A stretch of DNA of 64,000 nt from Planctomycetota bacterium. Its GTDB lineage: Bacteria; Planctomycetota; JAJSAM01; JAJVHW01. Positions 1 through 64,000 of the stretch are shown piece by piece. The stretch covers positions 1,952,001 through 2,016,000 of the forward strand of contig CBDFJG010000004.1 of NCBI GenBank assembly GCA_965248445.1. The letters run 5' to 3'. The number at the start of each line of letters is the position of its first letter. Positions within the stretch are counted from its first letter, which is position 1. The notes under the pieces are model-generated. The model was given only the letters and a program-made list of their open reading frames with translations, was not told the origin of the DNA and ran no database searches. The position numbers and the translations under genes were made by a program.

Positions 1-28
1 TCCGGGACGAGGTGACGGCGGTGCGGTC

Positions 29-292
29 GTGACCGCCGCCGACCGAGCCGCGGTGCGACTGATCGACACTGTGAGCGAGAGGACCGGGCGCGCGGCTCAT
101 CGTGCGCTCGCGGTCATGTCGGAGACTGAGCGCGTCGAGGTGTCACTCGCGCGGGCCACGCACCACACGGCGAAGGCGGCGAAGGCCGTGATCCGCCACT
201 ATCGGCCAGGGATGAACCTCTCCGAGATGTGCCGGGAGGCGGGCTTCGTTGCGGCGGTCGCGGCGAGGCGAGAGGCGGTGTCCCGTGGATAG
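29..292 (+). CDS. small phage-like hypothetical protein
   Basis: Short ORF overlapping the next ORF start in a tightly packed co-directional run; no recognisable domain. Confidence 0.45.
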   Translation: MTAADRAAVRLIDTVSERTGRAAHRALAVMSETERVEVSLARATHHTAKAAKAVIRHYRPGMNLSEMCREAGFVAAVAARREAVSRG

Positions 293-1100
293 GGCGGCGC
301 ACACTCCGGGACTGTGGCTGGTGATCTTCGACGCGACCGACGCTCGGGTCTACGCCAACGAGGCGGCGGCGCGCTTCGTGGCGCGGCAGACGGAAGAGGC
401 GACGGGCGACAACGTCGTCCCTCGCGCGATGCCGCTCTCGGTCGCGTTGGCGGCGCCGGACCTGCTGGAGGCGCTCGACGGTATCCGGACGCTCGTGCAA
501 CGTCCTCCCTTGCGGAGCATGGAGGAGCAGGCCGAGCGGTTGCTCGACGCTGTGTGGAACGCTGCCCGCGCGGCCCTCGCGAAGGCGGACGACGGTGCGG
601 CGCCCCACGCGGGCCGCGCGAAGGCAATCGCCGAGGGCGATGAGGTCCCGGACGCCCTTCGCGGCGGGTACGGTCTCGACCGCCCCGAGTACGTCTGCGC
701 GGCCTGCGGCGGCGACAGCGTGCAGGGCATCCAACTGGTGAACCCGAACGCGCCTGCCGATGTGACGCAGCACGACACGGAGGGGCTGACGTGGCGTCCC
801 GGGAAGTGCCTGGAGATCGCTACGTGGTGCTACGACTGCGGCACGGACGGCGAGGGGAACGGGCTCGGCATCGTGCTCGCTTCGAAGTACGAGCCGGGCG
901 ACGCGGTCGCCACGGCGGTCTTCGGCCCCGGCTGTCCGTGCGGCTGCGGGAACGCGGCGGACGACTGCGAGAGCGGCTCGGGCAAGTGCGAGGACTGCGG
1001 CGCGGTAGTGCCTACGACGGAGCTTGTCCCGTGGGATGACGGCGCGATCTGCAAGGCATGCGACGCGAAGTCGCACCCGGAGAAGGGCGGTGCGTCGTGA
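285..1100 (+). CDS. phage-like hypothetical protein with C-terminal CxxC zinc-ribbon motifs
   Basis: GTG at 285; N-terminal HTPGLW and AAPDLLEAL motifs typical of small phage early proteins; several CxxC pairs; GTGA overlap with next gene. Confidence 0.65.
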   Translation: MDRAAHTPGLWLVIFDATDARVYANEAAARFVARQTEEATGDNVVPRAMPLSVALAAPDLLEALDGIRTLVQRPPLRSMEEQAERLLDAVWNAARAALAKADDGAAPHAGRAKAIAEGDEVPDALRGGYGLDRPEYVCAACGGDSVQGIQLVNPNAPADVTQHDTEGLTWRPGKCLEIATWCYDCGTDGEGNGLGIVLASKYEPGDAVATAVFGPGCPCGCGNAADDCESGSGKCEDCGAVVPTTELVPWDDGAICKACDAKSHPEKGGAS

Positions 1101-1435
1101 GTCTGCCTCGCTTCCTTCTGATCGCGCGCACGCCGGACGGGCGCCGGGGCGAGAGCCTCGGTTTCCTGACCGAGGGCGACGCGCTGGACGCGTTCGCGGA
1201 CCTGAACGCCGCGGGTTTCGACCTTGCGGCGGTGCGGCTCCCGGGCGCGCGTCACGACGGCGAGGGCGAGTGTCGCGCGTGCGGCGTTGGTCTCGCGTCC
1301 CCTTGCGAATGCGGGATGTGCGATGACGCGGCGTGCTGGTGCCGGCGGGTCGCGCCTGGCGACCACGCGGCGCGTATCCGCGAGATCGTCGCGACGCTTG
1401 GCGCGGCGCCCGCGTTCGGCGGAGGTGCGTCATGA
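1097..1435 (+). CDS. Cys-rich phage-like hypothetical protein
   Basis: GTGA/ATGA overlaps on both sides; CRAC...CECGMCDDAACWC. Confidence 0.6.
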   Translation: MSLPRFLLIARTPDGRRGESLGFLTEGDALDAFADLNAAGFDLAAVRLPGARHDGEGECRACGVGLASPCECGMCDDAACWCRRVAPGDHAARIREIVATLGAAPAFGGGAS

Positions 1436-2346
1436 GGGCCGTCGATCTCTTCGCGGGCGCTGGTGGCTTCACCACCGGCGCGACAGCCGCGGGCGTGGAC
1501 GTCCTGCTCGCGCTGAATCACTGGGCGGCGGCCGTGGACATCCACGCGCGCAACCACGGCGGCGTCACGCACTGGACGCAGGACGCGCAAGAGGCGGACT
1601 GGCGGCTGGTGCCGGACCACGATCTGCTGCTGGCGTCGCCTGCCTGCCAGGGACACTCCCAGGCGGGGCAGCCCGGCCGGTGGCAGTCTGGCGTACTGCG
1701 GCGGCAACAGGCGGACCGGAACACCGCGTGGGCGGTGATCGCGTGCGCGGAGACCAAGAGGCCGCGGACCATCTTGGTCGAGAACGTGGCGGACTTCCTG
1801 CGGTGGCCGCTGTTCGGCGGGTGGACGCGGTGCCTGGAACTGCTCGGCTACGTGGTGCGCACGCACGTCTTCGACGTCGCGGACTTCGGGCTGCCGCAGA
1901 ACCGCGTCCGCGCGATCGTGACGGCGCGGCAGGGCGAGGCGCTGGACCTCGCGTCACCCGGGCTTGAGTGGCGCGGCTTCGGGCCGTGCGTGGACTGGGC
2001 GGCCGGGGAGTGGGCGGCGGTCGCGGGAAAGACCGCGGGCGTGCGCCGGCGGATCCAGCGCGGGAGGGATCGCGGCCTCGGGCGGCGGTTCCTGACCCAC
2101 TACGTGACCGGTCACCCGGGGCGGTCGCTCTCGCGGCCGATCGGGTGCGTGACCACGAAGGCGCAATGGGCGGTCGTTGACGGCGACCGCACGCGGATGC
2201 TGAGCACGGCGGAGTTGCGTCGTGCGATGGGGTTCCCGGCGGACTACGTTCTGCCGACCGGGAAGACGCTGGCGCTGCGGATGCTCGGGAACGCGATCCC
2301 GCCTGGGTTCGCGCAAGAGTTGGTCGCGCAGGCGGTGGCGGCATGA
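1432..2346 (+). CDS. DNA (cytosine-5)-methyltransferase
   Basis: Motif I DLFAGAGG, catalytic SPACQGHS, ENV, QNRVR, C-terminal GNAI; GGAGG RBS; no cognate endonuclease adjacent. Confidence 0.92.
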   Translation: MRAVDLFAGAGGFTTGATAAGVDVLLALNHWAAAVDIHARNHGGVTHWTQDAQEADWRLVPDHDLLLASPACQGHSQAGQPGRWQSGVLRRQQADRNTAWAVIACAETKRPRTILVENVADFLRWPLFGGWTRCLELLGYVVRTHVFDVADFGLPQNRVRAIVTARQGEALDLASPGLEWRGFGPCVDWAAGEWAAVAGKTAGVRRRIQRGRDRGLGRRFLTHYVTGHPGRSLSRPIGCVTTKAQWAVVDGDRTRMLSTAELRRAMGFPADYVLPTGKTLALRMLGNAIPPGFAQELVAQAVAA

Positions 2347-3072
2347 GCGGCGGAGGCACAGGGTCGCGGGATCGGCGGCGGAAGGTGGTGGCGCTCGTCC
2401 GCGTGTCCACCGAGAGCCAGCACCTGGACCGCCAGATCTCGCGGGCGCAGGCGTGGGCGGACGCGAATGGCTGTCGGCTGGGGATCCGAGAGGAGAAGGC
2501 GTCGGGGCGGTCGCGGGATCGGCCGGTGCTCGACAAGCTGATCCGGGACTGCCGGGCGGGCCGCGTGCGCGTCGTGTGGGTGGATGACTTCGACCGGTTA
2601 TCGCGGTCACTCGAAGGCGGCATCCGGACGATGGCGGAACTCAGTCGCCTCGGCGTGCGTGTACGTGCGGGAGTTGGACGTCGACTACGGGACCGCGGAG
2701 GGCGCGCTGAAGGCGGCGCTGTTCCTGGCGCTCGCGGAGTACTTCGCGCGGAAGCTCGGAGAGCGCACGAAGGCGGGACTCGAGGCGGCGCGGCTTCGCG
2801 GAGAGCGGATCGGCCGGCAGCCGTACGTGTGGACGGCGCTGGACGACCAGCGGCTGCGGCAACTCGCGGCCGCTGGATGGGCGATCAAGCGGATCCATCG
2901 GGAGGGCGGCCTGCGGCTGTTCCGCGGCGTGAAGGTGGACGGCGAGTGGACCGAGCGGGCGTCGTCGCCGAGCCGGAAGCTGATCCGGACGCGGATGGTC
3001 GAGCTGGGGTTGAAGAAGCGCCCCGTAGTATCCGGGCAGGACGGTGCGCGACGCACCGAGGGGAGGGCGTGA
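2343..3072 (+). pseudogene. resolvase/invertase-type serine recombinase, frameshifted near 2660
   Basis: VRVSTESQ (catalytic Ser), RDRPVL, DRLSRS in one frame; continues as ELDVDYGT...ERTKAGLEAARLRGERIGR in another frame; may be a real mutation or an assembly indel. Confidence 0.85.
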
Positions 3073-3338
3073 TGTCAGTTGTGTTTGCGAGCTACGACCT
3101 GCAGAAGCCTGGCCAGCCTTGGGCGGCGGTTGACGAGGCGCTCAAGAAGCTGAAGGGCTACCGCGCTCTCGAAACCTTCTGGTTCTTCGCGGCGCCGACA
3201 ACGGTGAAGCAGGTCACTGCCGTGTTCCGCCGTCTCGCGGACGACAACGACAAATGGTTCGTCGGCACAGCGTCGGACCCGGCGGGGTGGGAACTGGCGT
3301 CCGCCGACTGGGACAAGTGGCTCCAGGAGAGCCTGTAG
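3072..3338 (+). CDS. small Cas2-like/phage 'SinR-family' ferredoxin-fold protein
   Basis: 88 aa; VFASYDLQKPGQ...ETFW...DDNDKWFV pattern; ATG overlaps the recombinase stop. Confidence 0.65.
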   Translation: MSVVFASYDLQKPGQPWAAVDEALKKLKGYRALETFWFFAAPTTVKQVTAVFRRLADDNDKWFVGTASDPAGWELASADWDKWLQESL

Positions 3339-3383
3339 GCGGGAATAGCCGTCACGGCCGAGCGCGCGGCCGGGCGCGGCGGC

Positions 3384-3653
3384 TCACGCCCGCTCCTTGA
3401 CCCACGCCCAGACGGCATCGACTCCCTCTATGTCGTCGTCCGGGGCGTCGTCGCGGATCTCGCAGATGATGCACGAGCAGCCGGCGGCGTTGCGTGGTCG
3501 GCCGTGCGTCTCCTGCCACTCCGGATCGCCGTGGTCGTACTCGTGTGGCGCGCAGAGCACGATGACGAGGGTGTCCTCGTCGCACTCGCCGCAGCCGCAG
3601 TTCCGCGTGAGCGAGCAGCTGCACAGTAGCGTGACGGTCTCGGGCTTCGTCAC
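3384..3653 (-). CDS. Cys-rich small hypothetical protein
   Basis: GTGA-coupled to upstream ORF; CSC, CGCGEC, CSCIIC. Confidence 0.5.
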   Translation of the reverse strand: MTKPETVTLLCSCSLTRNCGCGECDEDTLVIVLCAPHEYDHGDPEWQETHGRPRNAAGCSCIICEIRDDAPDDDIEGVDAVWAWVKERA

Positions 3654-3940
3654 GACGCCTCGCCCTCCGCGACCTGGTCGCGCTCGCAGGCCGCGGGTCG
3701 CGCCTCGAACAGCTGGCACTGCATCACGCAACCGACTTGGACGGCGCCCTGGTGCCCCTCGGGCCGCGGCATGAACTCGTGCCGGCAGTGCGAGTGGGTG
3801 ACTCCCTGGTCCGACAAGTTCGCCTCCAGTGCGCCTTCGCCGACGAGCTTCACCGTGCCGGGGGCGATGTCGATCGTGAACCCCCACTTGCAGGATCCGC
3901 AGATCGTGCGGGAGCCGACGGACTCGGGCTTGTCGCTCAT
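3650..3940 (-). CDS. small hypothetical protein (Cys-containing)
   Basis: GGAG RBS, ATG at 3940, ATGA/GTGA overlaps. Confidence 0.55.
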   Translation of the reverse strand: MSDKPESVGSRTICGSCKWGFTIDIAPGTVKLVGEGALEANLSDQGVTHSHCRHEFMPRPEGHQGAVQVGCVMQCQLFEARPAACERDQVAEGEAS

Positions 3941-4152
3941 GCAGTGCTCCTCGCGGCGATGCGGCGGCGCTCCTTGGCCAACCTCGCGACCGCCCGCCGT
4001 TGCGCCTCTGCCGCGTCGCACGTGCACGGCGGCCCGCTGAGTCGGCGGCAGCCCGTGTCGCGCGACAGCGGCAGAGTGTCAACCTGTTGAAAACGTGTCG
4101 GTGACGGGACACGAGCGCCGCTCTCCCATCGGCTCGTCGCTAGACTCTCCCC

Positions 4153-4350
4153 ATGCAGCCACCACGCCGCCCGCGCCGCTGGAGCCCTCGCGCGTTCGGT
4201 GTTGTCGTCCGCGTGGCGGCGGTCGTCGGCCTGGTGGCGATGGTGGGGTGGCCGGAGACTCACGGTGTGAGTCGGTACTGGGGGACGGAGGACAAGTTCG
4301 ACCTCACGTCGTTCCGGTGGCGCGGCGATCCGGAGGTCGTTTGGTTTGAC
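4153..4350 (+). pseudogene. 5' remnant of a membrane-anchored protein gene
   Basis: TAGACT 6 nt before ATG; basic N-terminus plus hydrophobic helix; homologous N-terminus at 33569; end point uncertain. Confidence 0.4.
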
Positions 4351-4395
4351 GCGCGGTCCCCCCGGGGCACGGTGGTACCGACCGCGTCGTGCGCT

Positions 4396-5057
4396 TCACC
4401 CCACGCCCCACGCGACCACGTTCGCGACCGTGTGCACGATCCAGCCGTACAGGAGGCTCCCGGTCCACTGCCTGGCGAGGCCGATTACAGCCGCGCCAAG
4501 AAGGACGTACATCAACTGGAACGTCGCGAAACGCGGGGGCATCGCCGCGAAGTTCGGTAGGTGCCAGGCGGTGAACACGAGGGCGGTCAGGAGGAGCGGC
4601 CACTCGATGGGCAGCCACGCGATAACGCGGCCACTCCAAGCGCTGTCCAGAACGCGGTAGACGAAACCGAAGAATACGAGATCCTGCGCCGCGGGCGACA
4701 CCGTCCACATGCTCGATGACGCCCCCTTGAAGGCGTGTAGATCGAGCAACGGATAGACCACCACGGTCAGCAGGAGCGGAACGCCGCACACGACGAGCAC
4801 GCCGCGCCAGTGCTCGCGGATGCGTCCGATCACGAGCCCGCTGCGCACGGGTGCCCAGAGCGTCAGCGCCAATCCGTAGACCAGCGTCCAGCCCTCGAAC
4901 CAGTAGGACCATGTGACACCGCACAGCCACACCGGCGGCCCCGCCGTCCTGGCGAGCCAGCGCCAGATTGCGTGCCAGAGTGCCGCGGCAGCTAGCCCAA
5001 TGCAGAGCGACACCGCACGGCGAGCGCGCGACGGTAGCGGTGCTGTGGAGTCCTCGA
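4396..5057 (-). CDS. CPBP (Abi/CAAX) family intramembrane protein, degenerate motif 1
   Basis: Multi-TM; SPAAQDLVFFG (vs EExxFRG), FTAWH, HTVAN motifs; 5' end abuts the IS5 remnant so the start is uncertain. Confidence 0.75.
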
Positions 5058-5321
5058 GGCGTTGGTACATGAATGCCCTGGTGGTCCGCCGGTCACCATC
5101 AGCGAGCCTTCCGTCACAAGGGGGCAAGGGTCGAGCAAGCGATCCAGGGTACATCTCTCGTTCAGGACCAAGTACCGAGTCAGCAACTGGCCCGAGTACG
5201 ACCGCGGACTCGTCCGGCGAGGCGTGCCTGCAATGCCCTCAACTGGATGATCGGCGTCGGGCGGTAGAGGACGCGAGCCGCTGGGGCGGATTCGGCAGTT
5301 GCTGATCCATGCACGAACACC
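5058..5321 (+). mobile_element. internally deleted IS5-family (IS903-like) element, MITE-like
   Basis: Imperfect 17-bp TIRs GGCGTTGGTACATGAAT (5058-5074) / ATCCATGCACGAACACC (5305-5321); encodes transposase N-terminus KYRVSNWPEYDRGLVRRG joined to C-terminus ACNALNWMIGVGR. Confidence 0.75.
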
Positions 5322-5471
5322 GAGAACACCGCTCAGCGCAACTCGTCGTGGAACCCGTGGAGCTCCGCTGGTAGCGACGGATCGCGTTGCGCCGGCAGAC
5401 TGTAGGACCTGCACGCCGACGTCAGCAGCGACGCGAGCCACGAGAGCACTCACCAACGCCTCCTAGGCCTC

Positions 5472-6227
5472 CTACGCCTCAACCGGCCTACTGCCGTGCT
5501 CGCAGCCTTCATGAGGGTCGCGGACTACATATCCGACGACGGCCATGAGGGCGAAGCCGAGAACCGACACGACGTAACCGACTCGGTACTGACCGAGAAC
5601 CGCGACGACGCGGTCCTGGGTCAGCGGAATGGCGCGATGGGCGAGCTGCAAGTCGGCGACGACGAACGACAGAACGTGCGCAAGTCCAAGCGCGGCCTGG
5701 GCGGAGATCGTCGCGAGGGGATCCTGGATCCATCCACGACCGCGCCGTCTCCAGTACAGGATGGCGATCACCGCGAGCCAGATTGCACCGATCTCGAGCC
5801 ACCGGAGGGCTCCCGAGAGCACGCCGACGTAGTCGGAGTAGAGATACGATGCCTCGATCGCAACGACGATCGCAGACAGGTAGGCGAGCGATTCGGAGGA
5901 TGCCGCGGTCAAGCGCGATCGGGGGCATCGATGTAACACCGCGAGGGAGACCGCCCAGACCGGAACGAACAAGTACGGATACACGCGCCGGACCGCCCAG
6001 AGCCCGGCAAGGAACTCATCCCAGGTGTGACCGCACGGTGCTGCGCCCGCGATCAATTCGCTCGGCACGATGTGCCGAGGACCTCCCGTTGGACCGATCT
6101 TCACTTCGACGAGCGGTAGGAATGCGGACACCACGACGGTCACGATGGCGGTCCACCGAACAGCACGCCACGTCAACATGTCCGTGCGCGGCGGGGCAGA
6201 TGCCTGGTTCACACGGTCACTGTCCAT
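5472..6227 (-). CDS. multi-pass membrane protein, hypothetical
   Basis: Several hydrophobic segments; overlaps the WD40 gene end. Confidence 0.65.
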   Translation of the reverse strand: MDSDRVNQASAPPRTDMLTWRAVRWTAIVTVVVSAFLPLVEVKIGPTGGPRHIVPSELIAGAAPCGHTWDEFLAGLWAVRRVYPYLFVPVWAVSLAVLHRCPRSRLTAASSESLAYLSAIVVAIEASYLYSDYVGVLSGALRWLEIGAIWLAVIAILYWRRRGRGWIQDPLATISAQAALGLAHVLSFVVADLQLAHRAIPLTQDRVVAVLGQYRVGYVVSVLGFALMAVVGYVVRDPHEGCEHGSRPVEA

Positions 6228-8253
6228 CGCCGTCGCGGGCGGAACGACCCAGTTTCCAGACGATCACACGCGCATCCACACCGCCGGAGACAATGCGGTC
6301 GGCGGAGCGATCGAGGCAGACGCGCAGAACAGCGCCATGGTGACGCTTGCCGACGAGTTGCGGCTCGCTGCCGTCAAGACCGATCCGACGTACGGTTCCG
6401 TCGTCATACCCGACCGCCGCCAGCTCTCCGGACAACGCAACGTCGAAGCACCTTGGACCGCTGCCGAGCTGGGTACGGGTCATCTCCACAGCGCTCTGCG
6501 GCGTGATCCTCCAACTCGTCAGATCTCCGCCCGCAAGAACAAAGAGCGTGTCGATGCTCTGGATACCGAAACTCACGCCCTTGATCAGCCCCGTGTTCGC
6601 GTCTGGCTCAGGAGTGAATTCATGTAGTATTTCAAGGCTCTCTGCGTCCCGTACCCGGACTCGTGTGCCTGACACGACCTGCGCGAGCAGCGCCGCATCC
6701 CGTGATGCGCTGATGTGCCCGCCCATGCCGCCGCCCGACTCCGACCACCGCCCCGAGCGGTCACTCGATTCGAGACGGTGTGTCCAGACTCTGGCGTCCG
6801 AGAACGAGAGGAATACACGCGTGCCGGCGGCATCGACGGCGAGTCCGCGCACATCGCCCGCCGGCGCCTCGATCGAGAACTGAACAGCCCCGGAGTCGTG
6901 GTCGCGCACAGTCAGCCGGCCAGCGACCGTGCGGTGGACGATGATCGCCGCTCGTCTGACGTGGACGAGGTCGCGGACCTCGCGCTCCACGAGAGTTGCG
7001 TCAACGAGTTCGCAGCGTTCGCCCAACGCCCAGCGCCGGAGATCGCCCTCGCCTCCGACCGTCCACGTCACGTTGCCGTCGACCGCGAGAGCGGCCGAGC
7101 GAATGGGACCGACGTGCGAACTCGGTTCTCCTATCTCACGTCCGGTCGTCAGGTCCCACGTCCGCAGCACTCCGGACTCGAGAAGCACGGTCACTTCGGC
7201 GCCACCCGGCCGAGCGGCCATCGCCACGACTGCCGCGCCCGTATCGTCGACGATCTGCCGCACCCTTCCGCTCGCAACGTCCCACTCGAACACGGTGTTG
7301 CGGCGCCAGATGAACGCACGACCCGGCGTGGCTGTCACGACACCACACCACAGGGGTGTCTCCTCGCCGGGGAGCCGCGCCGCCGGCAGATCCGACTGCG
7401 ACCCGTCTCGTAGATTCACCAACACGGCGCGGCCAGATCGTTCTCCGAGCACGATGAGTTCCGTCGGCGTCGACGTGACGCCGAGCCAGCGTTCACTCTT
7501 GTCCAACATCGTCACCTGGCGCACGGTGTGTGCCGCCTCGTCGAATACTTCGACGCGACCGGTCTCGCGGAGGACCACGACGTCACGCCGCGAGTGGGCA
7601 TCTAGCCAAACTGCCCCACTTCCTCGCGTAGAGACGAGTGTCAACTCCTCCCCGTGACTCAGACTGGCGACGCCGAGCGTTCCATCGGGCCACGAGACGA
7701 CGGCGGACCCGTCGTCGGTCTCCGCGAACGCCAACGCACCGACCGGAGGCCCGCCCGGGATAGTTCGTAGAAGTTGTCCGCGCTCTGACCAGACGAAGAT
7801 TGACCCGGACGCGACGGTGATGACGGACCCCGTCGTTCTGCTCCAGACCAGCGTCGACGCAATGTCTGCGCCATCGGCGAGTTCGAGGTGGCGCTGGATG
7901 ACTTCAACAAGAGACGGCTTGGCGTCATCGTCGCGGACCGTGTGTGCGTGAAAGCGAGCAGACACCGCCCGCGATCGTGTATCCCAGATCGTGACCGTGC
8001 CGTCCGCTGACGCGCACAAGAGCCGTTCGCCATCGCTCGAGTACGTTGGCGGCACCACGACGAACGGCGGCGCGACGCGGAACCCCCGTGGGCTGAGTTC
8101 GACGGAGCACCCCGCGCGCGCCGGCTGCTCAGCGGGACTGCACCGCGCGGCGCCGAACGGGAGCCACGCAATCGCAGCGAGACCGACGAGAACGGCGAAG
8201 AATCGGCGAGCGGAGTTCGGAGACGTCAAGTGGTCCGCCCGACATGGTGACAT
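6217..8253 (-). CDS. WD40-repeat (beta-propeller) protein, probably exported
   Basis: SADGTVTIWD, SGVLRTWD, GYDDGTVR, SGGVDARVIVW repeats; N-terminal hydrophobic segment; start uncertain. Confidence 0.8.
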   Translation of the reverse strand: MSPCRADHLTSPNSARRFFAVLVGLAAIAWLPFGAARCSPAEQPARAGCSVELSPRGFRVAPPFVVVPPTYSSDGERLLCASADGTVTIWDTRSRAVSARFHAHTVRDDDAKPSLVEVIQRHLELADGADIASTLVWSRTTGSVITVASGSIFVWSERGQLLRTIPGGPPVGALAFAETDDGSAVVSWPDGTLGVASLSHGEELTLVSTRGSGAVWLDAHSRRDVVVLRETGRVEVFDEAAHTVRQVTMLDKSERWLGVTSTPTELIVLGERSGRAVLVNLRDGSQSDLPAARLPGEETPLWCGVVTATPGRAFIWRRNTVFEWDVASGRVRQIVDDTGAAVVAMAARPGGAEVTVLLESGVLRTWDLTTGREIGEPSSHVGPIRSAALAVDGNVTWTVGGEGDLRRWALGERCELVDATLVEREVRDLVHVRRAAIIVHRTVAGRLTVRDHDSGAVQFSIEAPAGDVRGLAVDAAGTRVFLSFSDARVWTHRLESSDRSGRWSESGGGMGGHISASRDAALLAQVVSGTRVRVRDAESLEILHEFTPEPDANTGLIKGVSFGIQSIDTLFVLAGGDLTSWRITPQSAVEMTRTQLGSGPRCFDVALSGELAAVGYDDGTVRRIGLDGSEPQLVGKRHHGAVLRVCLDRSADRIVSGGVDARVIVWKLGRSARDGDGQ

Positions 8254-8328
8254 GAGTCGGCGACGTCGCGTGCTCGGTGGGCGGCGTCCCACGAGAAGGT
8301 GGCCGTGCCACGCGCGCGGCCGTCAGAG

Positions 8329-8814
8329 TTACTCGTAGTACCACATGGTCGAGACGTCGGAGTCGCTCATCGCCTCGGCATATACCCCCGTGGCCGGATC
8401 ATCGACGAGCACGCGGTAACCGTCCTTGCCGTTCGGGAGCCATACCACGCCAGTGTTACCGCTCGTGGTCAGCCCAACGGTCGTGAGGGACGCAGTACCC
8501 ACAGTCGTCCACTCACCAGACTCCAGACGACCGCTGCTGTCGGAGTCGACCCCGTACTGGAGCAGGGCGCTCTGGACCGGGTCGTCTGCGGGGTCATCGT
8601 GCACGACGTTGATACTCATCCAGGTCTTCGTCGAATTCGTGACCGGATCGTACGCTCCGTAGTCGACGTCGATCGCCGTATCGACGTCGTCCTGCGTGTG
8701 GACGACGCTTCTTCGTATTGCATCCGTGACGGGCGGCGTGGCGCTCGCCACACCCAGGAACGTTCCTAGTCCGGCCAGCAGGCACGCGATGCGTGTGGTT
8801 CGGTGTAGCCTCAT
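8329..8814 (-). CDS. secreted hypothetical protein
   Basis: Signal peptide MRLHRTTRIACLLAGLGTFLGVASA; GGAG upstream; beta-rich acidic mature part. Confidence 0.75.
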   Translation of the reverse strand: MRLHRTTRIACLLAGLGTFLGVASATPPVTDAIRRSVVHTQDDVDTAIDVDYGAYDPVTNSTKTWMSINVVHDDPADDPVQSALLQYGVDSDSSGRLESGEWTTVGTASLTTVGLTTSGNTGVVWLPNGKDGYRVLVDDPATGVYAEAMSDSDVSTMWYYE

Positions 8815-8914
8815 GACTCCGGTCTCCTCTCGATCAACCAGGCTGACGACCCGTCACTGTCGAGTCTTCGCGGCCGCAACGCCATGCTGCGCTCACTTCG
8901 GCCTGCGAGCCTCA

Positions 8915-9397
8915 CTACTCGTGCGTCCACTCGAGTGTGTACGCGAACATGCTCTTGGACGCGCTCCCTTCCAACAACTCTACGCTCATGCTGACGAGCG
9001 TCTTGTCCGGGTCTACGGTGATGCCGTGTGCCCCGGCTCCAGTGGTCGTGACCTTGTTGGTCTTGCTGCCATCGGCGTATGTGCCCTGCACATAGACGCC
9101 CACCGAGCCGACCGCGGTCGGGTCCGCGTTGACCGTGACGTTGTCTCCGGCTGCATTCATCTTCAGAATGACCGGAGGCAGGACTGCGGGCGAGCCACTG
9201 GCGCTACCCGGCGATACGACGGGTCCGTCCTCCGACTGGTACGACTCGGTGATCTCACTTCCCTGCGTGAAGAGCGGGGGGTCCGGCAGTGCGGCGGGGT
9301 CGGGTTGTGACGCCGAGCACCCGACAGCTATGCCGAGAAATCCGGCGCAGAAGTAACCTGCTGCCTGCGCGAACTGTGTGTGAACTCTCGGGGTCAT
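8915..9397 (-). CDS. putative lipoprotein, hypothetical
   Basis: GGAGG upstream; lipobox-like IAVGC. Confidence 0.65.
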   Translation of the reverse strand: MTPRVHTQFAQAAGYFCAGFLGIAVGCSASQPDPAALPDPPLFTQGSEITESYQSEDGPVVSPGSASGSPAVLPPVILKMNAAGDNVTVNADPTAVGSVGVYVQGTYADGSKTNKVTTTGAGAHGITVDPDKTLVSMSVELLEGSASKSMFAYTLEWTHE

Positions 9398-9465
9398 AAG
9401 CGTGCTCCCTCCCGCTGACTTCGCGTGGCAGTTCATCGTATGCGGGTCCCGATACTCGTCAATGA

Positions 9466-9477
9466 GTAACCGTTCAC
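9466..9477. repeat. orphan IS66 terminal inverted repeat
   Basis: GTAACCGTTCAC, identical to the first 12 bp of the IS66 end at 9539. Confidence 0.6.
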
Positions 9478-10318
9478 AACATCACGGAGCGGAGTCTCAG
9501 CGCGCAGATCGGGGTCAGCGCGATCAGCCTGTCCAACTGTAACCGTTCACCCCTTCGTCGCGAGCCAGGATCCAGATCGTTCGGCCATCGGTCGATCAAG
9601 ATGTTGTGGGCGAGCGGCAGGACGAGGATCTGCGGGCGATGGTCGAGGGCCTTCTGGCCTGGATCGAGGAGCTGGAGCGTCGCGAAGCGAAGCATCTGCG
9701 CCGCATCGACGAGCTCGAGTCGCGTCTGAAGCGTGACTCCCGCAACAGCTCGAGGCCTCCGTCGTCGGACCCGGCGTGGTCCAAGCGCCGTCGCGGCCGA
9801 AGGCCGCGTAGCGGTCGCAAGCAGGGCGGACAGCCGGGCCATGAGGGCACGGCGCGCGAGCTGGTGGATCCGTCCAACGTCGATGAGACCAAGGAGCACC
9901 GTCCCGACCTCTGCGACGCGTGCGGACACGACGATCTCGAGCAGGGCATCGGCGATCCGTACCGGCACCAGGTGACGGTGCTCCCGCGCGTGCTCGTCAC
10001 GGTGCGGGAGCACCGGCTGCACAAGGCGCGGTGCCGGCGCTGTCGTGCGGTCACGACGGCGGTCCTGCCCGATGGCGTGCCGACCGGGGCCTTCGGTCCG
10101 CGGCTGACCACACTTGCCGGCGCGCTGCGCGGCGTGTACCGCGAGCGTGCGGGAGACGCAGCGGCTGCTCGGTGAGATTTTCGGTGTGAAGATGTCGCTG
10201 GGCAAGATCAGCGACTGTGAGCGTCGGCTCAGTGACTCTCTGCACTCGTCGTACCTCGAAGCCCTCGGGGCAGTCCGCACGTCGCTGCGAGCCAACGTGG
10301 ACGAGACGTCGTGGAAGG

Positions 10319-11853
10319 GTACCTGTTCAGCCCTTGATCTGACCGAGGATCCAGATTGTTCCGACGCGGGTCGATGAAGAGTGTGTGGGCACCGACGAGT
10401 TGCGCGAGCTGGTCGAGCGGATGTCGCGTCGGCTGAACGACGCGGAGGAGACGATCGCGTCGCAAGCGGAGGTGATCGAGCGTCAGGCAGCCCGCATCGA
10501 CGAGCTCGAGAGCCGATTGCGACGCGACTCCCGCACATCGTCGCGGCCGCCCTCGTCGGACCCGTCGTGGTCCAAGAGGCGGCGGCGGCGCAAGCCGCCG
10601 TCTGACAAGAAGCAGGGTGCGCAGTCGGGTCACGAGGGCACGACGCGCCAGCTCGTGGACGAGTCCGAGGTCGATGATGTCCAGGACCACCGTCCGCAGG
10701 AGTGCAGCTCCTGCGGTAGCGGCGCACTCATTGCGGTCGATCGTGCCCCCACGCGGCAGCAGGTCTTCGCGCTACCGCCGCGACTGGTCCACGTGACCGA
10801 GCACCGGCTGCACCGCGCTCGCTGCACAGGGTGTGGGATGACGTCCACGGGGCGTCTGCCCGATGGCGTCACCGCCAGTCCCTTCGGTCCACGGCTCACC
10901 GCACTGACTGCCTCGCTGGTCGGAGTCTTCCGGCTGTCGCGGCGGGAGACGAGCCGCCTGCTGCGCGACGTGATCGGCGTGTCGATGTCGCCCGGCACCG
11001 TGAGCGCCATCGAGGAGCGGGTGTCGGGTGCGCTGTCCTCCGCGCACCTCGAGGCACTGGGTGCCGTGCGCACGAGCCGGGTCGCTCACGTGGACGAAAC
11101 ACCGTGGCCTCGTCGCGGCGTCCTGCACTGGCTGTGGAGCGCGGTCAGCGAGCACGCAGTGGTCCACCGGATCGATCGTCGTCGCAGCGCCAAGGCCATG
11201 CGACGACTCATCGGTCGCCGTTACCGCGGCGTCCTGGTCACCGACCGCATGGGCGCCTACGACCGGCACCCGACCGAGCGTCGCCAGATCTGCTGGGCGC
11301 ACCTTGAGCGCGACTTTCGCTCGCTTGCGGAGGGACGATCTGGCGAGCGTCGCTTCGGCAAGAGCGCGGTCTCGCTCGCCCAGGCCGTCATGCGAGCGCA
11401 TCGCCGCTTGGGTGAGCACGGGGACCGCGCAAGGATGCAGCGAGAGCTGCGCCCGACGTGGTCGCGACTGATCGACTTGCTCGTACGCGGGGCGGACAGC
11501 AAGCAGCGTCGAGTCCGCGGGATCAGTCGTCATCTGCTCGCAAGAGCCGAGGCACTTTGGTCCTTCGCCGACGTGCCGGGTGTCTCCCCGACCAACAACA
11601 TCGCCGAGCGCGCCGTGCGCAAACCAGTGCTGTGGCGCCGCGGCACCCACGGCAGCCAGAGCGAGCGGGGCCTGCGCTTCGTCGAGCGCATCTTGACCGT
11701 CACCGCCACCTGCCGGCAGCGCGGCGACAACGTCTTCGACTACCTCGTCGCCGCCACCAGCGCCGCCGGGCTCGGGCAACCGCCGCCGACTCTCGTCGCG
11801 CTGCCGATCAGTCGCTGAGCACGGGGCTGCTCACTCATGACCTGAACAGGTAC
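10319..11853 (+). mobile_element. IS66-family element B nested in element A
   Basis: TIR GTACCTGTTCAG / CTGAACAGGTAC; perfect 8-bp TSD GTGGAAGG at 10311-10318 and 11854-11861. Confidence 0.95.
10385..11818 (+). CDS. IS66 transposase (intact)
   Basis: Coiled coil, SSRPPSSD, zinc ribbon, VDET, VTDR, QICWAHL, TNNIAER. Confidence 0.95.
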   Translation: MGTDELRELVERMSRRLNDAEETIASQAEVIERQAARIDELESRLRRDSRTSSRPPSSDPSWSKRRRRRKPPSDKKQGAQSGHEGTTRQLVDESEVDDVQDHRPQECSSCGSGALIAVDRAPTRQQVFALPPRLVHVTEHRLHRARCTGCGMTSTGRLPDGVTASPFGPRLTALTASLVGVFRLSRRETSRLLRDVIGVSMSPGTVSAIEERVSGALSSAHLEALGAVRTSRVAHVDETPWPRRGVLHWLWSAVSEHAVVHRIDRRRSAKAMRRLIGRRYRGVLVTDRMGAYDRHPTERRQICWAHLERDFRSLAEGRSGERRFGKSAVSLAQAVMRAHRRLGEHGDRARMQRELRPTWSRLIDLLVRGADSKQRRVRGISRHLLARAEALWSFADVPGVSPTNNIAERAVRKPVLWRRGTHGSQSERGLRFVERILTVTATCRQRGDNVFDYLVAATSAAGLGQPPPTLVALPISR

Positions 11854-12732
11854 GTGGAAGGAACGGGGCCGGGTGTGCTGGCTGTGGGCGGCGGAGAGCG
11901 AGCACGCCACAGCCTTCGGGATCGATCGCCGCCGCAGTGCCAAGGCGAAAGGGCGGCTGATCGGGCGGCGCTTCGGTGGCACGGTGATCAGCGACCGGAT
12001 GGGTGCCTACGAGTCACACCCACTTGCCCGCCGCCAGCTCTGCTGGGCGCACATCGAGCGCGCCTTCCGTGCGCTGGCCGAAGGCCCGCGAGGACATCGC
12101 CGCTTCGGCAACAAGGGCGTCATGATCGCGCAGTCGGTCATGCGCAGCTACCGGCTCTTCGGTGAGCACGGCGACCGTGACCGGCTGCAAGGCGAAGCCG
12201 CTGTGCTGCGCGGACGGCTCGAGCGACTGATCGCGAACGACGACTCGGCTCTGGCCAACCATCTGCGCCCCCGCGTGGTCGCCCTCTTCACCTATGCGCG
12301 GACCCAGGACGTGAGTCCGACGAACAACGCCGCCGAGCGCGCGGTCCGCAAAGCGGTGCTCTGGCGCAAGGGCTCCTTCGGAAGCCAGTCCGCTCGCGGA
12401 CTCCGCTTCGCCGAGCGCGTGTTGACCGCCGCGGCCACGCTGCGACGCCGTGGCGACCAAGTCTTCGACTTCCTCGCCGACTCGGTCGCCGCGCACCTCA
12501 CCGGCGCCGACCCGCCCGTCATGGTCCCGCTGCCCGTCGCACGCTGAGGCTCACACGCTGTCAAGGGGTGAACGGTTACGACACGTCCCGGTCCCGCGAC
12601 CTCGGCGCTCTGTCCTCGTTCAGCACGGCTATTGCGTTGCAGAGAGTCGAAACTACGCCTACTAGCGTGTCTTCACGCTGCACTGCTTCTCTCATTCTCG
12701 ATCATGCGGGAGGATGCCCGTCCTCCCCGATC

Positions 12733-14220
12733 TCATCGCGTGTCTCTCAGTGAATCGAGTGCTAGCACCGCCTTCGCGCGCACATCGTCATCGCCGTCAT
12801 GGAGTGACACTTCGCCGAGCGTCTCGATCGCAAAAGTGCGTAACGCCCTGTCGCCCTTTGAGCCCACACGACGCAGCACAGAGACTACAAGGAGCCGCAG
12901 CTCAGCACTTGTCGAGGAATCGGAGGTCAGCCCACGTGCCACGCGCTTGCCTCTGGAGCGAGCATCGGCGCCCCACTGCTTGGGGACGAACTCGTTTCCC
13001 AGAAGCACCTGGAGTGCGCGAGCACGGACCGTCGGTCTCACGGTGGAGTCCATTGCCACGCGTTCGGCTGCGGCGAACTCGCCTGCAACGGCCAGCGCTT
13101 GGAGCGTACGCAATGCCGCTGGGTCGTCTCCTTGCCGCACAATTGTGTCCACATGCGCTGCAAGCGGCAGGACATCAATGGACATCCGTGCGGCCTTGAG
13201 CACTACCGAGGACAGGCTGACCAGAGTCTGCACAGACGCGTCCGCTTCGAGGACGCTCGCAACGCGATCTGCCGAGACCAACCATGAAACCAACGCCGTT
13301 CGAGTGTCGACGTCTATCTCGCCCTGCCGCAGGACTTCCAATGACACGGGAATGCCCAACTCGCCGAAATCCGGAAGGTACCGTAGCGCGTCCTCACGCA
13401 CGTCGCGCGGCCCCCGCAGCGCCGCCATCCGCACGAGGGGGAGTACGTCGCGACGAAGCCCATCCGATCGCTCGTCGAGGGTGAGCTCGCTGAGAAGGAC
13501 GCTGAGCGTCGACCAGCGCAGCGACTGGTCCTCGTCTACCATTGCGATCTCGCGGAGACGGTCGATCACGGGAGCCGGAAGATCCTCGTCCGCCGACGCC
13601 GCAATCGTGAGGCCGGCCGCGCGCCACTGAGATTCCGGATGCTGCATGAGGGCGAGCGAGAGTTCCGCCAGATTGGTATCATCGGCTTCGGCGGCGCGCT
13701 CCGCGAGGCTTCCGGAAAGAGGTCGCAAGTCGAGTCCAGTGGGCGACTCCGGCCGCACAACCGAGTGAAGCGCCGAGACGGCCGCCGACGGTTCGACGAG
13801 GCTGAACAGGGTGTCAGCGATCATGTCCGCTTCGTCCCACTCCTCGCGCGACCGTGCCTGCGCAAGCAGTGAGGCCTGGATGGCCACGGCCGGTGGCAGG
13901 GGCGTGCCCTCCAACTCGGAAGCTAGCGCGACATGCTCGGCGCCTAGCTGCGCAGGATCGCGCAACGCACGGATCAACACCTCGAGTGGAGTCGTACCGG
14001 TCTCTGCCTCAACGGCCTCAGCCCGTTCGGGCGGGCGGACCCGGCCGTCACGCGCCGCTCCATGATCGTGCTGCGCATCAGACCGTCGTGGCGTACCCCG
14101 AGTTCGCTCGTTCGTCGGCACCCGACTTGCCCCACCACTATCCCAGGCACGCGGCATGAGCACCGCGACGATGCCCACGAGGACGATCATCACGGCCGCA
14201 GTTCGCCAACTGAGCGACAC
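12733..14220 (-). CDS. membrane-anchored HEAT/ARM-repeat-like protein; candidate RHS immunity/accessory protein
   Basis: N-terminal TM; helical repeats such as DVREDALRYL, TVRARALQVL, DVRAKAVLAL; directly downstream of RHS. Confidence 0.7.
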   Translation of the reverse strand: MSLSWRTAAVMIVLVGIVAVLMPRAWDSGGASRVPTNERTRGTPRRSDAQHDHGAARDGRVRPPERAEAVEAETGTTPLEVLIRALRDPAQLGAEHVALASELEGTPLPPAVAIQASLLAQARSREEWDEADMIADTLFSLVEPSAAVSALHSVVRPESPTGLDLRPLSGSLAERAAEADDTNLAELSLALMQHPESQWRAAGLTIAASADEDLPAPVIDRLREIAMVDEDQSLRWSTLSVLLSELTLDERSDGLRRDVLPLVRMAALRGPRDVREDALRYLPDFGELGIPVSLEVLRQGEIDVDTRTALVSWLVSADRVASVLEADASVQTLVSLSSVVLKAARMSIDVLPLAAHVDTIVRQGDDPAALRTLQALAVAGEFAAAERVAMDSTVRPTVRARALQVLLGNEFVPKQWGADARSRGKRVARGLTSDSSTSAELRLLVVSVLRRVGSKGDRALRTFAIETLGEVSLHDGDDDVRAKAVLALDSLRDTR

Positions 14221-14303
14221 AATGCGTTACCCGTCCAGCGCCGATTGGACGTCAGCCGTGGCCGCCTCGGCGCCCATGCCATCGCTCAATAGACTCGCCG
14301 TCA

Positions 14304-17300
14304 CTAGAATGTTCCCTGGTTGATGCGACTCAAATACGTTGCCTGCCATTGGCTACCGTTCGTGAGTCTCTTCCGCATTTCCCAGACAGAGATGGGCCTT
14401 GAGCATCCGCAAGAACAGTAGATCGGATCGAAGATATCGTAGAAATCCTCGATATCCTCGTCTGACGCGCCCGCTGGGTGCTTCGAGTTATTCTCCTTCG
14501 ACTTGTTCGCCTTGATCATCGCCTGCAAGCGCGCGCGAGTATTCTTGGTCACCTGCGCGTGGCTGTCGGGTTTCGCCTTCTTGTTGTTCTTGTGATGCTC
14601 GTCTTCGTGAAGTCCTGCCACGAATACGTCCCAGAACGCCTCGCCGAAGCAGGGGCAGAAGGCGTCGGGATCTGGCATGTCCAGGCGAATCTTGTTCGTG
14701 GTCGGATCCGTCTCGCCGGCGGCGGCGCCTCCATGCCCCCCAGATGGCGGCGACTCCGGCCCGTACCCGGACGTGTCGTCGGCGCTTCCGTCGTCGAGTC
14801 CATCGTCACCCATCTGCTTGATCAGACCGTCAATCACTTTCATAGCCTTCTTTGCCGCCTGGTCATTGTCTGCCTGAGACGCATCGTCCAGCCCCATTGC
14901 GTCTGTACGACGCACGGGGGAATTCGAAGCGTACATGTACAGGCTCGGTCCATCCGCATATCCGGTCGCGTCACGCTGCACGAACCTCCGCAACTCCGCC
15001 GAGTACGCCCGCGCCCGGTAGTGGTACAATCCGCTCTCCTCGTCCATCCGCCTCCCGGTGAACATCCACGGGTTTTCGATCTGCGATGAGGTCACTGAGC
15101 CGCCGTTGATGTCCGAGATCGCGACCGTCCCGTACGGGTCGTAGCTGTAGCTCTCGACCACAGCCTCGTCGGGATCCGTGACGTGCGTGACCGACCCCAC
15201 GAGCTGCCCGTGGTAGTAGAAGCGCTTGAGCTCCGTGGTGTTGCTGTCGCTGTCCACGTCGGCGACGTCCGGCGCTTCCATCACCGCCGGATCGTCGATC
15301 TTGTCACTGTAGGCGTACAGGCGAAGCAGATCGGTTCCGTCGTACTCCTCAATCACGCTGTTGCCGTCATAGATGTAGCGCGACGTGTCGCTGCCGACGG
15401 TCTTCTTCGTGCGTCGGCCGCGGCCGAGCGCGTCGTACTTGTACTCGCCGAGCACGGCAGAGTCGCTCTTGCGCGTCACCTTGAGGAGGTGGTTGTGGGC
15501 GTCGTAGGCGTAGGTGTTGGTGCCGTCGTCTGTGAGGTTGCCGCTGGCGTCGTAGGTGTGCGTCGTGCCGCCGACGGCCGTGTACTCGTTGACGGCGTTC
15601 GACGTGTAGCTGGTCGTCGTCGCACTTCCGCCGTAGGGCGTCACCACGTAGGACGTCAGGTTGAAGACATCGTCCATGTTGTAATCGCGCTTCTCGTCGT
15701 ACGTCTCGGTGCCGGGGTTGGCGAGTTCGTTCGCCGGATCCGCCACCGCCATCAGGGTCTTCGTCAGACGGTTCGCCTGGTCGTAGGTGTACAGTTCGCC
15801 GGCGCCTGACTCGTGGCCTCGTGCCTCGTAGAGGGGGTTCGAGTTCGCGTCCCACGCGTAGTCGAACGACGCGAACTCCGGGCTGCTCGAATCCTCGTGC
15901 GCGATCTCGACGATGCGGCGGTAGCCGTCGTAGCCGACCGTCGTGGTCGTGCCGTTCCCGAAGGTGACCGTGTCCCGTCGGTGGTGCCGGCCGATCACGC
16001 CGAAGGACACGATCGAGGTGTCCGTCTTGTCGTCCACCTCCATCAGGCAGCAGACCTCGTCGTAGGTCCGCCGCGCCTCGAACGTTGAGGGGTATGTCAC
16101 TCTGGTCTTGTTGGACTCCGCGTCCCACGTGTACGTGACGGTCTTCGCCTCGCTGCCCAGTGGATTGCTGCCCTGCTTCTCGGTCAGGACGCGCGAGAGC
16201 GAGTCGTATGTGAGCTGCACGATGGCGTCGTTGTCTTTGGCCTCGGTCAGACGGTTGAGGCCGTCGTAGGCGAAGTCCTCGTCGGTGTCGCCGAGGACGC
16301 CAGTGCCCTTGGTGATGTCGCGGGCGATCAGACGGTCGAGATCGTCGAAGTCCTGGTCGAACTCGGTGCCGTTCTGATCGATGATCGTCGTTGCGTTGCC
16401 GTTCGCATCGAGACTGAGCGTGACCACGCCGGAGTCGGCGTAGGTGACTTCCTCAAGGCGGTTCATGAGGTCGTAGTCGTACTGCGTCTCGTTCCCCGCG
16501 TCGTCGCGATAGACGATCACGTTGTTGTGGATGTCGAAGTCCCACTCGATGTCAAGGGACGCGCCCGACCCCAGATCGACGCTCTTCTTCGTGATGCGTG
16601 CCAGGCCGTCCGAGAACAACTCCGTGTCGGTGCCATCCGGCTCGATCTCCACTCTCGCCACGCTGAGCGCGTCGAGCTTCCACTCCGTCACGAGACTGTT
16701 CGCGGAGTTCGCGGCGTCGATGCGCTTCTGCGTCCTCCTTCGGTTCAAGGCGTCGTAAGTGAACTCCGTCTCGTAGACCTCGCTGACCGTCGTGCCGTGC
16801 AGGAACTCAGTCTCCTTGATCTCCGTGACGTTCCCGTTCGCATCGAGCGTGTACTCCTCCAGGTTGCCGATGGCATCGGTGTCCTTCGTGAGCCGGCCCG
16901 CGCCGTCGTAGACACGAGTCGTGTCGTATCCCCGCCGGTCGTTGAGCACCGTGGTGAGGCCGCGCCTGTCGAGTGTCCTCGTCCGATACAACCAGGTGTC
17001 CGGCGTTCCTTGGAGCACCGCCTCGCTCTGCCAGAGCCGGTTGATCTCGTCGTAGTTGCGCTTCTCGTGGGCGAGGAGGTCGTCTGCCGACGGGTCGTTG
17101 TCCTGCCAGCTCTTGCGTTCGGTCAGGTTGTTCGCCTTGTCGTACGCGAGCTGCGTGTAATGGCCCAACGCGTTGGTGCCTTGGGTGGGCCGATCGAAGA
17201 GGTCGAACATCGCTGTCGAACTCTTGCCGCGAGGGTTCGTCACGGAGGTCCGATTGCGGTTCCCGTCGTAATCGATGGTCGTCGTGGCGGCGATGTGTCC

Positions 17301-19502
17301 CGTTCCGGGGTCGGCGACGCGCTTCTGCAGTAAGTCGCGCTCGTCGAACGTGAACTCGACACGTACGTCACCGCGCTGCATGGCGGACCGGTTGTCGTTC
17401 GGGTCGTACTCGAACGTCGTGGTGCGAGTCGTCGTGGCGGTGATGTCCTCGACGGCGGACGCTAGGTCGTTCTCGACGGTGTACGTGTAACTCGCCTCCC
17501 ACCACTGGGGAGTGGAGCTCCAGATGCCCAAGTGATCGATGTTCTTGATCTCGCGCTTGGTGACATTGAGGTTGCCGTCGTAGGTCAACTTCGTGATGTA
17601 GCCCAGAGCGGTGGGGGCGGCAACCTGCGTGACGTTGCCGTACCGCTCGACCGTCAGGTTGGTCGTGTTCCCGCGGGGATCCGTGATCGCATTGACGTCA
17701 CCCCAGTTCTCGTAAGCGATGGTGGTCAGGAGTCCCAGTCCGCCTTGATCGACGGTCTTCGTCGACAGGAGAGCCTTCGTGTTGCCGGTTGCGAAGTACG
17801 TGTACGCCGTCACGTACCCCTCACCGTCGGTGAAGGAAGCCACTGTGCCGTCCGTGTTGAACGTGTAGCTGTTCGTGATGGTCACGTTCGGCGTGAGGTT
17901 CGTGATCGTCGGGAACGTGATCCTCGTCGGCTGGCCCGCCGCGTTCAGGGTGTACGTCGTCGTGTTCCCTCGACCGTCCGTGTAGCTCGTGACGCCGTAG
18001 TTCTTGGTCGAGTCATAGGCCCAAGTGTTGACGATGTCGTTCGTCGCACTGTCGGCCGCCGTCATGTCCTCCTTGTGGCGCCGCTTGGTTGCGAGCTTCG
18101 CCGTGTTGAGCGTGTATTTGAGCCCGTTGCCACGCGGGTACGTCACGGTGAGGAGATAGCCGGCGGAGTCGTGCGCCCACTTGGTCGTGTAGTCACCCTC
18201 GCCGGTCCGCACGCCGCGGTTCGTCTCCTCGACGACCTGCGTGGGAGTGAGCGTCGAGGCGCTGTAGGTCCACACCTCACGGTTGCCGGCGCGGTCGGTC
18301 ACGGTCGTCTGGTTCGTGAGCGGCGTGTACGCCAGCGTCATCGTGTCCGTGCCGCCGATCGTCTGCACGGTGACGCGGTCCGTGCCGTCGTACTGATTAT
18401 TGATGTGCGAATTCCCGCGGCCGTCGATCTCCGCGATCATGTTGCCGTTCAGCGCCGCGGTGGCGGAGCCGTTGATGTAGAGGAACTGCGTCCAGACGCC
18501 GCCGGGGAAGCTCGTCGTCGGCGGCCCCTCGATGCGCATGAGCTGCGTCTTGATGTTGTAGTGAAGTGTCCACGCGGCTCCATCGGCCGTCGTAATCGAC
18601 ATCAGGCGCCCGGTCGCCGGGTAGTACGCCAGCGTGTGCGCCAGCCCGCGGCTGTCGCCGATCATCGTGATCTGGCCGGCGGGGTTGCGCGCGTAGTTCG
18701 TCGTGTTACCGAACGCGTCCGCGACCGACGTGAGCCAGCCGTTCGAGTAGGTCCACGTGCCGCCCTCGGGGAGCGTTCGTACGTAGCCGCCAGGGGTCGC
18801 CGTGAGGGTGTCCCGCAGGCCGACCGGTGTCGTGTAACCGACGCCGTTGAACAGGTACGTGCTGAGGACGCCTGTCTCCTTGAGGATCGCGACGTCGCCG
18901 GCGCCGTTGACGGTGTAGCTAGAATCGAGCACGCTGCCCATGCCGTACCCGACTGAGCTGTCGAACGCGCTCTGCGAGTTGTAGGTCAGGGCGATGCCGG
19001 ATTCGCTCGTGCTGGCCACCATCATCGTGGGGGCGTTCGAGACCGAGCAGCACTCCGGCATCAGGATCATCGGGCGGACGCCGCGGGATCGGCCGATCGT
19101 GTAACGCCGCGCGAACGCGCCGTTGTGAATGGCCAAGCTGCGCCCCACGAACGCCGACTGCCCCGAGGGCGCAAAGGGCTCCGCCGTCATGAAACCGGCG
19201 AGCGTCGGGACCGTGGCTCCGTCGTGCACACCCGGGCCACCGTCGAGCGGGGACGGGTCGATGAGATCGAGCAAGGTGTCGAAGTCCGAGTCGGGGTTGT
19301 TGGGATCGGTGCCCGTCTCGAACACCTCCTTGAAGTCGTTCCAGCCATCGCCGTCGCTGTCGGCGGCTGCCGGGTTGGTGCCGAGGATCGTGCCCTCGAA
19401 GACGTCGTCCAGTCCGTCGCCGTCGGTGTCCGCGGCGAACGCCGCTGTCGTCCAACCGAAGAGCAGCACGGCAGCCAGCGAGAACGCGTGCTTCGTCCGC
19501 AT
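14304..19502 (-). CDS. Sec-signal RHS/YD-repeat protein with N-terminal DxDxDG (TSP3-like) Ca-binding repeats and C-terminal HExxH domain
   Basis: Start MRTKHAFSLAAV at 19502 (TGATG-coupled); DTDGDGLDD/DSDGDGWND; YD repeats; RHS core FTGRRMDEESGLYHYRARAY...NSPVRRTDAMGL; LHEDEHH at ~14592-14612. Confidence 0.92.
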   Translation of the reverse strand: MRTKHAFSLAAVLLFGWTTAAFAADTDGDGLDDVFEGTILGTNPAAADSDGDGWNDFKEVFETGTDPNNPDSDFDTLLDLIDPSPLDGGPGVHDGATVPTLAGFMTAEPFAPSGQSAFVGRSLAIHNGAFARRYTIGRSRGVRPMILMPECCSVSNAPTMMVASTSESGIALTYNSQSAFDSSVGYGMGSVLDSSYTVNGAGDVAILKETGVLSTYLFNGVGYTTPVGLRDTLTATPGGYVRTLPEGGTWTYSNGWLTSVADAFGNTTNYARNPAGQITMIGDSRGLAHTLAYYPATGRLMSITTADGAAWTLHYNIKTQLMRIEGPPTTSFPGGVWTQFLYINGSATAALNGNMIAEIDGRGNSHINNQYDGTDRVTVQTIGGTDTMTLAYTPLTNQTTVTDRAGNREVWTYSASTLTPTQVVEETNRGVRTGEGDYTTKWAHDSAGYLLTVTYPRGNGLKYTLNTAKLATKRRHKEDMTAADSATNDIVNTWAYDSTKNYGVTSYTDGRGNTTTYTLNAAGQPTRITFPTITNLTPNVTITNSYTFNTDGTVASFTDGEGYVTAYTYFATGNTKALLSTKTVDQGGLGLLTTIAYENWGDVNAITDPRGNTTNLTVERYGNVTQVAAPTALGYITKLTYDGNLNVTKREIKNIDHLGIWSSTPQWWEASYTYTVENDLASAVEDITATTTRTTTFEYDPNDNRSAMQRGDVRVEFTFDERDLLQKRVADPGTGHIAATTTIDYDGNRNRTSVTNPRGKSSTAMFDLFDRPTQGTNALGHYTQLAYDKANNLTERKSWQDNDPSADDLLAHEKRNYDEINRLWQSEAVLQGTPDTWLYRTRTLDRRGLTTVLNDRRGYDTTRVYDGAGRLTKDTDAIGNLEEYTLDANGNVTEIKETEFLHGTTVSEVYETEFTYDALNRRRTQKRIDAANSANSLVTEWKLDALSVARVEIEPDGTDTELFSDGLARITKKSVDLGSGASLDIEWDFDIHNNVIVYRDDAGNETQYDYDLMNRLEEVTYADSGVVTLSLDANGNATTIIDQNGTEFDQDFDDLDRLIARDITKGTGVLGDTDEDFAYDGLNRLTEAKDNDAIVQLTYDSLSRVLTEKQGSNPLGSEAKTVTYTWDAESNKTRVTYPSTFEARRTYDEVCCLMEVDDKTDTSIVSFGVIGRHHRRDTVTFGNGTTTTVGYDGYRRIVEIAHEDSSSPEFASFDYAWDANSNPLYEARGHESGAGELYTYDQANRLTKTLMAVADPANELANPGTETYDEKRDYNMDDVFNLTSYVVTPYGGSATTTSYTSNAVNEYTAVGGTTHTYDASGNLTDDGTNTYAYDAHNHLLKVTRKSDSAVLGEYKYDALGRGRRTKKTVGSDTSRYIYDGNSVIEEYDGTDLLRLYAYSDKIDDPAVMEAPDVADVDSDSNTTELKRFYYHGQLVGSVTHVTDPDEAVVESYSYDPYGTVAISDINGGSVTSSQIENPWMFTGRRMDEESGLYHYRARAYSAELRRFVQRDATGYADGPSLYMYASNSPVRRTDAMGLDDASQADNDQAAKKAMKVIDGLIKQMGDDGLDDGSADDTSGYGPESPPSGGHGGAAAGETDPTTNKIRLDMPDPDAFCPCFGEAFWDVFVAGLHEDEHHKNNKKAKPDSHAQVTKNTRARLQAMIKANKSKENNSKHPAGASDEDIEDFYDIFDPIYCSCGCSRPISVWEMRKRLTNGSQWQATYLSRINQGTF

Positions 19503-20002
19503 CAGCGGCCCCCTTCCCCGAACAGGCCACCGCGGATCGCGAGCGCCATGCCCTGGAGACGCTGGTTCGTGCCCGCCTTCGCGTTCACGTACGAGCTCAC
19601 GTCCTTCCACTTCTTGCTGTCGGACTTCTCTGCGCGACACCAGGCAGCGAGCGCGGCGCACCGCACGCCGTCGGTCCGCTTGGTGTCCTCGTAGATGATC
19701 TTCAGCTTCGCGCGAGCGCCTGAGTAGTCGCCGCGACCGATCGTGGCGATCGCCATCGCGGCCAGCTTGTCGTCCTTGCTCGCCGCCATGGCAGTAAGCG
19801 CGCTCCGAGACGCGCCGGTGCCGATGCCCAGAAGCTCCTCCATCAGCGCCGCGCGACGCGAGACACCGATCGGCGACTCGCAGATCGTTCGGAGGCGTGT
19901 GACCCTCTCGTTGCTCGGGCCAGAGTGCGCCGTGGCTGACAGCGCCACGGCCACCAGGGCAAGAAGTCCGAACGCGAGATTGCGTGAACGAGACCGGGTC
20001 AT
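19502..20002 (-). CDS. small secreted HEAT-like protein translationally coupled to RHS
   Basis: GGAGG RBS, signal peptide, helical repeats (GVRCAALAAW); stop overlaps RHS ATG. Confidence 0.75.
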   Translation of the reverse strand: MTRSRSRNLAFGLLALVAVALSATAHSGPSNERVTRLRTICESPIGVSRRAALMEELLGIGTGASRSALTAMAASKDDKLAAMAIATIGRGDYSGARAKLKIIYEDTKRTDGVRCAALAAWCRAEKSDSKKWKDVSSYVNAKAGTNQRLQGMALAIRGGLFGEGGR

Positions 20003-20029
20003 CGGAAGTTCCTCCATTTGCTGCGCTCG

Positions 20030-20574
20030 AGGTCCCGCAGGACCTCGGGCACGGACTCGCGCACCCGCCGGTGGAAGCTCCTCGCAGAGCACGACGGCAG
20101 TCGATGCCCCAGCGACTTGACGGCGCCGCGTGCGGCATTCACGAGTTTCGTGCGCGCAGAGACCACGCGCTCCCGCGCGCGCAGCAGCGCCATGTCGGCC
20201 TGCATGGACTCGCCCCGGTGGACCACCGGATGCAGCAGGCCGGGATGCCCCGCACCGAGCTGCGCCAGCACCAGTGCGTCGCGCCGATCCGTCTTCTTCG
20301 GCGAGTCCCAGATCGCTCGCAGCCGTCGCGCGTCCGCCACGATCACGTCGTGGCCGTGGGACGCGACCAGCCGGCTGATCCACGGAGAGTGCGTCCCGCT
20401 CTCCATCACCACCTTGGACCGCTCCGTCTGCTCGAAGAACTTGCCGAGCGCCTTGCGTGTCGCCCCGACCCGTCCCTCCCCGACGACCTCCCCCGTCTTG
20501 CGGTCGAGCATGCAGACATGCACCACGCGATCACCCAGATCCATCCCGATCACCAAGCGTGTACCCTTCGCCAT
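20030..20574 (-). pseudogene. IS110-family recombinase, 3'-truncated (RuvC-like DEDD domain and part of coiled coil only)
   Basis: IGMDLG, VMESG, KTDRRDA motifs; GAGGAGG RBS; no C-terminal Tnp domain. Confidence 0.88.
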
Positions 20575-20664
20575 AGCCGGTTCCTCCTCGGGCGCAGAGC
20601 CCGTTTGTGACTCGGAAAACCGCTACGGGTTACACCGAGGCAGGGACCGGCCTTCTTGTATGAC

Positions 20665-20880
20665 GTCCACTCATGCCCGCGACCTACGGTGGACAGAGAT
20701 CGACGAGAGCCGGGAGAGGGTCGCCGCGGCCTTCACGAGGCGCAGTCCTCGGAGATGAGATTGGCGCCCTCGACCGGCGACCCACGCTCGGACGGGATCC
20801 TGAGGCGCGCAGACGCGCGTCCTCGCATGAACAAGGATGAGTACGGTCGCCGGCTCCGAGGCTCCCGGTCCTCCTCGTCG
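20665..20880 (+). ncRNA. IS110 bridge RNA (predicted)
   Basis: Target loop: LTG CGGCCTTC 20727-20734, hairpin CGAGG/CCTCG, RTG GAGATGAG 20752-20759. Donor loop closed by perfect stem CCGGCGACC 20774-20782/GGTCGCCGG 20845-20853: LDG GACGGGATC 20791-20799, RDG ACAAG 20831-20835. RNA ends are approximate. Confidence 0.85.
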
Positions 20881-20898
20881 CATGACAGGAGGTGCACG

Positions 20899-22098
20899 AT
20901 GCGCTACGCGGGGATAGACATCGCTTCGAAGAAGCACGTCGTGGCGGTGATGGACGAGGACGAAGAGATCCTGGTGCGGCCCACCGCCTTCGGTGAGGAC
21001 GCACAGGGCTACGAGGAGCTCTTCGAGTTGCTCGGCGTCCCTCGAGACGTGCTCGTGGCCTTGGAGGCGACCGGGCACTACTGGCGCAACTTGGCGGCGG
21101 AGCTTCTCTCGCGCGGTTTCGCCATGGTGCTGATCAATCCGCTGCGGACCCACCGCTTCGCCGGCGAGGACCTGCAGCGGACCAAGACCGATGCCATCGA
21201 CGCCCTCGGGCTCGCCCGGTTCGCTCGCCAGAAACGCCCGGAGCCCACGCGGCTGCCCGACTCCGGCACCGAGGAACTGCGCGAGCTCGTCAGACTCAGG
21301 GATCGCGTGGTCCAGGACTTTGGAGACCGGGTCCGCCGGCTTCACCGCTTGGTGGACCTGGGTTTCCCGGAGTTCACACGCCACGTCCGCACCCTCGACA
21401 GCGAACTCGCCACGGCGCTGCTCAACCGCCATCCCACCGCGCAGGCCTTTGTGGGTGTCTCGGTCAAGCGACTCGCCGCGCTCCGTTACGACGGACGTCA
21501 CCGAGTCGGGCGGCAGCTTGCCCAAGACCTGGTCCGTGCAGCCAAGTCGTCCGTGGGCCGCCACCACGCCGAGGCCTATCGCACTCAGGTCCGGTACGCC
21601 TGCGAGGATCTGGACTTGCTGCGCCGGCGCCTTCGCGACTTGGAGAAGCTGATCGGGGGAACCCTGGAGCACCACGAGGTCGGCAAGCTCCTCACGACCA
21701 TCGACGGCATCGGGCCACAGACCGCCGCGCGGCTCGTCGCGGAGCTGGGCGACATCACTCGTTTCCGCGACGCCAAGGCGCTGGCGTCATACATCGGGGT
21801 CGTCCCGGCACTCAAGCAGTCCGGACGCAACCAGGGCCAACGCGCCGCCATCACCCGCATCGGGCACGCCCGGCTGCGCAGGGCCCTGTGGATGCCCGTC
21901 CTGACCGCGGTGCGCAGGAACCCCTGGCTGCGCGCCTTCTACGAACGGCTTCGGTCCCAGGGCAAGCTCCCGAAGGTCGCCCTCGTCGCGTCCATGCGAA
22001 AGCTCCTGGTCGCCGTCCACTGGGTGGCTCGAAACAAACAGCCCTTCGTCCCCCGGCCCACACCCGTGGCCACGTCGGCCACGCAGGTGCCCGCATGA
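20899..22098 (+). CDS. IS110-family bridge recombinase (intact, 399 aa)
   Basis: AGGAGGT RBS; GID, LEATG, KTDAIDA (DEDD); GIGPQTAA; catalytic QSG. Confidence 0.95.
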   Translation: MRYAGIDIASKKHVVAVMDEDEEILVRPTAFGEDAQGYEELFELLGVPRDVLVALEATGHYWRNLAAELLSRGFAMVLINPLRTHRFAGEDLQRTKTDAIDALGLARFARQKRPEPTRLPDSGTEELRELVRLRDRVVQDFGDRVRRLHRLVDLGFPEFTRHVRTLDSELATALLNRHPTAQAFVGVSVKRLAALRYDGRHRVGRQLAQDLVRAAKSSVGRHHAEAYRTQVRYACEDLDLLRRRLRDLEKLIGGTLEHHEVGKLLTTIDGIGPQTAARLVAELGDITRFRDAKALASYIGVVPALKQSGRNQGQRAAITRIGHARLRRALWMPVLTAVRRNPWLRAFYERLRSQGKLPKVALVASMRKLLVAVHWVARNKQPFVPRPTPVATSATQVPA

Positions 22099-22480
22099 GC
22101 CACGAGTCTTCCGAGCGAACTCGCGCGCGCTCCGCCGCCCCGGATTCATGCCCGAGCCGACAGGCGAAGGCGTCGCACCACCCAACCTGTCCTCGCGGCC
22201 CGCCGAGCGCGGTCCCCGCGCGCAGGCGAGGCGGGCAGCGCCAACAACGCTCTAAGAACCTTGGTCGAGAAGACGGGATCTCATCTCATCACCAACGCCG
22301 AGGACCGAGCGCGACGCGTCCCGCGGCGCCACGATCGATTTCGGGGGACTCCTCGCGACACAGGTCTGTTATCCCGGGTACGCGAGCCCGTGACTCCGGG
22401 GAGTACTACGGCGGTGCCAGTTGGGTCCCGCGTACATCCTGCCCGGCAGAGGGCCGGCTACCACGAGAGGCGGTGCGGAG

Positions 22481-22705
22481 ATGAGCGGAAGATGGATCGG
22501 AGCCTTGCTGTGCGTCGCGACGATGGCTCTTCTGGCGGGTTGCCAGTGCACGGGTTCATCCACCAAGTCGGACCATCCGACGCGGACGGAACACCCGAAG
22601 GCTGCGCAGGAGCACCCGGCGGGGACCGAGCACCCGGCGGGGACCGAGCACCCCAAGAAGTCGGAGCATCCCAAGAAGTCGGAGCACCCGGACCACCCGA
22701 AGTGA
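22481..22705 (+). CDS. small lipoprotein with tandem EHP repeats
   Basis: Lipobox LAGC; (x3)EHP repeats encoded by 18-bp tandem repeats; GTGA-coupled to transglutaminase. Confidence 0.75.
   Translation: MSGRWIGALLCVATMALLAGCQCTGSSTKSDHPTRTEHPKAAQEHPAGTEHPAGTEHPKKSEHPKKSEHPDHPK
22609..22700 (+). repeat. 18-bp coding tandem repeats
   Basis: GAGCACCCGGCGGGGACC x2 then GAGCAYCCCAAGAAGTCG x2. Confidence 0.85.
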
Positions 22706-24105
22706 GAACCGCGCTCGGGATGTCGGCGCGGTCGGGATCACGCGTGCCCTCCACGCTCCCGGCCGCGCATCTCCTCGCACTCGCCTTCGCCTACGTCGTC
22801 CTCGCGGGCTGCGGGTCGGTCGGCGCGGCGGAGCCGCCGCCCGCCGGCGCGCCGGTTCCGAGCGTCGTGACCGCCGACATCCAGGCGGGCATCGAACATC
22901 ACATCGAGGAACAGGTCCGAATCGGGGACGGGTACTTCGCGCTCTCCCACGGTGACGAGCTGCTGCGCCTCAGGCTCGTGCGGGTCCACACCGAGTACCT
23001 GGCCAACCTCGGTCCCCGCCGGCAGTTCGCCTGCGTCGACCTCGTGGACGCGAGCGGCGACGTCTACGACGTCGACTTCTTCCTCTCAGGCGACCCGGGC
23101 GACATGAGCGTCACGGAGACCACGGTCCACAAGATCAACGGGCAGCCATACTACGTCTGGAACCAGGCGCCGGACGACACGTGGCACCGGGTCCCCGTGG
23201 ACCAGGCCAACGAGGGGCACTTCGGAGTAGTCCGGGGGAACGACTCGTTCGACTTCCTCTACCGAGCGAAGCTGCCCGAGCTCGCGGCTCCCGCCCGCAT
23301 GTGGCTGCCCCTACCGGAGTCGGACGCGTTCCAGACGGTCGAGGTCGTGTCCATCACGGCACCGGGCGAGCAGCGGATCCTCCGGGACCGCGCGCACGGC
23401 AACCGTGTCCTGCTCCTGGAACTCTCCCCCGGAGACGGCGGCGAGGCCGCGGAGATCCGGTTCGCGGTGCGACGGAACGAGAAGGCGTTCTACGAGGCGC
23501 CGGCGTCCGAACCGGCCGGACCGTTCCTCGCCGCGGAGCGGCTCGTGCCCGCGAGCGACGAATTCCGGACCATCGCCGAGGAGGTGGTGGCGGGGAAGAA
23601 GCAAGATCTCGTGCGTGCCAGAGCGCTCTACGACCACGTCATCGACCACATGCGCTACATGAAGTTCGGGGACGGGTGGGGCCTCGGCGACGCCGAGTAC
23701 GCCTGCGACGCGGCGACCGGGAACTGCACGGACTTCCACGCCTACTTCATCGCGCTGTCGCGGTCCGTCGGGATCCCCGCGCGCTTCGCCATCGGGGCGA
23801 GCATCCCCTCCGAACGCGACGACGGCGGGATCGACGGGTATCACTGCTGGGCGGAGTTCTACGCCGACGGGAAGTGGTGGCCGGTGGATATCAGCGAAGG
23901 CGACAAGTACTCCAGCCTCGCGACCTACTACTTCGGGCACCACCCGGCGAACCGCTTCGAGATGAGTCGCGGTCGCGATCTGATCGTGGATCCCCTGCCC
24001 GAATCCGGACCCATCAACTTCCTCGCCTACCCCGTGCTCGAGGTGGCGGGGAAGCCGGTCAAGGCCGAGGTGACGTTCTCGTTCGTCCGCCACGGCACCC
24101 GTTGA
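22702..24105 (+). CDS. transglutaminase-like domain protein (lipoprotein signal)
   Basis: Cys-His-Asp triad GNCTDFH / GYHCWAEFY / WWPVD; LAGC lipobox. Confidence 0.9.
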   Translation: MRTALGMSARSGSRVPSTLPAAHLLALAFAYVVLAGCGSVGAAEPPPAGAPVPSVVTADIQAGIEHHIEEQVRIGDGYFALSHGDELLRLRLVRVHTEYLANLGPRRQFACVDLVDASGDVYDVDFFLSGDPGDMSVTETTVHKINGQPYYVWNQAPDDTWHRVPVDQANEGHFGVVRGNDSFDFLYRAKLPELAAPARMWLPLPESDAFQTVEVVSITAPGEQRILRDRAHGNRVLLLELSPGDGGEAAEIRFAVRRNEKAFYEAPASEPAGPFLAAERLVPASDEFRTIAEEVVAGKKQDLVRARALYDHVIDHMRYMKFGDGWGLGDAEYACDAATGNCTDFHAYFIALSRSVGIPARFAIGASIPSERDDGGIDGYHCWAEFYADGKWWPVDISEGDKYSSLATYYFGHHPANRFEMSRGRDLIVDPLPESGPINFLAYPVLEVAGKPVKAEVTFSFVRHGTR

Positions 24106-24144
24106 ATCCCGAGCACGAGACGCTGCTCAGTGCCGGAGGACGTG

Positions 24145-25248
24145 ATGAACCCGCTGCAACGAGCCCTAACGACCGCGCTGTTCACGTTGACCCTGTTGCC
24201 GGGCTGCAACGCCATGGGCCCCACGGCGGTCCGTGGTGCGCCGTTACCGTACAACGAAGCCATTGCGGCGACGCGCGACGAGCAGCAGCTCCTCAACCTG
24301 GTTCGGCTCCGCTATCGCGACGTGCCGCTCTTCCTCGACGTGGGCAGCCTGACGACGCAGTACACGTTCGACAGCTCGCTCTCAGCCAGCTCCACTTTCG
24401 TAGACGGTTCGGCGGAGGACAGTCCGAGGTTCACCACGGGCGGCTCGATGAAGTGGTCGGAGAAGCCGACGGTCAGCTACTCCCCGCTCCAGGGCGAGAA
24501 GTTCGTCAAGCAGATGATGGCGCCGGTGCCGCTCGAGATTCTGGCGTTGCTCACCCGCTCGGGCTGGAGTTCGGGGCGCGTGATGCGGCTGGCCGTCCAG
24601 AGCATGAACGGCGTCCTGAACGCCCCGACCGCATCCGGACCGACGCCGGGGAGTCCGCCCGTGTACAAGGACTTCCGTCGGCTGGGCGGGCTGATCCGGG
24701 AACTCCAGCAGACCGGCCAGGCCCACGTCGCCATCTCAGGCGCGGCGGATGGTCCGCGGCTGGGCTGGGCGCTCCGCGCGGGCGGCACCGAGACGGCCCA
24801 GGCCGCCGAGATCCGGCGCATCCTCCGGCTGCGCGAGGGCCGGACCTTCTACCCGATGGTCGCCGCGTACGACGATGCGCTGACCGATGACGGAGACCGC
24901 ATCCGCGTCACGCCCCGGTCGTTCCTCGGCATCCTGTTCTACTTGTCGCACGCCGTCGAGGTTCCCGAGGAGCACTCCGCGCGGGGGTGGGTGACCAACA
25001 CCACGGCTGCCGACGGGACGCCGTTCGACTGGGGCGAAGTCACGGGCGACCTGCTCCGTGTCCGGACCTCGTCGTCCAAGCCGGACGGCGCGTACGTCGC
25101 GATCCCCTATCGCGGCGCGTGGTTCTACATCGACGACGCGAACCTCGAGTCGAAGACGACGTTCGCGCTGCTGTCCTACCTGTTCGCGCTCCAGGCCGGC
25201 GACCGCAAGTCGGTCACGCCCGCGCTGACGCTTCCGATCGGGGGCTAG
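24145..25248 (+). CDS. conserved hypothetical lipoprotein
   Basis: GGAGG RBS; LPGC lipobox; LLNLVRLRY and WFYIDD motifs. Confidence 0.8.
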   Translation: MNPLQRALTTALFTLTLLPGCNAMGPTAVRGAPLPYNEAIAATRDEQQLLNLVRLRYRDVPLFLDVGSLTTQYTFDSSLSASSTFVDGSAEDSPRFTTGGSMKWSEKPTVSYSPLQGEKFVKQMMAPVPLEILALLTRSGWSSGRVMRLAVQSMNGVLNAPTASGPTPGSPPVYKDFRRLGGLIRELQQTGQAHVAISGAADGPRLGWALRAGGTETAQAAEIRRILRLREGRTFYPMVAAYDDALTDDGDRIRVTPRSFLGILFYLSHAVEVPEEHSARGWVTNTTAADGTPFDWGEVTGDLLRVRTSSSKPDGAYVAIPYRGAWFYIDDANLESKTTFALLSYLFALQAGDRKSVTPALTLPIGG

Positions 25249-25340
25249 CCCGCACCTCCCGACGCGGACGACGACACCGAACCAGTGCTCCTGATTCTCT
25301 CCTGACTCCGAATCGCCGCTGGACGCTGCGACCGAAGGCG

Positions 25341-26560
25341 CTACTTCACGCCCAAGAGGCGGAAGAGGTGGAAGCGCGAAGCGCGCGGGTAGCCAGTCGG
25401 AGGTCTTCTCACGCTCGCACAGCTTGGACGTGAACTCCTTCCACTCCGCTTCGAGAGCCTTGGAACCGGCGCGGTCGGTGATCCCCATCGCGTCGTAGAA
25501 CAGCTTGGACGTCCAGATCCCGCCCTCGGCGAGCGGCTCCGTGGGCTTCGGCACGACCCACTCGCGCTCGAGATACCGCACGAAGCGGTCGCGGTACTTC
25601 GGCTGTCCGAGTTCCTCCGCATACCAGAGGAAGTACACGAGACTCCATGCGCGCGCGTAGTAGAGGTTCGCGTAGACGGCGTGGACCGCGTCGAGCCAGG
25701 CGACCCAGCGCTCGTTCTCGGCCTGCGCGCGCGTGAGGCGCGGCGACACGCCAAGGACGGCCTGATCGAGTTCGCCGCCGTCCAGGGGCGTCATGAGCGC
25801 GTTCAGCGACCAGTCACTCCACTGCAGCTTCGGAAAGGCCTGTTCCACGATCCAGATGAGCTCCATGCGGCTGTCGAGCGGCTGCATCCAGCGCCGTGCG
25901 TCTCCGTCGCCCGCGTACGCCGAGAAGAACTCCGCGAAACCCTCCGAACTCCACAGCGGTTGCGACGAGCCGCGGTCCCAGGCAGGCGGATCGCCCCCCG
26001 CGGCGGTCGACAGCTCGCGCGTGTAGAAGTGGATGAGCTGATGCACGCCTTCGTGGCACTGGGTCTGGTAGGTCGCGTACGGCTCCTCGTGTGTGCGCCC
26101 GTCGTGCGTCACGATGAAGCGTGGCTCCCGCTGCGAGTAGAACGCGCACACGCCGGCCATGCGGGGGCTCCACGCGTAGTACTGGCGGTTGAACCGCTCG
26201 AAGTCCTTCTCGCGCGAGAACGCGTGGATCTTCAACAGCGTGCCGAACTCCGCGTTGTCGGGGCCGTACTTCTTGAAGTCGAAGAGCGGTCCCAACTCGC
26301 GATGCCAGCCGTCGTAGAGCGTCGGGAACAACGTCGTCGTCTCGCGCAGGATGCGCTGCGCGCGGTTCATCTCCACCTCGTCCACGTCGGCAAGGTCCTT
26401 CCGCGGCGAACCCCCGACGGAGACGAAGATCACGTACGGGCCGACGGCCTCCCGCAGCGCCGGGTAGTCCTTCATCACCTCGAGGGTGCGCTGATAGACA
26501 CCCCACTTCTCGACGCCGAGCCAGTAGGGACTCTGCAGCCACGCCGACGACGGAGAGCGC
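25341..26560 (-). pseudogene. DUF1570-like gluzincin metallopeptidase fragment (5'-truncated; frameshift from 7-bp duplication at 25371-25384)
   Basis: HEGVHQ...WSSEGFAEF, YARAWSLVYFL; removing one GAAGCGC copy restores ...ARFHLFRLLGVK*. Confidence 0.75.
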
Positions 26561-26602
26561 CACCTCACAGCGTCGATCGCTCCCGTCGGTCGCGTGACGA
26601 TC

Positions 26603-26853
26603 TGCAGCGGTAGTGCAGCGGTAGCCGGAATCGGCCTGAAACGCGGGGTCCGAATGGGGCGCGCGAAGTCGCCGTAACTCGCTCGTGCGGCAATGGTTAC
26701 GCGTGGTCGGGGCGAGAGGATTTGAACCTCCGGCCTCTTGCTCCCGAAGCAACGAGAGATCGTTGTCCAGCAAGGACTTACGCGTGTCCCTCGCTGCACA
26801 AGCCGCACAAGAGGCAGGAGCGGGCGGACGTTGTGCAGCGGTAGTGCAGCGGT
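26603..26853. other. attP-like site: tRNA-Pro 3' core flanked by arm-type tandem repeats
   Basis: TGCAGCGGTAG tandem pairs at 26603-26624 and 26834-26853 on both sides of the tRNA fragment. Confidence 0.65.
26704..26752 (-). pseudogene. 3' fragment of tRNA-Pro(CGG) (att core)
   Basis: Minus strand TTGCTTCGGGAGCAAGAGGCCGGAGGTTCAAATCCTCTCGCCCCGACCA: anticodon arm, T arm, acceptor 3' strand and CCA; no 5' acceptor strand or D arm. Confidence 0.85.
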
Positions 26854-26854
26854 C

Positions 26855-27627
26855 CCGCGCAACGGCTCAAGCGCCCGGGACATCCGCCGCTCGATGTTGC
26901 TGACGCTGCCGACCGAGATCTTCACGTCGAAGGCCTCGGAGAGCAGACGTGCCGCCTCCGCCCGGCTCAGTCGGTAGGCGGCCACGAGGGTGACGACCAG
27001 AGCCTGCAGTCGAGGCCCGAAGGCGCTGGGGGACACGCCTTCGGGCAGATCCGCGAAGACCGCGTCGCCGCAGTGCCCGCAGAGCCGCCCGCGTAGGCGG
27101 TGCTCGGTGATCGTCGCCAAGAGCGGCGGGATCTCGGTGACCTGGTGGCGGCGAGGGGCGATCCCACCGTCCACGAGCTCTACGTGTCCGCACGTGCGGC
27201 ACGCGCTCGGCTCGTGGTCGACGATCTCATCGACGTCGCCTGGATCGACGAGGTTGCGCGTCTTGCCCGGATGGCCGGGCTGAGCGCCCTGCTTCTTGTC
27301 AGACGGCGGACGGCGACGGCCGCGGCGCTTGGACCACGGGCCGTCACTCGACGGAGGGCGTGAGGACGTGCTGGAGTCGCGCCTGAGGCGCGACTCCAGC
27401 TGCGCGATGCGCCCGATGCGCCGCAAGTGCTGGCGCTCTCGACCCTCGAGCTCGGCGATGCGACGCAGCAGGCGACCGACGAGCTCGCGCAGCTCCGCGA
27501 TCACAGCGCGGAGGTCGTCGGCAAGCCCGTTGGAGTCCACACCTCATAGATCGACCGACGATGCGCTCTTCGGGATCCAGTCCAAATCAGCCTCCGATCG
27601 GGGCTTCCGACCGACGTGAAGGGTTAC
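26855..27627 (-). mobile_element. truncated IS66 element (left end plus 5' half of transposase)
   Basis: Left TIR GTAACCCTTCAC at 27627-27616; transposase from 27540 with SSRPPSSD and zinc ribbon, ends before the DDE domain. Confidence 0.85.
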
Positions 27628-27805
27628 CCTGCTGCGAGCTCAAGTGTGGCGAGTTCAGATGCGACCTCGCTACGATCGCCGCGGGAGGGAAGAGACCATG
27701 GCTCGGTCCAATCGAAGCGTGAGTGTGATCACACTGCGGGGTTGGCATCCTCCTTGTGCCCGCGCGCGGTCCAGACGCCGCAGCGCCGTTGCGGTCGCGG
27801 GCGCG

Positions 27806-28907
27806 ATGCGAATCCTGGTGGGCATCGCCCTCCTCCTCCTCCTCGTCGGCTGCTCGTCTGCGCTCAGACGCGGCGATCGCGCGTGGGAGGCGCAGCGGTG
27901 GGACAAGGCAGCGAAGTACTACCAAGAGGCACTCGAGGACGGCAAGACCGAGGGCCGTGGGGACGAGATCCGGCAGCGCGCGGAGACATCGCGAGATCGC
28001 GCAGCGGATGAGTACTTCGAGCGGGCGCGAATCGAGCGCGCGTCCGGAGACCTCGGGGCGGCGATGGCGAGTGCGCAGGAAGCCCTCACGTACCGCGCAC
28101 GCGATGACATCGCTGCCGAGTTGCGATCGATGCGGCAGGAGCGCGGAGGGGAGTTGGCGCGGGAGGGTCGGGCGGCAGCCGCGGCCGGCGACTTCAGTCG
28201 CGCAGAGACCGCGTTGAGCGAGGCCAAGAGCATGGACTCGACACTCAATGTCGATCAGGATCTCGCGCACGCGCGGAAGGAAGCCGAGGTGGCGCGAGCG
28301 GTCGCGTTCGCCGAGAGCACGACAGCGGGGAAGGCCGCATTCGAACAGCGCGAGTGGACCGAGGCACTTGCACGCTTCAACGACGCGCTCCAGAACGGTG
28401 ACGATGAGCATGTGCGTCGACTGCGGGACTTCTGCTCGGCGATTCTGACGGCGGAGTCAAGCGCCGCCGCGGGGCAGTGGGACGCCGCCGCGAGGGCGTT
28501 CGGCACTGCGAAGCAGCTACAAGTTGCGCCGGACGTCATCGCCGAGCGCGAGCCGTTCCTCGTCGAGCGTAACTACACGATCACGCTACACAGCGCGGTC
28601 ATTCTGCCGTTCAAGCCGCAGGACCATCGGAAGTGGGACGGTCTTGCCGTTGGGACGGTGAGGCAGGCCGGGTCGGTGCTCAAGGGGCTCGGCGCGCTCT
28701 CCGCCTCACCGCCAGTTGCCTACATCGAACTTGCAACGCTTGTCGCAGGCGTTGGGAACACGGGGATCGGCCCGCCGGACTGCTATCCAATCTTCGATGT
28801 AGACAATAGGGAGACCCCCTACCGCAATGATGTCATCGAGAACTCGCTGGAGCCGTCGTGGAACCTCTGGGTGAACGTGCGAGCGACTGCGAGCGACAAG
28901 CGGGCCC
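27806..28907 (+). pseudogene. TPR-like lipoprotein with C2-like C-terminal domain, truncated by IS3
   Basis: Lipobox LVGC; helical TPR-like repeats; ITLHSA...PDCY...NSLEPSWN; runs into the IS end. Confidence 0.7.
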
Positions 28908-28976
28908 TCTGTGCCAACGTGGCTGAGACACCGACCCCACGGATGATTACTGTGCAGGGCGGTGGAGGAACCAGCG

Positions 28977-29480
28977 ATGACGAACAACCACAACACAGCG
29001 CCGGGGGAGATCCCGGAGCCGAGGGAGGGCGAGCATAGCGAGCGCGATCGAGGCGGAGGGGGCTCCCCCGGGGCGCGCGGCCCGGGGGACGTTGGGGTGC
29101 GCGACCCCGAGGTCGTGCCGCGCGCCTCGCGGCGGCGCTTTGGCGCCGCGTACAAGCTACGGATCATCGAGGCGGCGGACGCGTGCACGAAGCCCGGCGA
29201 GATCGGCGCTCTCTTGCGCCGTGAGGGGCTGTACTCCTCGCACTTGTTGACGTGGCGGCGCGCGCGGGACCAGGGCCAGCTCGAGGCGCTCTCGCCCAAG
29301 CGGCGTGGTCCCAAGCCCGATCCGGACCGTGCGCTCAAGAAGCGCAACGAGCAGCTCGAGCGCGAAGTCGCCCGTCTCGAGAAGCGGCTCGAGACGGCCG
29401 AGGTGATCATCGACGTGCAGCGAAAAGTCTCACGGCTGCTGGGCATCGAGATGCCCGAGACGAGCGGGAGCGACACGTGA
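28977..29480 (+). CDS. IS3 transposase OrfA
   Basis: RRRFGAAYKLRII HTH, leucine zipper; GGAGG RBS. Confidence 0.9.
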   Translation: MTNNHNTAPGEIPEPREGEHSERDRGGGGSPGARGPGDVGVRDPEVVPRASRRRFGAAYKLRIIEAADACTKPGEIGALLRREGLYSSHLLTWRRARDQGQLEALSPKRRGPKPDPDRALKKRNEQLEREVARLEKRLETAEVIIDVQRKVSRLLGIEMPETSGSDT

Positions 29481-30505
29481 TTGCGGCGGAGGAGCTGGGG
29501 GGACGCGTGGGCGTCGCCCCCGCGTGCCGCGCGCTCGGAGTCACGCGCGCCACGCTCTATCGGCGCCGAACGGCACGCACGTGCCCCCGGCCCCAGCAGC
29601 CGCGCCGGCGCTCGCCGCGCGCCCTCACGATCGACGAGCGTCTTACCGTACTCGCGGTGCTGAGCGAGGAGCGCTTCTGCGATCTGTCACCGCTTGCGGC
29701 GTGGGCGATCCTGCTCGACGAGGGACGCTACCTGTGCTCGGTGCGCACGATGTACCGCATCCTCGGTGCGGCTGGTGCTGTGCGTGAGCGCCGCAACCAG
29801 CTGCGTCATCCCGCGTACAAGAAGCCCGAGCTCCTCGCGACCTCCCCGAACCAGGTCTGGAGCTGGGACATCACCAAGCTCCGCGGCCCGGTGAAGTGGA
29901 GCTACTTCTATCTCTACGTCGTGCTCGACATCTACTCCCGCAACGTCGTGGGCTGGATGCTGGCGGACTGCGAGAGCGGTGCGCTGGCGACGGCACTCAT
30001 CGAGCAGTCCTGCGAGAAGCAGGGGATCGCGGCGGAGCAGCTCACGATCCACTCCGATCGGGGGCCGCCGATGATCAGCAAGCCGGTGGCCTTTCTGCTC
30101 GCCGATCTCGGCGTGACGAAGTCGCACAGCCGGCCGTACACGTCGAATGACAATCCGTTTTCCGAGAGCCAATTCCGCACGCTGAAGTACCGGCCGGACT
30201 TCCCAGCGCGCTTCGGCTGCATCGAGGACGCGCGGGCGCACTGCCGCGCCTTTTTCCACTGGTACAACCGCGAGCATCGTCACTCGAGTCTCGGGCTGCT
30301 GACGCCCGAGACCGTGCACTACGGCCGCGCCGAAGCGGCCGTCGCCGCGCGCTCGGTCGTGCTCGATGCCGCGTACGCGGCGCATCCCGAGCGCTTCGTG
30401 CGCCGTGCGCCGACGCCGCCGGCTCTGCCGACCGAGACGTGGATCAACCCGCCGGCCCGGGAACTCGCGGCGCTGGAGACTGCGACACAGGAGGCTGCTC
30501 ACTAA
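29477..30505 (+). CDS. IS3 transposase OrfB (rve/DDE)
   Basis: WSWDIT, HSDRG, DNPFSES. Confidence 0.93.
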   Translation: MIAAEELGGRVGVAPACRALGVTRATLYRRRTARTCPRPQQPRRRSPRALTIDERLTVLAVLSEERFCDLSPLAAWAILLDEGRYLCSVRTMYRILGAAGAVRERRNQLRHPAYKKPELLATSPNQVWSWDITKLRGPVKWSYFYLYVVLDIYSRNVVGWMLADCESGALATALIEQSCEKQGIAAEQLTIHSDRGPPMISKPVAFLLADLGVTKSHSRPYTSNDNPFSESQFRTLKYRPDFPARFGCIEDARAHCRAFFHWYNREHRHSSLGLLTPETVHYGRAEAAVAARSVVLDAAYAAHPERFVRRAPTPPALPTETWINPPARELAALETATQEAAH

Positions 30506-30545
30506 ACTCGAAGACGCGGTGTCTCAAAGTCGTTGACACGTCCCG

Positions 30546-30785
30546 CTCCCCGCGAAGTACTGCGACGTAATCGTGTCAACCCAGAAGCCCGGGTCGCGGA
30601 TCGCAACGCCCCTCGTGTCGTTGCGCAGGTCCTTGTCGAGTTCGTAGAAAACCCTCTCCCGGTCCGCCGATGCGCTTGCGTCGATGTCGCCGCCGATCAG
30701 CGCGCCAACATGGCCCTCGATCGCCTTCTTGACAGCGGCGCCCGAAGGACGCTCGGGGCGGGCAGTCGGCTCGGGCGGCGGCTGG
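30546..30785 (-). pseudogene. inverted N-terminal fragment of the gene continuing at 32424
   Basis: Minus strand ...TITSQYFAG joins in frame to GRSRKSASHG... through the shared GGGGAG. Confidence 0.8.
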
Positions 30786-30825
30786 CGGGACGTGTCAACG
30801 ACTTTGAGACACCGCGTCTTCGAGT

Positions 30826-31854
30826 TTAGTGAGCAGCCTCCTGTGTCGCAGTCTCCAGCGCCGCGAGTTCCCGGGCCGGCGGGTTGATCCACGTCTCGGT
30901 CGGCAGAGCCGGCGGCGTCGGCGCACGGCGCACGAAGCGCTCGGGATGCGCCGCGTACGCGGCATCGAGCACGACCGAGCGCGCGGCGACGGCCGCTTCG
31001 GCGCGGCCGTAGTGCACGGTCTCGGGCGTCAGCAGCCCGAGACTCGAGTGACGATGCTCGCGGTTGTACCAGTGGAAAAAGGCGCGGCAGTGCGCCCGCG
31101 CGTCCTCGATGCAGCCGAAGCGCGCTGGGAAGTCCGGCCGGTACTTCAGCGTGCGGAATTGGCTCTCGGAAAACGGATTGTCATTCGACGTGTACGGCCG
31201 GCTGTGCGACTTCGTCACGCCGAGATCGGCGAGCAGAAAGGCCACCGGCTTGCTGATCATCGGCGGCCCCCGATCGGAGTGGATCGTGAGCTGCTCCGCC
31301 GCGATCCCCTGCTTCTCGCAGGACTGCTCGATGAGTGCCGTCGCCAGCGCACCGCTCTCGCAGTCCGCCAGCATCCAGCCCACGACGTTGCGGGAGTAGA
31401 TGTCGAGCACGACGTAGAGATAGAAGTAGCTCCACTTCACCGGGCCGCGGAGCTTGGTGATGTCCCAGCTCCAGACCTGGTTCGGGGAGGTCGCGAGGAG
31501 CTCGGGCTTCTTGTACGCGGGATGACGCAGCTGGTTGCGGCGCTCACGCACAGCACCAGCCGCACCGAGGATGCGGTACATCGTGCGCACCGAGCACAGG
31601 TAGCGTCCCTCGTCGAGCAGGATCGCCCACGCCGCAAGCGGTGACAGATCGCAGAAGCGCTCCTCGCTCAGCACCGCGAGTACGGTAAGACGCTCGTCGA
31701 TCGTGAGGGCGCGCGGCGAGCGCCGGCGCGGCTGCTGGGGCCGGGGGCACGTGCGTGCCGTTCGGCGCCGATAGAGCGTGGCGCGCGTGACTCCGAGCGC
31801 GCGGCACGCGGGGGCGACGCCCACGCGTCCCCCCAGCTCCTCCGCCGCAATCAC
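30826..31854 (-). CDS. IS3 transposase OrfB
   Basis: Same protein as 29477-30505. Confidence 0.93.
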   Translation of the reverse strand: MIAAEELGGRVGVAPACRALGVTRATLYRRRTARTCPRPQQPRRRSPRALTIDERLTVLAVLSEERFCDLSPLAAWAILLDEGRYLCSVRTMYRILGAAGAVRERRNQLRHPAYKKPELLATSPNQVWSWDITKLRGPVKWSYFYLYVVLDIYSRNVVGWMLADCESGALATALIEQSCEKQGIAAEQLTIHSDRGPPMISKPVAFLLADLGVTKSHSRPYTSNDNPFSESQFRTLKYRPDFPARFGCIEDARAHCRAFFHWYNREHRHSSLGLLTPETVHYGRAEAAVAARSVVLDAAYAAHPERFVRRAPTPPALPTETWINPPARELAALETATQEAAH

Positions 31855-32354
31855 GTGTCGCTCCCGCTCGTCTCGGGCATCTCGATGCCCAGCAGCCGTG
31901 AGACTTTTCGCTGCACGTCGATGATCACCTCGGCCGTCTCGAGCCGCTTCTCGAGACGGGCGACTTCGCGCTCGAGCTGCTCGTTGCGCTTCTTGAGCGC
32001 ACGGTCCGGATCGGGCTTGGGACCACGCCGCTTGGGCGAGAGCGCCTCGAGCTGGCCCTGGTCCCGCGCGCGCCGCCACGTCAACAAGTGCGAGGAGTAC
32101 AGCCCCTCACGGCGCAAGAGAGCGCCGATCTCGCCGGGCTTCGTGCACGCGTCCGCCGCCTCGATGATCCGTAGCTTGTACGCGGCGCCAAAGCGCCGCC
32201 GCGAGGCGCGCGGCACGACCTCGGGGTCGCGCACCCCAACGTCCCCCGGGCCGCGCGCCCCGGGGGAGCCCCCTCCGCCTCGATCGCGCTCGCTATGCTC
32301 GCCCTCCCTCGGCTCCGGGATCTCCCCCGGCGCTGTGTTGTGGTTGTTCGTCAT
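31851..32354 (-). CDS. IS3 transposase OrfA
   Basis: Same protein as 28977-29480. Confidence 0.9.
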   Translation of the reverse strand: MTNNHNTAPGEIPEPREGEHSERDRGGGGSPGARGPGDVGVRDPEVVPRASRRRFGAAYKLRIIEAADACTKPGEIGALLRREGLYSSHLLTWRRARDQGQLEALSPKRRGPKPDPDRALKKRNEQLEREVARLEKRLETAEVIIDVQRKVSRLLGIEMPETSGSDT

Positions 32355-32423
32355 CGCTGGTTCCTCCACCGCCCTGCACAGTAATCATCCGTGGGGTCGG
32401 TGTCTCAGCCACGTTGGCACAGA

Positions 32424-33447
32424 GGGGAGGTCGCGCAAGTCCGCCAGCCACGGGAGGGTGATCACCGAAGACATGGACGTCGACTACGCCGACGGCAGTC
32501 CTGGCAAGGTCCCCATCGTGTTCCACGGTGGGCTGGCCTACTCGCCCAAGCGCGCCCATCCCCTCCTCGTGTGCGTCGTGGCCGGCGACCAGAACGCGAA
32601 GACGTACCTGGAGTCGAACTGGCTCGCCCACGAGGTGATCAAGAGAGGTTGGATCGTGGCGGCGGTCAAGGAGTCGGGCAAGTTCCCGATCTCCGGGCAG
32701 CCGTGGCTCATCGCGCACGCGTTCACGCACCTGCGCGAACGTTTCAACGTGCACCCCAATCGCTTCTACATGGAGGCCGAGGGCGCGGTCTGCGAGACGA
32801 TCCAGTCCGTCGCGGGCAACGCCATCCCGGACCGCCTCGCCGCGCTCGTCCTGCGCAAGCCGACCAAGGCCGTCACGAGCGACAACACCAACCTCTACAC
32901 CACCGTCGTCGTCCACGAGGGTGACGACGACGCCACGGCCGAGGCCTACGCCGAGTTGACCGAGGGCAACAAGGCCTTCAAGGACGGCGAGACTGCGATG
33001 GCAGACGTGGCGTCATGGCTCGACGCCCACCCCGGCCGAGCCACTCCGACTGAGTACTCGTTCACGACCGCAACGAGCGAGGACGGCATCGCGTCGCAGT
33101 GGACGGGGACCATGCTGATCGTCAGCCCGCAGAAGCGCGGCGACGACATCACCATGAGCGTCAAGTACGACCGCGATGCCGGTGTCGTGGACATCAACGC
33201 GACGAATCTCGGCGAGTTCACGCTCTACCTCAACGACGACCTCATGGATCTGGACAACCCCGTCTCGATCCAGGTGAACGCCGAGGTCGTGGCCACGCGG
33301 AAGTTCGAGCGCTCGATCCGCGACATGTTCGAGACCGCCGACACCTTTGGTGAGTACGGCCGCGTCTTCATGGCCGACTACCGCGGGTTCGCGCCCGCGC
33401 CCCCAGCCGAAGCGGACGCAGACGGGGACGATGCGGACGACAACTGA
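32424..33447 (+). pseudogene. C-terminal part of a degenerate alpha/beta-hydrolase-like protein disrupted by IS3
   Basis: HPLLVCV, FNVHPNRFYM, LYLNDDLMDLDNPVSIQVN resemble the 60764 esterase; no GxSxG. Confidence 0.7.
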
Positions 33448-33568
33448 AGAACAGCGGCGCGAAGCCGTCCCAACGTGGTCAGGTCGAGAACTACCAACAT
33501 CCTTCCGCCGCACGAACCCTCGCAGCCACCCACGCCCTGCGGCCATCCCCACCGTCTAGACTCCCCTC

Positions 33569-33712
33569 ATGGTGTCCCCTCCGCGGCGGCCGAGACGGTG
33601 GAGTCTGCGCGGGCTCCGTTGGGCGCTGCGCATCGGTGCGGTCGCCGCACTCGCGGCATTGACCGCGGCGCCGGAGTGGCACAGCCCTCCGGAACTGCAG
33701 GAGGTCCGATGA
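33569..33712 (+). CDS. short leaderless ORF/remnant paralogous to 4153 ORF
   Basis: TAGACT 6 nt before ATG; MVSPPRRPRRWSLRG...PEWH; ATGA overlap with HupE. Confidence 0.4.
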   Translation: MVSPPRRPRRWSLRGLRWALRIGAVAALAALTAAPEWHSPPELQEVR

Positions 33713-34398
33713 ACACGTGGCGCCGCCTGATGGCACTCATCGCCGTCGTCGCCCTTGCGTCGACGGCGCTGGCGCACGGGGTCGACGATCCCACACGGAC
33801 CTTCCTCGAGCAGGTCACCGGCCCGGAGATCGTTCCCTTCATCTACATCGGGGCGAAGCACATGGTGACCGGGTATGACCACCTGCTCTTCCTGGTCGGC
33901 GTCATCTTCTTCCTCTACAGCAGCCGCGACGTCCTCGTCTACGTCAGCTTCTTTACGATCGGGCACAGCCTGACGCTCATGACGGGGGTCCTCGCCGGCA
34001 TCTCGGTGAACGCCTACCTCATCGACGCGATCATCGGCTTCTCGATCGTCTACAAGGGCTTCGACAACCTCGGAGGGCTGAGGCGCGTGCTCGGGTTCCA
34101 ACCGAACACGAAGGCCGCAGTCCTGATCTTCGGCCTTTTCCATGGCTTCGGACTCGCGACAAAACTCCAGGAGTTCGCGATCCCGGCGAACGGGTTGTTC
34201 ACCAACTTGGCGGCGTTCAACGTCGGGGTCGAACTCGGGCAGTTCGTGGCGCTGGGCTTCGTTCTGCTGGCCATCCTGTACTGGCGCCGCCATCCGAGCT
34301 TCCTGCGCCGCGCTTGGGCAGCGAACGTCCTCCTGATGAGCGGCGGCATGCTGCTCGTCGGCTACCAACTGTCCGGCTACGTACTCTCGAAGGGCTGA
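33709..34398 (+). CDS. HupE/UreJ-family (Ni/Co permease-like) protein
   Basis: GAKHMVTGYDHLLF, FTIGHSLTL, FGLFHGFG, FNVGVELGQ. Confidence 0.92.
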   Translation: MNTWRRLMALIAVVALASTALAHGVDDPTRTFLEQVTGPEIVPFIYIGAKHMVTGYDHLLFLVGVIFFLYSSRDVLVYVSFFTIGHSLTLMTGVLAGISVNAYLIDAIIGFSIVYKGFDNLGGLRRVLGFQPNTKAAVLIFGLFHGFGLATKLQEFAIPANGLFTNLAAFNVGVELGQFVALGFVLLAILYWRRHPSFLRRAWAANVLLMSGGMLLVGYQLSGYVLSKG

Positions 34399-34401
34399 TC
34401 C

Positions 34402-34950
34402 ATGACCGACGCTTCTCCGACCGACGTCCCGTCTCTCGCCGCGCTCGTCAAGGCGATGGTGATCGCGTTTGTGCTCGCCGTCGTGCTGCTCGTGCTGGTG
34501 GTGCTGCCGGCAGAGTACAACGTCGACGTCACCGGATTCGGCCGAGCCATCGGACTGACCGTGCTCTCGGCGCCCCCGACCGAGACCGCCGCGCAGCCCG
34601 ATGCGAGCGAGACCGTCGCGTCCGAAGTCGAGCGCGACGATCGCACGGTCGTCACCGTCCCGCCGGGTAAGGGATTGGAGTACAAGTTCCGGCTCCGCAG
34701 CGGACAGAAGATGAAGTACGCGTGGTCATCGGACTCCGGCGTGCTGTTCTACGACTTCCACGGTGAGCCGAAGGGTGCCGCGAGCGACGTCTTCGAGAGC
34801 TTCGCCGCCGGCAAGTCAGCTCTCATCAAGGGCACGTTCACAGCACCGTTCGAAGGCACGCACGGCTGGTACTGGAAGAACTCTGCGCCGCAGCCGGTCC
34901 AGGTCACGCTGGTGACCTCCGGAGCGTACGAGATCATCGGACTGAAGTAA
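34402..34950 (+). CDS. transmembrane-anchor protein commonly found with HupE/UreJ
   Basis: VVLPAEYNVDVTGFG, YDFHGEP, GTHGWYWKN. Confidence 0.85.
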   Translation: MTDASPTDVPSLAALVKAMVIAFVLAVVLLVLVVLPAEYNVDVTGFGRAIGLTVLSAPPTETAAQPDASETVASEVERDDRTVVTVPPGKGLEYKFRLRSGQKMKYAWSSDSGVLFYDFHGEPKGAASDVFESFAAGKSALIKGTFTAPFEGTHGWYWKNSAPQPVQVTLVTSGAYEIIGLK

Positions 34951-35020
34951 GCCCAGAGGGGACTGACGCAGCGTTCCGGACTGAAGTGTCCCGTGCGCTG
35001 CGGCACAGAGGAGACCCGAC

Positions 35021-35992
35021 ATGAGACTCTCAACGACAGTGGCCCTCGCGGGCCTGATCGCGGTGGGGATCGCGACAACCGCGCTGGGGCACGACCCCGA
35101 GGCGCAGGCCCGGTACGAGCTCTCGCAGAAGCTGGAGAGTCCCTGGGTGACCCAGAACGGGTTCGTGGCCGACTTCCCCACGGCGCTCGCGACGGCGACG
35201 AGGACGGGCAAGCCGATCTTCGCGTACTTCACGATCTCGTACATGGACCTGCCGCGATGCGAGAGCGTCGAGAAGGGAGTGCTGTCGACGCCCGAGTTCA
35301 AGGAGTTCGGCAAGAACGTGGTGCTGTTCGTCCACGTCGACAGCGGACTCGGCGGGCCGTACGAGGGCCTGCTGCGAGAGAAGGGGGGCAGCGACGTCCC
35401 GTACTTCCTGGTGCTGGACGATCAGGGCAACGTGATCGCCAAGGTCCCCGGGGAGCCCAACGTCAAGAGCTTCCACGAGGCGGTGAAGGCCGGCGCTGCG
35501 TTCTCGGCGCTCCGGAAGAAGGCCGACAAGACGGCCGACGAGACGGTCTACGTGCTTGCGCACGAGATGGACCTCGGCGGGCTCAAGCTCCAACTGGCGA
35601 AGGACCGCATCGCGCGGCTCGGTGACCTGAGTGACGAAAACCGCGTGCGGATCGACGCGGCCCTCGTGCGGCTCGAAGTCTGGTCCCATGCGACGAACGC
35701 GCGGGGCACCCGTAAGGGCGGCGTTGCCGCGGGCAAGTTGTTCGCGGAGATGTGGGAGGGGGGTCGCGTGCCAACCACCGACGAGCACGTCCTTCCGTTC
35801 TTCACTCTGATGCTCGACCACGCCGAAGCGTCGAAGGACGTGAAGTTGTTCGAGAAGGCGCTGCAAGAACTCGAGAAGCAACTCGCGGACAAGCCGGACG
35901 CGAAGGGCTTCTTGGAGAGGCAGGCGGAACGACTGGAGCAACTTCGCAAGAAGCTCGAGCCCGCCGGTGAGGCGCCGGGCGACGCCGAGTAG
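35021..35992 (+). CDS. secreted thioredoxin-like fold protein with helical C-terminus
   Basis: Signal peptide; ATRTGKPIFAYFT..LPRC, VVLFVHVD, VPYFLVLDDQGNVI. Confidence 0.75.
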   Translation: MRLSTTVALAGLIAVGIATTALGHDPEAQARYELSQKLESPWVTQNGFVADFPTALATATRTGKPIFAYFTISYMDLPRCESVEKGVLSTPEFKEFGKNVVLFVHVDSGLGGPYEGLLREKGGSDVPYFLVLDDQGNVIAKVPGEPNVKSFHEAVKAGAAFSALRKKADKTADETVYVLAHEMDLGGLKLQLAKDRIARLGDLSDENRVRIDAALVRLEVWSHATNARGTRKGGVAAGKLFAEMWEGGRVPTTDEHVLPFFTLMLDHAEASKDVKLFEKALQELEKQLADKPDAKGFLERQAERLEQLRKKLEPAGEAPGDAE

Positions 35993-36064
35993 CGCGTGTA
36001 GCTGTGTGAGCATCACTCCGGAGTGCGGATACTGATCCATGGATCAAGGCCGCCGCGCCGTCGC

Positions 36065-37111
36065 TCAGTTCCACTGCTCGAGGATTCTCGCTGTGTCATC
36101 GAGCAGGTGGGGATGCTCGATCGGAACGATCTCCGCGGGACCCTCCGCGTCCACACGTACGTAGACGTCCCAGATGCGGGTGTGGCCGGCAGCGATCAGG
36201 CGCTGGCGCCACGCGCTGAAGCCCTTCTCGGATCGGAAGCGTTTGATGCGGTCGTCGAGCGGGAGGTCGTCGACGAAGTGCACTTCGATGCGTCGGTCGG
36301 GAAAGGCGTTCCGTAGAAGCTCAACCACGAGCACGCTCGTGTCGTTGCCGGGCGACCACGTGTACATCTCGAGCCGTCCACCAGGCGCGAGGTGAGCGTG
36401 CACTTTCGCAAGGACCTGTCGCACGACGTCGAGGCCGTCCTCCCCGGCTCCGGAGTGCAAGAAGTAATCGGCTCCCGGCGGTACAGGCTCGAACGGTGGA
36501 TTCACCAAAACGAGATCGAATTTCTCGTCCGCGGCGAGGGGTTCGAAGAGCGAGCCCTGTCGCAGCTCGACCGCCGCGGTTCCCGGATTGAGCGCGACGT
36601 TGAACTGCGCGAACTCGATTGCGCGCGGGCTCAATTCCACGCCGGTCACGCTGGCCGCCACGTCGGACAGGAAAAGGCAGTTCACGCCCGAGCCGACGCA
36701 GAGCTCGAGCGCACGGTCGCCCTTCCGCACGCCCATCTGCGCGGCGATGTAGATCTGCTCGCGTATGAGGGGAAAGACCTGATCCGCGTCGACGTGGGTG
36801 CGCAAGTCGGTGGCGATCAGCGCGCCGTCGAGGGGAAAGATCCGCACGCACGGCACGTAGATCTGCGATGTCTCCTCGAGCGCGAGTCCCGCACCTTCGA
36901 ACATCTCGAATCGCGGCACGTCGGGTGCTTCGATGAGCAGTGGCCTGCTCTTCAAGAAGAACCGCCGAAAGCGGTCGTTGCTGTCGGTGCAGAATTCTTC
37001 GAGTTCTCGCTTGAGTCGCTCGGCCGACTCCGTCCCGCTCACGCTGGGCGCCGGGTACTGCGTGTGCGCGCCCAACTTCTTCCGCAGACCGCCCCAGAGG
37101 GTTTCGAACAC
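36065..37111 (-). CDS. class I SAM-dependent methyltransferase (HemK/MTS-like)
   Basis: LELCVGSG, VELSPRAI, DLVLVNPPF. Confidence 0.88.
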   Translation of the reverse strand: MFETLWGGLRKKLGAHTQYPAPSVSGTESAERLKRELEEFCTDSNDRFRRFFLKSRPLLIEAPDVPRFEMFEGAGLALEETSQIYVPCVRIFPLDGALIATDLRTHVDADQVFPLIREQIYIAAQMGVRKGDRALELCVGSGVNCLFLSDVAASVTGVELSPRAIEFAQFNVALNPGTAAVELRQGSLFEPLAADEKFDLVLVNPPFEPVPPGADYFLHSGAGEDGLDVVRQVLAKVHAHLAPGGRLEMYTWSPGNDTSVLVVELLRNAFPDRRIEVHFVDDLPLDDRIKRFRSEKGFSAWRQRLIAAGHTRIWDVYVRVDAEGPAEIVPIEHPHLLDDTARILEQWN

Positions 37112-37267
37112 TTGCGCAGGATACCGGGGCGAGCCGCGTCAGCCGGTTCAGAAGAGGCGCGACTCAGTCACGGCTCTAGAACTCGGGACACCCTGTACCT
37201 CTCACAGGATGAGGCGCTCTCCGCGCGGCATCGCAACGGACGCCGACGGAACGAGTAGCCTCTGTCC

Positions 37268-38788
37268 ATGCTGCGGATCTCGTCATCGGCGTTGCTGCTC
37301 GCCCTTTCACTCTCCGCGATCTCGCCGGCCGTCGTCCCGGCGTCGCCGGCCGCTGCGCAGGAGTTCCGGCTGTCGCCCGGAGCGGTACGTGTGAAGTTGA
37401 AAGGGGCGCGTACCGCTGTGTCCAAGCTGATGAGGTCGCTCGCCACGTGGTGCGACCGGAACGACTTCCCCGCGGAGGCTGCGGAGTGGCGGCTGCGCGC
37501 GGTCTCCGTCACCCCGGACGACGTAAAGCTGCGCAAGAAGACCGGCTTCGTGAAGGACGGCGACGGGTGGCGCTGGGACGAATCCGCGCGGACGAAGATC
37601 CTCGAGACGCTGGTGAAGCCGGGCGAGGGCGAGATCCTGGTCTACGACAAGCGCGTGCGCGGACTACGCAAGCGCATCGGTGCGCGCTTCAGGCCGATCG
37701 CGGCGGAGGCCCGCAAACTCGCGGACTCTGCTCCGGACGACGACGAACGCGCCGCGTTCGAAGAACTCCACACGCAGGTCTGGGAGACGGCGCGGCTCAT
37801 CGAACCGACGCACCAAGGAGCGTTGAAAGCGCTCGGGCATCCGGAACTCGCGGGGAAGTACGTTCATCGCGACGGAGTCGAGTTCGTGCGACAGCGCCTC
37901 GAGCGCCAGCGCAAGGCGCAGTTGACGTGGGCGAGCGACGTCGAAGTCGAGGAGACTCCGGGGGTCGCGAAGGACCTCTGGAGGCGCGTGCGAGCCGAGG
38001 ACGTGACCGTCGACGCGACGTGGGGGATGCAGAACGCGATCCGCATCGCGACGGCTGCCGTGCACGCGACTCGCGAGACGCATCGCACGCTGCGGCTTTC
38101 CGGAGCCATGGCCGTGCTGCCGAACCTGCGCACGTTCGCGATGAGTCGCAATCTCGAGGAGCAGGTCGCAGCCGCGAAGCACTTCGGTGAGTGGTCCGAC
38201 GCCGAGGTCACCGAGAAGTGCGACAACTGGTCGGCGGTGATCACGGGGCGCATCGTGGTGGCCCGTGATGACTCGGTCGAAGCGGCGGTGGACACGGTCA
38301 TGGCGTATCGCTCCCAAGGCGTCGTGTCGGCGTTGCGCAACGGCATGGCCCGCCGCACCAAGCTCCCGCGGGTGGCGCTCGAGGACTGGATCGACGAGTC
38401 GTTGGCGGCCGACGTCCTGATCCGGCTCAAGGGCTCGTATCTGCCGAAGTTCGTGTCTGACGGTCGCTATGCGGACGAGTCGCGCGACTACGAGGGGAGC
38501 AGCGGCTGGTTGCGGCGGGTCTGGCGGCTGCACGACCTCGGTGTCCTGCCGCCGATCAAGCACGTCGTGCAGCGGGACCTGAACCAGCTCGACACGTTCC
38601 ACTCGACCGCTGGGTACGCGTTCCTCGTGTACCTGTTCGAGCGGGAGCCCGACGACGCGGCGACGTTCTTCCAACTGGCCGTGTACGGCGGATCTGCGGC
38701 CGCGGCGCGTGTCGTGTACGAGGAGTCACTCGACGACCTGGACCGGGACTTCCGCAAGTGGCTCGACGTCGCGCGTTACGGCGACTGA
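37268..38788 (+). CDS. secreted hypothetical protein (degenerate peptidase-like C-terminus)
   Basis: Signal peptide; WIDESLA...GYAFLVYL...LDRDFRKWL; TAGCCT -10 element 6 nt upstream. Confidence 0.7.
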   Translation: MLRISSSALLLALSLSAISPAVVPASPAAAQEFRLSPGAVRVKLKGARTAVSKLMRSLATWCDRNDFPAEAAEWRLRAVSVTPDDVKLRKKTGFVKDGDGWRWDESARTKILETLVKPGEGEILVYDKRVRGLRKRIGARFRPIAAEARKLADSAPDDDERAAFEELHTQVWETARLIEPTHQGALKALGHPELAGKYVHRDGVEFVRQRLERQRKAQLTWASDVEVEETPGVAKDLWRRVRAEDVTVDATWGMQNAIRIATAAVHATRETHRTLRLSGAMAVLPNLRTFAMSRNLEEQVAAAKHFGEWSDAEVTEKCDNWSAVITGRIVVARDDSVEAAVDTVMAYRSQGVVSALRNGMARRTKLPRVALEDWIDESLAADVLIRLKGSYLPKFVSDGRYADESRDYEGSSGWLRRVWRLHDLGVLPPIKHVVQRDLNQLDTFHSTAGYAFLVYLFEREPDDAATFFQLAVYGGSAAAARVVYEESLDDLDRDFRKWLDVARYGD

Positions 38789-39053
38789 GCTGCTCTCCTC
38801 GGTGCCCCGACAACGGCAGACGTTGCTCCGGCAGGACTGCAGTCGTCTCCTGCGACGTATGCGACACAGGTGCAGGTGCGTGAGTCAGTTGGCAGCACCG
38901 CGATGACTAAACTCGCGACGGTGGGGCGAACATCCACGCACGGTGACGAGATTCACCGATCTCGGTATCCTTGTCCGCGGCGTTTCACGAGTGGGCGAAG
39001 GGGTGGAAGAAGTAGCTGCGCGAATACCGCGTCGCGTTGGCTCAGGAGGACCG

Positions 39054-40204
39054 ATGTCATCAAGGAGTGACGTCAGGGCCAGACTCCTCGGTGGCACGAG
39101 CGGTCGCGAGGGAGCTCCGAGTCGCCGACGCGCAACGAGTTGGTCACTTGGGCTGATGGCAGCCTTGGCCACTGCGACCTACCTGACCGGTTGCGGACCG
39201 CTCGAGGAGCCTGAGCAGCCCGAACCGCCCGAACTGGGGACGTCGGGATCGACCGCGGTCAACCGTACGCGTGTCCCAGCGCTCCCCGCGCCGCCGAAGA
39301 ACGTGCTGGCGCATCAGATGGCGTTGGCCGCTCCGCCCCCGGGGGTTCGCATCGACGCAGACGGACGCCTCGTCTGCGACAAGGACGGATCCGAGATGGT
39401 GCTCGTCCTCGAAACCGAGTTCACCATGGGAAGCGACGGCGGCGGCCTTGACGAGCGCCCGCCTCACGTGGTGCGGGTGTCGGCTTTCCTCATGGATCGC
39501 CACGAGGTCACGAACGCGCAGTTCGCGCAGTTCGTTGCCGAGACAGCGTACGTCACCGACGCCGAGAAGGGGGACGGTGGCTACGCGCTGCACCGCGACT
39601 CCTGGGCGCGCGGAGCCGACTGGCGCCATCCTCTAGGTCCCGGATCGTCGTTCGAAGGGCGGGAGTCCCACCCGGTCGTCCTGGTCTCCTGGAACGATGC
39701 CCAGGCGTATGCGCAATGGGCCGGACGGAGGCTCCCCACGGAGGCGGAGTTCGAGCGGTGCTTGCGAGGAGGCACGGAAGGCGCGACCTACCCGTGGGGC
39801 GAGCAGGCGAGCCCTTTCCCCATGTATGGCAACTATGGCGACGATGCACTGAAAGCGGCCCACCCCGGCGCGAAGATCGCCGGCCATACGATCAAACAGT
39901 ACGACGACGGGTTCGCGCGCACGTCTCCGGTCGGACGATTCACGCAGAGTCGACTTGGCCTCTTCGACGTGAGCGGAAACGTGTGGGAGTGGTGCTCGGA
40001 TGCTCGGACAGATACGACCCGGAGTACTACGAGAGTGCCCCGAGCCGCGATCCCTCGGGCCCATCGACCGCGTCGTATCGTGTGTCGCGCGGTGGCGGTT
40101 GGAACTCCTGGCAGAATCAACTCAGGAACTCGTTCCGTAAGGCGACCTCCCCTGAGTACCGGTGGGACGTACTCGGCTTCCGGTGCGCAATGAGCGTTCC
40201 GTGA
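39054..40204 (+). pseudogene. formylglycine-generating enzyme (SUMF1/FGE-sulfatase) family lipoprotein, frameshifted by an 8-bp duplication
   Basis: FTMGS, HEVTNAQF, RLPTEAEFE, GLFDVSGNVWEW, RGGGW, GFRC; TGCTCGGA duplicated at 39993-40008. Confidence 0.88.
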
Positions 40205-40227
40205 CCGTTGTCTCGACAGCGGTCTAG

Positions 40228-41923
40228 CCTGCATAATTCATCACGCCACGCCCGGAACGTAGATTCGGGCGCACCGCGCATTGCATAAACTGTTGTTAGA
40301 GCAATAGTTACACAGATGCGAGAGGTACGCCCGAGTGACGAATTCTACCCCACACACTGTCCGGTTTCCCGATCTCTTCGGGAAGGTCACCACGGCCGTG
40401 TTCGACGGCGAAGCGCACACGTCCGAGGGAGGCGCGGGACTGCTGCGCGCGGTGGACCGTCGAATGGGAGTGACCGCAGGTCTGGCTGCGCTGTTGGTGG
40501 ATCGTCGTGACCCGACGCGGGTGCAGCACTCGTTGGAGGAGCTCTTTCGGCAGCGCGTCTTCTCGATCGGCCTGGGCTACAGCGACCAGAACGACGCGGC
40601 TCGCGTGGGCACCGACCCGATGCTCAAGGGGGTCACGGGCCGCGCGCCGATCAAGGGCGCCGACCTGGCGTCTCAGGCGACGCTGTCGCGCTTCGAGAAC
40701 GCGGTCACGGCGCACGAGCTCGTGGCCTTGTCGCGCAAGCTCGAGGAGGACGTGATCGAGCGTCTTTGCGCTCGCCACCGGGGGGCCCGGCGCATCACGA
40801 TCGACATGGACCCGAGCTGTGACCCGACCCACGGTGCACAGCAGGGAGCGCTCTTCAACGGCTTCTACGACACGTGGTGCTACCTGCCGGTTTTCGGCTT
40901 CCTCACGGTCGACGGCGATCCGGAGCAGTACCTTTTCTGTGCGCGGCTGCGGCCGGGCAACGCGAAGGAGGGCCGCACGTCGCTGCGGACGATCCGCCGG
41001 ATGGTGAAGCGACTTCGGCGTGCGTTTCCGCGCACGCAGATCCTCGTGCGCCTGGACAGCGGCTTCGCCGGCTCGCGGCTCTTCGACGCGCTGGACGAAC
41101 TCGGCGTGAAGTACGTGGTCGGGATGCCCAAGAACAAGCGGCTCCTGGATCTGTGCGACGCCGAGATGACAGCGGCTGCGGTGCTGGCGGCGATGGAAGA
41201 CAAGACGGCGCAGATCTACGGCGACTGCGAGTACCGGGCGAAGAGCTGGAGCAGGTCCCGCCGCGTGGTCTTCAAGGCGCAAGTGCTGGTCGCCACCGGG
41301 AAGGTGAACAAGGACAACGCGCGCTTCGTGGTCACCAACGTCTCGCGCAGCTACAAGCCCGAGACGACCTACTGCAAGACCTACTGCGGTCGCGGCGACG
41401 CCGAGAACCGCATCAAGGAACTCAAGGGTGGCCTGGCGGTGGATCGCACGAGCAACTCGAGCTTCCTGGCGAACCAGTTCCGCGTGCTGATGACCGCGGC
41501 GGCCTACGTACTCTTCCAGGAGTTACGCTACCAGTTGCGCGGCACCACGGCCGCAGTCTGGCAGGTGCACACGATCCGCGAACGGCTGCTCAAGATCGGC
41601 GCCCGCGTCGTGGAATCGGTGCGCCGCGTCGTCGTGCATCTCGCGGCGGCCTGCCCATGGCGCGAGCTGTGGTGCCGCGTCGCGCGAAGGCTCGGCGCTG
41701 CGCCGGTCTGAGCGCAGCCGATGGCCAGAAGAACGACACGCTTCCGGCTACCGGTCCGTCCAGACCTCGTCCGCGCGGCGGCAAATGGACTTGAACGCCC
41801 CCTCGGAACGAAGATCCCGCCGTCCGAGACCCCGCCGACCTCGGTGAACGCCGCAAGTCGAGCGCCCGGGCGCTCGGACCGGCCGAGGGACGCCATCGCG
41901 AGCGTCGTCATGAATAGTGCGGG
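40228..41923 (+). mobile_element. IS1380-family element
   Basis: TIRs CCTGCATAATTCAT / ATGAATAGTGCGGG; 4-bp TSD CTAG at 40224-40227 and 41924-41927. Confidence 0.92.
40335..41711 (+). CDS. IS1380 transposase
   Basis: LASQATLSRFEN, IDMD, RLDSGF, YCGRGDAENRIKELK. Confidence 0.95.
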   Translation: MTNSTPHTVRFPDLFGKVTTAVFDGEAHTSEGGAGLLRAVDRRMGVTAGLAALLVDRRDPTRVQHSLEELFRQRVFSIGLGYSDQNDAARVGTDPMLKGVTGRAPIKGADLASQATLSRFENAVTAHELVALSRKLEEDVIERLCARHRGARRITIDMDPSCDPTHGAQQGALFNGFYDTWCYLPVFGFLTVDGDPEQYLFCARLRPGNAKEGRTSLRTIRRMVKRLRRAFPRTQILVRLDSGFAGSRLFDALDELGVKYVVGMPKNKRLLDLCDAEMTAAAVLAAMEDKTAQIYGDCEYRAKSWSRSRRVVFKAQVLVATGKVNKDNARFVVTNVSRSYKPETTYCKTYCGRGDAENRIKELKGGLAVDRTSNSSFLANQFRVLMTAAAYVLFQELRYQLRGTTAAVWQVHTIRERLLKIGARVVESVRRVVVHLAAACPWRELWCRVARRLGAAPV

Positions 41924-42164
41924 CTAGAGGTCTAAGCGACCTGAGCGTCGCCTAGGTGGCTGTTCCGATCTCGCAGATCGCGTGCTTGGCCGAGTCCGTC
42001 AGTTCACGAACTCAACAGATCGGGAAGCGCCGGATGGCGACGCTCTTGTGCGGGCCGTGGCCGCAATCCACCTTGGCCCGGGGCCGGCGGAGCCGGCCAC
42101 CAAGGAAGTGCGCGCGAAGTGGACCTTCGCCGTCATCTGGGGTGCGGCCCGCCGAGGGTGCCGC

Positions 42165-42239
42165 TGGAGCGGGTGAACAGATTCGAACTGTCGACATCCA
42201 CCTTGGCAAGGTGGCGCTCTACCACTGAGCTACACCCGC
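42165..42239 (-). tRNA. tRNA-Gly(GCC)
   Basis: GCGGGTGTAGCTCAGTGGTAGAGCGCCACCTTGCCAAGGTGGATGTCGACAGTTCGAATCTGTTCACCCGCTCCA, full cloverleaf with CCA. Confidence 0.97.
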
Positions 42240-42317
42240 TCGAATGGGAGGCCCGGGATGTTGCGCGGGCACCCGTGGGGAGTCAAGGAAGGGGGCGGCT
42301 CGGCAGGCGGTCGCGCG

Positions 42318-43517
42318 CTAGACGGTCAGCAGCGGCTCGCGGGCGGCCGCCTCGACGATCTCTTCGAGGCGCAGCGAGATCGACCAGTGGCTGTAGTTGT
42401 TGAGCATCGCGCGCCGGGCGCGGAAGCCTAGGCGGTCGCGGGCAGATGCATCCTCGAGCAGGTCGCCGATGACGTGGACCATCTCGTCGGGGCCGTCGGT
42501 CACCATCAGATCGGTGCCCGGGATCGCATCGACGCCGCTGAACGCGGGGCGCGTCACGACGGTGGGCACGCCCAGTGTGAGCGATTCGAGGATCTCGTTC
42601 CTCACGCCGCTGTGCACCCGGTGCGGCACGACGCTGACCCAGGCGGTCGCGTAGAGCTCACGCAGGTCCTTGACGCGGTCGTCGAGATAGACGCCCGGCT
42701 GCAGGGCGAGCTGACGGATCTCCGGCGGCGGGTTGCGCCCGGCGATGCGGAGGACGGCATCCGCGTACTGCGCGCGGATGCGCGGGAAGACGTCACGCAC
42801 GAAGCTCTCGACGGCGTCGCGGTTGGGCAGGTGGTCCAGATGGCCGGCGATCAGAATCGTCGGCACGCCGGACGGCCGCCGGATCAGCGGTGCGTGGGGC
42901 GGTGCGGGAGTCTTCAGCGAAACGACGCGGCGGGTGGCTGCTACCAGGCCGCGCAACGCCTCGGCCTCGGTCTCCGAGGCGAGCAGGACGCGCTGGAACT
43001 CAGCGACGCTGCCGGTCTCGACGGACATCAGCCGGTTCCCCTCGCGGCGGAAAACCGCCGAGCTCGGGAAGCGGCTGTGGTCGGCGTACTCGATCCAGCG
43101 CAGCGAGTTGACCTCGACGAGGTCGAGGATCTTGGGCGTCGTGGGGAAGGCCTTGCCGTAGGGCGCCATGGCCGAGGAGTAGATGTAGACGAGGTCGTAG
43201 CGGCGGGTGTCGTTGAGTGCCTGCAGGCGCTCCATCAGGTCGCGGCTGCCGTAGCGGCGGACCGCCAGGGGCTGGGTCGCGAACATGTGGCGCGCGCTCG
43301 CCGGCTCGACCGGTCGCGTCGGCAGCGGCAGGATCTGCACGCGCTGGCAGAAGCGGCGGAGGCGGCGGCGTGCGTCCCACTCGGCTCCGCCGCCACCGAA
43401 CGTCACCAGATCGACGTCGTGGCGCAGCGACAGGAATCGCACGGCGTGGTACGGCCGGACGTTCTCCCGATCGAGAGGGGGATACGGGACTCGAGGCGCG
43501 ATGAAGAGGATCCGCAA
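42318..43517 (-). CDS. GT4 glycosyltransferase (TIGR03087-like sugar transferase)
   Basis: TTG start, RILFIAPRVPYPP, GHLDHLPN, SGVRNEILESLTLGVP. Confidence 0.85.
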   Translation of the reverse strand: MRILFIAPRVPYPPLDRENVRPYHAVRFLSLRHDVDLVTFGGGGAEWDARRRLRRFCQRVQILPLPTRPVEPASARHMFATQPLAVRRYGSRDLMERLQALNDTRRYDLVYIYSSAMAPYGKAFPTTPKILDLVEVNSLRWIEYADHSRFPSSAVFRREGNRLMSVETGSVAEFQRVLLASETEAEALRGLVAATRRVVSLKTPAPPHAPLIRRPSGVPTILIAGHLDHLPNRDAVESFVRDVFPRIRAQYADAVLRIAGRNPPPEIRQLALQPGVYLDDRVKDLRELYATAWVSVVPHRVHSGVRNEILESLTLGVPTVVTRPAFSGVDAIPGTDLMVTDGPDEMVHVIGDLLEDASARDRLGFRARRAMLNNYSHWSISLRLEEIVEAAAREPLLTV

Positions 43518-43836
43518 CTCTGACCTGCCCTTGCACCGGCGGCCGCACTGCCGCCGGAATCGAATCTGAAATGTCGGTCGTCCGGGCCCTGCAGTTCGAG
43601 CCGCCCGAGACCCGCAACGCCCGGCTGGCGCAAAGGCGGGGCCAAGGTGTGCTGAGCCGGGCTCCCGGCGGCGCGCCACGCTAACTGCCCAGCCCGCTCG
43701 ACAGCCAGCCCCCGGACGTTCGGGAAATGCAACACGCGATTCGCTCCGGTCTGGCCCGAGGCCGCGTCGAGCCGGATCGACACGCGGTCCCGGGCGCGGC
43801 TTGACAGCATCCGCCGTCCGGGTTCTGCTCGGCTCC

Positions 43837-45891
43837 ATGACGCGCTCTCCCGCCTCGGCGAGGAGCCTGGCTCTGCCGCTCCTGCTCCTTCTCGTGCTGC
43901 TGGCGCTCCTCGCAGTTCCCGCTCGGGCCGACACGGTGATCCTGAAGAGTGGGAAGAAGCTCAAGAACGTCGTGGTCAGCAAGCAGGACGACCTCGTCGT
44001 CGTCATCAACCCGTTCAATTCCCGTAGTCCGGACATGCACTGGGAGATCCCGTCCAAGAACCGGATCCCGCGCGACCAGGTGGAGGAGGTCGTGATCTCC
44101 GACCCTCCCCTGCACGAGTTGCGGCTCCGCGACGCGCAGGGGGCGCTCGGCGCTGAGGAGCGGCTCGAGCTGGCCGCCATCGCCGGCAAGCTGAAGATGA
44201 AGAAGGAGCGCGAACGGCAACTGCTCCTCGCGCTGTGCGCCGATCCGGAGAACATCGACGCGCTCAAGGCCGTCGGCGCGGGCAAGTGGAAGACGTGGTC
44301 GCGTTCGCAGCCACTCGCGGACCCGTCGCTCGCCGAACTCGAACGCGAGTACGTCCAGTTGAAGAACCCCGCCGCGCTCAAGGCGCAGCTCGACATGCTC
44401 AAGGACAAGAAGTCGGTGCGCGCGCTCGCCTACCTCGAGCGCGCCCGCCGCTCAGCTGAGCAACCGACGGGCCGACGCGACAAGGTGCCGCTTACCCTGC
44501 GCAGCCAGGACGCTCCGGGCGCCACGTACTGCATCTACGTTCCGACGAAGTACGACCCGCTCACGCCCACGCCACTCGTCGTGGCGTTGCACGGCGGCGG
44601 CGGGGGAGGCTCCGCGGACGTGATCACGGGCAGCGGCGAGTCCGCGATGAACTTCTACTTCGACATCGCGGAGAAGTGGGGCTGGATCGTCGTCGCTCCG
44701 ACGGCCGTAGCGGCACCGTGGGGCGCGAAGAAGAACGAAGCGTGGCTGAACGCGCTGCTCGACGAGATGCACCTGCTCTACAACGTCGACGAGACGCGCG
44801 TGTACCTCACTGGCCACTCCATGGGCGGCTTCGGCACGTGGTACTGGGGCGCGCAGATGTCCGACGTGTGGGCGGCTTGCTCGCCGTGCGCCGGCGGTGG
44901 CAGCGTCTCGGGCGAACTCGGCACCGGTGTCCCAATCTACATCTACCACGGGGCCGATGACGCTGTCGTCGGACCGGGGCGCGACCGGTCGTGCGCCAAG
45001 TCGCTCGTGGGCGACAAGAAGAAGGACTTCATCTACACGGAGCTCGACGGCGTCGGGCACGGCTTCCCGCGCTGGGTGCGCGAGGACATCTTCAAGTTCT
45101 TCGCTGCGCGCCGGAAGGACAACGGGAAGAGGCGCGCGAACTGGCCCGTGTCGTCGTTCGACCGCAAGGTCGGCAAGGACGAGAAGAAGACGTTCGGCGA
45201 TCCCTCGGTGCCGCCTGCAGCGGACGGCGAGGGCGACGCGAACGTGAAGGAACTCGTCAAGGCGTTGCGCGCGGGCGGAGGCGGCGGTGCCGCGGCGGTC
45301 GAGGAACTCGGCAAGCTCAAGGACGCGAAGACGGTCAAGAGCGTGGCGAGACTGCTCAAACTGAAGGATGCGACGACGGACACGCGCGTGCTCGCCGCCC
45401 GGACGCTCGGCAAGCACACGGGCGGCGACGACTTCCGCGTACTCGAAGCGGTGGCGACGGCGCTCGGCGAGACGGGTCTCGAAGACGCTGCGCCGCCGCT
45501 CGTCAAGACACTCGCCCGAATCGGCGAGAAGTTCGACGAACAGTTGCAGGGCGGCGGGATGGTGTGGCGCCAGTACGAGGTGCGCACCGGGTCGCTGACG
45601 GTCGCGTGCGATGCGTGCGCCGGCGTCAATAACCCCGACGTGATCCTGCCGGCGCTCGAGAAGGAAGTCGCGAAGCGCGTGTTCCTCCGCGCCGCGCCGC
45701 TCGAGATGCTCTACATCGACAACCGCTTCGTGCGCATCCCGCCGGCGTCGCGACTCGCGCTCGCGAAGGCAATGGCCGGCGCAGCCCGCGCGCAGGGTGG
45801 CGGCGACGAGTTCCTGGCCGCGGTCGGCGCGGCGTGGCGCTCCCGCGAGCCGCAGATCGAGAAGTCGATCGGCGCCGCGCTCGGCGACTAA
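43837..45891 (+). CDS. secreted alpha/beta hydrolase (esterase/peptidase) with C-terminal HEAT-like region
   Basis: Signal peptide; PLVVALHGG, GHSMGG, YHGADD, GHGF. Confidence 0.85.
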   Translation: MTRSPASARSLALPLLLLLVLLALLAVPARADTVILKSGKKLKNVVVSKQDDLVVVINPFNSRSPDMHWEIPSKNRIPRDQVEEVVISDPPLHELRLRDAQGALGAEERLELAAIAGKLKMKKERERQLLLALCADPENIDALKAVGAGKWKTWSRSQPLADPSLAELEREYVQLKNPAALKAQLDMLKDKKSVRALAYLERARRSAEQPTGRRDKVPLTLRSQDAPGATYCIYVPTKYDPLTPTPLVVALHGGGGGGSADVITGSGESAMNFYFDIAEKWGWIVVAPTAVAAPWGAKKNEAWLNALLDEMHLLYNVDETRVYLTGHSMGGFGTWYWGAQMSDVWAACSPCAGGGSVSGELGTGVPIYIYHGADDAVVGPGRDRSCAKSLVGDKKKDFIYTELDGVGHGFPRWVREDIFKFFAARRKDNGKRRANWPVSSFDRKVGKDEKKTFGDPSVPPAADGEGDANVKELVKALRAGGGGGAAAVEELGKLKDAKTVKSVARLLKLKDATTDTRVLAARTLGKHTGGDDFRVLEAVATALGETGLEDAAPPLVKTLARIGEKFDEQLQGGGMVWRQYEVRTGSLTVACDACAGVNNPDVILPALEKEVAKRVFLRAAPLEMLYIDNRFVRIPPASRLALAKAMAGAARAQGGGDEFLAAVGAAWRSREPQIEKSIGAALGD

Positions 45892-48119
45892 TCGAGGCCG
45901 GCGCCGAACGCGTCGTCCGGTTCTTCGCGCACCTCGACCGGAGTGTCGGCCGCGTCCTCGGCGCCGTCACCGTCGACGTCGAGCTGACGCCGCGCATCCA
46001 CCTCGTCGCGATTGACGGCGTCCATCACGGCCTGGACCTTCGCGACGAGGTCTTGCTCCGTATCCGGCAGCGCCCGGCGGATCTGACGCGCGCACTGCAG
46101 CATCAGACGGAACGATCGGACGAGGTCACCCTCGCCGACCGTCGTTACCTCGCCGAGCTTGGTCAGCGGTTCCCCGTCGAGCCAGAGTTCGAGCGCGCGG
46201 GAGAGCGAAAAGTCCGGGCGCATGGTCATGTCGGACAGACCCTCTTCCCACTCGGTCTCTCGGAACTCGTCGATCAGGTGCGTCGCCCGATCGGCAATGC
46301 GGCGGAGTCCCTTCGTCGAGGGACGGTCGGTCGCATGCTGTGGGCGGGGCTCGTAAACCGTTGCGAGGAGGAGCAGGGCGAGCGAGCGCTCGTCGAGCGC
46401 TTCCAGGAAGCCGTGCTCGCGCCACTCGCCGGCCGGGATCTCGTAGCCCTTCACACGCGCAGTGAAGAGCCCCTTCGCCGTCACCTCGCCGTCTTCGATG
46501 TGCCCCGTCCGTGAGAGCACACGCAGCCGGGTCGCGAGGACACGCTCCTCGGTGCTCTTGCCCTGCTTGCCCTTGCCGCGGCGCTCCCGCTGGAACTTGG
46601 CGAAGCTCTTCCGGTACGTCTCGATCACGCGCTCGCCCATTCGCTGATAGAGCGTGAGCAGCGTTCCGTAGTCCGGATCCCAGCGCGAGGTCACCGGCTC
46701 GGGTTTCCCCGTGAGCACGCGCTCGACGCCCCGAGGCCGGTCCTTCGTCGGATCGACACGGGACAGGACGAGTCCGTGCTCGTCGATGCCCTGCCGTCCA
46801 GCCCGTCCGGCCATCTGGCCGTACTCGCGACACAGCATGTAGTCCATCTTCTCGCCGTCGAACTTGCGCAAGCCGGCGAACGCAACCGTGCGCGCCGGCA
46901 TGTTGATCCCGAGTGCGAACGTCGACGTGCAGAACAGCATTCGCACACGGCCCGACGTGAAGAGCCGCTCGACGATCTCCTTGTAGACGGGGAGCATGCC
47001 TGCGTGGTGGTAGCCGACGCCGCTGATGGCCATCCGCCGCAGGCGCTGTAGACCGGGCGTCTTCTTGCAGGCGTACATGCCGACCAGGTGGTCGAACTGC
47101 GCCGCGACGTCCGCGGACGCCGCGTCGTCCAGGAGTTGGCGGCGCATGTTGTCGCCGGCCAGCTCCTCGCACTCACGACGGCTGAAGCAGAAGTAGAGCG
47201 CAGGCAGGAGCTCCTGCGACTCGAGCCAGTCCAGGAGCCGCGTCGGACGGCGTTCCCGCCGCATGACGCGGCGCTCGCGGAACGGCTTGCGCAGCACGTC
47301 CATCGCCTCTTGGCGGCGGACCGGCCCGAGATCCGGCACCCAGCACATGTGGTCGAGCGGCACGGGCCGATCGTTCATCTCGACGACCGTGACCTTCTCG
47401 CCCCGCACGGTCTCGATCCAGGCGGCGAGTTCCCGCACGTTGGGCACCGTGGCCGAGAGTGCCACCAGCCGCATCTGTGGCGGCGCGTGGATGATGCTCT
47501 CCTCCCACACGGTGCCGCGCTGGACGTCGTCGAGGAAGTGCACCTCGTCGTGGACCACGAAGCGGAACTCACGAAGCCGCTCCGGCTCGTCGAACAGCGT
47601 GTTGCGAAACACCTCCGTCGTCATGATCAGGAGATCTGCGTCCGGGTTGATCGTGACGTCGCCGGTCATGATCCCCACCCGGTCGCCGTGCTCCGCTCGG
47701 AAGTCGCGGAACTTCTGATTGGAGAGCGCCTTGATCGGGGCGGTGTAGACCGAGCGCCAGCCCTCGGAGAACGCGACCTCGATCGCGTAGTCCGCGACGA
47801 GCGTCTTCCCGGCGCCGGTGGGTGCCGACACCAGGACGCTGTTGCCCGCGGCGACGGCGTCCACGGCGCGGGCCTGGAACGGATACAGGTTCAAGTCGCG
47901 GAATGTGCGGTCCGTCGGCTCGAGAGATGCGGGGCGCGCTGCCGCCGGCGGGGGGCGGTAGGGCGCCGGTTCGCGAACAGGCGGTTGCTCAGCGTCCGGG
48001 CGCCCGCGGCCGCCCTTCGCGCCGCGGGGATGGCGGCCGCGCGAGTCCTCGGAGCTGCGCTGTCCGCGCCGGCGTCCGCCCCGCGGTCCCTGGGGTCGGC
48101 GATTCGCGCCACGGGCCAT
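45888..48119 (-). CDS. Ski2/HelY-like DEAD/DEAH-box RNA helicase
   Basis: APTGAGKT, PIKALSNQK, DEVH, LSAT, HHAG, QMAGRAGR. Confidence 0.93.
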   Translation of the reverse strand: MARGANRRPQGPRGGRRRGQRSSEDSRGRHPRGAKGGRGRPDAEQPPVREPAPYRPPPAAARPASLEPTDRTFRDLNLYPFQARAVDAVAAGNSVLVSAPTGAGKTLVADYAIEVAFSEGWRSVYTAPIKALSNQKFRDFRAEHGDRVGIMTGDVTINPDADLLIMTTEVFRNTLFDEPERLREFRFVVHDEVHFLDDVQRGTVWEESIIHAPPQMRLVALSATVPNVRELAAWIETVRGEKVTVVEMNDRPVPLDHMCWVPDLGPVRRQEAMDVLRKPFRERRVMRRERRPTRLLDWLESQELLPALYFCFSRRECEELAGDNMRRQLLDDAASADVAAQFDHLVGMYACKKTPGLQRLRRMAISGVGYHHAGMLPVYKEIVERLFTSGRVRMLFCTSTFALGINMPARTVAFAGLRKFDGEKMDYMLCREYGQMAGRAGRQGIDEHGLVLSRVDPTKDRPRGVERVLTGKPEPVTSRWDPDYGTLLTLYQRMGERVIETYRKSFAKFQRERRGKGKQGKSTEERVLATRLRVLSRTGHIEDGEVTAKGLFTARVKGYEIPAGEWREHGFLEALDERSLALLLLATVYEPRPQHATDRPSTKGLRRIADRATHLIDEFRETEWEEGLSDMTMRPDFSLSRALELWLDGEPLTKLGEVTTVGEGDLVRSFRLMLQCARQIRRALPDTEQDLVAKVQAVMDAVNRDEVDARRQLDVDGDGAEDAADTPVEVREEPDDAFGAGLD

Positions 48120-48197
48120 GGCGTCAATGATGCCCCGGGCGGGGCACGGCGGCGCGGAATGCGGCAGCGCCGCTCCGTCCGCTACCTGCTCCGTCTG

Positions 48198-49976
48198 CTA
48201 CTTGGGGGAGTCGGTCGCGGCCGAGAGCTCGATGCCGGAGATACGGCCGTGGCGCCCGACCAGGAGCGTGACGTGCATGCCGTTCAGCGTCTCGGAGTGC
48301 AACTCGTTCGGGCGGCGATCTTCGTTGCTCCGGCGGCGGGGCGCCACCACGGTGTTGAACGCGAGGGGCGACTGGTCGATCTCCTCGTCAGCGAACTCGC
48401 CGACGTGGACACCGAACACGTCACCGGTGTAGGCCGACGTGAAGAACACGTGCGTCACTGTGGTGCCGTCGTGCACGGCGCTGACGCCAGTCGAGGCGTC
48501 CAGTGACGCCGCGGCTGCGGGCTCGGCGCCCGGAAGGACGGTCACCGACGTCTGGATCTCCGCGGGGTCGAGGCGAAGGCGCGCGTTCGATATCGCGGTG
48601 TCGGGGTTGTCGTGGATCGGAACCAGCATGTGGAGCGACTTCCACGGGAGGACCTCGGCGCCGGTGTCGGTGTGAAGCGCCAGCGAGTACGCGGTGACCG
48701 CGGCGACGCGGGCGACATTCGAGCGGCGGACGATCGCATCCTCGAACGTCTCGGCGTGGCGTACCTTGACGACATCGCCGATGCGCATCTCGATGGCCGT
48801 CTCACGGAAGTTCAGCTTCACGCGGCGGATCTCGGCGATGGCGGCCTTGCGCGCGACCCGCACATCCACTTTCCCGTCGAGGTCGGTGTCGAGTCCAAGC
48901 GTCCGCTCCATCGACTCCTTGACGTAGCGGCCGACAACCTGCTTCTTCTCCGGCCACATCGTGATCGCGATCGGTTCGTCGTCGAGCAGCGTGCGCAACG
49001 CGAGTGTCACGTCGGTGCTCTTGAGGAGTCCGTCGACCTTGCGGATGGAGCGAACGTAGATCGGCGCCTGGTCGGTGCTGCCGTCGTCGTTGACGACTGT
49101 CAGGAACACGCGGTCGCTGCTCGCACCCTCGAAACGGCCCTGCCGAACGGTTCCGTCGTGCATGTGCAGGCGCAGCCAGTCGTCGTTCTCGATGCCGTCG
49201 AACATGCGCTTGCGGTCGAGCGGGTCGTTGACGGTCACGTGCCGCTTGATGTCGGTGAGGCGGACGCCGACGCGCTCTTCCTTGTCACCTCTGGTGACGA
49301 CGAGCCACGCGGTGCGAACTCCCGCCATCTCGAGAACGGCGGAGGTGCGTGCGCCGAGTTCGATGGCGCTGTCGAGTCCGGGCACCGCGCGCGGCGCCTC
49401 GAAGATGATCAACTCGGTACCGGGCGCGAGCGATGTGAGACTCTGTGCCTGGCTCGCGTCCGCTCCCTCGGGCTCATCCGTTCTGGGGACGACCGGGTCG
49501 GCCGGCGCGTCCGGCACCGCGGAGGTCCTGCGCACGATGCGGGAGCGGCGGCGACTGCGGGTTCGCGCGGCTGCGTCGGCCGCCGCGGCAGCATCCGCGA
49601 CCGGGTCGTCCGCTTCCGGCTGATCGCCCGCGCCGTCGGCTGGGGGATCGTCGTCCTTCGTCTCCGGAGGATCGGCCTTCACAGGCCGGTCGATCTTGCG
49701 CGGACGGTTGGGCCTTGCCGTGTCGCTCTTCTCGTCCGTCTTCGCTGGTTCGTCACTGACGGGGTCGCCATCGTGGATCACGTCGCGCACGTCGGCGCGG
49801 GCGATCCGGATGCGGCCGAGTTGCGTCTCGAGAACGACGTAGCGCTTGTCCTCGGAGACGACCTTGCCTGTGCGGATACGGCCGTCGATGAGGATGACCT
49901 CGTCCGCGCGGGCGTGGGGCACCGCGAGGCCCAGGCCGAGCAGGGCGATGAGGAGCGGAAGACGTCGTGAGCGCAT
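48198..49976 (-). CDS. secreted hypothetical protein
   Basis: Signal peptide, DEVILIDGRIRTGKVV N-domain, low-complexity linker; GGAGG RBS. Confidence 0.75.
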   Translation of the reverse strand: MRSRRLPLLIALLGLGLAVPHARADEVILIDGRIRTGKVVSEDKRYVVLETQLGRIRIARADVRDVIHDGDPVSDEPAKTDEKSDTARPNRPRKIDRPVKADPPETKDDDPPADGAGDQPEADDPVADAAAAADAAARTRSRRRSRIVRRTSAVPDAPADPVVPRTDEPEGADASQAQSLTSLAPGTELIIFEAPRAVPGLDSAIELGARTSAVLEMAGVRTAWLVVTRGDKEERVGVRLTDIKRHVTVNDPLDRKRMFDGIENDDWLRLHMHDGTVRQGRFEGASSDRVFLTVVNDDGSTDQAPIYVRSIRKVDGLLKSTDVTLALRTLLDDEPIAITMWPEKKQVVGRYVKESMERTLGLDTDLDGKVDVRVARKAAIAEIRRVKLNFRETAIEMRIGDVVKVRHAETFEDAIVRRSNVARVAAVTAYSLALHTDTGAEVLPWKSLHMLVPIHDNPDTAISNARLRLDPAEIQTSVTVLPGAEPAAAASLDASTGVSAVHDGTTVTHVFFTSAYTGDVFGVHVGEFADEEIDQSPLAFNTVVAPRRRSNEDRRPNELHSETLNGMHVTLLVGRHGRISGIELSAATDSPK

Positions 49977-50096
49977 GGGAAACCTCCGGAGACGGTCTCT
50001 TCAGCATCGGCATCCCCCCCGGGCTCGCTTGAGCCTAGGTGCAGGCTCGCGGGAGGACCGTAGACTGGAGCGCCCCTGGCTGGTCGGAGGTGGAGC

Positions 50097-50483
50097 ATGT
50101 GGAATACGAAAACGCGCGATTCGAGGCCTCGCGAGCAGGCGGACCGAGGCCGGGGGGTCTCGGCCGCCGCCGTGGCTGTCCTCGGGCTGGCCTCGCTGGT
50201 CGCCCTGGCGGGCTGTCAGTCGGCGAAGGAGGCGTACGCCGACACCTTCCTCGCCGGCCGCACGATCACATATGACGAGTACCTCGAGCTGAACGTCGAA
50301 GGGACGCCCGCGACGACGGTGGAGGACGTGATCCTCAGCCTCGGGAAGCCCTCCTCGGTGCACGACCGCAACGGCGCCCGGCGCCGGCTCGACTACCACG
50401 CCTTCTCGATGACCGGTGAGCTCAAGCGCGCCGAGTTCCACTTCGACCGGGAGGAGCGCCTCACCAAGAAGGCGATGTGGTGA
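50097..50483 (+). CDS. small lipoprotein (SmpA/BamE-like fold possible)
   Basis: LAGC lipobox; EDVILSLGKP. Confidence 0.6.
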   Translation: MWNTKTRDSRPREQADRGRGVSAAAVAVLGLASLVALAGCQSAKEAYADTFLAGRTITYDEYLELNVEGTPATTVEDVILSLGKPSSVHDRNGARRRLDYHAFSMTGELKRAEFHFDREERLTKKAMW

Positions 50484-50519
50484 CTCGACCACACCCGTGC
50501 GACCCGGCGGGCTGATCGG

Positions 50520-51686
50520 ATGAGCGGACGCCTGCTCAATATCGCGGCGATCGCTGGTGCGGTCGTTGCAACGCTCGCACTGGCGGCACAGGAACGCGTT
50601 GATCCGGATCCGCCACCGGCGTCGTCCGTGTGGGTTGTGGGGGACATGCACGTGCACGTCTCTCCACCCGACGCGCCGGGCCACTCCACGCTGAGCGTCG
50701 CCAAGGCCATCCGCGTGGCTCAGAGGAACGCACTCGACTTCGTGGTCATGACGCCGCACGACGCGAATCGCGTGTTGTCGGCGGACGAGTGGGGCGGAGA
50801 CCGCGCGCTCAGCGGGCAGGATGCGGTGTCCGAACTGGCATCCCAGTTCGCGGGGAAGAGCGTGAAGCCCCCGCGCCGGCCGCTCGTCGTCTCCGGCTGG
50901 GAGTGGACCCGCGACGTCCCGGGACACCTCGGCATCGCGTTCGTCGACGTGGCCGGCCTCGACGGCGTGAAGCCGCATGCCCGCGCGCGAAGGGCGATGG
51001 AGGAGGGCGCGCTGGTCGTCGTCAACCACCCATTCTTCGGTCCCGTCGAGTCCGAACTCCCGGTGATGAAGATGGTCAAGACCGACAGGCGGTGGCGACC
51101 GTTCGCCGGGCTCGGCGAGGACGACGGGCTGTGGAACGCGATCGAGGTGTGGCACGACCGCTCTGTCTGGGTGGAGAAGATGCACGTGAAACTCGCGGAG
51201 AAGTACCCCGCGACGCAGATGGTGCGGTCGGCGCTGAAGGCGTGGGACGCGGCGACGCTGACTGGGCGCCGCCGGATCACGGCAGTCGGGGGCTCCGACG
51301 CACACGGCAAGCTGCCCTACACGATTGCACCGATGCCCGTGGTCAGCGTCTACGTGGACGAGTTGACCGAGGAGTCGCTCCGGCGGGGGTTGCTCGCCGC
51401 GCGCGTCACGTTCGGGGCGGGCGGCGGTGTCGCGGCGCGGGACTTCACCGCCACCAGTGACGTCGAGGGCGAGCGCGCGCGCATCGGCGACTCGCTGCGT
51501 GCCAAGAAGACCGTCGCGCTCGCGTGGACCGGCAAGGCGCGTCTCGTCGAGAACGGCGCGGACGTGGGAGAGTTCGACGGCGGAGCGGCGCGGAGTCTGT
51601 GGGCGCCGGGCGCATTCGCGTTCTGGCGCATCGAGAAATCCGGCGACGCGTACTCGAACATGATCTACGCGAACCTCCCCGAATAG
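50520..51686 (+). CDS. PHP-fold metallohydrolase (CehA/McbA-like)
   Basis: GDMHVH, TPHD, GWEWT, VNHP, GGSDAH. Confidence 0.88.
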   Translation: MSGRLLNIAAIAGAVVATLALAAQERVDPDPPPASSVWVVGDMHVHVSPPDAPGHSTLSVAKAIRVAQRNALDFVVMTPHDANRVLSADEWGGDRALSGQDAVSELASQFAGKSVKPPRRPLVVSGWEWTRDVPGHLGIAFVDVAGLDGVKPHARARRAMEEGALVVVNHPFFGPVESELPVMKMVKTDRRWRPFAGLGEDDGLWNAIEVWHDRSVWVEKMHVKLAEKYPATQMVRSALKAWDAATLTGRRRITAVGGSDAHGKLPYTIAPMPVVSVYVDELTEESLRRGLLAARVTFGAGGGVAARDFTATSDVEGERARIGDSLRAKKTVALAWTGKARLVENGADVGEFDGGAARSLWAPGAFAFWRIEKSGDAYSNMIYANLPE

Positions 51687-51689
51687 CGA

Positions 51690-52055
51690 TCACCGAGCCG
51701 CCGCCGCCTCTGAACGGGAAGGAGTCGATGACGGCCAACGTGAGAGGTCAGTCGAACTTCAAGGGCCAGACGATCGGTTTTGCGGGCACGGACGAGGGCG
51801 ATCGCGTTGGAGTCGGCGGCGCCATGGCGAAGAACCACCACTTCGAGCGGCACGTTCCCGCCGGACGTGACGATCGACCTGTTCCAACTCGGCACTGGTG
51901 ACGGCACCAGCGCCTCGGTGACGCTGACGGGCTACGACCCGGTCTCGAAGAAGCTCGCGGGCACGTTTGCGGCGACGTTGAAGAAGGCCGGCGGCGCGGA
52001 GACGGTCACGATCTCCGGCGGCAAGTTCCTGGTCGCTCTGAACGACAACCAGTAG
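51690..52055 (+). pseudogene. C-terminal remnant of a paralog of the downstream IPT/TIG gene
   Basis: SASVTLTGYDPVSKKLAGTF...GKFLVALNDNQ aligns by eye with SATVTIEEWDPANRRVKGTF...GDFLVTLTDDRL; no N-terminus; internal frameshift. Confidence 0.65.
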
Positions 52056-52083
52056 CTCGCCCTCGGTACCCACCACCAATTGC

Positions 52084-52113
52084 CGCCCCGGCGGGCCGGG
52101 ACTCGCCGGGGCG
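52084..52113. terminator. GC-rich stem-loop
   Basis: CGCCCCGGCGGG / CTCGCCGGGGCG; no U-tract. Confidence 0.5.
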
Positions 52114-52256
52114 TCTCTCGTTGTGCCCCCGGATCGAGACGCTTGACACGTCCCGTCTCCGTCCCTGAACGTGTGCGCGGATTGGGTTGGAGGAAGAGCG
52201 GGAGTGCGATGGCCCAGGAGCGCCTGCGGCCCGCCGTGTGCCTGGGAGGCAACATC

Positions 52257-53303
52257 ATGAGATTCCGTAGTGCGGTGCCGATCGGCGCCTTCGTCGTTTG
52301 TGCCTTGTTCGCGTTCGCCACGGCCGCGCAGTCGGTCCTCGGTGTGGCGACCGGGCACCCGGTCGACTTCACCGACGTAGCGGATCTCGGTACGAAGAAA
52401 CCGAAGGTCAAGGCGGTCTACACGGGTGGGCTCATCTCTGCCAAGGGCGACCCCAAGCTCAAGCTGAAGGTCACCGAGTTCACGGCGAACTCCTTCAGCG
52501 TCATCGTGAAGAAGGCGAAGGGCTCGGGCAACTTCGACATCCAGGTCAAGCCCAAGGGTGGCGACACGTTCATCGCGGGCAACCTCAATGTGTTTGCGTC
52601 GCAGCCGACGTCGACGAACACCGACACGGTGGCACCGAAGGGTGAGCTGACCGTGACGGGAACGTTCTTCGGCTCGAAGAAGCCCAAGGTGTTCATCAAC
52701 GGGAAGAAGGGAAAGACGCTCGAGTTCAGTGACACCAGTATCACAGTGCGCGCGCACAAGAAGACTCCGGGTGGCATGGCCGACATCGTCGTCGCGAACA
52801 AGACCGGCGAGGGAACCCTGGCCGACGCCGTGACGGTGACCGCGCCGACGCCGCCGATCTCGGGCAGCGACCGCATCTCGGGAAGCGTCAACGGCGACTA
52901 CAAGACCCGGCTCAAGATGAGCAATAACGAGGTGCGCGGGAGCTGGAAGGGCGCCGCCGGGTTCACGATGTTCGGCAAGCAGGAGACGAGGAGCCTCGAC
53001 GAGGAGGTCGACATCCGCTTGAACGTCGACCTCGACAATGCCGTGCTGCCGCTCGTCGTCAATGTGGATGTGAACGCGGGAGAGAAGTGCGACTTCGAGT
53101 GGTCTGACTTCGTCTTCAAGCTCTACGGCCTCGATCCGGCCGGCAACTCGACGAGCGCCACCGTGACGATCGAGGAGTGGGATCCCGCGAACAGGCGCGT
53201 CAAGGGCACCTTTGAGGCGGAGCTCTACGACCAGGTGTCGGGAGACCGCGTCAGTGTCGGCAACGGCGACTTCCTGGTCACGCTGACCGACGACCGTCTC
53301 TAG
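52257..53303 (+). CDS. secreted IPT/TIG-domain protein
   Basis: GGAGG RBS; signal peptide; LTVTGTFFGSKKPKVFING...FSDTSITV. Confidence 0.8.
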   Translation: MRFRSAVPIGAFVVCALFAFATAAQSVLGVATGHPVDFTDVADLGTKKPKVKAVYTGGLISAKGDPKLKLKVTEFTANSFSVIVKKAKGSGNFDIQVKPKGGDTFIAGNLNVFASQPTSTNTDTVAPKGELTVTGTFFGSKKPKVFINGKKGKTLEFSDTSITVRAHKKTPGGMADIVVANKTGEGTLADAVTVTAPTPPISGSDRISGSVNGDYKTRLKMSNNEVRGSWKGAAGFTMFGKQETRSLDEEVDIRLNVDLDNAVLPLVVNVDVNAGEKCDFEWSDFVFKLYGLDPAGNSTSATVTIEEWDPANRRVKGTFEAELYDQVSGDRVSVGNGDFLVTLTDDRL

Positions 53304-53328
53304 AAGCTCGGCCCACTCGTCACTTCCC

Positions 53329-53357
53329 GGCCCCGGCGTGCCTCGCACGCCGGGGCC
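53329..53357. terminator. perfect 13-bp stem-loop
   Basis: GGCCCCGGCGTGC-CTC-GCACGCCGGGGCC downstream of the IPT/TIG gene; no U-tract. Confidence 0.6.
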
Positions 53358-53382
53358 GCCCTCGTCGTAGACTGCGCTCGCG

Positions 53383-55260
53383 ATGGGACGCAGCGAACAG
53401 TTCCTGACGGCCCTGCACGAGCGCGTGCTCGTGGGAGACGGTGCGATGGGCACCGCGCTCACCCGTCGCGGCGTGGGCTCCGAGGCCTGCCTCGAGGAAC
53501 TGAACTCCTCGCGCCGCGACCTGGTCCGCGACGTCCACCGGGAGTACGTGGCGGCCGGCTCCGACATGATCGAGACCAACACGTTCCGTGCGAGCCGCCC
53601 GCACCTCGAGCAGTTCGGGCTCGAGGACCGAACGTTCGAGTTCAACTACCGCGGCGCCCGGCTGGCGCGGAGCGTCGCCGGCCGCGACGTGTTCGTTGCC
53701 GGAAGCGTCGGACCGTTGCCGGGCCGGCGGGGGGAGGGCGCGGAGCCGCCGGACGACCGCGAACAGGTCTACGCAGAGCAGGTCTCGGCCCTCGCCGCCG
53801 GGGGCGTGGACCTGTTCCTGCTCGAGACCTTCACGGATCTCGATGAGATCCGTGCCGCCGTACGCGCAGCGCGCACCGCGGCGCCGGGCATCCCGGTGCT
53901 CGCGCAGATGGCGTTCTACGAAGGGCACGGCAGCATGTCCGGCGTCACGGTCGGCAGCGCCATCGAGGAACTGCTGGCCGAAGGAGCGGTGGGAGTGGGC
54001 GTCAACTGCGGCCGTGGCTTCGCGGATGCGCTGGCGGTGGTACGCAAGATGGCCGCGCTCACCGAGGCGCCTCTGACCGCGTTCCCGAATGCGGGCCTCC
54101 CCGAACTGCGAGATGGCCGGCTGGTGTACGACCAGCCCCCCGAGTACATGGGAGAGATGGCGCTCGCCATGGTCGAAGCGGGAGTGAACGTCGTCGGCGG
54201 GTGCTGCGGCACGGACGGGCGCGCGATCCAGGCGATTGCCCGTCGAATCCGCGGGCGGTCGCCGACGACGCGCCGTGTCGTGGCGGTACCCGCAGCGCCA
54301 GCGGAGCCGGCGGCTCCCGTCCGGCCGGCCGGCGCGTTCCTGGACCGTCTCGGCAAGGAACCGCTCATCGTCGTCGAGCTGGACCCGCCGCGAGGGATGC
54401 TCACGGAGAAGGTCGTCGAGGGCGCGCGCCTCCTGCGCGAGGCCGGCGCGCACCTCGTCTCGATGGCGGAGAACCCGCTCGCGTCGATCCGCATGGGCAA
54501 CGTCGGAATGGCCTACCTCGTGAAGCGCGAGGCGGGAGTCCGTCCGCTCGTGCACTTCACGGGCCGGGACCGCAACGTCCTGGGTCTGCACAGCGATCTC
54601 ATGGGCGCCGCGGCGCTCGGCATCGACCACGTGCTCGCGATCACCGGAGATCCCGCCGGCGATCGGCGCGCGGGTGGCCCGACCGGCGTGACGTCCGTGT
54701 ACGACGTCAACTCGATCGGGCTCGTGAAGATCCTCTCGGCCCTCAACCGCGGCGAGACGATCCACGGTGTGGACGTGGGCCGCTCGGCCGGGTTCACGGT
54801 GGGCGTCGCGTTCAACCCGAACTTCCGGTCCATGGACGGTCAGATCAAGAAGCTCGCGCAGAAGGTCGAGGCCGGCGCGCAGTTCGCGCTCACGCAGCTC
54901 TGTTACGACCCCGAGCGGATCGGCGAGATCGAAGCAGCGACGTCGCACCTCGGTATTCCCGTGCTACCCGGCGTGATGCCGCTCGTGTCGCACCGCAACG
55001 CTCTGTTCATGCGCAACGAAGTGCCCGGCGTGACGGTGCCGGACGCGGTCATCGCCCGGATGGAGCAGCACCCGAAGGGACAGGCGGCGCGCGACGAGGG
55101 GATGGCGGTGGCGCAGGAGTTGGTGAGCGCAGCGCTCGCCGGCGGCTCTCCCGGCATCTACATCGTGGCGCCGTTCAATCGCGCGACGCTCGCTGCGGAT
55201 CTCGTCGGATTCGTGCGCGAGGAGTGGAAGCGGGTCAGCGCGCGAGCCGCTACTGCTTGA
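53383..55260 (+). CDS. yitJ: bifunctional homocysteine S-methyltransferase / methylenetetrahydrofolate reductase (YitJ-like)
   Basis: GDGAMGT, ETNTF, GVNC, PNAGLP, GGCCGT; then VELDPP, RDRN, AITGD, TQ. Confidence 0.92.
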   Translation: MGRSEQFLTALHERVLVGDGAMGTALTRRGVGSEACLEELNSSRRDLVRDVHREYVAAGSDMIETNTFRASRPHLEQFGLEDRTFEFNYRGARLARSVAGRDVFVAGSVGPLPGRRGEGAEPPDDREQVYAEQVSALAAGGVDLFLLETFTDLDEIRAAVRAARTAAPGIPVLAQMAFYEGHGSMSGVTVGSAIEELLAEGAVGVGVNCGRGFADALAVVRKMAALTEAPLTAFPNAGLPELRDGRLVYDQPPEYMGEMALAMVEAGVNVVGGCCGTDGRAIQAIARRIRGRSPTTRRVVAVPAAPAEPAAPVRPAGAFLDRLGKEPLIVVELDPPRGMLTEKVVEGARLLREAGAHLVSMAENPLASIRMGNVGMAYLVKREAGVRPLVHFTGRDRNVLGLHSDLMGAAALGIDHVLAITGDPAGDRRAGGPTGVTSVYDVNSIGLVKILSALNRGETIHGVDVGRSAGFTVGVAFNPNFRSMDGQIKKLAQKVEAGAQFALTQLCYDPERIGEIEAATSHLGIPVLPGVMPLVSHRNALFMRNEVPGVTVPDAVIARMEQHPKGQAARDEGMAVAQELVSAALAGGSPGIYIVAPFNRATLAADLVGFVREEWKRVSARAATA

Positions 55261-55942
55261 GCTCGAACTCGACCCACTCGGAGCGCTCGGGGGACTTGCC
55301 CTGCTCGAAGCAGCGCAGACCCACCAGCTTCCACGACGGGTGAGAACCGTAGCTCGCGCGGGCGCGGTACGTGCCGGCCGGGAGGCCTTCTTCGTCCATG
55401 GCCACGATGCGGACTTGCAGGTCCAGCGACGCGCCCGACTCGAGCAGGAGCAGGCGGCGCGGCAACTTGTCGGCACTCGTCTCCACGACGCGGCGGACCT
55501 CGACGCCCTCGGAGTCGAGCACCGAGATCACGAGCGTCGGCTGCGGCTCCCCCGCGGCGGGAACGTAAAAGTCGGCAAGGGTCATGTTGTCCAGCGAGAT
55601 GCGCGCAGTCAGGGGGCTGCCTGCGCGCATCGAACCGGTGCGAAGTGCGAACTGCACCTCGAGTGAGCCGTCGACGCTCGGCGTGGCGGCGACGCTCGCA
55701 GACGCTGCGGCATCTCGGCCGGCCATCGTCTCGTTCGCCGCGTCCGGTTCCGGCTCCGCTCTGACGCCCGGGGTGGCCGCGAGCGCGGCGCTGGGCTGGT
55801 GGACGACGTCATCGACTCCCGTGATCGGGTCGTTCGCCCTGCCCAGGAACGCGGGCACGGCGACCATCGCGGCGAGCACCGGAAGGGCGATCGCGACGGC
55901 GGTGAGAGCACGCTTCTGACGACGGTTGAGATTCATGGCCAT
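55250..55942 (-). CDS. membrane-anchored hypothetical protein with Ig-like C-terminus
   Basis: N-terminal TM; LPAGTYRARASY; GGAGG RBS. Confidence 0.7.
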   Translation of the reverse strand: MAMNLNRRQKRALTAVAIALPVLAAMVAVPAFLGRANDPITGVDDVVHQPSAALAATPGVRAEPEPDAANETMAGRDAAASASVAATPSVDGSLEVQFALRTGSMRAGSPLTARISLDNMTLADFYVPAAGEPQPTLVISVLDSEGVEVRRVVETSADKLPRRLLLLESGASLDLQVRIVAMDEEGLPAGTYRARASYGSHPSWKLVGLRCFEQGKSPERSEWVEFELKQ

Positions 55943-56052
55943 GGCAGCCTCCATGGAGGGGTTCGGGAATCCAGGCCCCCAGGCTTGAGGGCAGGAGCCT
56001 CGCGGAGCCCGGTTTGTTGAGCGGTCGCCGCCGGGATGCCGATACTCCCGGC

Positions 56053-59000
56053 ATGCCTCACCCGTCCCGGCTCCGGCTCGTTCTGCGCGCGCTCCGCGCC
56101 CGCATCCGGGTGGGCGCGGACCCCGAGCGGTGCGTTCCCGGGACGCTCGTTCTCCTGCCGGTCAGGCCGGCCGGCCGGCTCGTCCCGTGCGGAATCGCTG
56201 CGTTCGTCGAGATCGCCGGGGGCGCGGCCCAGGAGACAATGACGACTGCCGGCGCCACGGAAGCCGCTCGACACGTCATCGACTCCGGCCTGGGGTCCGG
56301 GCACGAGCCGTCGTTGTACGCCGGGGGCGAGGCCACGCTCGACACGCTCACGACATGGGCCCGAGGCCTCAAGCAACGCGCACGCTTCGCCGCGCTCTTC
56401 ACGAATGAAGCGGAGCGGGACGGCGTCCTCGGCATCGCCGCCGACCTTCGGAGCTTCGCCGATGGTGAGGATGCGCGGCTCGCCGCCGCGGCAGACACGC
56501 TCAGCGAGGACCGCCTCGAGACGCTCGCGGCGCGGGTGCTCCGCGTCCGCGATGTGGCATGGCACATCGAGAACGAGGCGCTCTCGCTGCTCCAGGACGT
56601 GCGATCGCTGTCCGGAGACGGCAACGCGAACGACTCACTCGTCGCGAACCTGCGGCGTCTATCGGCAGTGTTCCGCAGCATCGATCGGATCGAGATCCGC
56701 GGCCGCGACTCCGCCGGTGTCGCGGTGCAGGTGACGTTCCCGGGCACCGACGCGCGTGCAGGGTTCTTCGACGCCGTCGACGCGGCCGGTTTGCGCGACG
56801 CACTGAACGCGCGGTCGGCACTCGCCGACCTGCCGGCGCTATCGGTCTGCGTGGCGCCGGAGTCTCCGGTCGTCACGTTCGTCTACAAGGTCGCTGCCGA
56901 GGTGGGGCGGCTGGGGGACAACGTCGCAGAGCTCTCGCGCCAGGCGCGATCGGATGCGCTGCTGCGCCTGGCTCTCTCCGCCGACGAGGTCACCGCGGTC
57001 GTCCTCGGACACACTCGGTGGGCGTCGTCCGGCGTGATCAGCATCCCCAACTGCCATCCGATCGACAACGAGACGGTCGCGGGCCGGGATCGCGGTGTCC
57101 GCAGCGGGCGTGTGTTCGTCGTGATGAACGGTGACGTCGACAATCACCTCGAACTCCGCGCCGACTACGAGCACGAGAGCGGCCGCACGATCTCTGCGCC
57201 GGTCACCACCGACACGAAAGTCGTGGCACTCGAGATCGAGCGGCACCTGATCGCCGGGGATGCGGTCCTCGATGCGTTCCGCAAGGCGTGCGCGCGCTTC
57301 GATGGGTCGTGCGCCATCGGCATGGTCACCGACCTCGCACCGGGGCGGATCTTCACGTCCCTGCGCGGCAGCGGACAGTCGCTCTACGTGGGAGTGTCCC
57401 TCGACGGGTTCTTCGCATCGTCCGAGGTCTACGGCCTGGTCGAGGAGACGTCGCAGTACGTCAAGATGGACGGCGAAGCGGAGCGCGTCGCCGGCGACAC
57501 CAGCACGTCCGGGCAGGTCATCGTCATGGCCTCCGACGTCGAGCGCGGCGCTGCCGGGCTGCGACGTCTCGGGTTCGACGGGACGGAACTCCCCGTCGGC
57601 GACGACGACGTTCGCGAGGCGGAGATCACGACGAGAGACGTCGATCGGGGCGACTTCGACCACTTCTTCCGCAAGGAGATCACGCAGGCCTCGCGCTCCG
57701 CGGAGCGCACGCTGCTCGGTCGCGTCGTACACGGCCCGAACGGCTCCTCCGTCGCGCCACACCTCCTCTCCGAGGCCGTCCGCACGCGGTTCGCTTCGGG
57801 CTCTGTCCGGCGGATGTACGTGGCGGGGCAGGGCACGGCCGCGATGGCCGGCGCCGGCATCGCTGAGTACGTGCGCCGCGTCGTGCCCATGGGCGACATT
57901 CGTGTGGAGGCGCTGCCGGCCACGGAGTTGTCCGGGTTCCGGCTCGTCGACGACATGAGCGACACGGTCGTCGTCGCGGTCACGCAGTCGGGGAGCACCG
58001 CCGACACGAACCGCGCGATCGACCTCGCCCGCAAGCGCGGGGCGCTGGTCGTGGCCATCGTGAACCGCCGCAACTCGGACGTCACGTATCGCGCGGACGG
58101 CGTCATCTACACGTCCGACGGGCGGGATGTCGAGATGTCCGTCGCGTCGACCAAGGCGTTCTATTCGCAGATCGTTGCCGGCGGCCTGTTCGCGCTGGCT
58201 GTGGCGCAGGTCCTCGGCTCGCTCGACGTGCACGAGATCGCGCGGGAGCTCGCGGAGCTCGAGCGCCTGCCTGAACTCATGCAGCGCGTGCTCGACAACG
58301 AGGATGCCGTGCAGGCGGCCGCGGAGAAGCACGCACCGACGCGCGAGCACTGGGCCGTGGTCGCGAGCGGTCCGAACCACGTGGCCGCGCGCGAGGTCCG
58401 GATCAAGCTCTCGGAGCTCTGCTACAAGTCCATTGCGGTCGACACCGTCGAGGACAAGAAGCACATCGACTTGTCGAGCGAGCCGATGACGATCGTGCTC
58501 GCGGCGGGCAACCCGGAGTCGGTCCAGAACGACGTCGTGAAGGACGTCGCCATCTTCAAGGCCCACAAGGGATGCGCGATCGTGTTCTGCTCCGAGGGCG
58601 AGACGCGATTCGACCCGTACGCGGCGGCCGTCGTGCACCTGCCGGATGCTCCGGCGCTCTCGTCAATGGTCCTGTCGGCTCTGGCGGGCCACCTGTTCGG
58701 CTATCACGCGGCGCGGGCCATCGACGGCAACGCGCGATTCCTCGCCGGCGTGCGCGCCGTGCTTGTCGGCGCCCTCGAGGATCCGGCGCAACGGGACGAC
58801 CTGCCGGCCAAGATGACGCTGGCGCGACGAGAGTTCCTCACGCGACTGGAGTCCGACCGATTCACGTCCGCGCTCAACCCGGTCACGGCGGCGCGGCTCG
58901 CGATGCTGTTCGACCGCGTCACAGGAGCGGCGGTGATGGACGCCGACACACGCGCGTTCGTGGACGGCGATGGAGAGGACAGCGGCGCTGTCCTGGTGAA

Positions 59001-59670
59001 CGTGCTGGGCGACGCCCTCGATCAGTGCCAGCGCCCAATCGATGCGATCAAGCACCAGGCGAAGATTGTGACCGTCGGGACCTCACGTCCGGAGGCCGAG
59101 GTTCCGAGCGTCATCGCGACGGCGTTGCAGGCCGCGGGCGTCGACGTGGATCGCGTCGCACCGATCGATGTGCTCGAACTGCACCGTGTCGGGCCGGCCC
59201 TGGCCGCCGTGGCAGGTGTCACCGCGTACGAGATCGACGGACTGCGTGCGGACGGCACGCCGGACGACAACACGCGCATCCGTGTCGCCTCGCGGACCGG
59301 CATCGCCGCCGGCATGAGTTCCCGCGCGCTCGATTGGACCGCGTTGATCGGCACGAAGCGCCACGTCGTCGCGTCCCGGCGCCTGCACATCGGTGTGGGG
59401 ATGGGCGACGGTCGACGCATCGCGATCGTGCCGTTGCGCGGAGGCACAGCCGGGGTCAACGGCCTCGCCCTGCTGCACCTCGAGTTCGTCGTCACACTGC
59501 CGGTCAGCGACAAGAAGCGCGTCCTCGGAGCGCGGCTTGCCGACCTGCGCGATCTCATCGCGGAGGCCAACCGCTCGTTCACGCCGGACCTGCTCGAGCA
59601 CCTGAGCCCGGAGCAGGTAGTGCTCGAAACGCCGGAAGATCTGGCGGGGCGCCTACTGTCTGTCCAGTGA
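56053..59670 (+). CDS. large GlmS-like glutamine amidotransferase / double SIS-domain protein
   Basis: CGI, RGRDSAG, GHTRWAS, NGDVDN, TDT, TQSGSTADT, VASTKAFYSQ; insertions and C-terminal extension. Confidence 0.88.
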   Translation: MPHPSRLRLVLRALRARIRVGADPERCVPGTLVLLPVRPAGRLVPCGIAAFVEIAGGAAQETMTTAGATEAARHVIDSGLGSGHEPSLYAGGEATLDTLTTWARGLKQRARFAALFTNEAERDGVLGIAADLRSFADGEDARLAAAADTLSEDRLETLAARVLRVRDVAWHIENEALSLLQDVRSLSGDGNANDSLVANLRRLSAVFRSIDRIEIRGRDSAGVAVQVTFPGTDARAGFFDAVDAAGLRDALNARSALADLPALSVCVAPESPVVTFVYKVAAEVGRLGDNVAELSRQARSDALLRLALSADEVTAVVLGHTRWASSGVISIPNCHPIDNETVAGRDRGVRSGRVFVVMNGDVDNHLELRADYEHESGRTISAPVTTDTKVVALEIERHLIAGDAVLDAFRKACARFDGSCAIGMVTDLAPGRIFTSLRGSGQSLYVGVSLDGFFASSEVYGLVEETSQYVKMDGEAERVAGDTSTSGQVIVMASDVERGAAGLRRLGFDGTELPVGDDDVREAEITTRDVDRGDFDHFFRKEITQASRSAERTLLGRVVHGPNGSSVAPHLLSEAVRTRFASGSVRRMYVAGQGTAAMAGAGIAEYVRRVVPMGDIRVEALPATELSGFRLVDDMSDTVVVAVTQSGSTADTNRAIDLARKRGALVVAIVNRRNSDVTYRADGVIYTSDGRDVEMSVASTKAFYSQIVAGGLFALAVAQVLGSLDVHEIARELAELERLPELMQRVLDNEDAVQAAAEKHAPTREHWAVVASGPNHVAAREVRIKLSELCYKSIAVDTVEDKKHIDLSSEPMTIVLAAGNPESVQNDVVKDVAIFKAHKGCAIVFCSEGETRFDPYAAAVVHLPDAPALSSMVLSALAGHLFGYHAARAIDGNARFLAGVRAVLVGALEDPAQRDDLPAKMTLARREFLTRLESDRFTSALNPVTAARLAMLFDRVTGAAVMDADTRAFVDGDGEDSGAVLVNVLGDALDQCQRPIDAIKHQAKIVTVGTSRPEAEVPSVIATALQAAGVDVDRVAPIDVLELHRVGPALAAVAGVTAYEIDGLRADGTPDDNTRIRVASRTGIAAGMSSRALDWTALIGTKRHVVASRRLHIGVGMGDGRRIAIVPLRGGTAGVNGLALLHLEFVVTLPVSDKKRVLGARLADLRDLIAEANRSFTPDLLEHLSPEQVVLETPEDLAGRLLSVQ

Positions 59671-59676
59671 CCTGCC

Positions 59677-60726
59677 GTGACGACCTCACCGCTTCCTGAC
59701 GATTTCGATCCCGCTTCCGCCGGTTCCGGGGACGGCCTGTTCGGGCTGCCCACGTCTCCGGAGGACAGCCACGTGATCGTTGTCCCGGTCCCCTGGGAGG
59801 CGACGGTGTCGTACGGCAGCGGCGCCGCGGACGGACCTGCGGCCGTGTTCGCTGCGAGCGTGCAGATCGACCTCTTCGACGCCGAGATCGGCCGCCCCTA
59901 CGAGCGCGGAATAGCCATGTTGCCTCTCGAGGCGTCCGACGAGGTCCGCGCGTGGAGCGATCAGGCGCAGCGCGCGGCGGCACCGGTGATCGCCGCCGGC
60001 GGACCCGGCGACGACCCGGCACTGCACACGGCAGTGGAGCGCGTCAACGGTGTCTCCGAGCAGATGAACGGCTGGGTACGCGAGCGCGTGGCCCAGTGGA
60101 TGGCGAAGGGCCGCACTGTGTTCCTGCTCGGCGGCGATCACTCCACGCCGTTCGGAGCGATCGCCGCGCACGCCGACGCGTACCCGGGTCTCGGAATCCT
60201 GCACCTCGACGCGCACTACGATCTTCGGCCGGCGTACGAGGGGTTCACTTGGTCGCATGCGTCGATCATGCGGAACGTCCTCGACCGCGTGCCCGGTGTG
60301 GAGCGCATCGTCCATGTCGGTGTTCGCGACTTCGCCGAGGAGGAGCACACGGCCAGTCGCGCGGAGCCGCGCTCGACCGCGTTCCCTGACCGGCTCCTGC
60401 GCCGCCGCATGCAGTCGGGCGAGTGCTGGGCTGACATCGCGGACGCGATCGTCGCGCGACTCCCCGAGAAGGTGTACCTGAGCTTCGACATCGACGGACT
60501 CGACCCCGTGCTCTGTCCGGGCACCGGAACACCCGTCCCCGGCGGTCTCTCGTGGGACGAGATCGTCTCGCTCATGGCCGCCGTGGTCGAGAGCGGCCGC
60601 GAGATCGTCGGCGGCGACCTCGTCGAGGTCGCGCCGCAGGACGGCGACGGCGAGTGGAACGCCAACGTCGGCGCGCGCCTTCTCTACAAGATGCTGGGTT
60701 TCTGCCTGCTGTCTCGAAAGTCGTAG
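59677..60726 (+). CDS. speB: agmatinase/ureohydrolase family protein
   Basis: GGDHS, HLDAHYD, SFDIDGLDP, PGTGTPVPGG, DLVEV. Confidence 0.9.
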   Translation: MTTSPLPDDFDPASAGSGDGLFGLPTSPEDSHVIVVPVPWEATVSYGSGAADGPAAVFAASVQIDLFDAEIGRPYERGIAMLPLEASDEVRAWSDQAQRAAAPVIAAGGPGDDPALHTAVERVNGVSEQMNGWVRERVAQWMAKGRTVFLLGGDHSTPFGAIAAHADAYPGLGILHLDAHYDLRPAYEGFTWSHASIMRNVLDRVPGVERIVHVGVRDFAEEEHTASRAEPRSTAFPDRLLRRRMQSGECWADIADAIVARLPEKVYLSFDIDGLDPVLCPGTGTPVPGGLSWDEIVSLMAAVVESGREIVGGDLVEVAPQDGDGEWNANVGARLLYKMLGFCLLSRKS

Positions 60727-60763
60727 GACGCCCCCTCCCGGCGGGCTCCCGTACCCTGGCCGC

Positions 60764-62077
60764 ATGCTCCGCGCTGCGTTGCTGGTGCTCCTTCTCTGTG
60801 CGCCGCTCGCGTACGCGCAGGACGAGCCTGAGCCCGTCGATCGCGCGGAGATCGAGAAGCGCATCCAGCAGATTCGCGAGAGCGAACGTCACGACTTGCG
60901 CCGTGCCGCCGCGAAGAAGGCCGTGGTCGGGGTTTCCGAAGAGGAGTTGCTCGCGATCGTGCGGGACGGGAGCGCGTTCGAGGCGGTCGAGTCCGGACGC
61001 CACAACATGCGGGTTCTAAGCGCCCGTGGACGCATCACGATGACTCCCATGTTCGTCCCGAGCGGTTACACGCCGGAGACTCCCGTCCCGCTGCTGCTCG
61101 CGTTGCACGGCGCCGGTGGGAACGGCAACTCCCTGCTCCCGATGTGGCAGGAGGCCGCGGAGGAACTGGGCATGATCGTGCTCGCGCCGAATGCGGGCCG
61201 TGTGAACGAGGGCTACACGTTCGGTGCGGGCGAGCGGAACATGACGCTCGCTGCGGTGCGTACAGCGCGCCGCGACTTCAACATCGACGAGAACCGCATT
61301 CACGTGACGGGCATCTCGCGGGGCGGGCACCTCGCGTGGGACCTGATCCTGCGCTTCCCGGACCTGTGGGCCTCGGCGACTCCCATGATCGGCGGGCCGC
61401 GGTTGAGCTTCTCGCGCGGGGAGAACAACACGCGCTTCGTCGAGAACATCACCGGTCTCACCATCCGCGATCTCCAGGGGGCCAAGGACGATCCCCGGCT
61501 CGTCGCCAGTCTGCGGATGATGTTCGCGCGACTCGAGGAGCTCGGCGCGCGCGACGCCCGGCTGGTCGAGTTCCCGGAGATGGGGCACGAGTTCCAGTTC
61601 GGCGCGATCAGGTGGCCCTTGTTCCTCGCGAAGCCGGTGCGCGATCCCCTGCCGCAGAAGGTCGTGCGCCGGGTCGCGCTGCCGCAGGAGGGGCGCGCGT
61701 TCTGGATCGAAGTTCTGAAGGTGGACCGCAGCGTGCGCGACGTGCTGCGTCCCGAGGTCAATCCAAAGAAGTGGGCCGCGATGGGCGAGTCCGAACAGCG
61801 GGCCGAGGTCTTCCGGCAGGCCGAGGGGCTGACCGCACGCATCGAAGCCGAGATCACGGGTGTCGGCGAGTTCACGGTCCGCACGAAGCTCGTCAAGTCG
61901 TTCCGCATCCTGCTGGACCGTTCGATGTTCGATCCCGAGAAGCCGGTGGTCGTGACCGTGAACGGCCGCAAGCATCGCAAGGTCGTCAAGGTGGATGTCG
62001 CCGTGCTGGCCCAGGACATCGCCGAGAGGCACGACCGGACGTTCCTGCCGGTGGCCGAAGTCGTGCTGCGGCCGTGA
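60764..62077 (+). CDS. secreted alpha/beta hydrolase (esterase/PHB-depolymerase-like)
   Basis: Signal peptide; PLLLALHGAGG, GISRGG, QGAKD, GH. Confidence 0.85.
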   Translation: MLRAALLVLLLCAPLAYAQDEPEPVDRAEIEKRIQQIRESERHDLRRAAAKKAVVGVSEEELLAIVRDGSAFEAVESGRHNMRVLSARGRITMTPMFVPSGYTPETPVPLLLALHGAGGNGNSLLPMWQEAAEELGMIVLAPNAGRVNEGYTFGAGERNMTLAAVRTARRDFNIDENRIHVTGISRGGHLAWDLILRFPDLWASATPMIGGPRLSFSRGENNTRFVENITGLTIRDLQGAKDDPRLVASLRMMFARLEELGARDARLVEFPEMGHEFQFGAIRWPLFLAKPVRDPLPQKVVRRVALPQEGRAFWIEVLKVDRSVRDVLRPEVNPKKWAAMGESEQRAEVFRQAEGLTARIEAEITGVGEFTVRTKLVKSFRILLDRSMFDPEKPVVVTVNGRKHRKVVKVDVAVLAQDIAERHDRTFLPVAEVVLRP

Positions 62078-62204
62078 GGGAGCGGCCCGCGCAGATCAGC
62101 GCGCGGTCCGATCACACATGCCCGGAGACAACGACTCGGCATGAACGAGCAGGGCGCGCGTCGATGGGGGTTTCCGGCCCGGCATCCCGGGTATCCTCCC
62201 GCCC

Positions 62205-63734
62205 GTGGCCCGCATCGTCCTACCCGAGTTCCTCTGCCGGTATGCCGGTGACGTTTCGGCACACACCGTCGCGGCGGAGAACGTGCGGTCTTTGCTCTCG
62301 GGACTCGCGGGCCGGCACGAGGAGTTGGGCTCACGGCTGTTCGACGACTCAGGCGCGTTCCACGGACATCTCCTGCTCACCCTGAACGGGGAGCAACTCA
62401 CGAACGACGACTTGGATCGCACGGTGTCGGACTCGGATGTCGTCGAGATCGTCGCAGCGCTGGTTGGCGGCGGCGCGGACGACGTGCGGATGCGTGGCTT
62501 CCGGGTCCGGACGCCGGTCGCGGAGGCCCGCGCCGTCGCGCTGGCGGACGCCTCGCCGCTGCCGGCGGAGGAGGTCGGGCTCGACGCGGCCGCCTGGCGC
62601 GTGCTCGCGGAGGAGGCTACCTCCGGTGTCGACGTGCCGCCGTGCAGGCGCTCGGCGATGGACGGTTACGCCGTCCGTGCGGAAGACACGTTCGGCGCGA
62701 CCCTGATGGCGTCGCTGCCTCTGGCCGTGATCGGCGAATCGATGCCGGGTCAGCAGTGCAACCTGGACGTCAGCGCGGGTCAGGCATGCCGCATCATGAC
62801 CGGCGCCCCGGTGCCCGCGGGAGCCGACGCCGTGCTCCCCGCGGAGAGCGCGCGGGAGGTGGGAGACGCCGTCGAGGCGACTGCGCCCGTCACGCCGGGC
62901 AAGAACGTCGGTGGCGTCGGAGAGGACATTCGCAACGGCGACGTCGTGCTGCGTCGCGGTCGCCGACTCCGTCCGCAGGACATCGGAGTGCTCGCGAGCA
63001 TCGGTCGCGGCCGCCTCCAAGTCGTCCGCGGTCCGCGAGTGCGCATCCTGGTCACGGGCGATGAACTCCTCGAGCCCGGCGAGTCGCCGCGAGGCGTACG
63101 GATCGTCGACAGCAACTCGCCCATGCTGCGCGCACTCGTCGAACGGGACGGCGGCGTCGTGATCGAGCGCATCCACGTGCGCGACGACGCCGCTGCGCTG
63201 ACACAAGCTCTGACTCTGCCCGGTGCTGACGTGCTGATCACCACCGGCGCGACGTCGGTGGGCCGTGAGGATGTCCTCCCGATCCTGGTCAGCGAACTGG
63301 GAGAACTGCTCGTCCACGGCATCGCCATGCGCCCCGCGGCTCCGACCGGCCTGGGGCGCATCGGAACCACGCGCGTCTTCCTGTTGCCCGGCAATCCGGT
63401 CTCGTGTCTTTCGGCGTACGACTTCTTCGCCGGGCCGTGCATCCGCGTTCTGGCGGGACTGCCTGCGGACTGGCCGTACGGCTGCGCACGCCTGCCTCTT
63501 GCGCAGCGGATCACGTCTGCGCTCGGGCGCACGGACTACGTGCGGGTGCGCATCGCAGCCGGCGGGGTGGTGCCGATCGCGACGAGCGGAGCGTCCGTGC
63601 TCACGTCGACCACCCGTGCGCACGGTTTTGCCGTCGTCGCCGCGGAGTCCGAAGGCCACGGGGAGGGTACGGAGGTAGACGTGCACCTCTACGACGCGTG
63701 GACGTTCGACCCCGGAGCGGGCGCGACCTCATGA
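62205..63734 (+). CDS. moeA: MoaD/ThiS-like domain fused to molybdopterin molybdotransferase MoeA
   Basis: N-terminal beta-grasp ending AALVGG; then SAMDGYA, IMTGA, TGDEL, DSN, GLG..LPGNPVS. Confidence 0.9.
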   Translation: MARIVLPEFLCRYAGDVSAHTVAAENVRSLLSGLAGRHEELGSRLFDDSGAFHGHLLLTLNGEQLTNDDLDRTVSDSDVVEIVAALVGGGADDVRMRGFRVRTPVAEARAVALADASPLPAEEVGLDAAAWRVLAEEATSGVDVPPCRRSAMDGYAVRAEDTFGATLMASLPLAVIGESMPGQQCNLDVSAGQACRIMTGAPVPAGADAVLPAESAREVGDAVEATAPVTPGKNVGGVGEDIRNGDVVLRRGRRLRPQDIGVLASIGRGRLQVVRGPRVRILVTGDELLEPGESPRGVRIVDSNSPMLRALVERDGGVVIERIHVRDDAAALTQALTLPGADVLITTGATSVGREDVLPILVSELGELLVHGIAMRPAAPTGLGRIGTTRVFLLPGNPVSCLSAYDFFAGPCIRVLAGLPADWPYGCARLPLAQRITSALGRTDYVRVRIAAGGVVPIATSGASVLTSTTRAHGFAVVAAESEGHGEGTEVDVHLYDAWTFDPGAGATS

Positions 63735-64000
63735 GTCAGGACCAGTTCTTGGACGTGCTGGAGGTGGACGAGGCGCACCGGCGCATTGCGGCCGCGACGC
63801 CCCATCTCTCCCCGCGCGTCGAGATCGTGCCGCTCGCCGAAGCGCTCGGACGCGTGCTGGCCGAAGACGTGCGGTCCGCCGTGGACGTCCCCGGGTTCGA
63901 CCGCAGCAACGTGGACGGGTTCGCCGTTCGGGCGAGCGACACCTTCGGAGCCGGCGAACTCCACCCGGTCGTGCTCGCGGTCGAGGAAGTGCGCATCGCC
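63731..64000 (+). CDS. moeA: second MoeA-family protein, 5' part (runs off window)
   Basis: ATGA-coupled; MSQDQFLDV...ALGRVLAEDV...DVPGFDRSNVDGFAV. Confidence 0.85.
   Translation, partial: MSQDQFLDVLEVDEAHRRIAAATPHLSPRVEIVPLAEALGRVLAEDVRSAVDVPGFDRSNVDGFAVRASDTFGAGELHPVVLAVEEVRIA

Follow-up and report, generated by a model that had tools for sequence, protein, structure and literature searches.

An IS110-group element with bridge-RNA guides matching the left sub-terminal repeat of an IS1111-group element in a Planctomycetota bacterium

The window analysed here is a stretch of 64,000 nt from a Planctomycetota bacterium; positions elsewhere in the same genome carry a prefix (C1 to C4). Two recombinase genes lie back-to-back at this locus, and the element carrying one of them (the guest) is inserted in the end of the element carrying the other (the host). 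The guest is intact (20655-22281, plus strand), is bounded by CT at 20655-56 and 22280-81, and encodes an intact recombinase of 399 aa (20899..22098, plus strand; PF01548 and PF02371) with residues D6, E56, D98, D101 and S308. The host gene (20032..20574, minus strand) is a 5′ fragment comprising codons 1-181 and the DEDD domain only (PF01548). As the preliminary description had it, this copy is 3′-truncated: it matches the C4:85578 copy to residue 181 only, where it breaks at position 20032, its 3′ part is deleted, and the reading frame continues into unrelated DNA as far as 19999. Beyond the truncated host (14304-20002, minus strand) come an ORF of 166 aa and a long one resembling RHS repeats; C4:387165 and C4:110847 also carry the start of the 166-aa ORF, joined there to different sequence at the same point. 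Upstream of the host gene, alignment of host copies delimits the inner part of a short left non-coding end (20575..20654, minus strand). At its outer edge stand 8 nt, AG-AAGGCC (20649..20656, minus strand), that form the inner side of the left sub-terminal inverted repeat and whose AG is the CT core of the guest. The remaining 10 nt of the host, a severed tip, lie on the far side of the guest (22282..22291, minus strand) and comprise the host core TG (22290-91), the ATGAG extension and the opening 3 nt of the repeat. Next to them lie the initial 8 nt of a terminal repeat of the IS5 family, GGCGTTGG (22292..22299, minus strand), where the host apparently inserted.

As a bridge recombinase, the guest is an ordinary member of the IS110 group. 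Its protein combines a DEDD RuvC-like domain with a Transposase_20 domain carrying the conserved serine, scores above the NF033542 cut-off and is homologous to the IS621 and ISCro4 structures; alignment with the host protein is confined to the C-terminal domain (32% over 132 aa). The left non-coding end (20657..20898, plus strand, 242 nt) contains the guides within a predicted bridge RNA at about 20700-20870 (alignment; fold z = -2.68), and the right end (22099..22281, plus strand, 183 nt) contains the left donor (22273-22279) and the CT at 22280-22281. Inspection by eye revealed no long sub-terminal repeats. A -10-like box, TATGAC, is present in the left end (20659-20664, plus strand) and a -35-like box, TTGGTC, in the right end (22261-22266, plus strand), a position occupied by TTGAC in relatives. 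A guest circle would place both boxes 17 nt apart (TTGGTC-17-TATGAC), forming a candidate junction promoter.

Four guides can be placed in the left end, all on the plus strand. The left target guide CGGCCTTC(A) (20727..20735) equals the left target CGGCCTT (20648..20654), which is the same in all four occupied sites of the genome, and the 8-nt right target guide GAGATGAG (20752..20759) is the complement of the core plus CATCTC. The left donor guide (20791..20799) matches the guest's own right end at 22272-22280, and the equivalent position also fits the own right end in guest relatives. From the sequence and the aligned relatives, the core-proximal part of the right donor guide lies at 20831..20835, as the complement of CTTGT. 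This order agrees with that given for IS621 in the excerpted account of PMC11208160, where target guides precede donor guides in the left end. Around the 2-nt core, the guides thus fit the guest's own target and donor. Matching on both sides, as claimed from the first inspection, is complete: 7/7 left-target bases and 8/8 core-plus-right-target bases. The exact 15-mer target is expected by chance at 0.037 sites per genome (order-4 Markov), which bears out the earlier argument against random insertion.

We examined the same guide positions in relatives (82 loci, 56 of them parsable, giving 51 unique guide pairs). Among 10 aligned loci the bridge-RNA scaffold was invariant and the target-guide columns were variable, and the guides varied with the flanks. 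The left guide matched its own flank at 4.76 of 7 positions, against 3.60 for shuffled flanks (n = 38), and the right guide at 4.80 of 6, against 2.96 (n = 46); none of 5000 shuffles reached as high a value on either side. Since matching to own flanks exceeds that to shuffled flanks on both sides, we regard the guide assignment as tested. Relatives often show 2-3 mismatches, while the match of the window guest is perfect.

Excision of 20657-22281 leaves a single CT and rebuilds GGGACCGGCCTT-CT-CATCTCATCACC. The preliminary description had proposed this restored site, and its placement in the short left non-coding end of the host, 80 nt upstream of the minus-strand start at 20574, can now be made more precise. 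Read on its reverse strand, the left sub-terminal inverted repeat of the host gives the sequence of the guest's target guides, 10 nt inside the host end; the core (20655..20656) falls within this 11-bp repeat (host orientation: ATG|AG|AAGGCC), and the right target extends into the host's terminal extension, so that the severed tip doubles as the right target. Because the guest core is the AG within the left repeat, the true left end of the host lies beyond the guest, at 22291, and hence outside the interval 20574-20648 against which this boundary was checked. After guest insertion 6/11 repeat bases are regenerated, and the spacing between tip and gene is 1.6 kb.

The host had been named an IS110 element, an assignment that its sub-terminal repeats correct: it belongs to the IS1111 group. 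In the part of PMC11187229 consulted, this group is defined by sub-terminal repeats of 11-13 bp with extensions of 7 bp on the left and 3 bp on the right. In the C1 copy after in silico removal of the guest, as in relatives, we found an 11-bp repeat with a 7-nt left and a 3-nt right extension. The C1 host encodes 347 aa (range of the group, 330-350 aa), scores above the NF033542 cut-off and has about 300 nt of non-coding sequence downstream, in which target guides could be read by eye with the top-strand match first, in the same layout as in relatives. The window copy is devoid of a right end, and the partner of its repeat, GGCCTTCTCAT, is found at the right end of the C1 host (C1:586092). Among 400 other genomes of the same phylum, 24 contain host relatives, with paired repeats of the ATGAGAAGGCC type at either end. 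These ends follow a strongly conserved plan: a core dinucleotide (AG, AC or GG, repeated at both ends at the same offset), a 5-nt extension and the 11-bp ATGAGAAGGCC-type repeat; on the right side the inverse repeat lies 3 nt from the end, and a long non-coding region follows the gene.

Other features of the host family were observed along the way. The host leader (20575-20652, minus strand) folds with bases just inside the repeat paired to the ribosome-binding site (z = -2.76), and its long stem is kept whole by the guest insertion. In three host relatives (L092, L117 and L110) the target rebuilds a palindrome-like GGGGAC-AG site, and in two others (L095 and L102) host ends occur in tandem, as if the element re-inserted beside or into itself. 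Orphan host right ends of about 100 bp are found amid IS66-type sequences at C2:855576 and C3:295664, with identical surroundings in both places.

To what extent the guest's target is shared was examined in 28 host-family loci from other genomes (some genomes contributing more than one locus, and one locus being devoid of a left end). Left ends lay within 2 mismatches of the 15-nt target in 18 of the 28 loci and right ends in none, no right end having fewer than 3 mismatches. By sequence comparison, left and right host ends are told apart by the extended right guide of the guest. As one guide fits so many left ends, the reach of a single element could extend to suppressing, or riding, an entire IS1111 subgroup.

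The genome contains four guest copies, 99.9-100% identical (0-1 base different from the window copy), and comparison of their flanks, of three outer kinds, placed all four at the same base, the CT core inside the host repeat. A guide aimed at the terminal region of a relative, as initially suggested, is what every copy displays. PF01548 matches number eight, four guests and four hosts, and every host gene carries a guest. The host genes are of two types differing in about 22% of columns (145/642 between the window and C1 hosts). A guest-free left end of a third host type, with a single CT, was found at C4:1674409. No other empty CT-core site of the 5.4-Mb genome comes within 1 mismatch, so that the proposed search for the target ended at a host-type left end; the same 1-mismatch variant is occupied at C1. 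No exact empty 15-mer was found in this genome, and the ten 2-mismatch sites are all empty. The empty C4:1674409 and occupied C1 sites share 1375 bp of outer flank, and their comparison thus fixes the insertion point and excludes duplication beyond CT.

This shared flank is itself a duplication (C1:579090-580464 and C4:1674417-1675794), bounded at C1 by the guest and by a truncated IS, presumably IS1595-like. It may record an event that was one-ended or replicative. In the accessible part of 10.1101/2025.10.25.684509 a pathway of copy-out and direct transfer is described, and to see in it the source of the duplicated C1 flank would be speculation.

At C1 the right junction joins the guest to a third-type tip on a different host body. 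With the empty allele surviving at C4:1674409, this different tip requires a second guide-directed event, and its combination with another host body indicates that copies were reshuffled. There are thus at least two independent guide-directed junctions among the four copies, and their number may be as low as two. The host copies are mosaic and about 55 identical bases adjoin the guest, so recombination could have spread one insertion. Divergence between the C1 and C3 hosts was discarded as a measure of independent insertion, 27 of 36 differences falling in the last 100-column bin, and an imperfect repeat at the right end of the C3 host was likewise rejected as probably flanking coding sequence after truncation. 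None of the four hosts is whole: each is truncated, interrupted or chimeric. Two of the four guests are interrupted too in this IS-rich genome, so host damage is weak evidence. The IS load is very high, one IS66 element alone being present in about 30 identical full-length copies.

The hosts are themselves located in the ends of other elements. The window and C3 hosts abut the IS5-family terminal repeat, with the same 8 nt and a different outer flank at C3; the parent of this repeat family is an IS5 element at C3:320391-321477. Short non-coding derivatives of about 130 bp carry the terminal repeat of this parent (for example C4:1674063-1674195). An integron attC nature of GGCGTTGG was rejected, since this inward-facing repeat has its parent in an IS5 element. 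The C1 right flank and the C4:85660 left flank together rebuild an IS66 end motif with 47 matches in the genome. The host RNA region contains a 9-nt exact complement of the former, located before a 7/9 match to the latter (found by eye, without shuffle control). No host guide fitting the IS5 site was found; the known host target guides fit the IS66 flank. With hosts sitting in IS66 or IS5 end repeats, the locus forms a chain of three tiers.

Both junctions are crossed by unitigs of the run that holds 99% of the words of the stretch. We also compared positions 19700-22700 of the window with contigs of three other studies (runs X5, X6 and X7). The left junction is crossed, with 38 host-side bases, in X6 (20617-21135, 22 differences in about 520) and X7 (20617-20948, 6 differences in about 330); no left-junction piece was present among the matches listed for X5. 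In all three runs contigs extend 13-19 bases past the right junction, too short for bridging. A joint expected for a guest circle or an empty host was found in the contigs of none of the four runs, contigs being unable to show absence.

Searches beyond this genome were mostly negative. The guide pair gave 7 matches elsewhere in a collection of species-representative genomes, none with an IS110 gene; the right-junction pattern was found in 0 of 400 other genomes of the same phylum and gave 12 matches in viral sequences, none with IS110. No guest relative lay beside a host-type gene among 80 from metagenomes (59-72% identity), 1 from the same phylum and 11 from myxobacteria, and none of 76 readable right junctions bore the host tip, these relatives having other guides and other sites; many contigs of this sample are short, and it stops short of the closest relatives (75-93%). 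A plasmid collection returned no host match at 1e-50 and three guest matches at <60%. On these comparisons, the guest of this genome appears to be one reprogrammed lineage and its aim not a trait of the family.

The phylum of Archangium sp. (G401), which we take to be the myxobacteria, was sampled separately, sharing none of the 400 genomes with the own-phylum sample. There the right-junction pattern occurred in 4 of 401 genomes, three being decayed guest-family 3′ ends fused to an IS1111 tip; a match at L149 was dismissed as chance. A DNA search of 121 genomes added three more scars, and with the three from the pattern these make up 5 loci with unrelated flanks; in the family of G620 the pattern occurred in 4 of 208 genomes, all scars. 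These scars break the IS1111 left end at the guest's offset, and intact ends exist in the same genomes, carrying AA, not AG, at the core position. G758 and G704 contain, from a more distant IS1111 subgroup, left ends that are intact and have the same tip and the same GCAT flank. The scars are right ends only, and the pattern used to recover them included the host tip; the myxobacterial genomes yielded neither a left junction nor a guide nor an intact guest, and a left-junction pattern built for their hosts gave 18 matches in 16 of 81 genomes, like the reversed control and none with IS110. In L147 and L148 the scar adjoins a 321-residue frame, presumably resembling a nucleotidyltransferase. Judged by these sequences, the scars are a probable parallel case.

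We conclude that the target loop of the guest was very probably reprogrammed, by natural means, to the left repeat and terminal extension of an IS1111 element, and that the host is likely immobilised. The guide-target match, the exact repeated insertion and the position inside the repeat are direct observations. The loop would have been redirected to the sequence that a widespread IS1111 subgroup conserves best. By analogy with IS621, the guest would circularise, form its junction promoter and recombine at the CT core without duplication; excision is rarer than insertion for IS621 according to the portion of PMC13626964 at hand. The guest would thereby park in DNA that is harmless to the cell and that is renewed each time a host copy moves. 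An occupied host is probably immobilised, its repeat being split and 1.6 kb separating the circle-junction promoter from the gene, and precise excision of the guest would restore it. One point sits uneasily with this explanation: the empty 1-mismatch site remains unoccupied.

What occupation does to the host is a separate matter. The anatomy favours disabling or safe-site parasitism, disabling being likelier than hitch-hiking, and it is fairly probable that the guest disables most of its hosts. Cargo transport is nevertheless conceivable since the RNA-read tip of the host lies whole outside the guest, and it is intact in three of the four copies. Host and guest would then move as a 3-kb unit via the host recombinase. 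The host donor guide covaries with the extension (CCCCA/ATGGG, CCTCA/ATGAG; the C1 and C4 hosts have CCTCA), the genome is devoid of any guest-free host gene, and the diverged guests of the three other studies align through the same tip and IS5-repeat bases, over 18-19 bases only. Against such a composite, no intact host body occurs in identical form at two different sites, 6/11 bases are all that remains of the repeat, the C1 tip mismatches the guide of its own host, and the host target guides fit the IS66 flank, not the IS5 flank; we consider it possible, yet unlikely. Rather unlikely, too, is the broadest reading, recurrent RNA-guided hyperparasites, in which IS110 elements of at least two phyla were independently reprogrammed to a fixed offset of the IS1111 left end with the tip spared, the host spreading the guest as cargo in a three-tier chain of IS66/IS5 end, IS1111 and IS110. 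A target in a chromosomal repeat or gene motif merely resembled by IS1111 ends could draw on the ten empty 2-mismatch sites and on the 2-3 mismatches tolerated by relatives, but it is most improbable, since the genome has no exact empty site, the ten all lack a guest and a host-type end is the best of the empty sites. A single chance insertion with an incidental guide match, multiplied by homologous recombination, segmental duplication or mis-assembly, would suit the mosaic hosts, the flank duplicated between C1 and C4 and the repeat-rich assembly, but is already largely refuted and hardly credible given the 15/15 match, two different tips joined at the same base, unitigs spanning both junctions and the left junction spanned in contigs of other studies.

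With a guide aimed at an IS1111 end repeat and every genome copy at that base, one programmable parasite thus appears to prey on another. Bridge recombinases would then prey on each other through their guides, with the conserved IS1111 end repeats as the point of attack. The locus also offers a natural test of whether an IS1111 element with intact RNA-read donor bases still requires its sub-terminal repeat, and a warning that pipelines for IS boundaries and target logos will mis-assign nested ends of this kind.

Targeting of other mobile elements by the IS110 family is established. IS4321 and IS5075 reportedly target the terminal repeats of the Tn21 family, and IS1383 is said to target the repeats of IS1384. 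The guest resembles them in that it belongs to the IS110 family and occupies a single position within an inverted repeat of another element, and they are a direct precedent for the present host, sited in IS66 or IS5 repeats. Their victims are DDE-type and not RNA-guided; unlike these, the victim of the guest is an RNA-guided IS1111 element, and the site is a sub-terminal repeat. We found no report of an IS110 element aimed at an IS1111 end in the literature outside subscription papers, ISfinder, TnPedia and the target tables of PMC11187229 and PMC11208160. ISEc21, in the accessible text of PMC11187229, is an IS110-group element with an upstream guide RNA and a conserved target in another IS family; unlike the guest, it hits catalytic codons of IS3-family transposase genes and not the end of an IS110-family host. 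The ssr9 module of ISPpu9, as outlined in the excerpt of PMC12288879, is an IS110-related module that rides the transposition of another element, but is non-autonomous and uses the host recombinase, whereas the guest is autonomous, with its own recombinase and guide. A further likeness is with IS621 as presented in parts of PMC11208160 and PMC13626964: the guest shares a predicted left-end RNA, target guides followed by donor guides, the CT core, a candidate junction promoter and the DEDD and serine domains. It differs in its 399 aa (328 aa in IS621, matched in two separate stretches) and its 8-nt right guide, and where IS621 targets REP, the guest targets the end of another bridge element.

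Follow-up and report, generated by a model that had tools for sequence, protein, structure and literature searches.

The insertion sequence at positions 20657-22281 of the window (the whole 64,000-nucleotide stretch of a Planctomycetota contig that was analyzed), hereafter IS-A, is in our reading an intact IS110-group element that works like IS621 and has the left repeat of a second mobile element, IS-B, as its natural target, a reading to which we assign a probability of about 0.88. Judged by its sequence, IS-A is a genuine and intact IS110-type element of 1625 bp (one core copy counted) with guides matching its own insertion site. The family to which it belongs is very large and has been on record and catalogued since 2024; nothing about IS-A is unusual except its location within the tip of another mobile element. 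Features described below lie on the forward strand unless indicated otherwise. As originally predicted, the left junction reads CGGCCTT (20648-20654), CT (20655-20656) and TGTAT (20657-20661), and the right junction ACGGGAT (22273-22279), CT (22280-22281) and CATCTC (22282-22287); every string quoted in that prediction was found where it had been placed. The left target half, CGGCCTT, is identical to guide bases 20727-20733 and forms part of the left-end inverted repeat of IS-B. Inward of the left core dinucleotide lies the left end of IS-A (20657-20898), a non-coding region of 242 nt upstream of the gene that is predicted to encode the bridge RNA; it begins with TGTATGAC and contains a -10-like hexamer, TATGAC, at 20659-20664. 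The recombinase gene (20899-22098; 399 aa) is followed by the right end (22099-22279), which carries a -35-like hexamer, TTGGTC, at 22261-22266 and closes with ACGGGAT, the left half of the donor. Positions 22282-22291 hold the right target half CATCTC together with the terminal bases of the IS-B left end, CATCTCATCA, beyond which the flanks of the four IS-A copies of this genome diverge. The junctions, differences of which between copies would have refuted the original prediction, were identical in all four copies, with CT on both sides and no further target duplication, and uninterrupted sites have a single CT.

The recombinase harbors the domains PF01548 (E 2.6e-37) and PF02371 (E 3.2e-29) and aligns to the PDB transposases IS621 (E 4e-37) and ISCro4 (E 2.9e-40). 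Upon alignment to the IS621 chain 8wt6_A, residues D7, E56, D98, D101 and S308 fell in the IS621 motif columns GID, EAT, TDAIDA (TDxxDA) and SG. The catalytic roles of IS621 are ascribed to D11, E60, D102, D105 and S241 in the portion of PMC11208158 available to us, and the alignment is consistent with the intact DEDD and serine residues that had been claimed for IS-A.

The original prediction placed four guide strings in the left end, CGGCCTTC at 20727-20734, GAGATGAG at 20752-20759, GACGGGATC at 20791-20799 and ACAAG at 20831-20835, and all four placements are correct. By homology with relatives, the left target guide is the 9-nt string CGGCCTTCA (20727-20735), the seven non-core bases of which all match the target; its core-facing end reads CA where the target reads CT, the final A against T bringing the match to 8/9. 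The right target guide GAGATGAG (20752-20759) is the reverse complement of CTCATCTC at 22280-22287 over its entire length (8/8), with TGAG conserved in the subfamily of relatives and GAGA representing a variable extension. A handshake guide, AT, is located in the target loop at 20760-20761; it complements positions 6-7 of the donor (AT) and reads AT in 62 of the 72 sequences aligned. The role of such guides is taken from the IS621 work as presented in the part of PMC11208158 consulted. In the donor loop, ACGGGATC matches the right end of the element and ACAAG matches CTTGT. The left donor guide, ACGGGATCC (20792-20800), matches the right end ACGGGATCT at 22273-22281, and the right donor guide ACAAG, the reverse complement of CTTGT at 20655-20659, is followed by a second handshake guide, GA, the two spanning 20831-20837.

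Matches of this length could in principle arise by chance, in which case the structured 5' region would be just the leader of the recombinase mRNA. When the 242-nt left end was subjected to 5000 dinucleotide shuffles, the matches taken one by one were attained 20, 113, 59 and 450 times, that is, in 0.4-2.3% of shuffles for the single 8-mers and 9% for the 5-mer ACAAG, and these rates, like the z-score of only -2.25 for the single-sequence minimum free energy (MFE) fold, leave some room for coincidence. The first three matches together, in contrast, were found in none of the 5000 shuffles and in none of the 1274 further segments of 242 nt taken from the window. Thus, the matches exceed chance, in keeping with the claim that the guides match the real insertion junctions. 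They furthermore sit exactly in loop positions that covary with the flanks in relatives, and because of this covariation (detailed below) the chance explanation is refuted for practical purposes, with a probability that we consider negligible.

The fold of the predicted RNA was derived from 55 aligned sequences. The RNAalifold consensus comprised 39 pairs, 23 of them with compensatory changes, and the window sequence forms all 39. The target-binding stem-loop (20720-20767) consists of an outer stem (20720-20726/20762-20767) and an inner hairpin (20737-20750). It is followed by the junction stem CCTCG (20768-20772), which pairs with CGAGG at 20857-20861 (98.9% of alignment cells paired), and by the donor-binding stem-loop (20774-20853), with stems 20774-20782/20845-20853 and 20786-20790/20838-20842 and an inner hairpin at 20802-20824; in the donor-loop stem at alignment columns 85-93, eight pairs changed on both sides. 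Outer stems, formed by a 5' strand at 20701-20716 and a 3' strand at 20862-20880, enclose both loops. The "extra enclosing stem" of the original prediction is therefore present but not special, being the norm in the subfamily: 66.6% of cells were paired in helix 1 and 86.8% in helix 2 across the 55 sequences (67% and 87% when rounded), and 7 and 5 pairs, respectively, had changed on both sides. A second structure, of 49 pairs, was formed in 91.8% of cells as against 38.7-48.6% when the partner strand was slid (55 sequences); 33 of its pairs change on both sides, and none of 500 shuffles reached it. Folding of the left end had been suggested as a means of verification, and its outcome was divided: the consensus fold of the 55 sequences draws the target loop, whereas the single-sequence MFE fold (-114.7 kcal/mol, matched by 3 of 200 shuffles) fails to show it cleanly, so the consensus was used instead. 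An nhmmer profile built from 54 relatives with the window left out matched exactly the four IS-A copies in the genome (E 7.9e-40), the next match having an E-value of 1.9. An Rfam scan of 19800-22600 at E <= 10 scored no bridge-RNA model for the IS-A RNA and returned elsewhere two unrelated matches below the gathering score, Ms_AS-4 (20.6 bits vs 50) and sul1 (16.2 vs 36.2). Covariance-model predictions of bridge RNAs are reported for 85.7% of IS110s in the text of Durrant et al. (PMC11208160) accessible to us.

The relatives used for these comparisons make up a subfamily of 390-397-aa IS110 transposases (L026-L105) from Myxococcota, Planctomycetota, Proteobacteria and Binatia metagenome-assembled genomes, 80 loci having been fetched of 557 candidates. 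At the protein level they are 51-75% identical to IS-A among the fetched loci, and entries of the protein database reach 93%. They have in common with IS-A the RNA fold, the left-end start CTTGTAT, the right end ACGGNATCT, the TGAG base of the right guide and a right guide of 7-8 nt. They differ in that IS-A has ACGGGAT in guide and right end whereas 39 of 54 subfamily loci have ACGGTAT, in the distance from stop codon to right end (about 180 nt in IS-A vs 5-20 in most members), and in their targets. Across 50-70 relatives from other genomes, loop positions were found to covary with the flanks and ends of their own element, and no shuffled pairing scored as high. For the four variable bases of the right target guide, 30 distinct guides from 48 usable loci gave 95 matches to the right flank out of 120 positions, compared to 36.5 +/- 5.0 upon shuffling (0/10000). 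The contiguous right-guide match was 7 nt long in 18 and 8 nt long in 6 of these 30 guides; the match of IS-A, described originally as long, does measure 8 nt but is ordinary for the subfamily. The seven non-core bases of the left target guide matched at 169 of 266 positions in 38 distinct loops, as opposed to 126.4 +/- 5.5 for shuffled pairings (0/10000). On the donor side, a search of the right ends that was blind to the guides found the left donor guide and the 7-mer of the right end to be equal at 51 of 54 loci, and guide and end agreed in 12 of the 15 rows with non-majority donor variants, the ACGGGAT of the window included. Of 45 cases, 37 (and 2 more by wobble) had the leading base of the handshake guide in the donor loop paired to target position 7, vs 21.8 upon shuffling. 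A search of 40 related genomes yielded no near-identical copy of IS-A, and a single relative, 69% identical, was present among them in G037 (same contig as L068).

The site in which IS-A resides, CGGCCTTCTCATCTC, is not plain chromosome but the left sub-terminal inverted repeat of IS-B. The part of IS-B on this side of IS-A, which splits it, occupies 20032-20654 on the reverse strand and comprises the inner left end and the first 181 recombinase codons (start 20574), the element being cut off near 20032. IS-B carries PF02371 and PF01548, an 11-bp repeat (ATGAGAAGGCC / GGCCTTCTCAT) present in copy C1 as well as, in covarying variants, in 12 of the 13 relatives examined, and a non-coding stretch after the stop codon of about 290 nt as estimated from coordinates. 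According to the passages seen of PMC11208160 and PMC11187229, elements of the IS1111 group have sub-terminal inverted repeats of 7-17 bp and a long downstream non-coding region. On the grounds of its predicted DEDD transposase, its sub-terminal repeats and its long downstream non-coding region, IS-B is an IS1111-group element. That the target of IS-A belongs to a second mobile element had been overlooked in the original prediction. Among the matches listed, all 14 IS-B relatives from other genomes had a recognizable, uninterrupted site, with ATGAGAAGGCC exact in nine, and one of them (L125) has the exact site variant of the window. A solo uninterrupted 24-nt site, which shares its variant (CATCCC) with the occupied site in C1, is found at G000:C4:1674404-27; the DNA to its left showed no IS-B homology beyond 14 nt. 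Two other interpretations of the site were discarded. The 24-nt motif is not native target DNA, being equally spaced upstream of IS-B relatives elsewhere and having a matching inverted copy downstream. Nor are IS-B and IS-A a single element with a CT-TGT end on the far side: the far flank matches the left target guide at only 3 of 7 positions in register, and C3 lacks that end. Guides belonging to IS-B itself were sought in the right-end patches that differ between C1 and C3, with no consistent pairing.

All four IS-A copies of the genome lie at the same IS-B position, in the same orientation and 12 nt from the IS-B tip. Two are intact and two are broken by other insertion sequences; two copies agree at every one of the 1625 bp (100% identity) and keep a frame of 399 codons open. 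The IS-A parts are 99-100% identical to one another whereas the IS-B parts fall into two lineages only 78-83% alike, indicating that IS-A arrived at least twice, separately, at the identical base. Whether there were more than two RNA-guided insertions is a different matter, as IS-B::IS-A could have been copied as a unit through the machinery of IS-B or by segmental duplication, or with later homogenization of IS-A by gene conversion. The divergence of the two IS-B lineages, as opposed to the near-identity of IS-A, and the guide-to-flank covariation of the relatives, which shows the family to pick its sites by its loops, make this a quite unlikely account of all four copies, even though the two elements always occur together (4/4 IS-B copies and 4/4 IS-A copies), copies inside each IS-B lineage are 98.9-99.2% alike, the outer 12 nt of IS-B are still present at the tip and the genome displays much IS-mediated duplication. 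Joint copying is also favored by a roughly 95% variant of IS-A from a different sediment metagenome (X6), the left flank of which is likewise of the IS-B type. The data demand only two independent insertion events, and some of the four copies may be composite; copying as a unit lowers the count of events and leaves the mechanism unchanged.

By analogy with the IS621 work, from which the RNA, the circle, the reconstitution of a promoter across the circle junction and catalysis are all extrapolated, the left end of IS-A would encode a bridge RNA with two internal loops. The target loop (guides 20727-20735 and 20752-20759) would pair with both strands of CGGCCTT-CT-CATCTC, and the donor loop (20792-20800 and 20831-20835) with the joined circle ends ACGGGAT-CT-TGTAT, allowing a tetramer of the DEDD/Ser recombinase to exchange strands at the CT core. 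The -35-like and -10-like hexamers would meet across the circle junction, rebuilding a promoter for the RNA: TTGGTC and TATGAC stand 17 nt apart across the putative junction. Both hexamers are weak, with 3/6 and 4/6 matches to the E. coli consensus, respectively; TTGAC/TTGCT is fixed at the -35-like position in relatives. No sigma-70-like site was found in the integrated state of IS-A. A 20-mer spanning the circle junction was absent, at up to 3 mismatches, from the assembled genome, as was the circle joint from the contigs of four public runs (X1 and X2, maybe from the source sample, and X5 and X6, from other sediment metagenomes), all of them available as contigs only; assemblies and contigs drop rare forms. 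The contigs of the runs yielded just a 1675-nt repeat unitig (20617-22291), along with loose ends at the points of divergence between the flanks of the copies. The handshake base A of the target loop is also able to pair with target position 7 (T). In the sections seen of PMC11208158, strand exchange in vitro was blocked when the IS621 handshake guide paired with the DNA cognate to it (pre-handshake bRNA), and such pairing in a donor-loop mutant reduced recombination in E. coli.

It is conceivable that IS-A is a recent but now inactive fossil, owing for example to the CA guide end, the weak junction promoter or the self-pairing handshake base, and the small number of copies, half of them broken, the empty state of the fully permissive solo target at C4:1674404-27 and the missing circle junction in genome and contigs fit such a view. 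We nonetheless regard it as unlikely in light of the two identical copies with their open frame, of the preservation of every guide and all 39 consensus pairs, and of the occurrence of the CA core-facing end in relatives, e.g. L065 and L074-76.

The resemblance to E. coli IS621, as the latter is described in the portions seen of PMC11208160 and PMC11208158, extends to the DEDD and serine recombinase, a bridge RNA (predicted for IS-A) located in the left end, ahead of the gene, a target loop with a 9-nt left guide and a right guide that includes the core, a donor loop, handshake guides, a CT core, and -35-like and -10-like hexamers, in the right and left ends respectively, that would meet in a circle. 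Domains, catalytic columns, covariation of the two loops, covariation of guides with flanks and ends, boundaries and empty sites all point to the IS621-type bridge-RNA architecture that had been proposed. The likeness of the donors stated originally was confirmed, ACGGGAT-CT-TGTAT being identical at 12 of 14 positions to the IS621 donor ACAGTATCTTGTAT, a string that stands in the IS621 dDNA oligonucleotide in the part of PMC13396178 consulted. The IS-A protein is only distantly related to IS621 (phmmer E 4e-37 over two aligned stretches; 399 residues vs 328 in the PDB chain). As far as these alignments tell, IS-A is not IS621 or an isoform of it but a distant relative with a similar donor. Its right target guide pairs over 8 nt compared to 4 in IS621; longer guides in some IS110 orthologues were already reported by Durrant et al. 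2024 (PMC11208160, seen in part). In IS-A, outer stems enclose both loops. The targets of the two elements differ as well. IS621 targets REP elements, whereas IS-A targets the end of an insertion sequence. Titles cited in PMC11208160 have IS1383 integrating into the inverted repeats of IS1384, and IS4321/IS5075, of the IS1111 family, targeting the terminal repeats of Tn21-family transposons. Like these, IS-A is an IS110-family element with the inverted repeat of another mobile element as its specific target; in its case an IS110-group element targets a sub-terminal repeat of the IS1111 group, that is, of its own wider family. The homing of IS110-family elements on the ends of other mobile elements is already in print.

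IS-A is one more well-documented natural example in the known bridge-RNA family. It offers a clean test case, being a high-GC orthologue whose right guide spans 8 nt and whose left guide naturally has an A as its core-facing base, and it illustrates that conserved IS1111-group tips can be landing pads for IS110-group elements. A more specific idea, which we put forward tentatively and at somewhat less than even odds, is that IS-A is specialized to home on the IS-B left repeat, thereby parasitizing or silencing an insertion sequence of its own wider family. The extended right target guide may serve to tell the IS-B left repeat from the inverted right repeat, and this natural pair of near-identical sites, one used and the other unused, could measure the gain in specificity that the extension affords. 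The inverted right repeat is a near-target on the other strand, with 6 of 7 matches in the left half, the core and CAT intact and three mismatches thereafter; it was empty at all three of its occurrences, while the left repeats attached to IS-B were occupied at four of four.

The original prediction placed a complete IS110 bridge-recombinase system at 20648..22290, and every sequence string quoted in its support was recovered at the position indicated. The left junction of the 1,625-bp IS110-group element (hereafter IS-A; 20657-22281) reads CGGCCTT/CT/TGTAT (20648-61) and its right junction ACGGGAT/CT/CATCTC (22273-87). Its non-coding left end (20657-20898), the predicted bridge RNA region, carries the guides CGGCCTTC (20727-34), GAGATGAG (20752-59), GACGGGATC (20791-99) and ACAAG (20831-35). 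The first three guide/junction matches were jointly reached in 0/5000 shuffles of the IS-A left end and in 0/1274 other stretches of the window. The recombinase ORF (20899-22098, 399 aa) was found to harbor both IS110 domains. As proposed, the DEDD and Ser residues are intact, with D7, E56, D98, D101 and S308 falling in the GID, EAT, TDxxDA and SG columns; IS621 residues to which roles are assigned in the text of PMC11208158 are D11, E60, D102, D105 and S241.

The nearest solved chains were the ISCro4 (E 2.9e-40) and IS621 (E 4e-37) transposases, each aligning over two stretches; IS-A is thus only distantly related to IS621 and is not that element. Despite this distance between the proteins, the donors are similar: the likeness to the IS621 donor stated in the original prediction was borne out, 12/14 positions being identical to ACAGTATCTTGTAT, a string lying inside the IS621 dDNA oligonucleotide described in PMC13396178 and absent from the main text of PMC11208160. 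The IS-A subfamily is very populous; 3950 of 8000 scored database proteins were related to the recombinase at E <= 1e-30, the best match being 93% identical and many others 70-80%, mostly on ~1.5 kb contigs. The spacing from stop codon to right end in IS-A is ~180 nt (22099-22260) vs 5-20 nt in most relatives, and the right end lies 1374 nt from the start codon vs 1187-1210 nt.

Four copies of IS-A, 99-100% alike, were found in the source genome G000 (4 contigs, 5.4 Mb). Those of the window and of contig C3 (C3:478470-480094) are intact and 100% identical to each other, whereas a 1043-bp IS1595-family element interrupts the copy at C4:85662, and the C1 copy is broken up by both this element and an abundant 1.5-kb IS. 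The predicted boundaries held, junctions being the same in 4/4 copies. Each copy is bordered on its left by the 5′ part of an opposite-strand IS110-family gene belonging to a second element, IS-B, and right flanks are alike over 12-20 nt only. A tblastn search of the genome located IS-B at four places only, each adjoining IS-A. IS-B was characterized from the window (20032-20654, minus strand, and 22282-22291), from L011:1344-2662 and from the C1 and C3 copies. Its parts fall into two lineages, likeness being 78-83% between them and 98.9-99.2% within each.

The IS-B transposase (347 aa) also has both IS110-family domains, and a search of 151 genomes from the phylum (counting G000) revealed relatives (38-69% identity) in 14 other genomes. 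A version of (A)GATGGGATGAGAAGGCCGG lies ~90-160 nt upstream of the start codon in 14/14 loci inspected; nine carry exact ATGAGAAGGCC, and the DNA preceding the motif is unrelated. Locus L125, from the same family as G000, carries the window variant TGATGAGATGAGAAGGCCGG uninterrupted. An inverted copy, GGCCTTCTCAT, follows the gene after CTTGAC-N6 in 12 of the 13 relatives examined and is present as the right repeat of the C1 copy. Left and right repeat variants of the relatives covary (GGTC/GACC, GGCT/AGCC, GTGG/CCAC, GGGGAGG/CCTCCCC). IS-B thus has an 11-bp sub-terminal inverted repeat (ATGAGAAGGCC/GGCCTTCTCAT) and a non-coding right end of ~290 nt; because PMC11208160 and PMC11187229 characterize the IS1111 group by sub-terminal inverted repeats together with non-coding DNA downstream, we assign IS-B to this group. 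IS-A sits within the left repeat of IS-B, 12 nt from the tip. The uninterrupted tips of IS-B relatives are natural empty sites and define the boundaries of IS-A to single-base precision, save for the shared TCT.

The opposite strand of the IS-B right repeat reads AGGCCTT-CT-CATGGA, a near-target that was empty at 3/3 occurrences (C1:586102, C2:855576 and C3:295664). A solo 24-nt left tip of IS-B lies between genes at C4:1674404-1674427 (L008:2905-2928). The 1380 bp after it duplicate the C1 right flank at 99.6% identity and comprise part of a beta-helix protein gene; no IS-B homology was found on the other side of this tip.

Whether guides and flanks vary together was examined in relatives of IS-A, loop positions being set by homology throughout. 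Across the 30 distinct right target guides from 48 usable loci, the four variable bases matched the right flank at 95/120 positions (36.5 +/- 5.0 in shuffled pairings). For the left target guide (38 distinct loops from 44 loci that could be used, taking the best of three registers), the seven non-core bases matched at 169/266 positions (126.4 +/- 5.5 shuffled). In neither case was the value reached in 10000 shuffled pairings. For the left donor guide, the right end was located by a guide-blind pattern, which yielded exactly one candidate in 54/72 loci and none in 18; the guide equaled the right-end 7-mer in 51/54, including the agreeing variants ACGGAAT (5), ACGGCAT (5) and ACGGAAC (1) besides ACGGGAT of the window. 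In 37 (+2 wobble) of 45 cases, vs 21.8 in shuffled pairings, base 1 of the donor-loop handshake guide pairs with target position 7; in the window it forms a G.T wobble. The left target guide was correctly placed by the original prediction; homology refined its extent to the 9-nt CGGCCTTCA, with a core-facing A vs T in the target, an A also seen in a few relatives (L065, L074-76). Likewise, the 8-nt right-target match stood, its supposedly unusual length did not: counted from the core, matches spanned 7 nt in 18, 8 nt in six, 10 nt in one and less in five of the 30 distinct guides, and longer right guides in some orthologues are already reported in the text of Durrant et al. (PMC11208160).

The RNA alignment drew on the best 80 of 557 confirmed loci (595 candidate stretches), the 300 nt before the start codon being aligned for the 71 loci with the gene start included. 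Left ends begin alike with CTTGTAT. A first shared stem, GGGTCGCC/GGCGCCC, encloses an inner hairpin flanked by a variable 5′ loop and by a 3′ loop in which TGAG-AT comes after four variable bases; the second common stem-loop carries (A/G)ACGGTATC(C/T) on its 5′ side and ACAAG on its 3′ side. RNAalifold applied to 55 sequences returned 39 pairs, 23 with compensatory changes, and the window sequence forms 39/39. A 49-pair structure including the outer stems was 91.8% paired, vs 38.7-48.6% with partners slid, with both-sided changes in 33 pairs and 0/500 shuffles as good. The enclosing stem had been described as extra; the outer stems proved to be paired in 86.8% and 66.6% of cells and are thus a feature of the subfamily. 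Fold, guides and residues of the proposed IS621-type system stand, and the enclosing stem and right-match length are subfamily norms. A profile built from 54 relatives, leaving out the window, matched the genome exactly four times (all E 7.9e-40; next E 1.9), and no Rfam model scored at the IS-A left end. By eye, the outer-stem 3′ strand contains CCTCCT (20870-75), the complement of a Shine-Dalgarno-like AGGAGG (20888-93) just ahead of the recombinase gene, such that outer-stem formation might compete with ribosome access.

The IS621 model is the best-supported mechanism for IS-A, the first step and the site preference being supported by the present analysis and the remaining steps coming from the IS621 papers. 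Excision, as suggested by the match of the ends to the donor loop, would join ACGGGAT-CT to TGTAT. By analogy with IS621, the circle junction would place TTGGTC (22261-66) 17 nt from TATGAC (20659-64), the RNA would bind the recombinase, the target and donor loops would pair with the IS-B repeat and the junction, respectively, and strands would be exchanged at CT by Ser308 and the DEDD site. TTGGTC and TATGAC are weak hexamers, TTGAC/TTGCT is fixed at the TTGGTC position in relatives, and no sigma-70-like site was found in integrated IS-A. No IS-A circle junction was found in the G000 assembly, nor joints in assembled contigs of four sequencing runs. A ~95% IS-A variant with the same IS-B-type left flank occurs in a second sediment metagenome (X6), and in a third (X5) a new flank, CCAACGCC, adjoins the IS-A right end and IS-B tip; both may come from close relatives of this organism and do not count as independent support.

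Insertion of IS110-family elements into inverted repeats of other elements is already in print, going by titles cited in PMC11208160, for IS1383 into IS1384 and for IS4321/IS5075 into Tn21-family repeats; IS-A therefore adds a member to a known kind, and its IS-on-IS targeting is a modest curiosity. A literature search, judged by titles and the openings of abstracts, yielded nothing on nested or IS-targeting bridge-RNA elements, of which the orthologue target lists in the supplements of Durrant et al. may already hold cases.

The window copy of IS-B is cut off near 20032. A 2019-bp stretch (18000-20018), spanning the 5′ part of a giant RHS/YD-repeat ORF (14304-20138, minus strand) and ending 14 nt from this cut-off, is duplicated in inverted orientation, 100% identical, at C4:110847-112865. 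The C1 and C3 copies of IS-B are 98.9% alike, with two differing short patches (9 nt and 2 nt) near the right end (C1:586000-586085, C3:482965-483049), which may reflect reprogrammed guides or a rearranged end; the C3 copy is without the right inverted repeat. CACCAACGCC (22290-22299) occurs 42 times in G000 vs ~10 expected, about half as (T/C)CATGCACCAACGCC after an AGGAGG-like stretch; this resembles a conserved gene start (MHQR...) shared by a paralogous family. CACCAACGCC directly adjoins the tip of IS-B in the window, on C3 and in X5, so that this motif may be IS-B's own target.

The 1043-bp IS1595-family element (316-aa transposase, PF12762 and PF12760; L011:3926-4968, L011:300-1350 and C1:582968-584008) lies at sites with 8-bp overlaps. 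Its insertions in two IS-A copies map to window-equivalent 21912-19 and 21318-25, and it also abuts the IS-B right end. The abundant 1.49-kb IS (426-aa PF13701 DDE transposase; L008:1-1492) recurs at ~85 other places in G000 with 99.4-99.9% identity, indicating very recent expansion; one copy has inserted into the C1 IS-A, and on C3 another separates IS-A from the IS-B gene.
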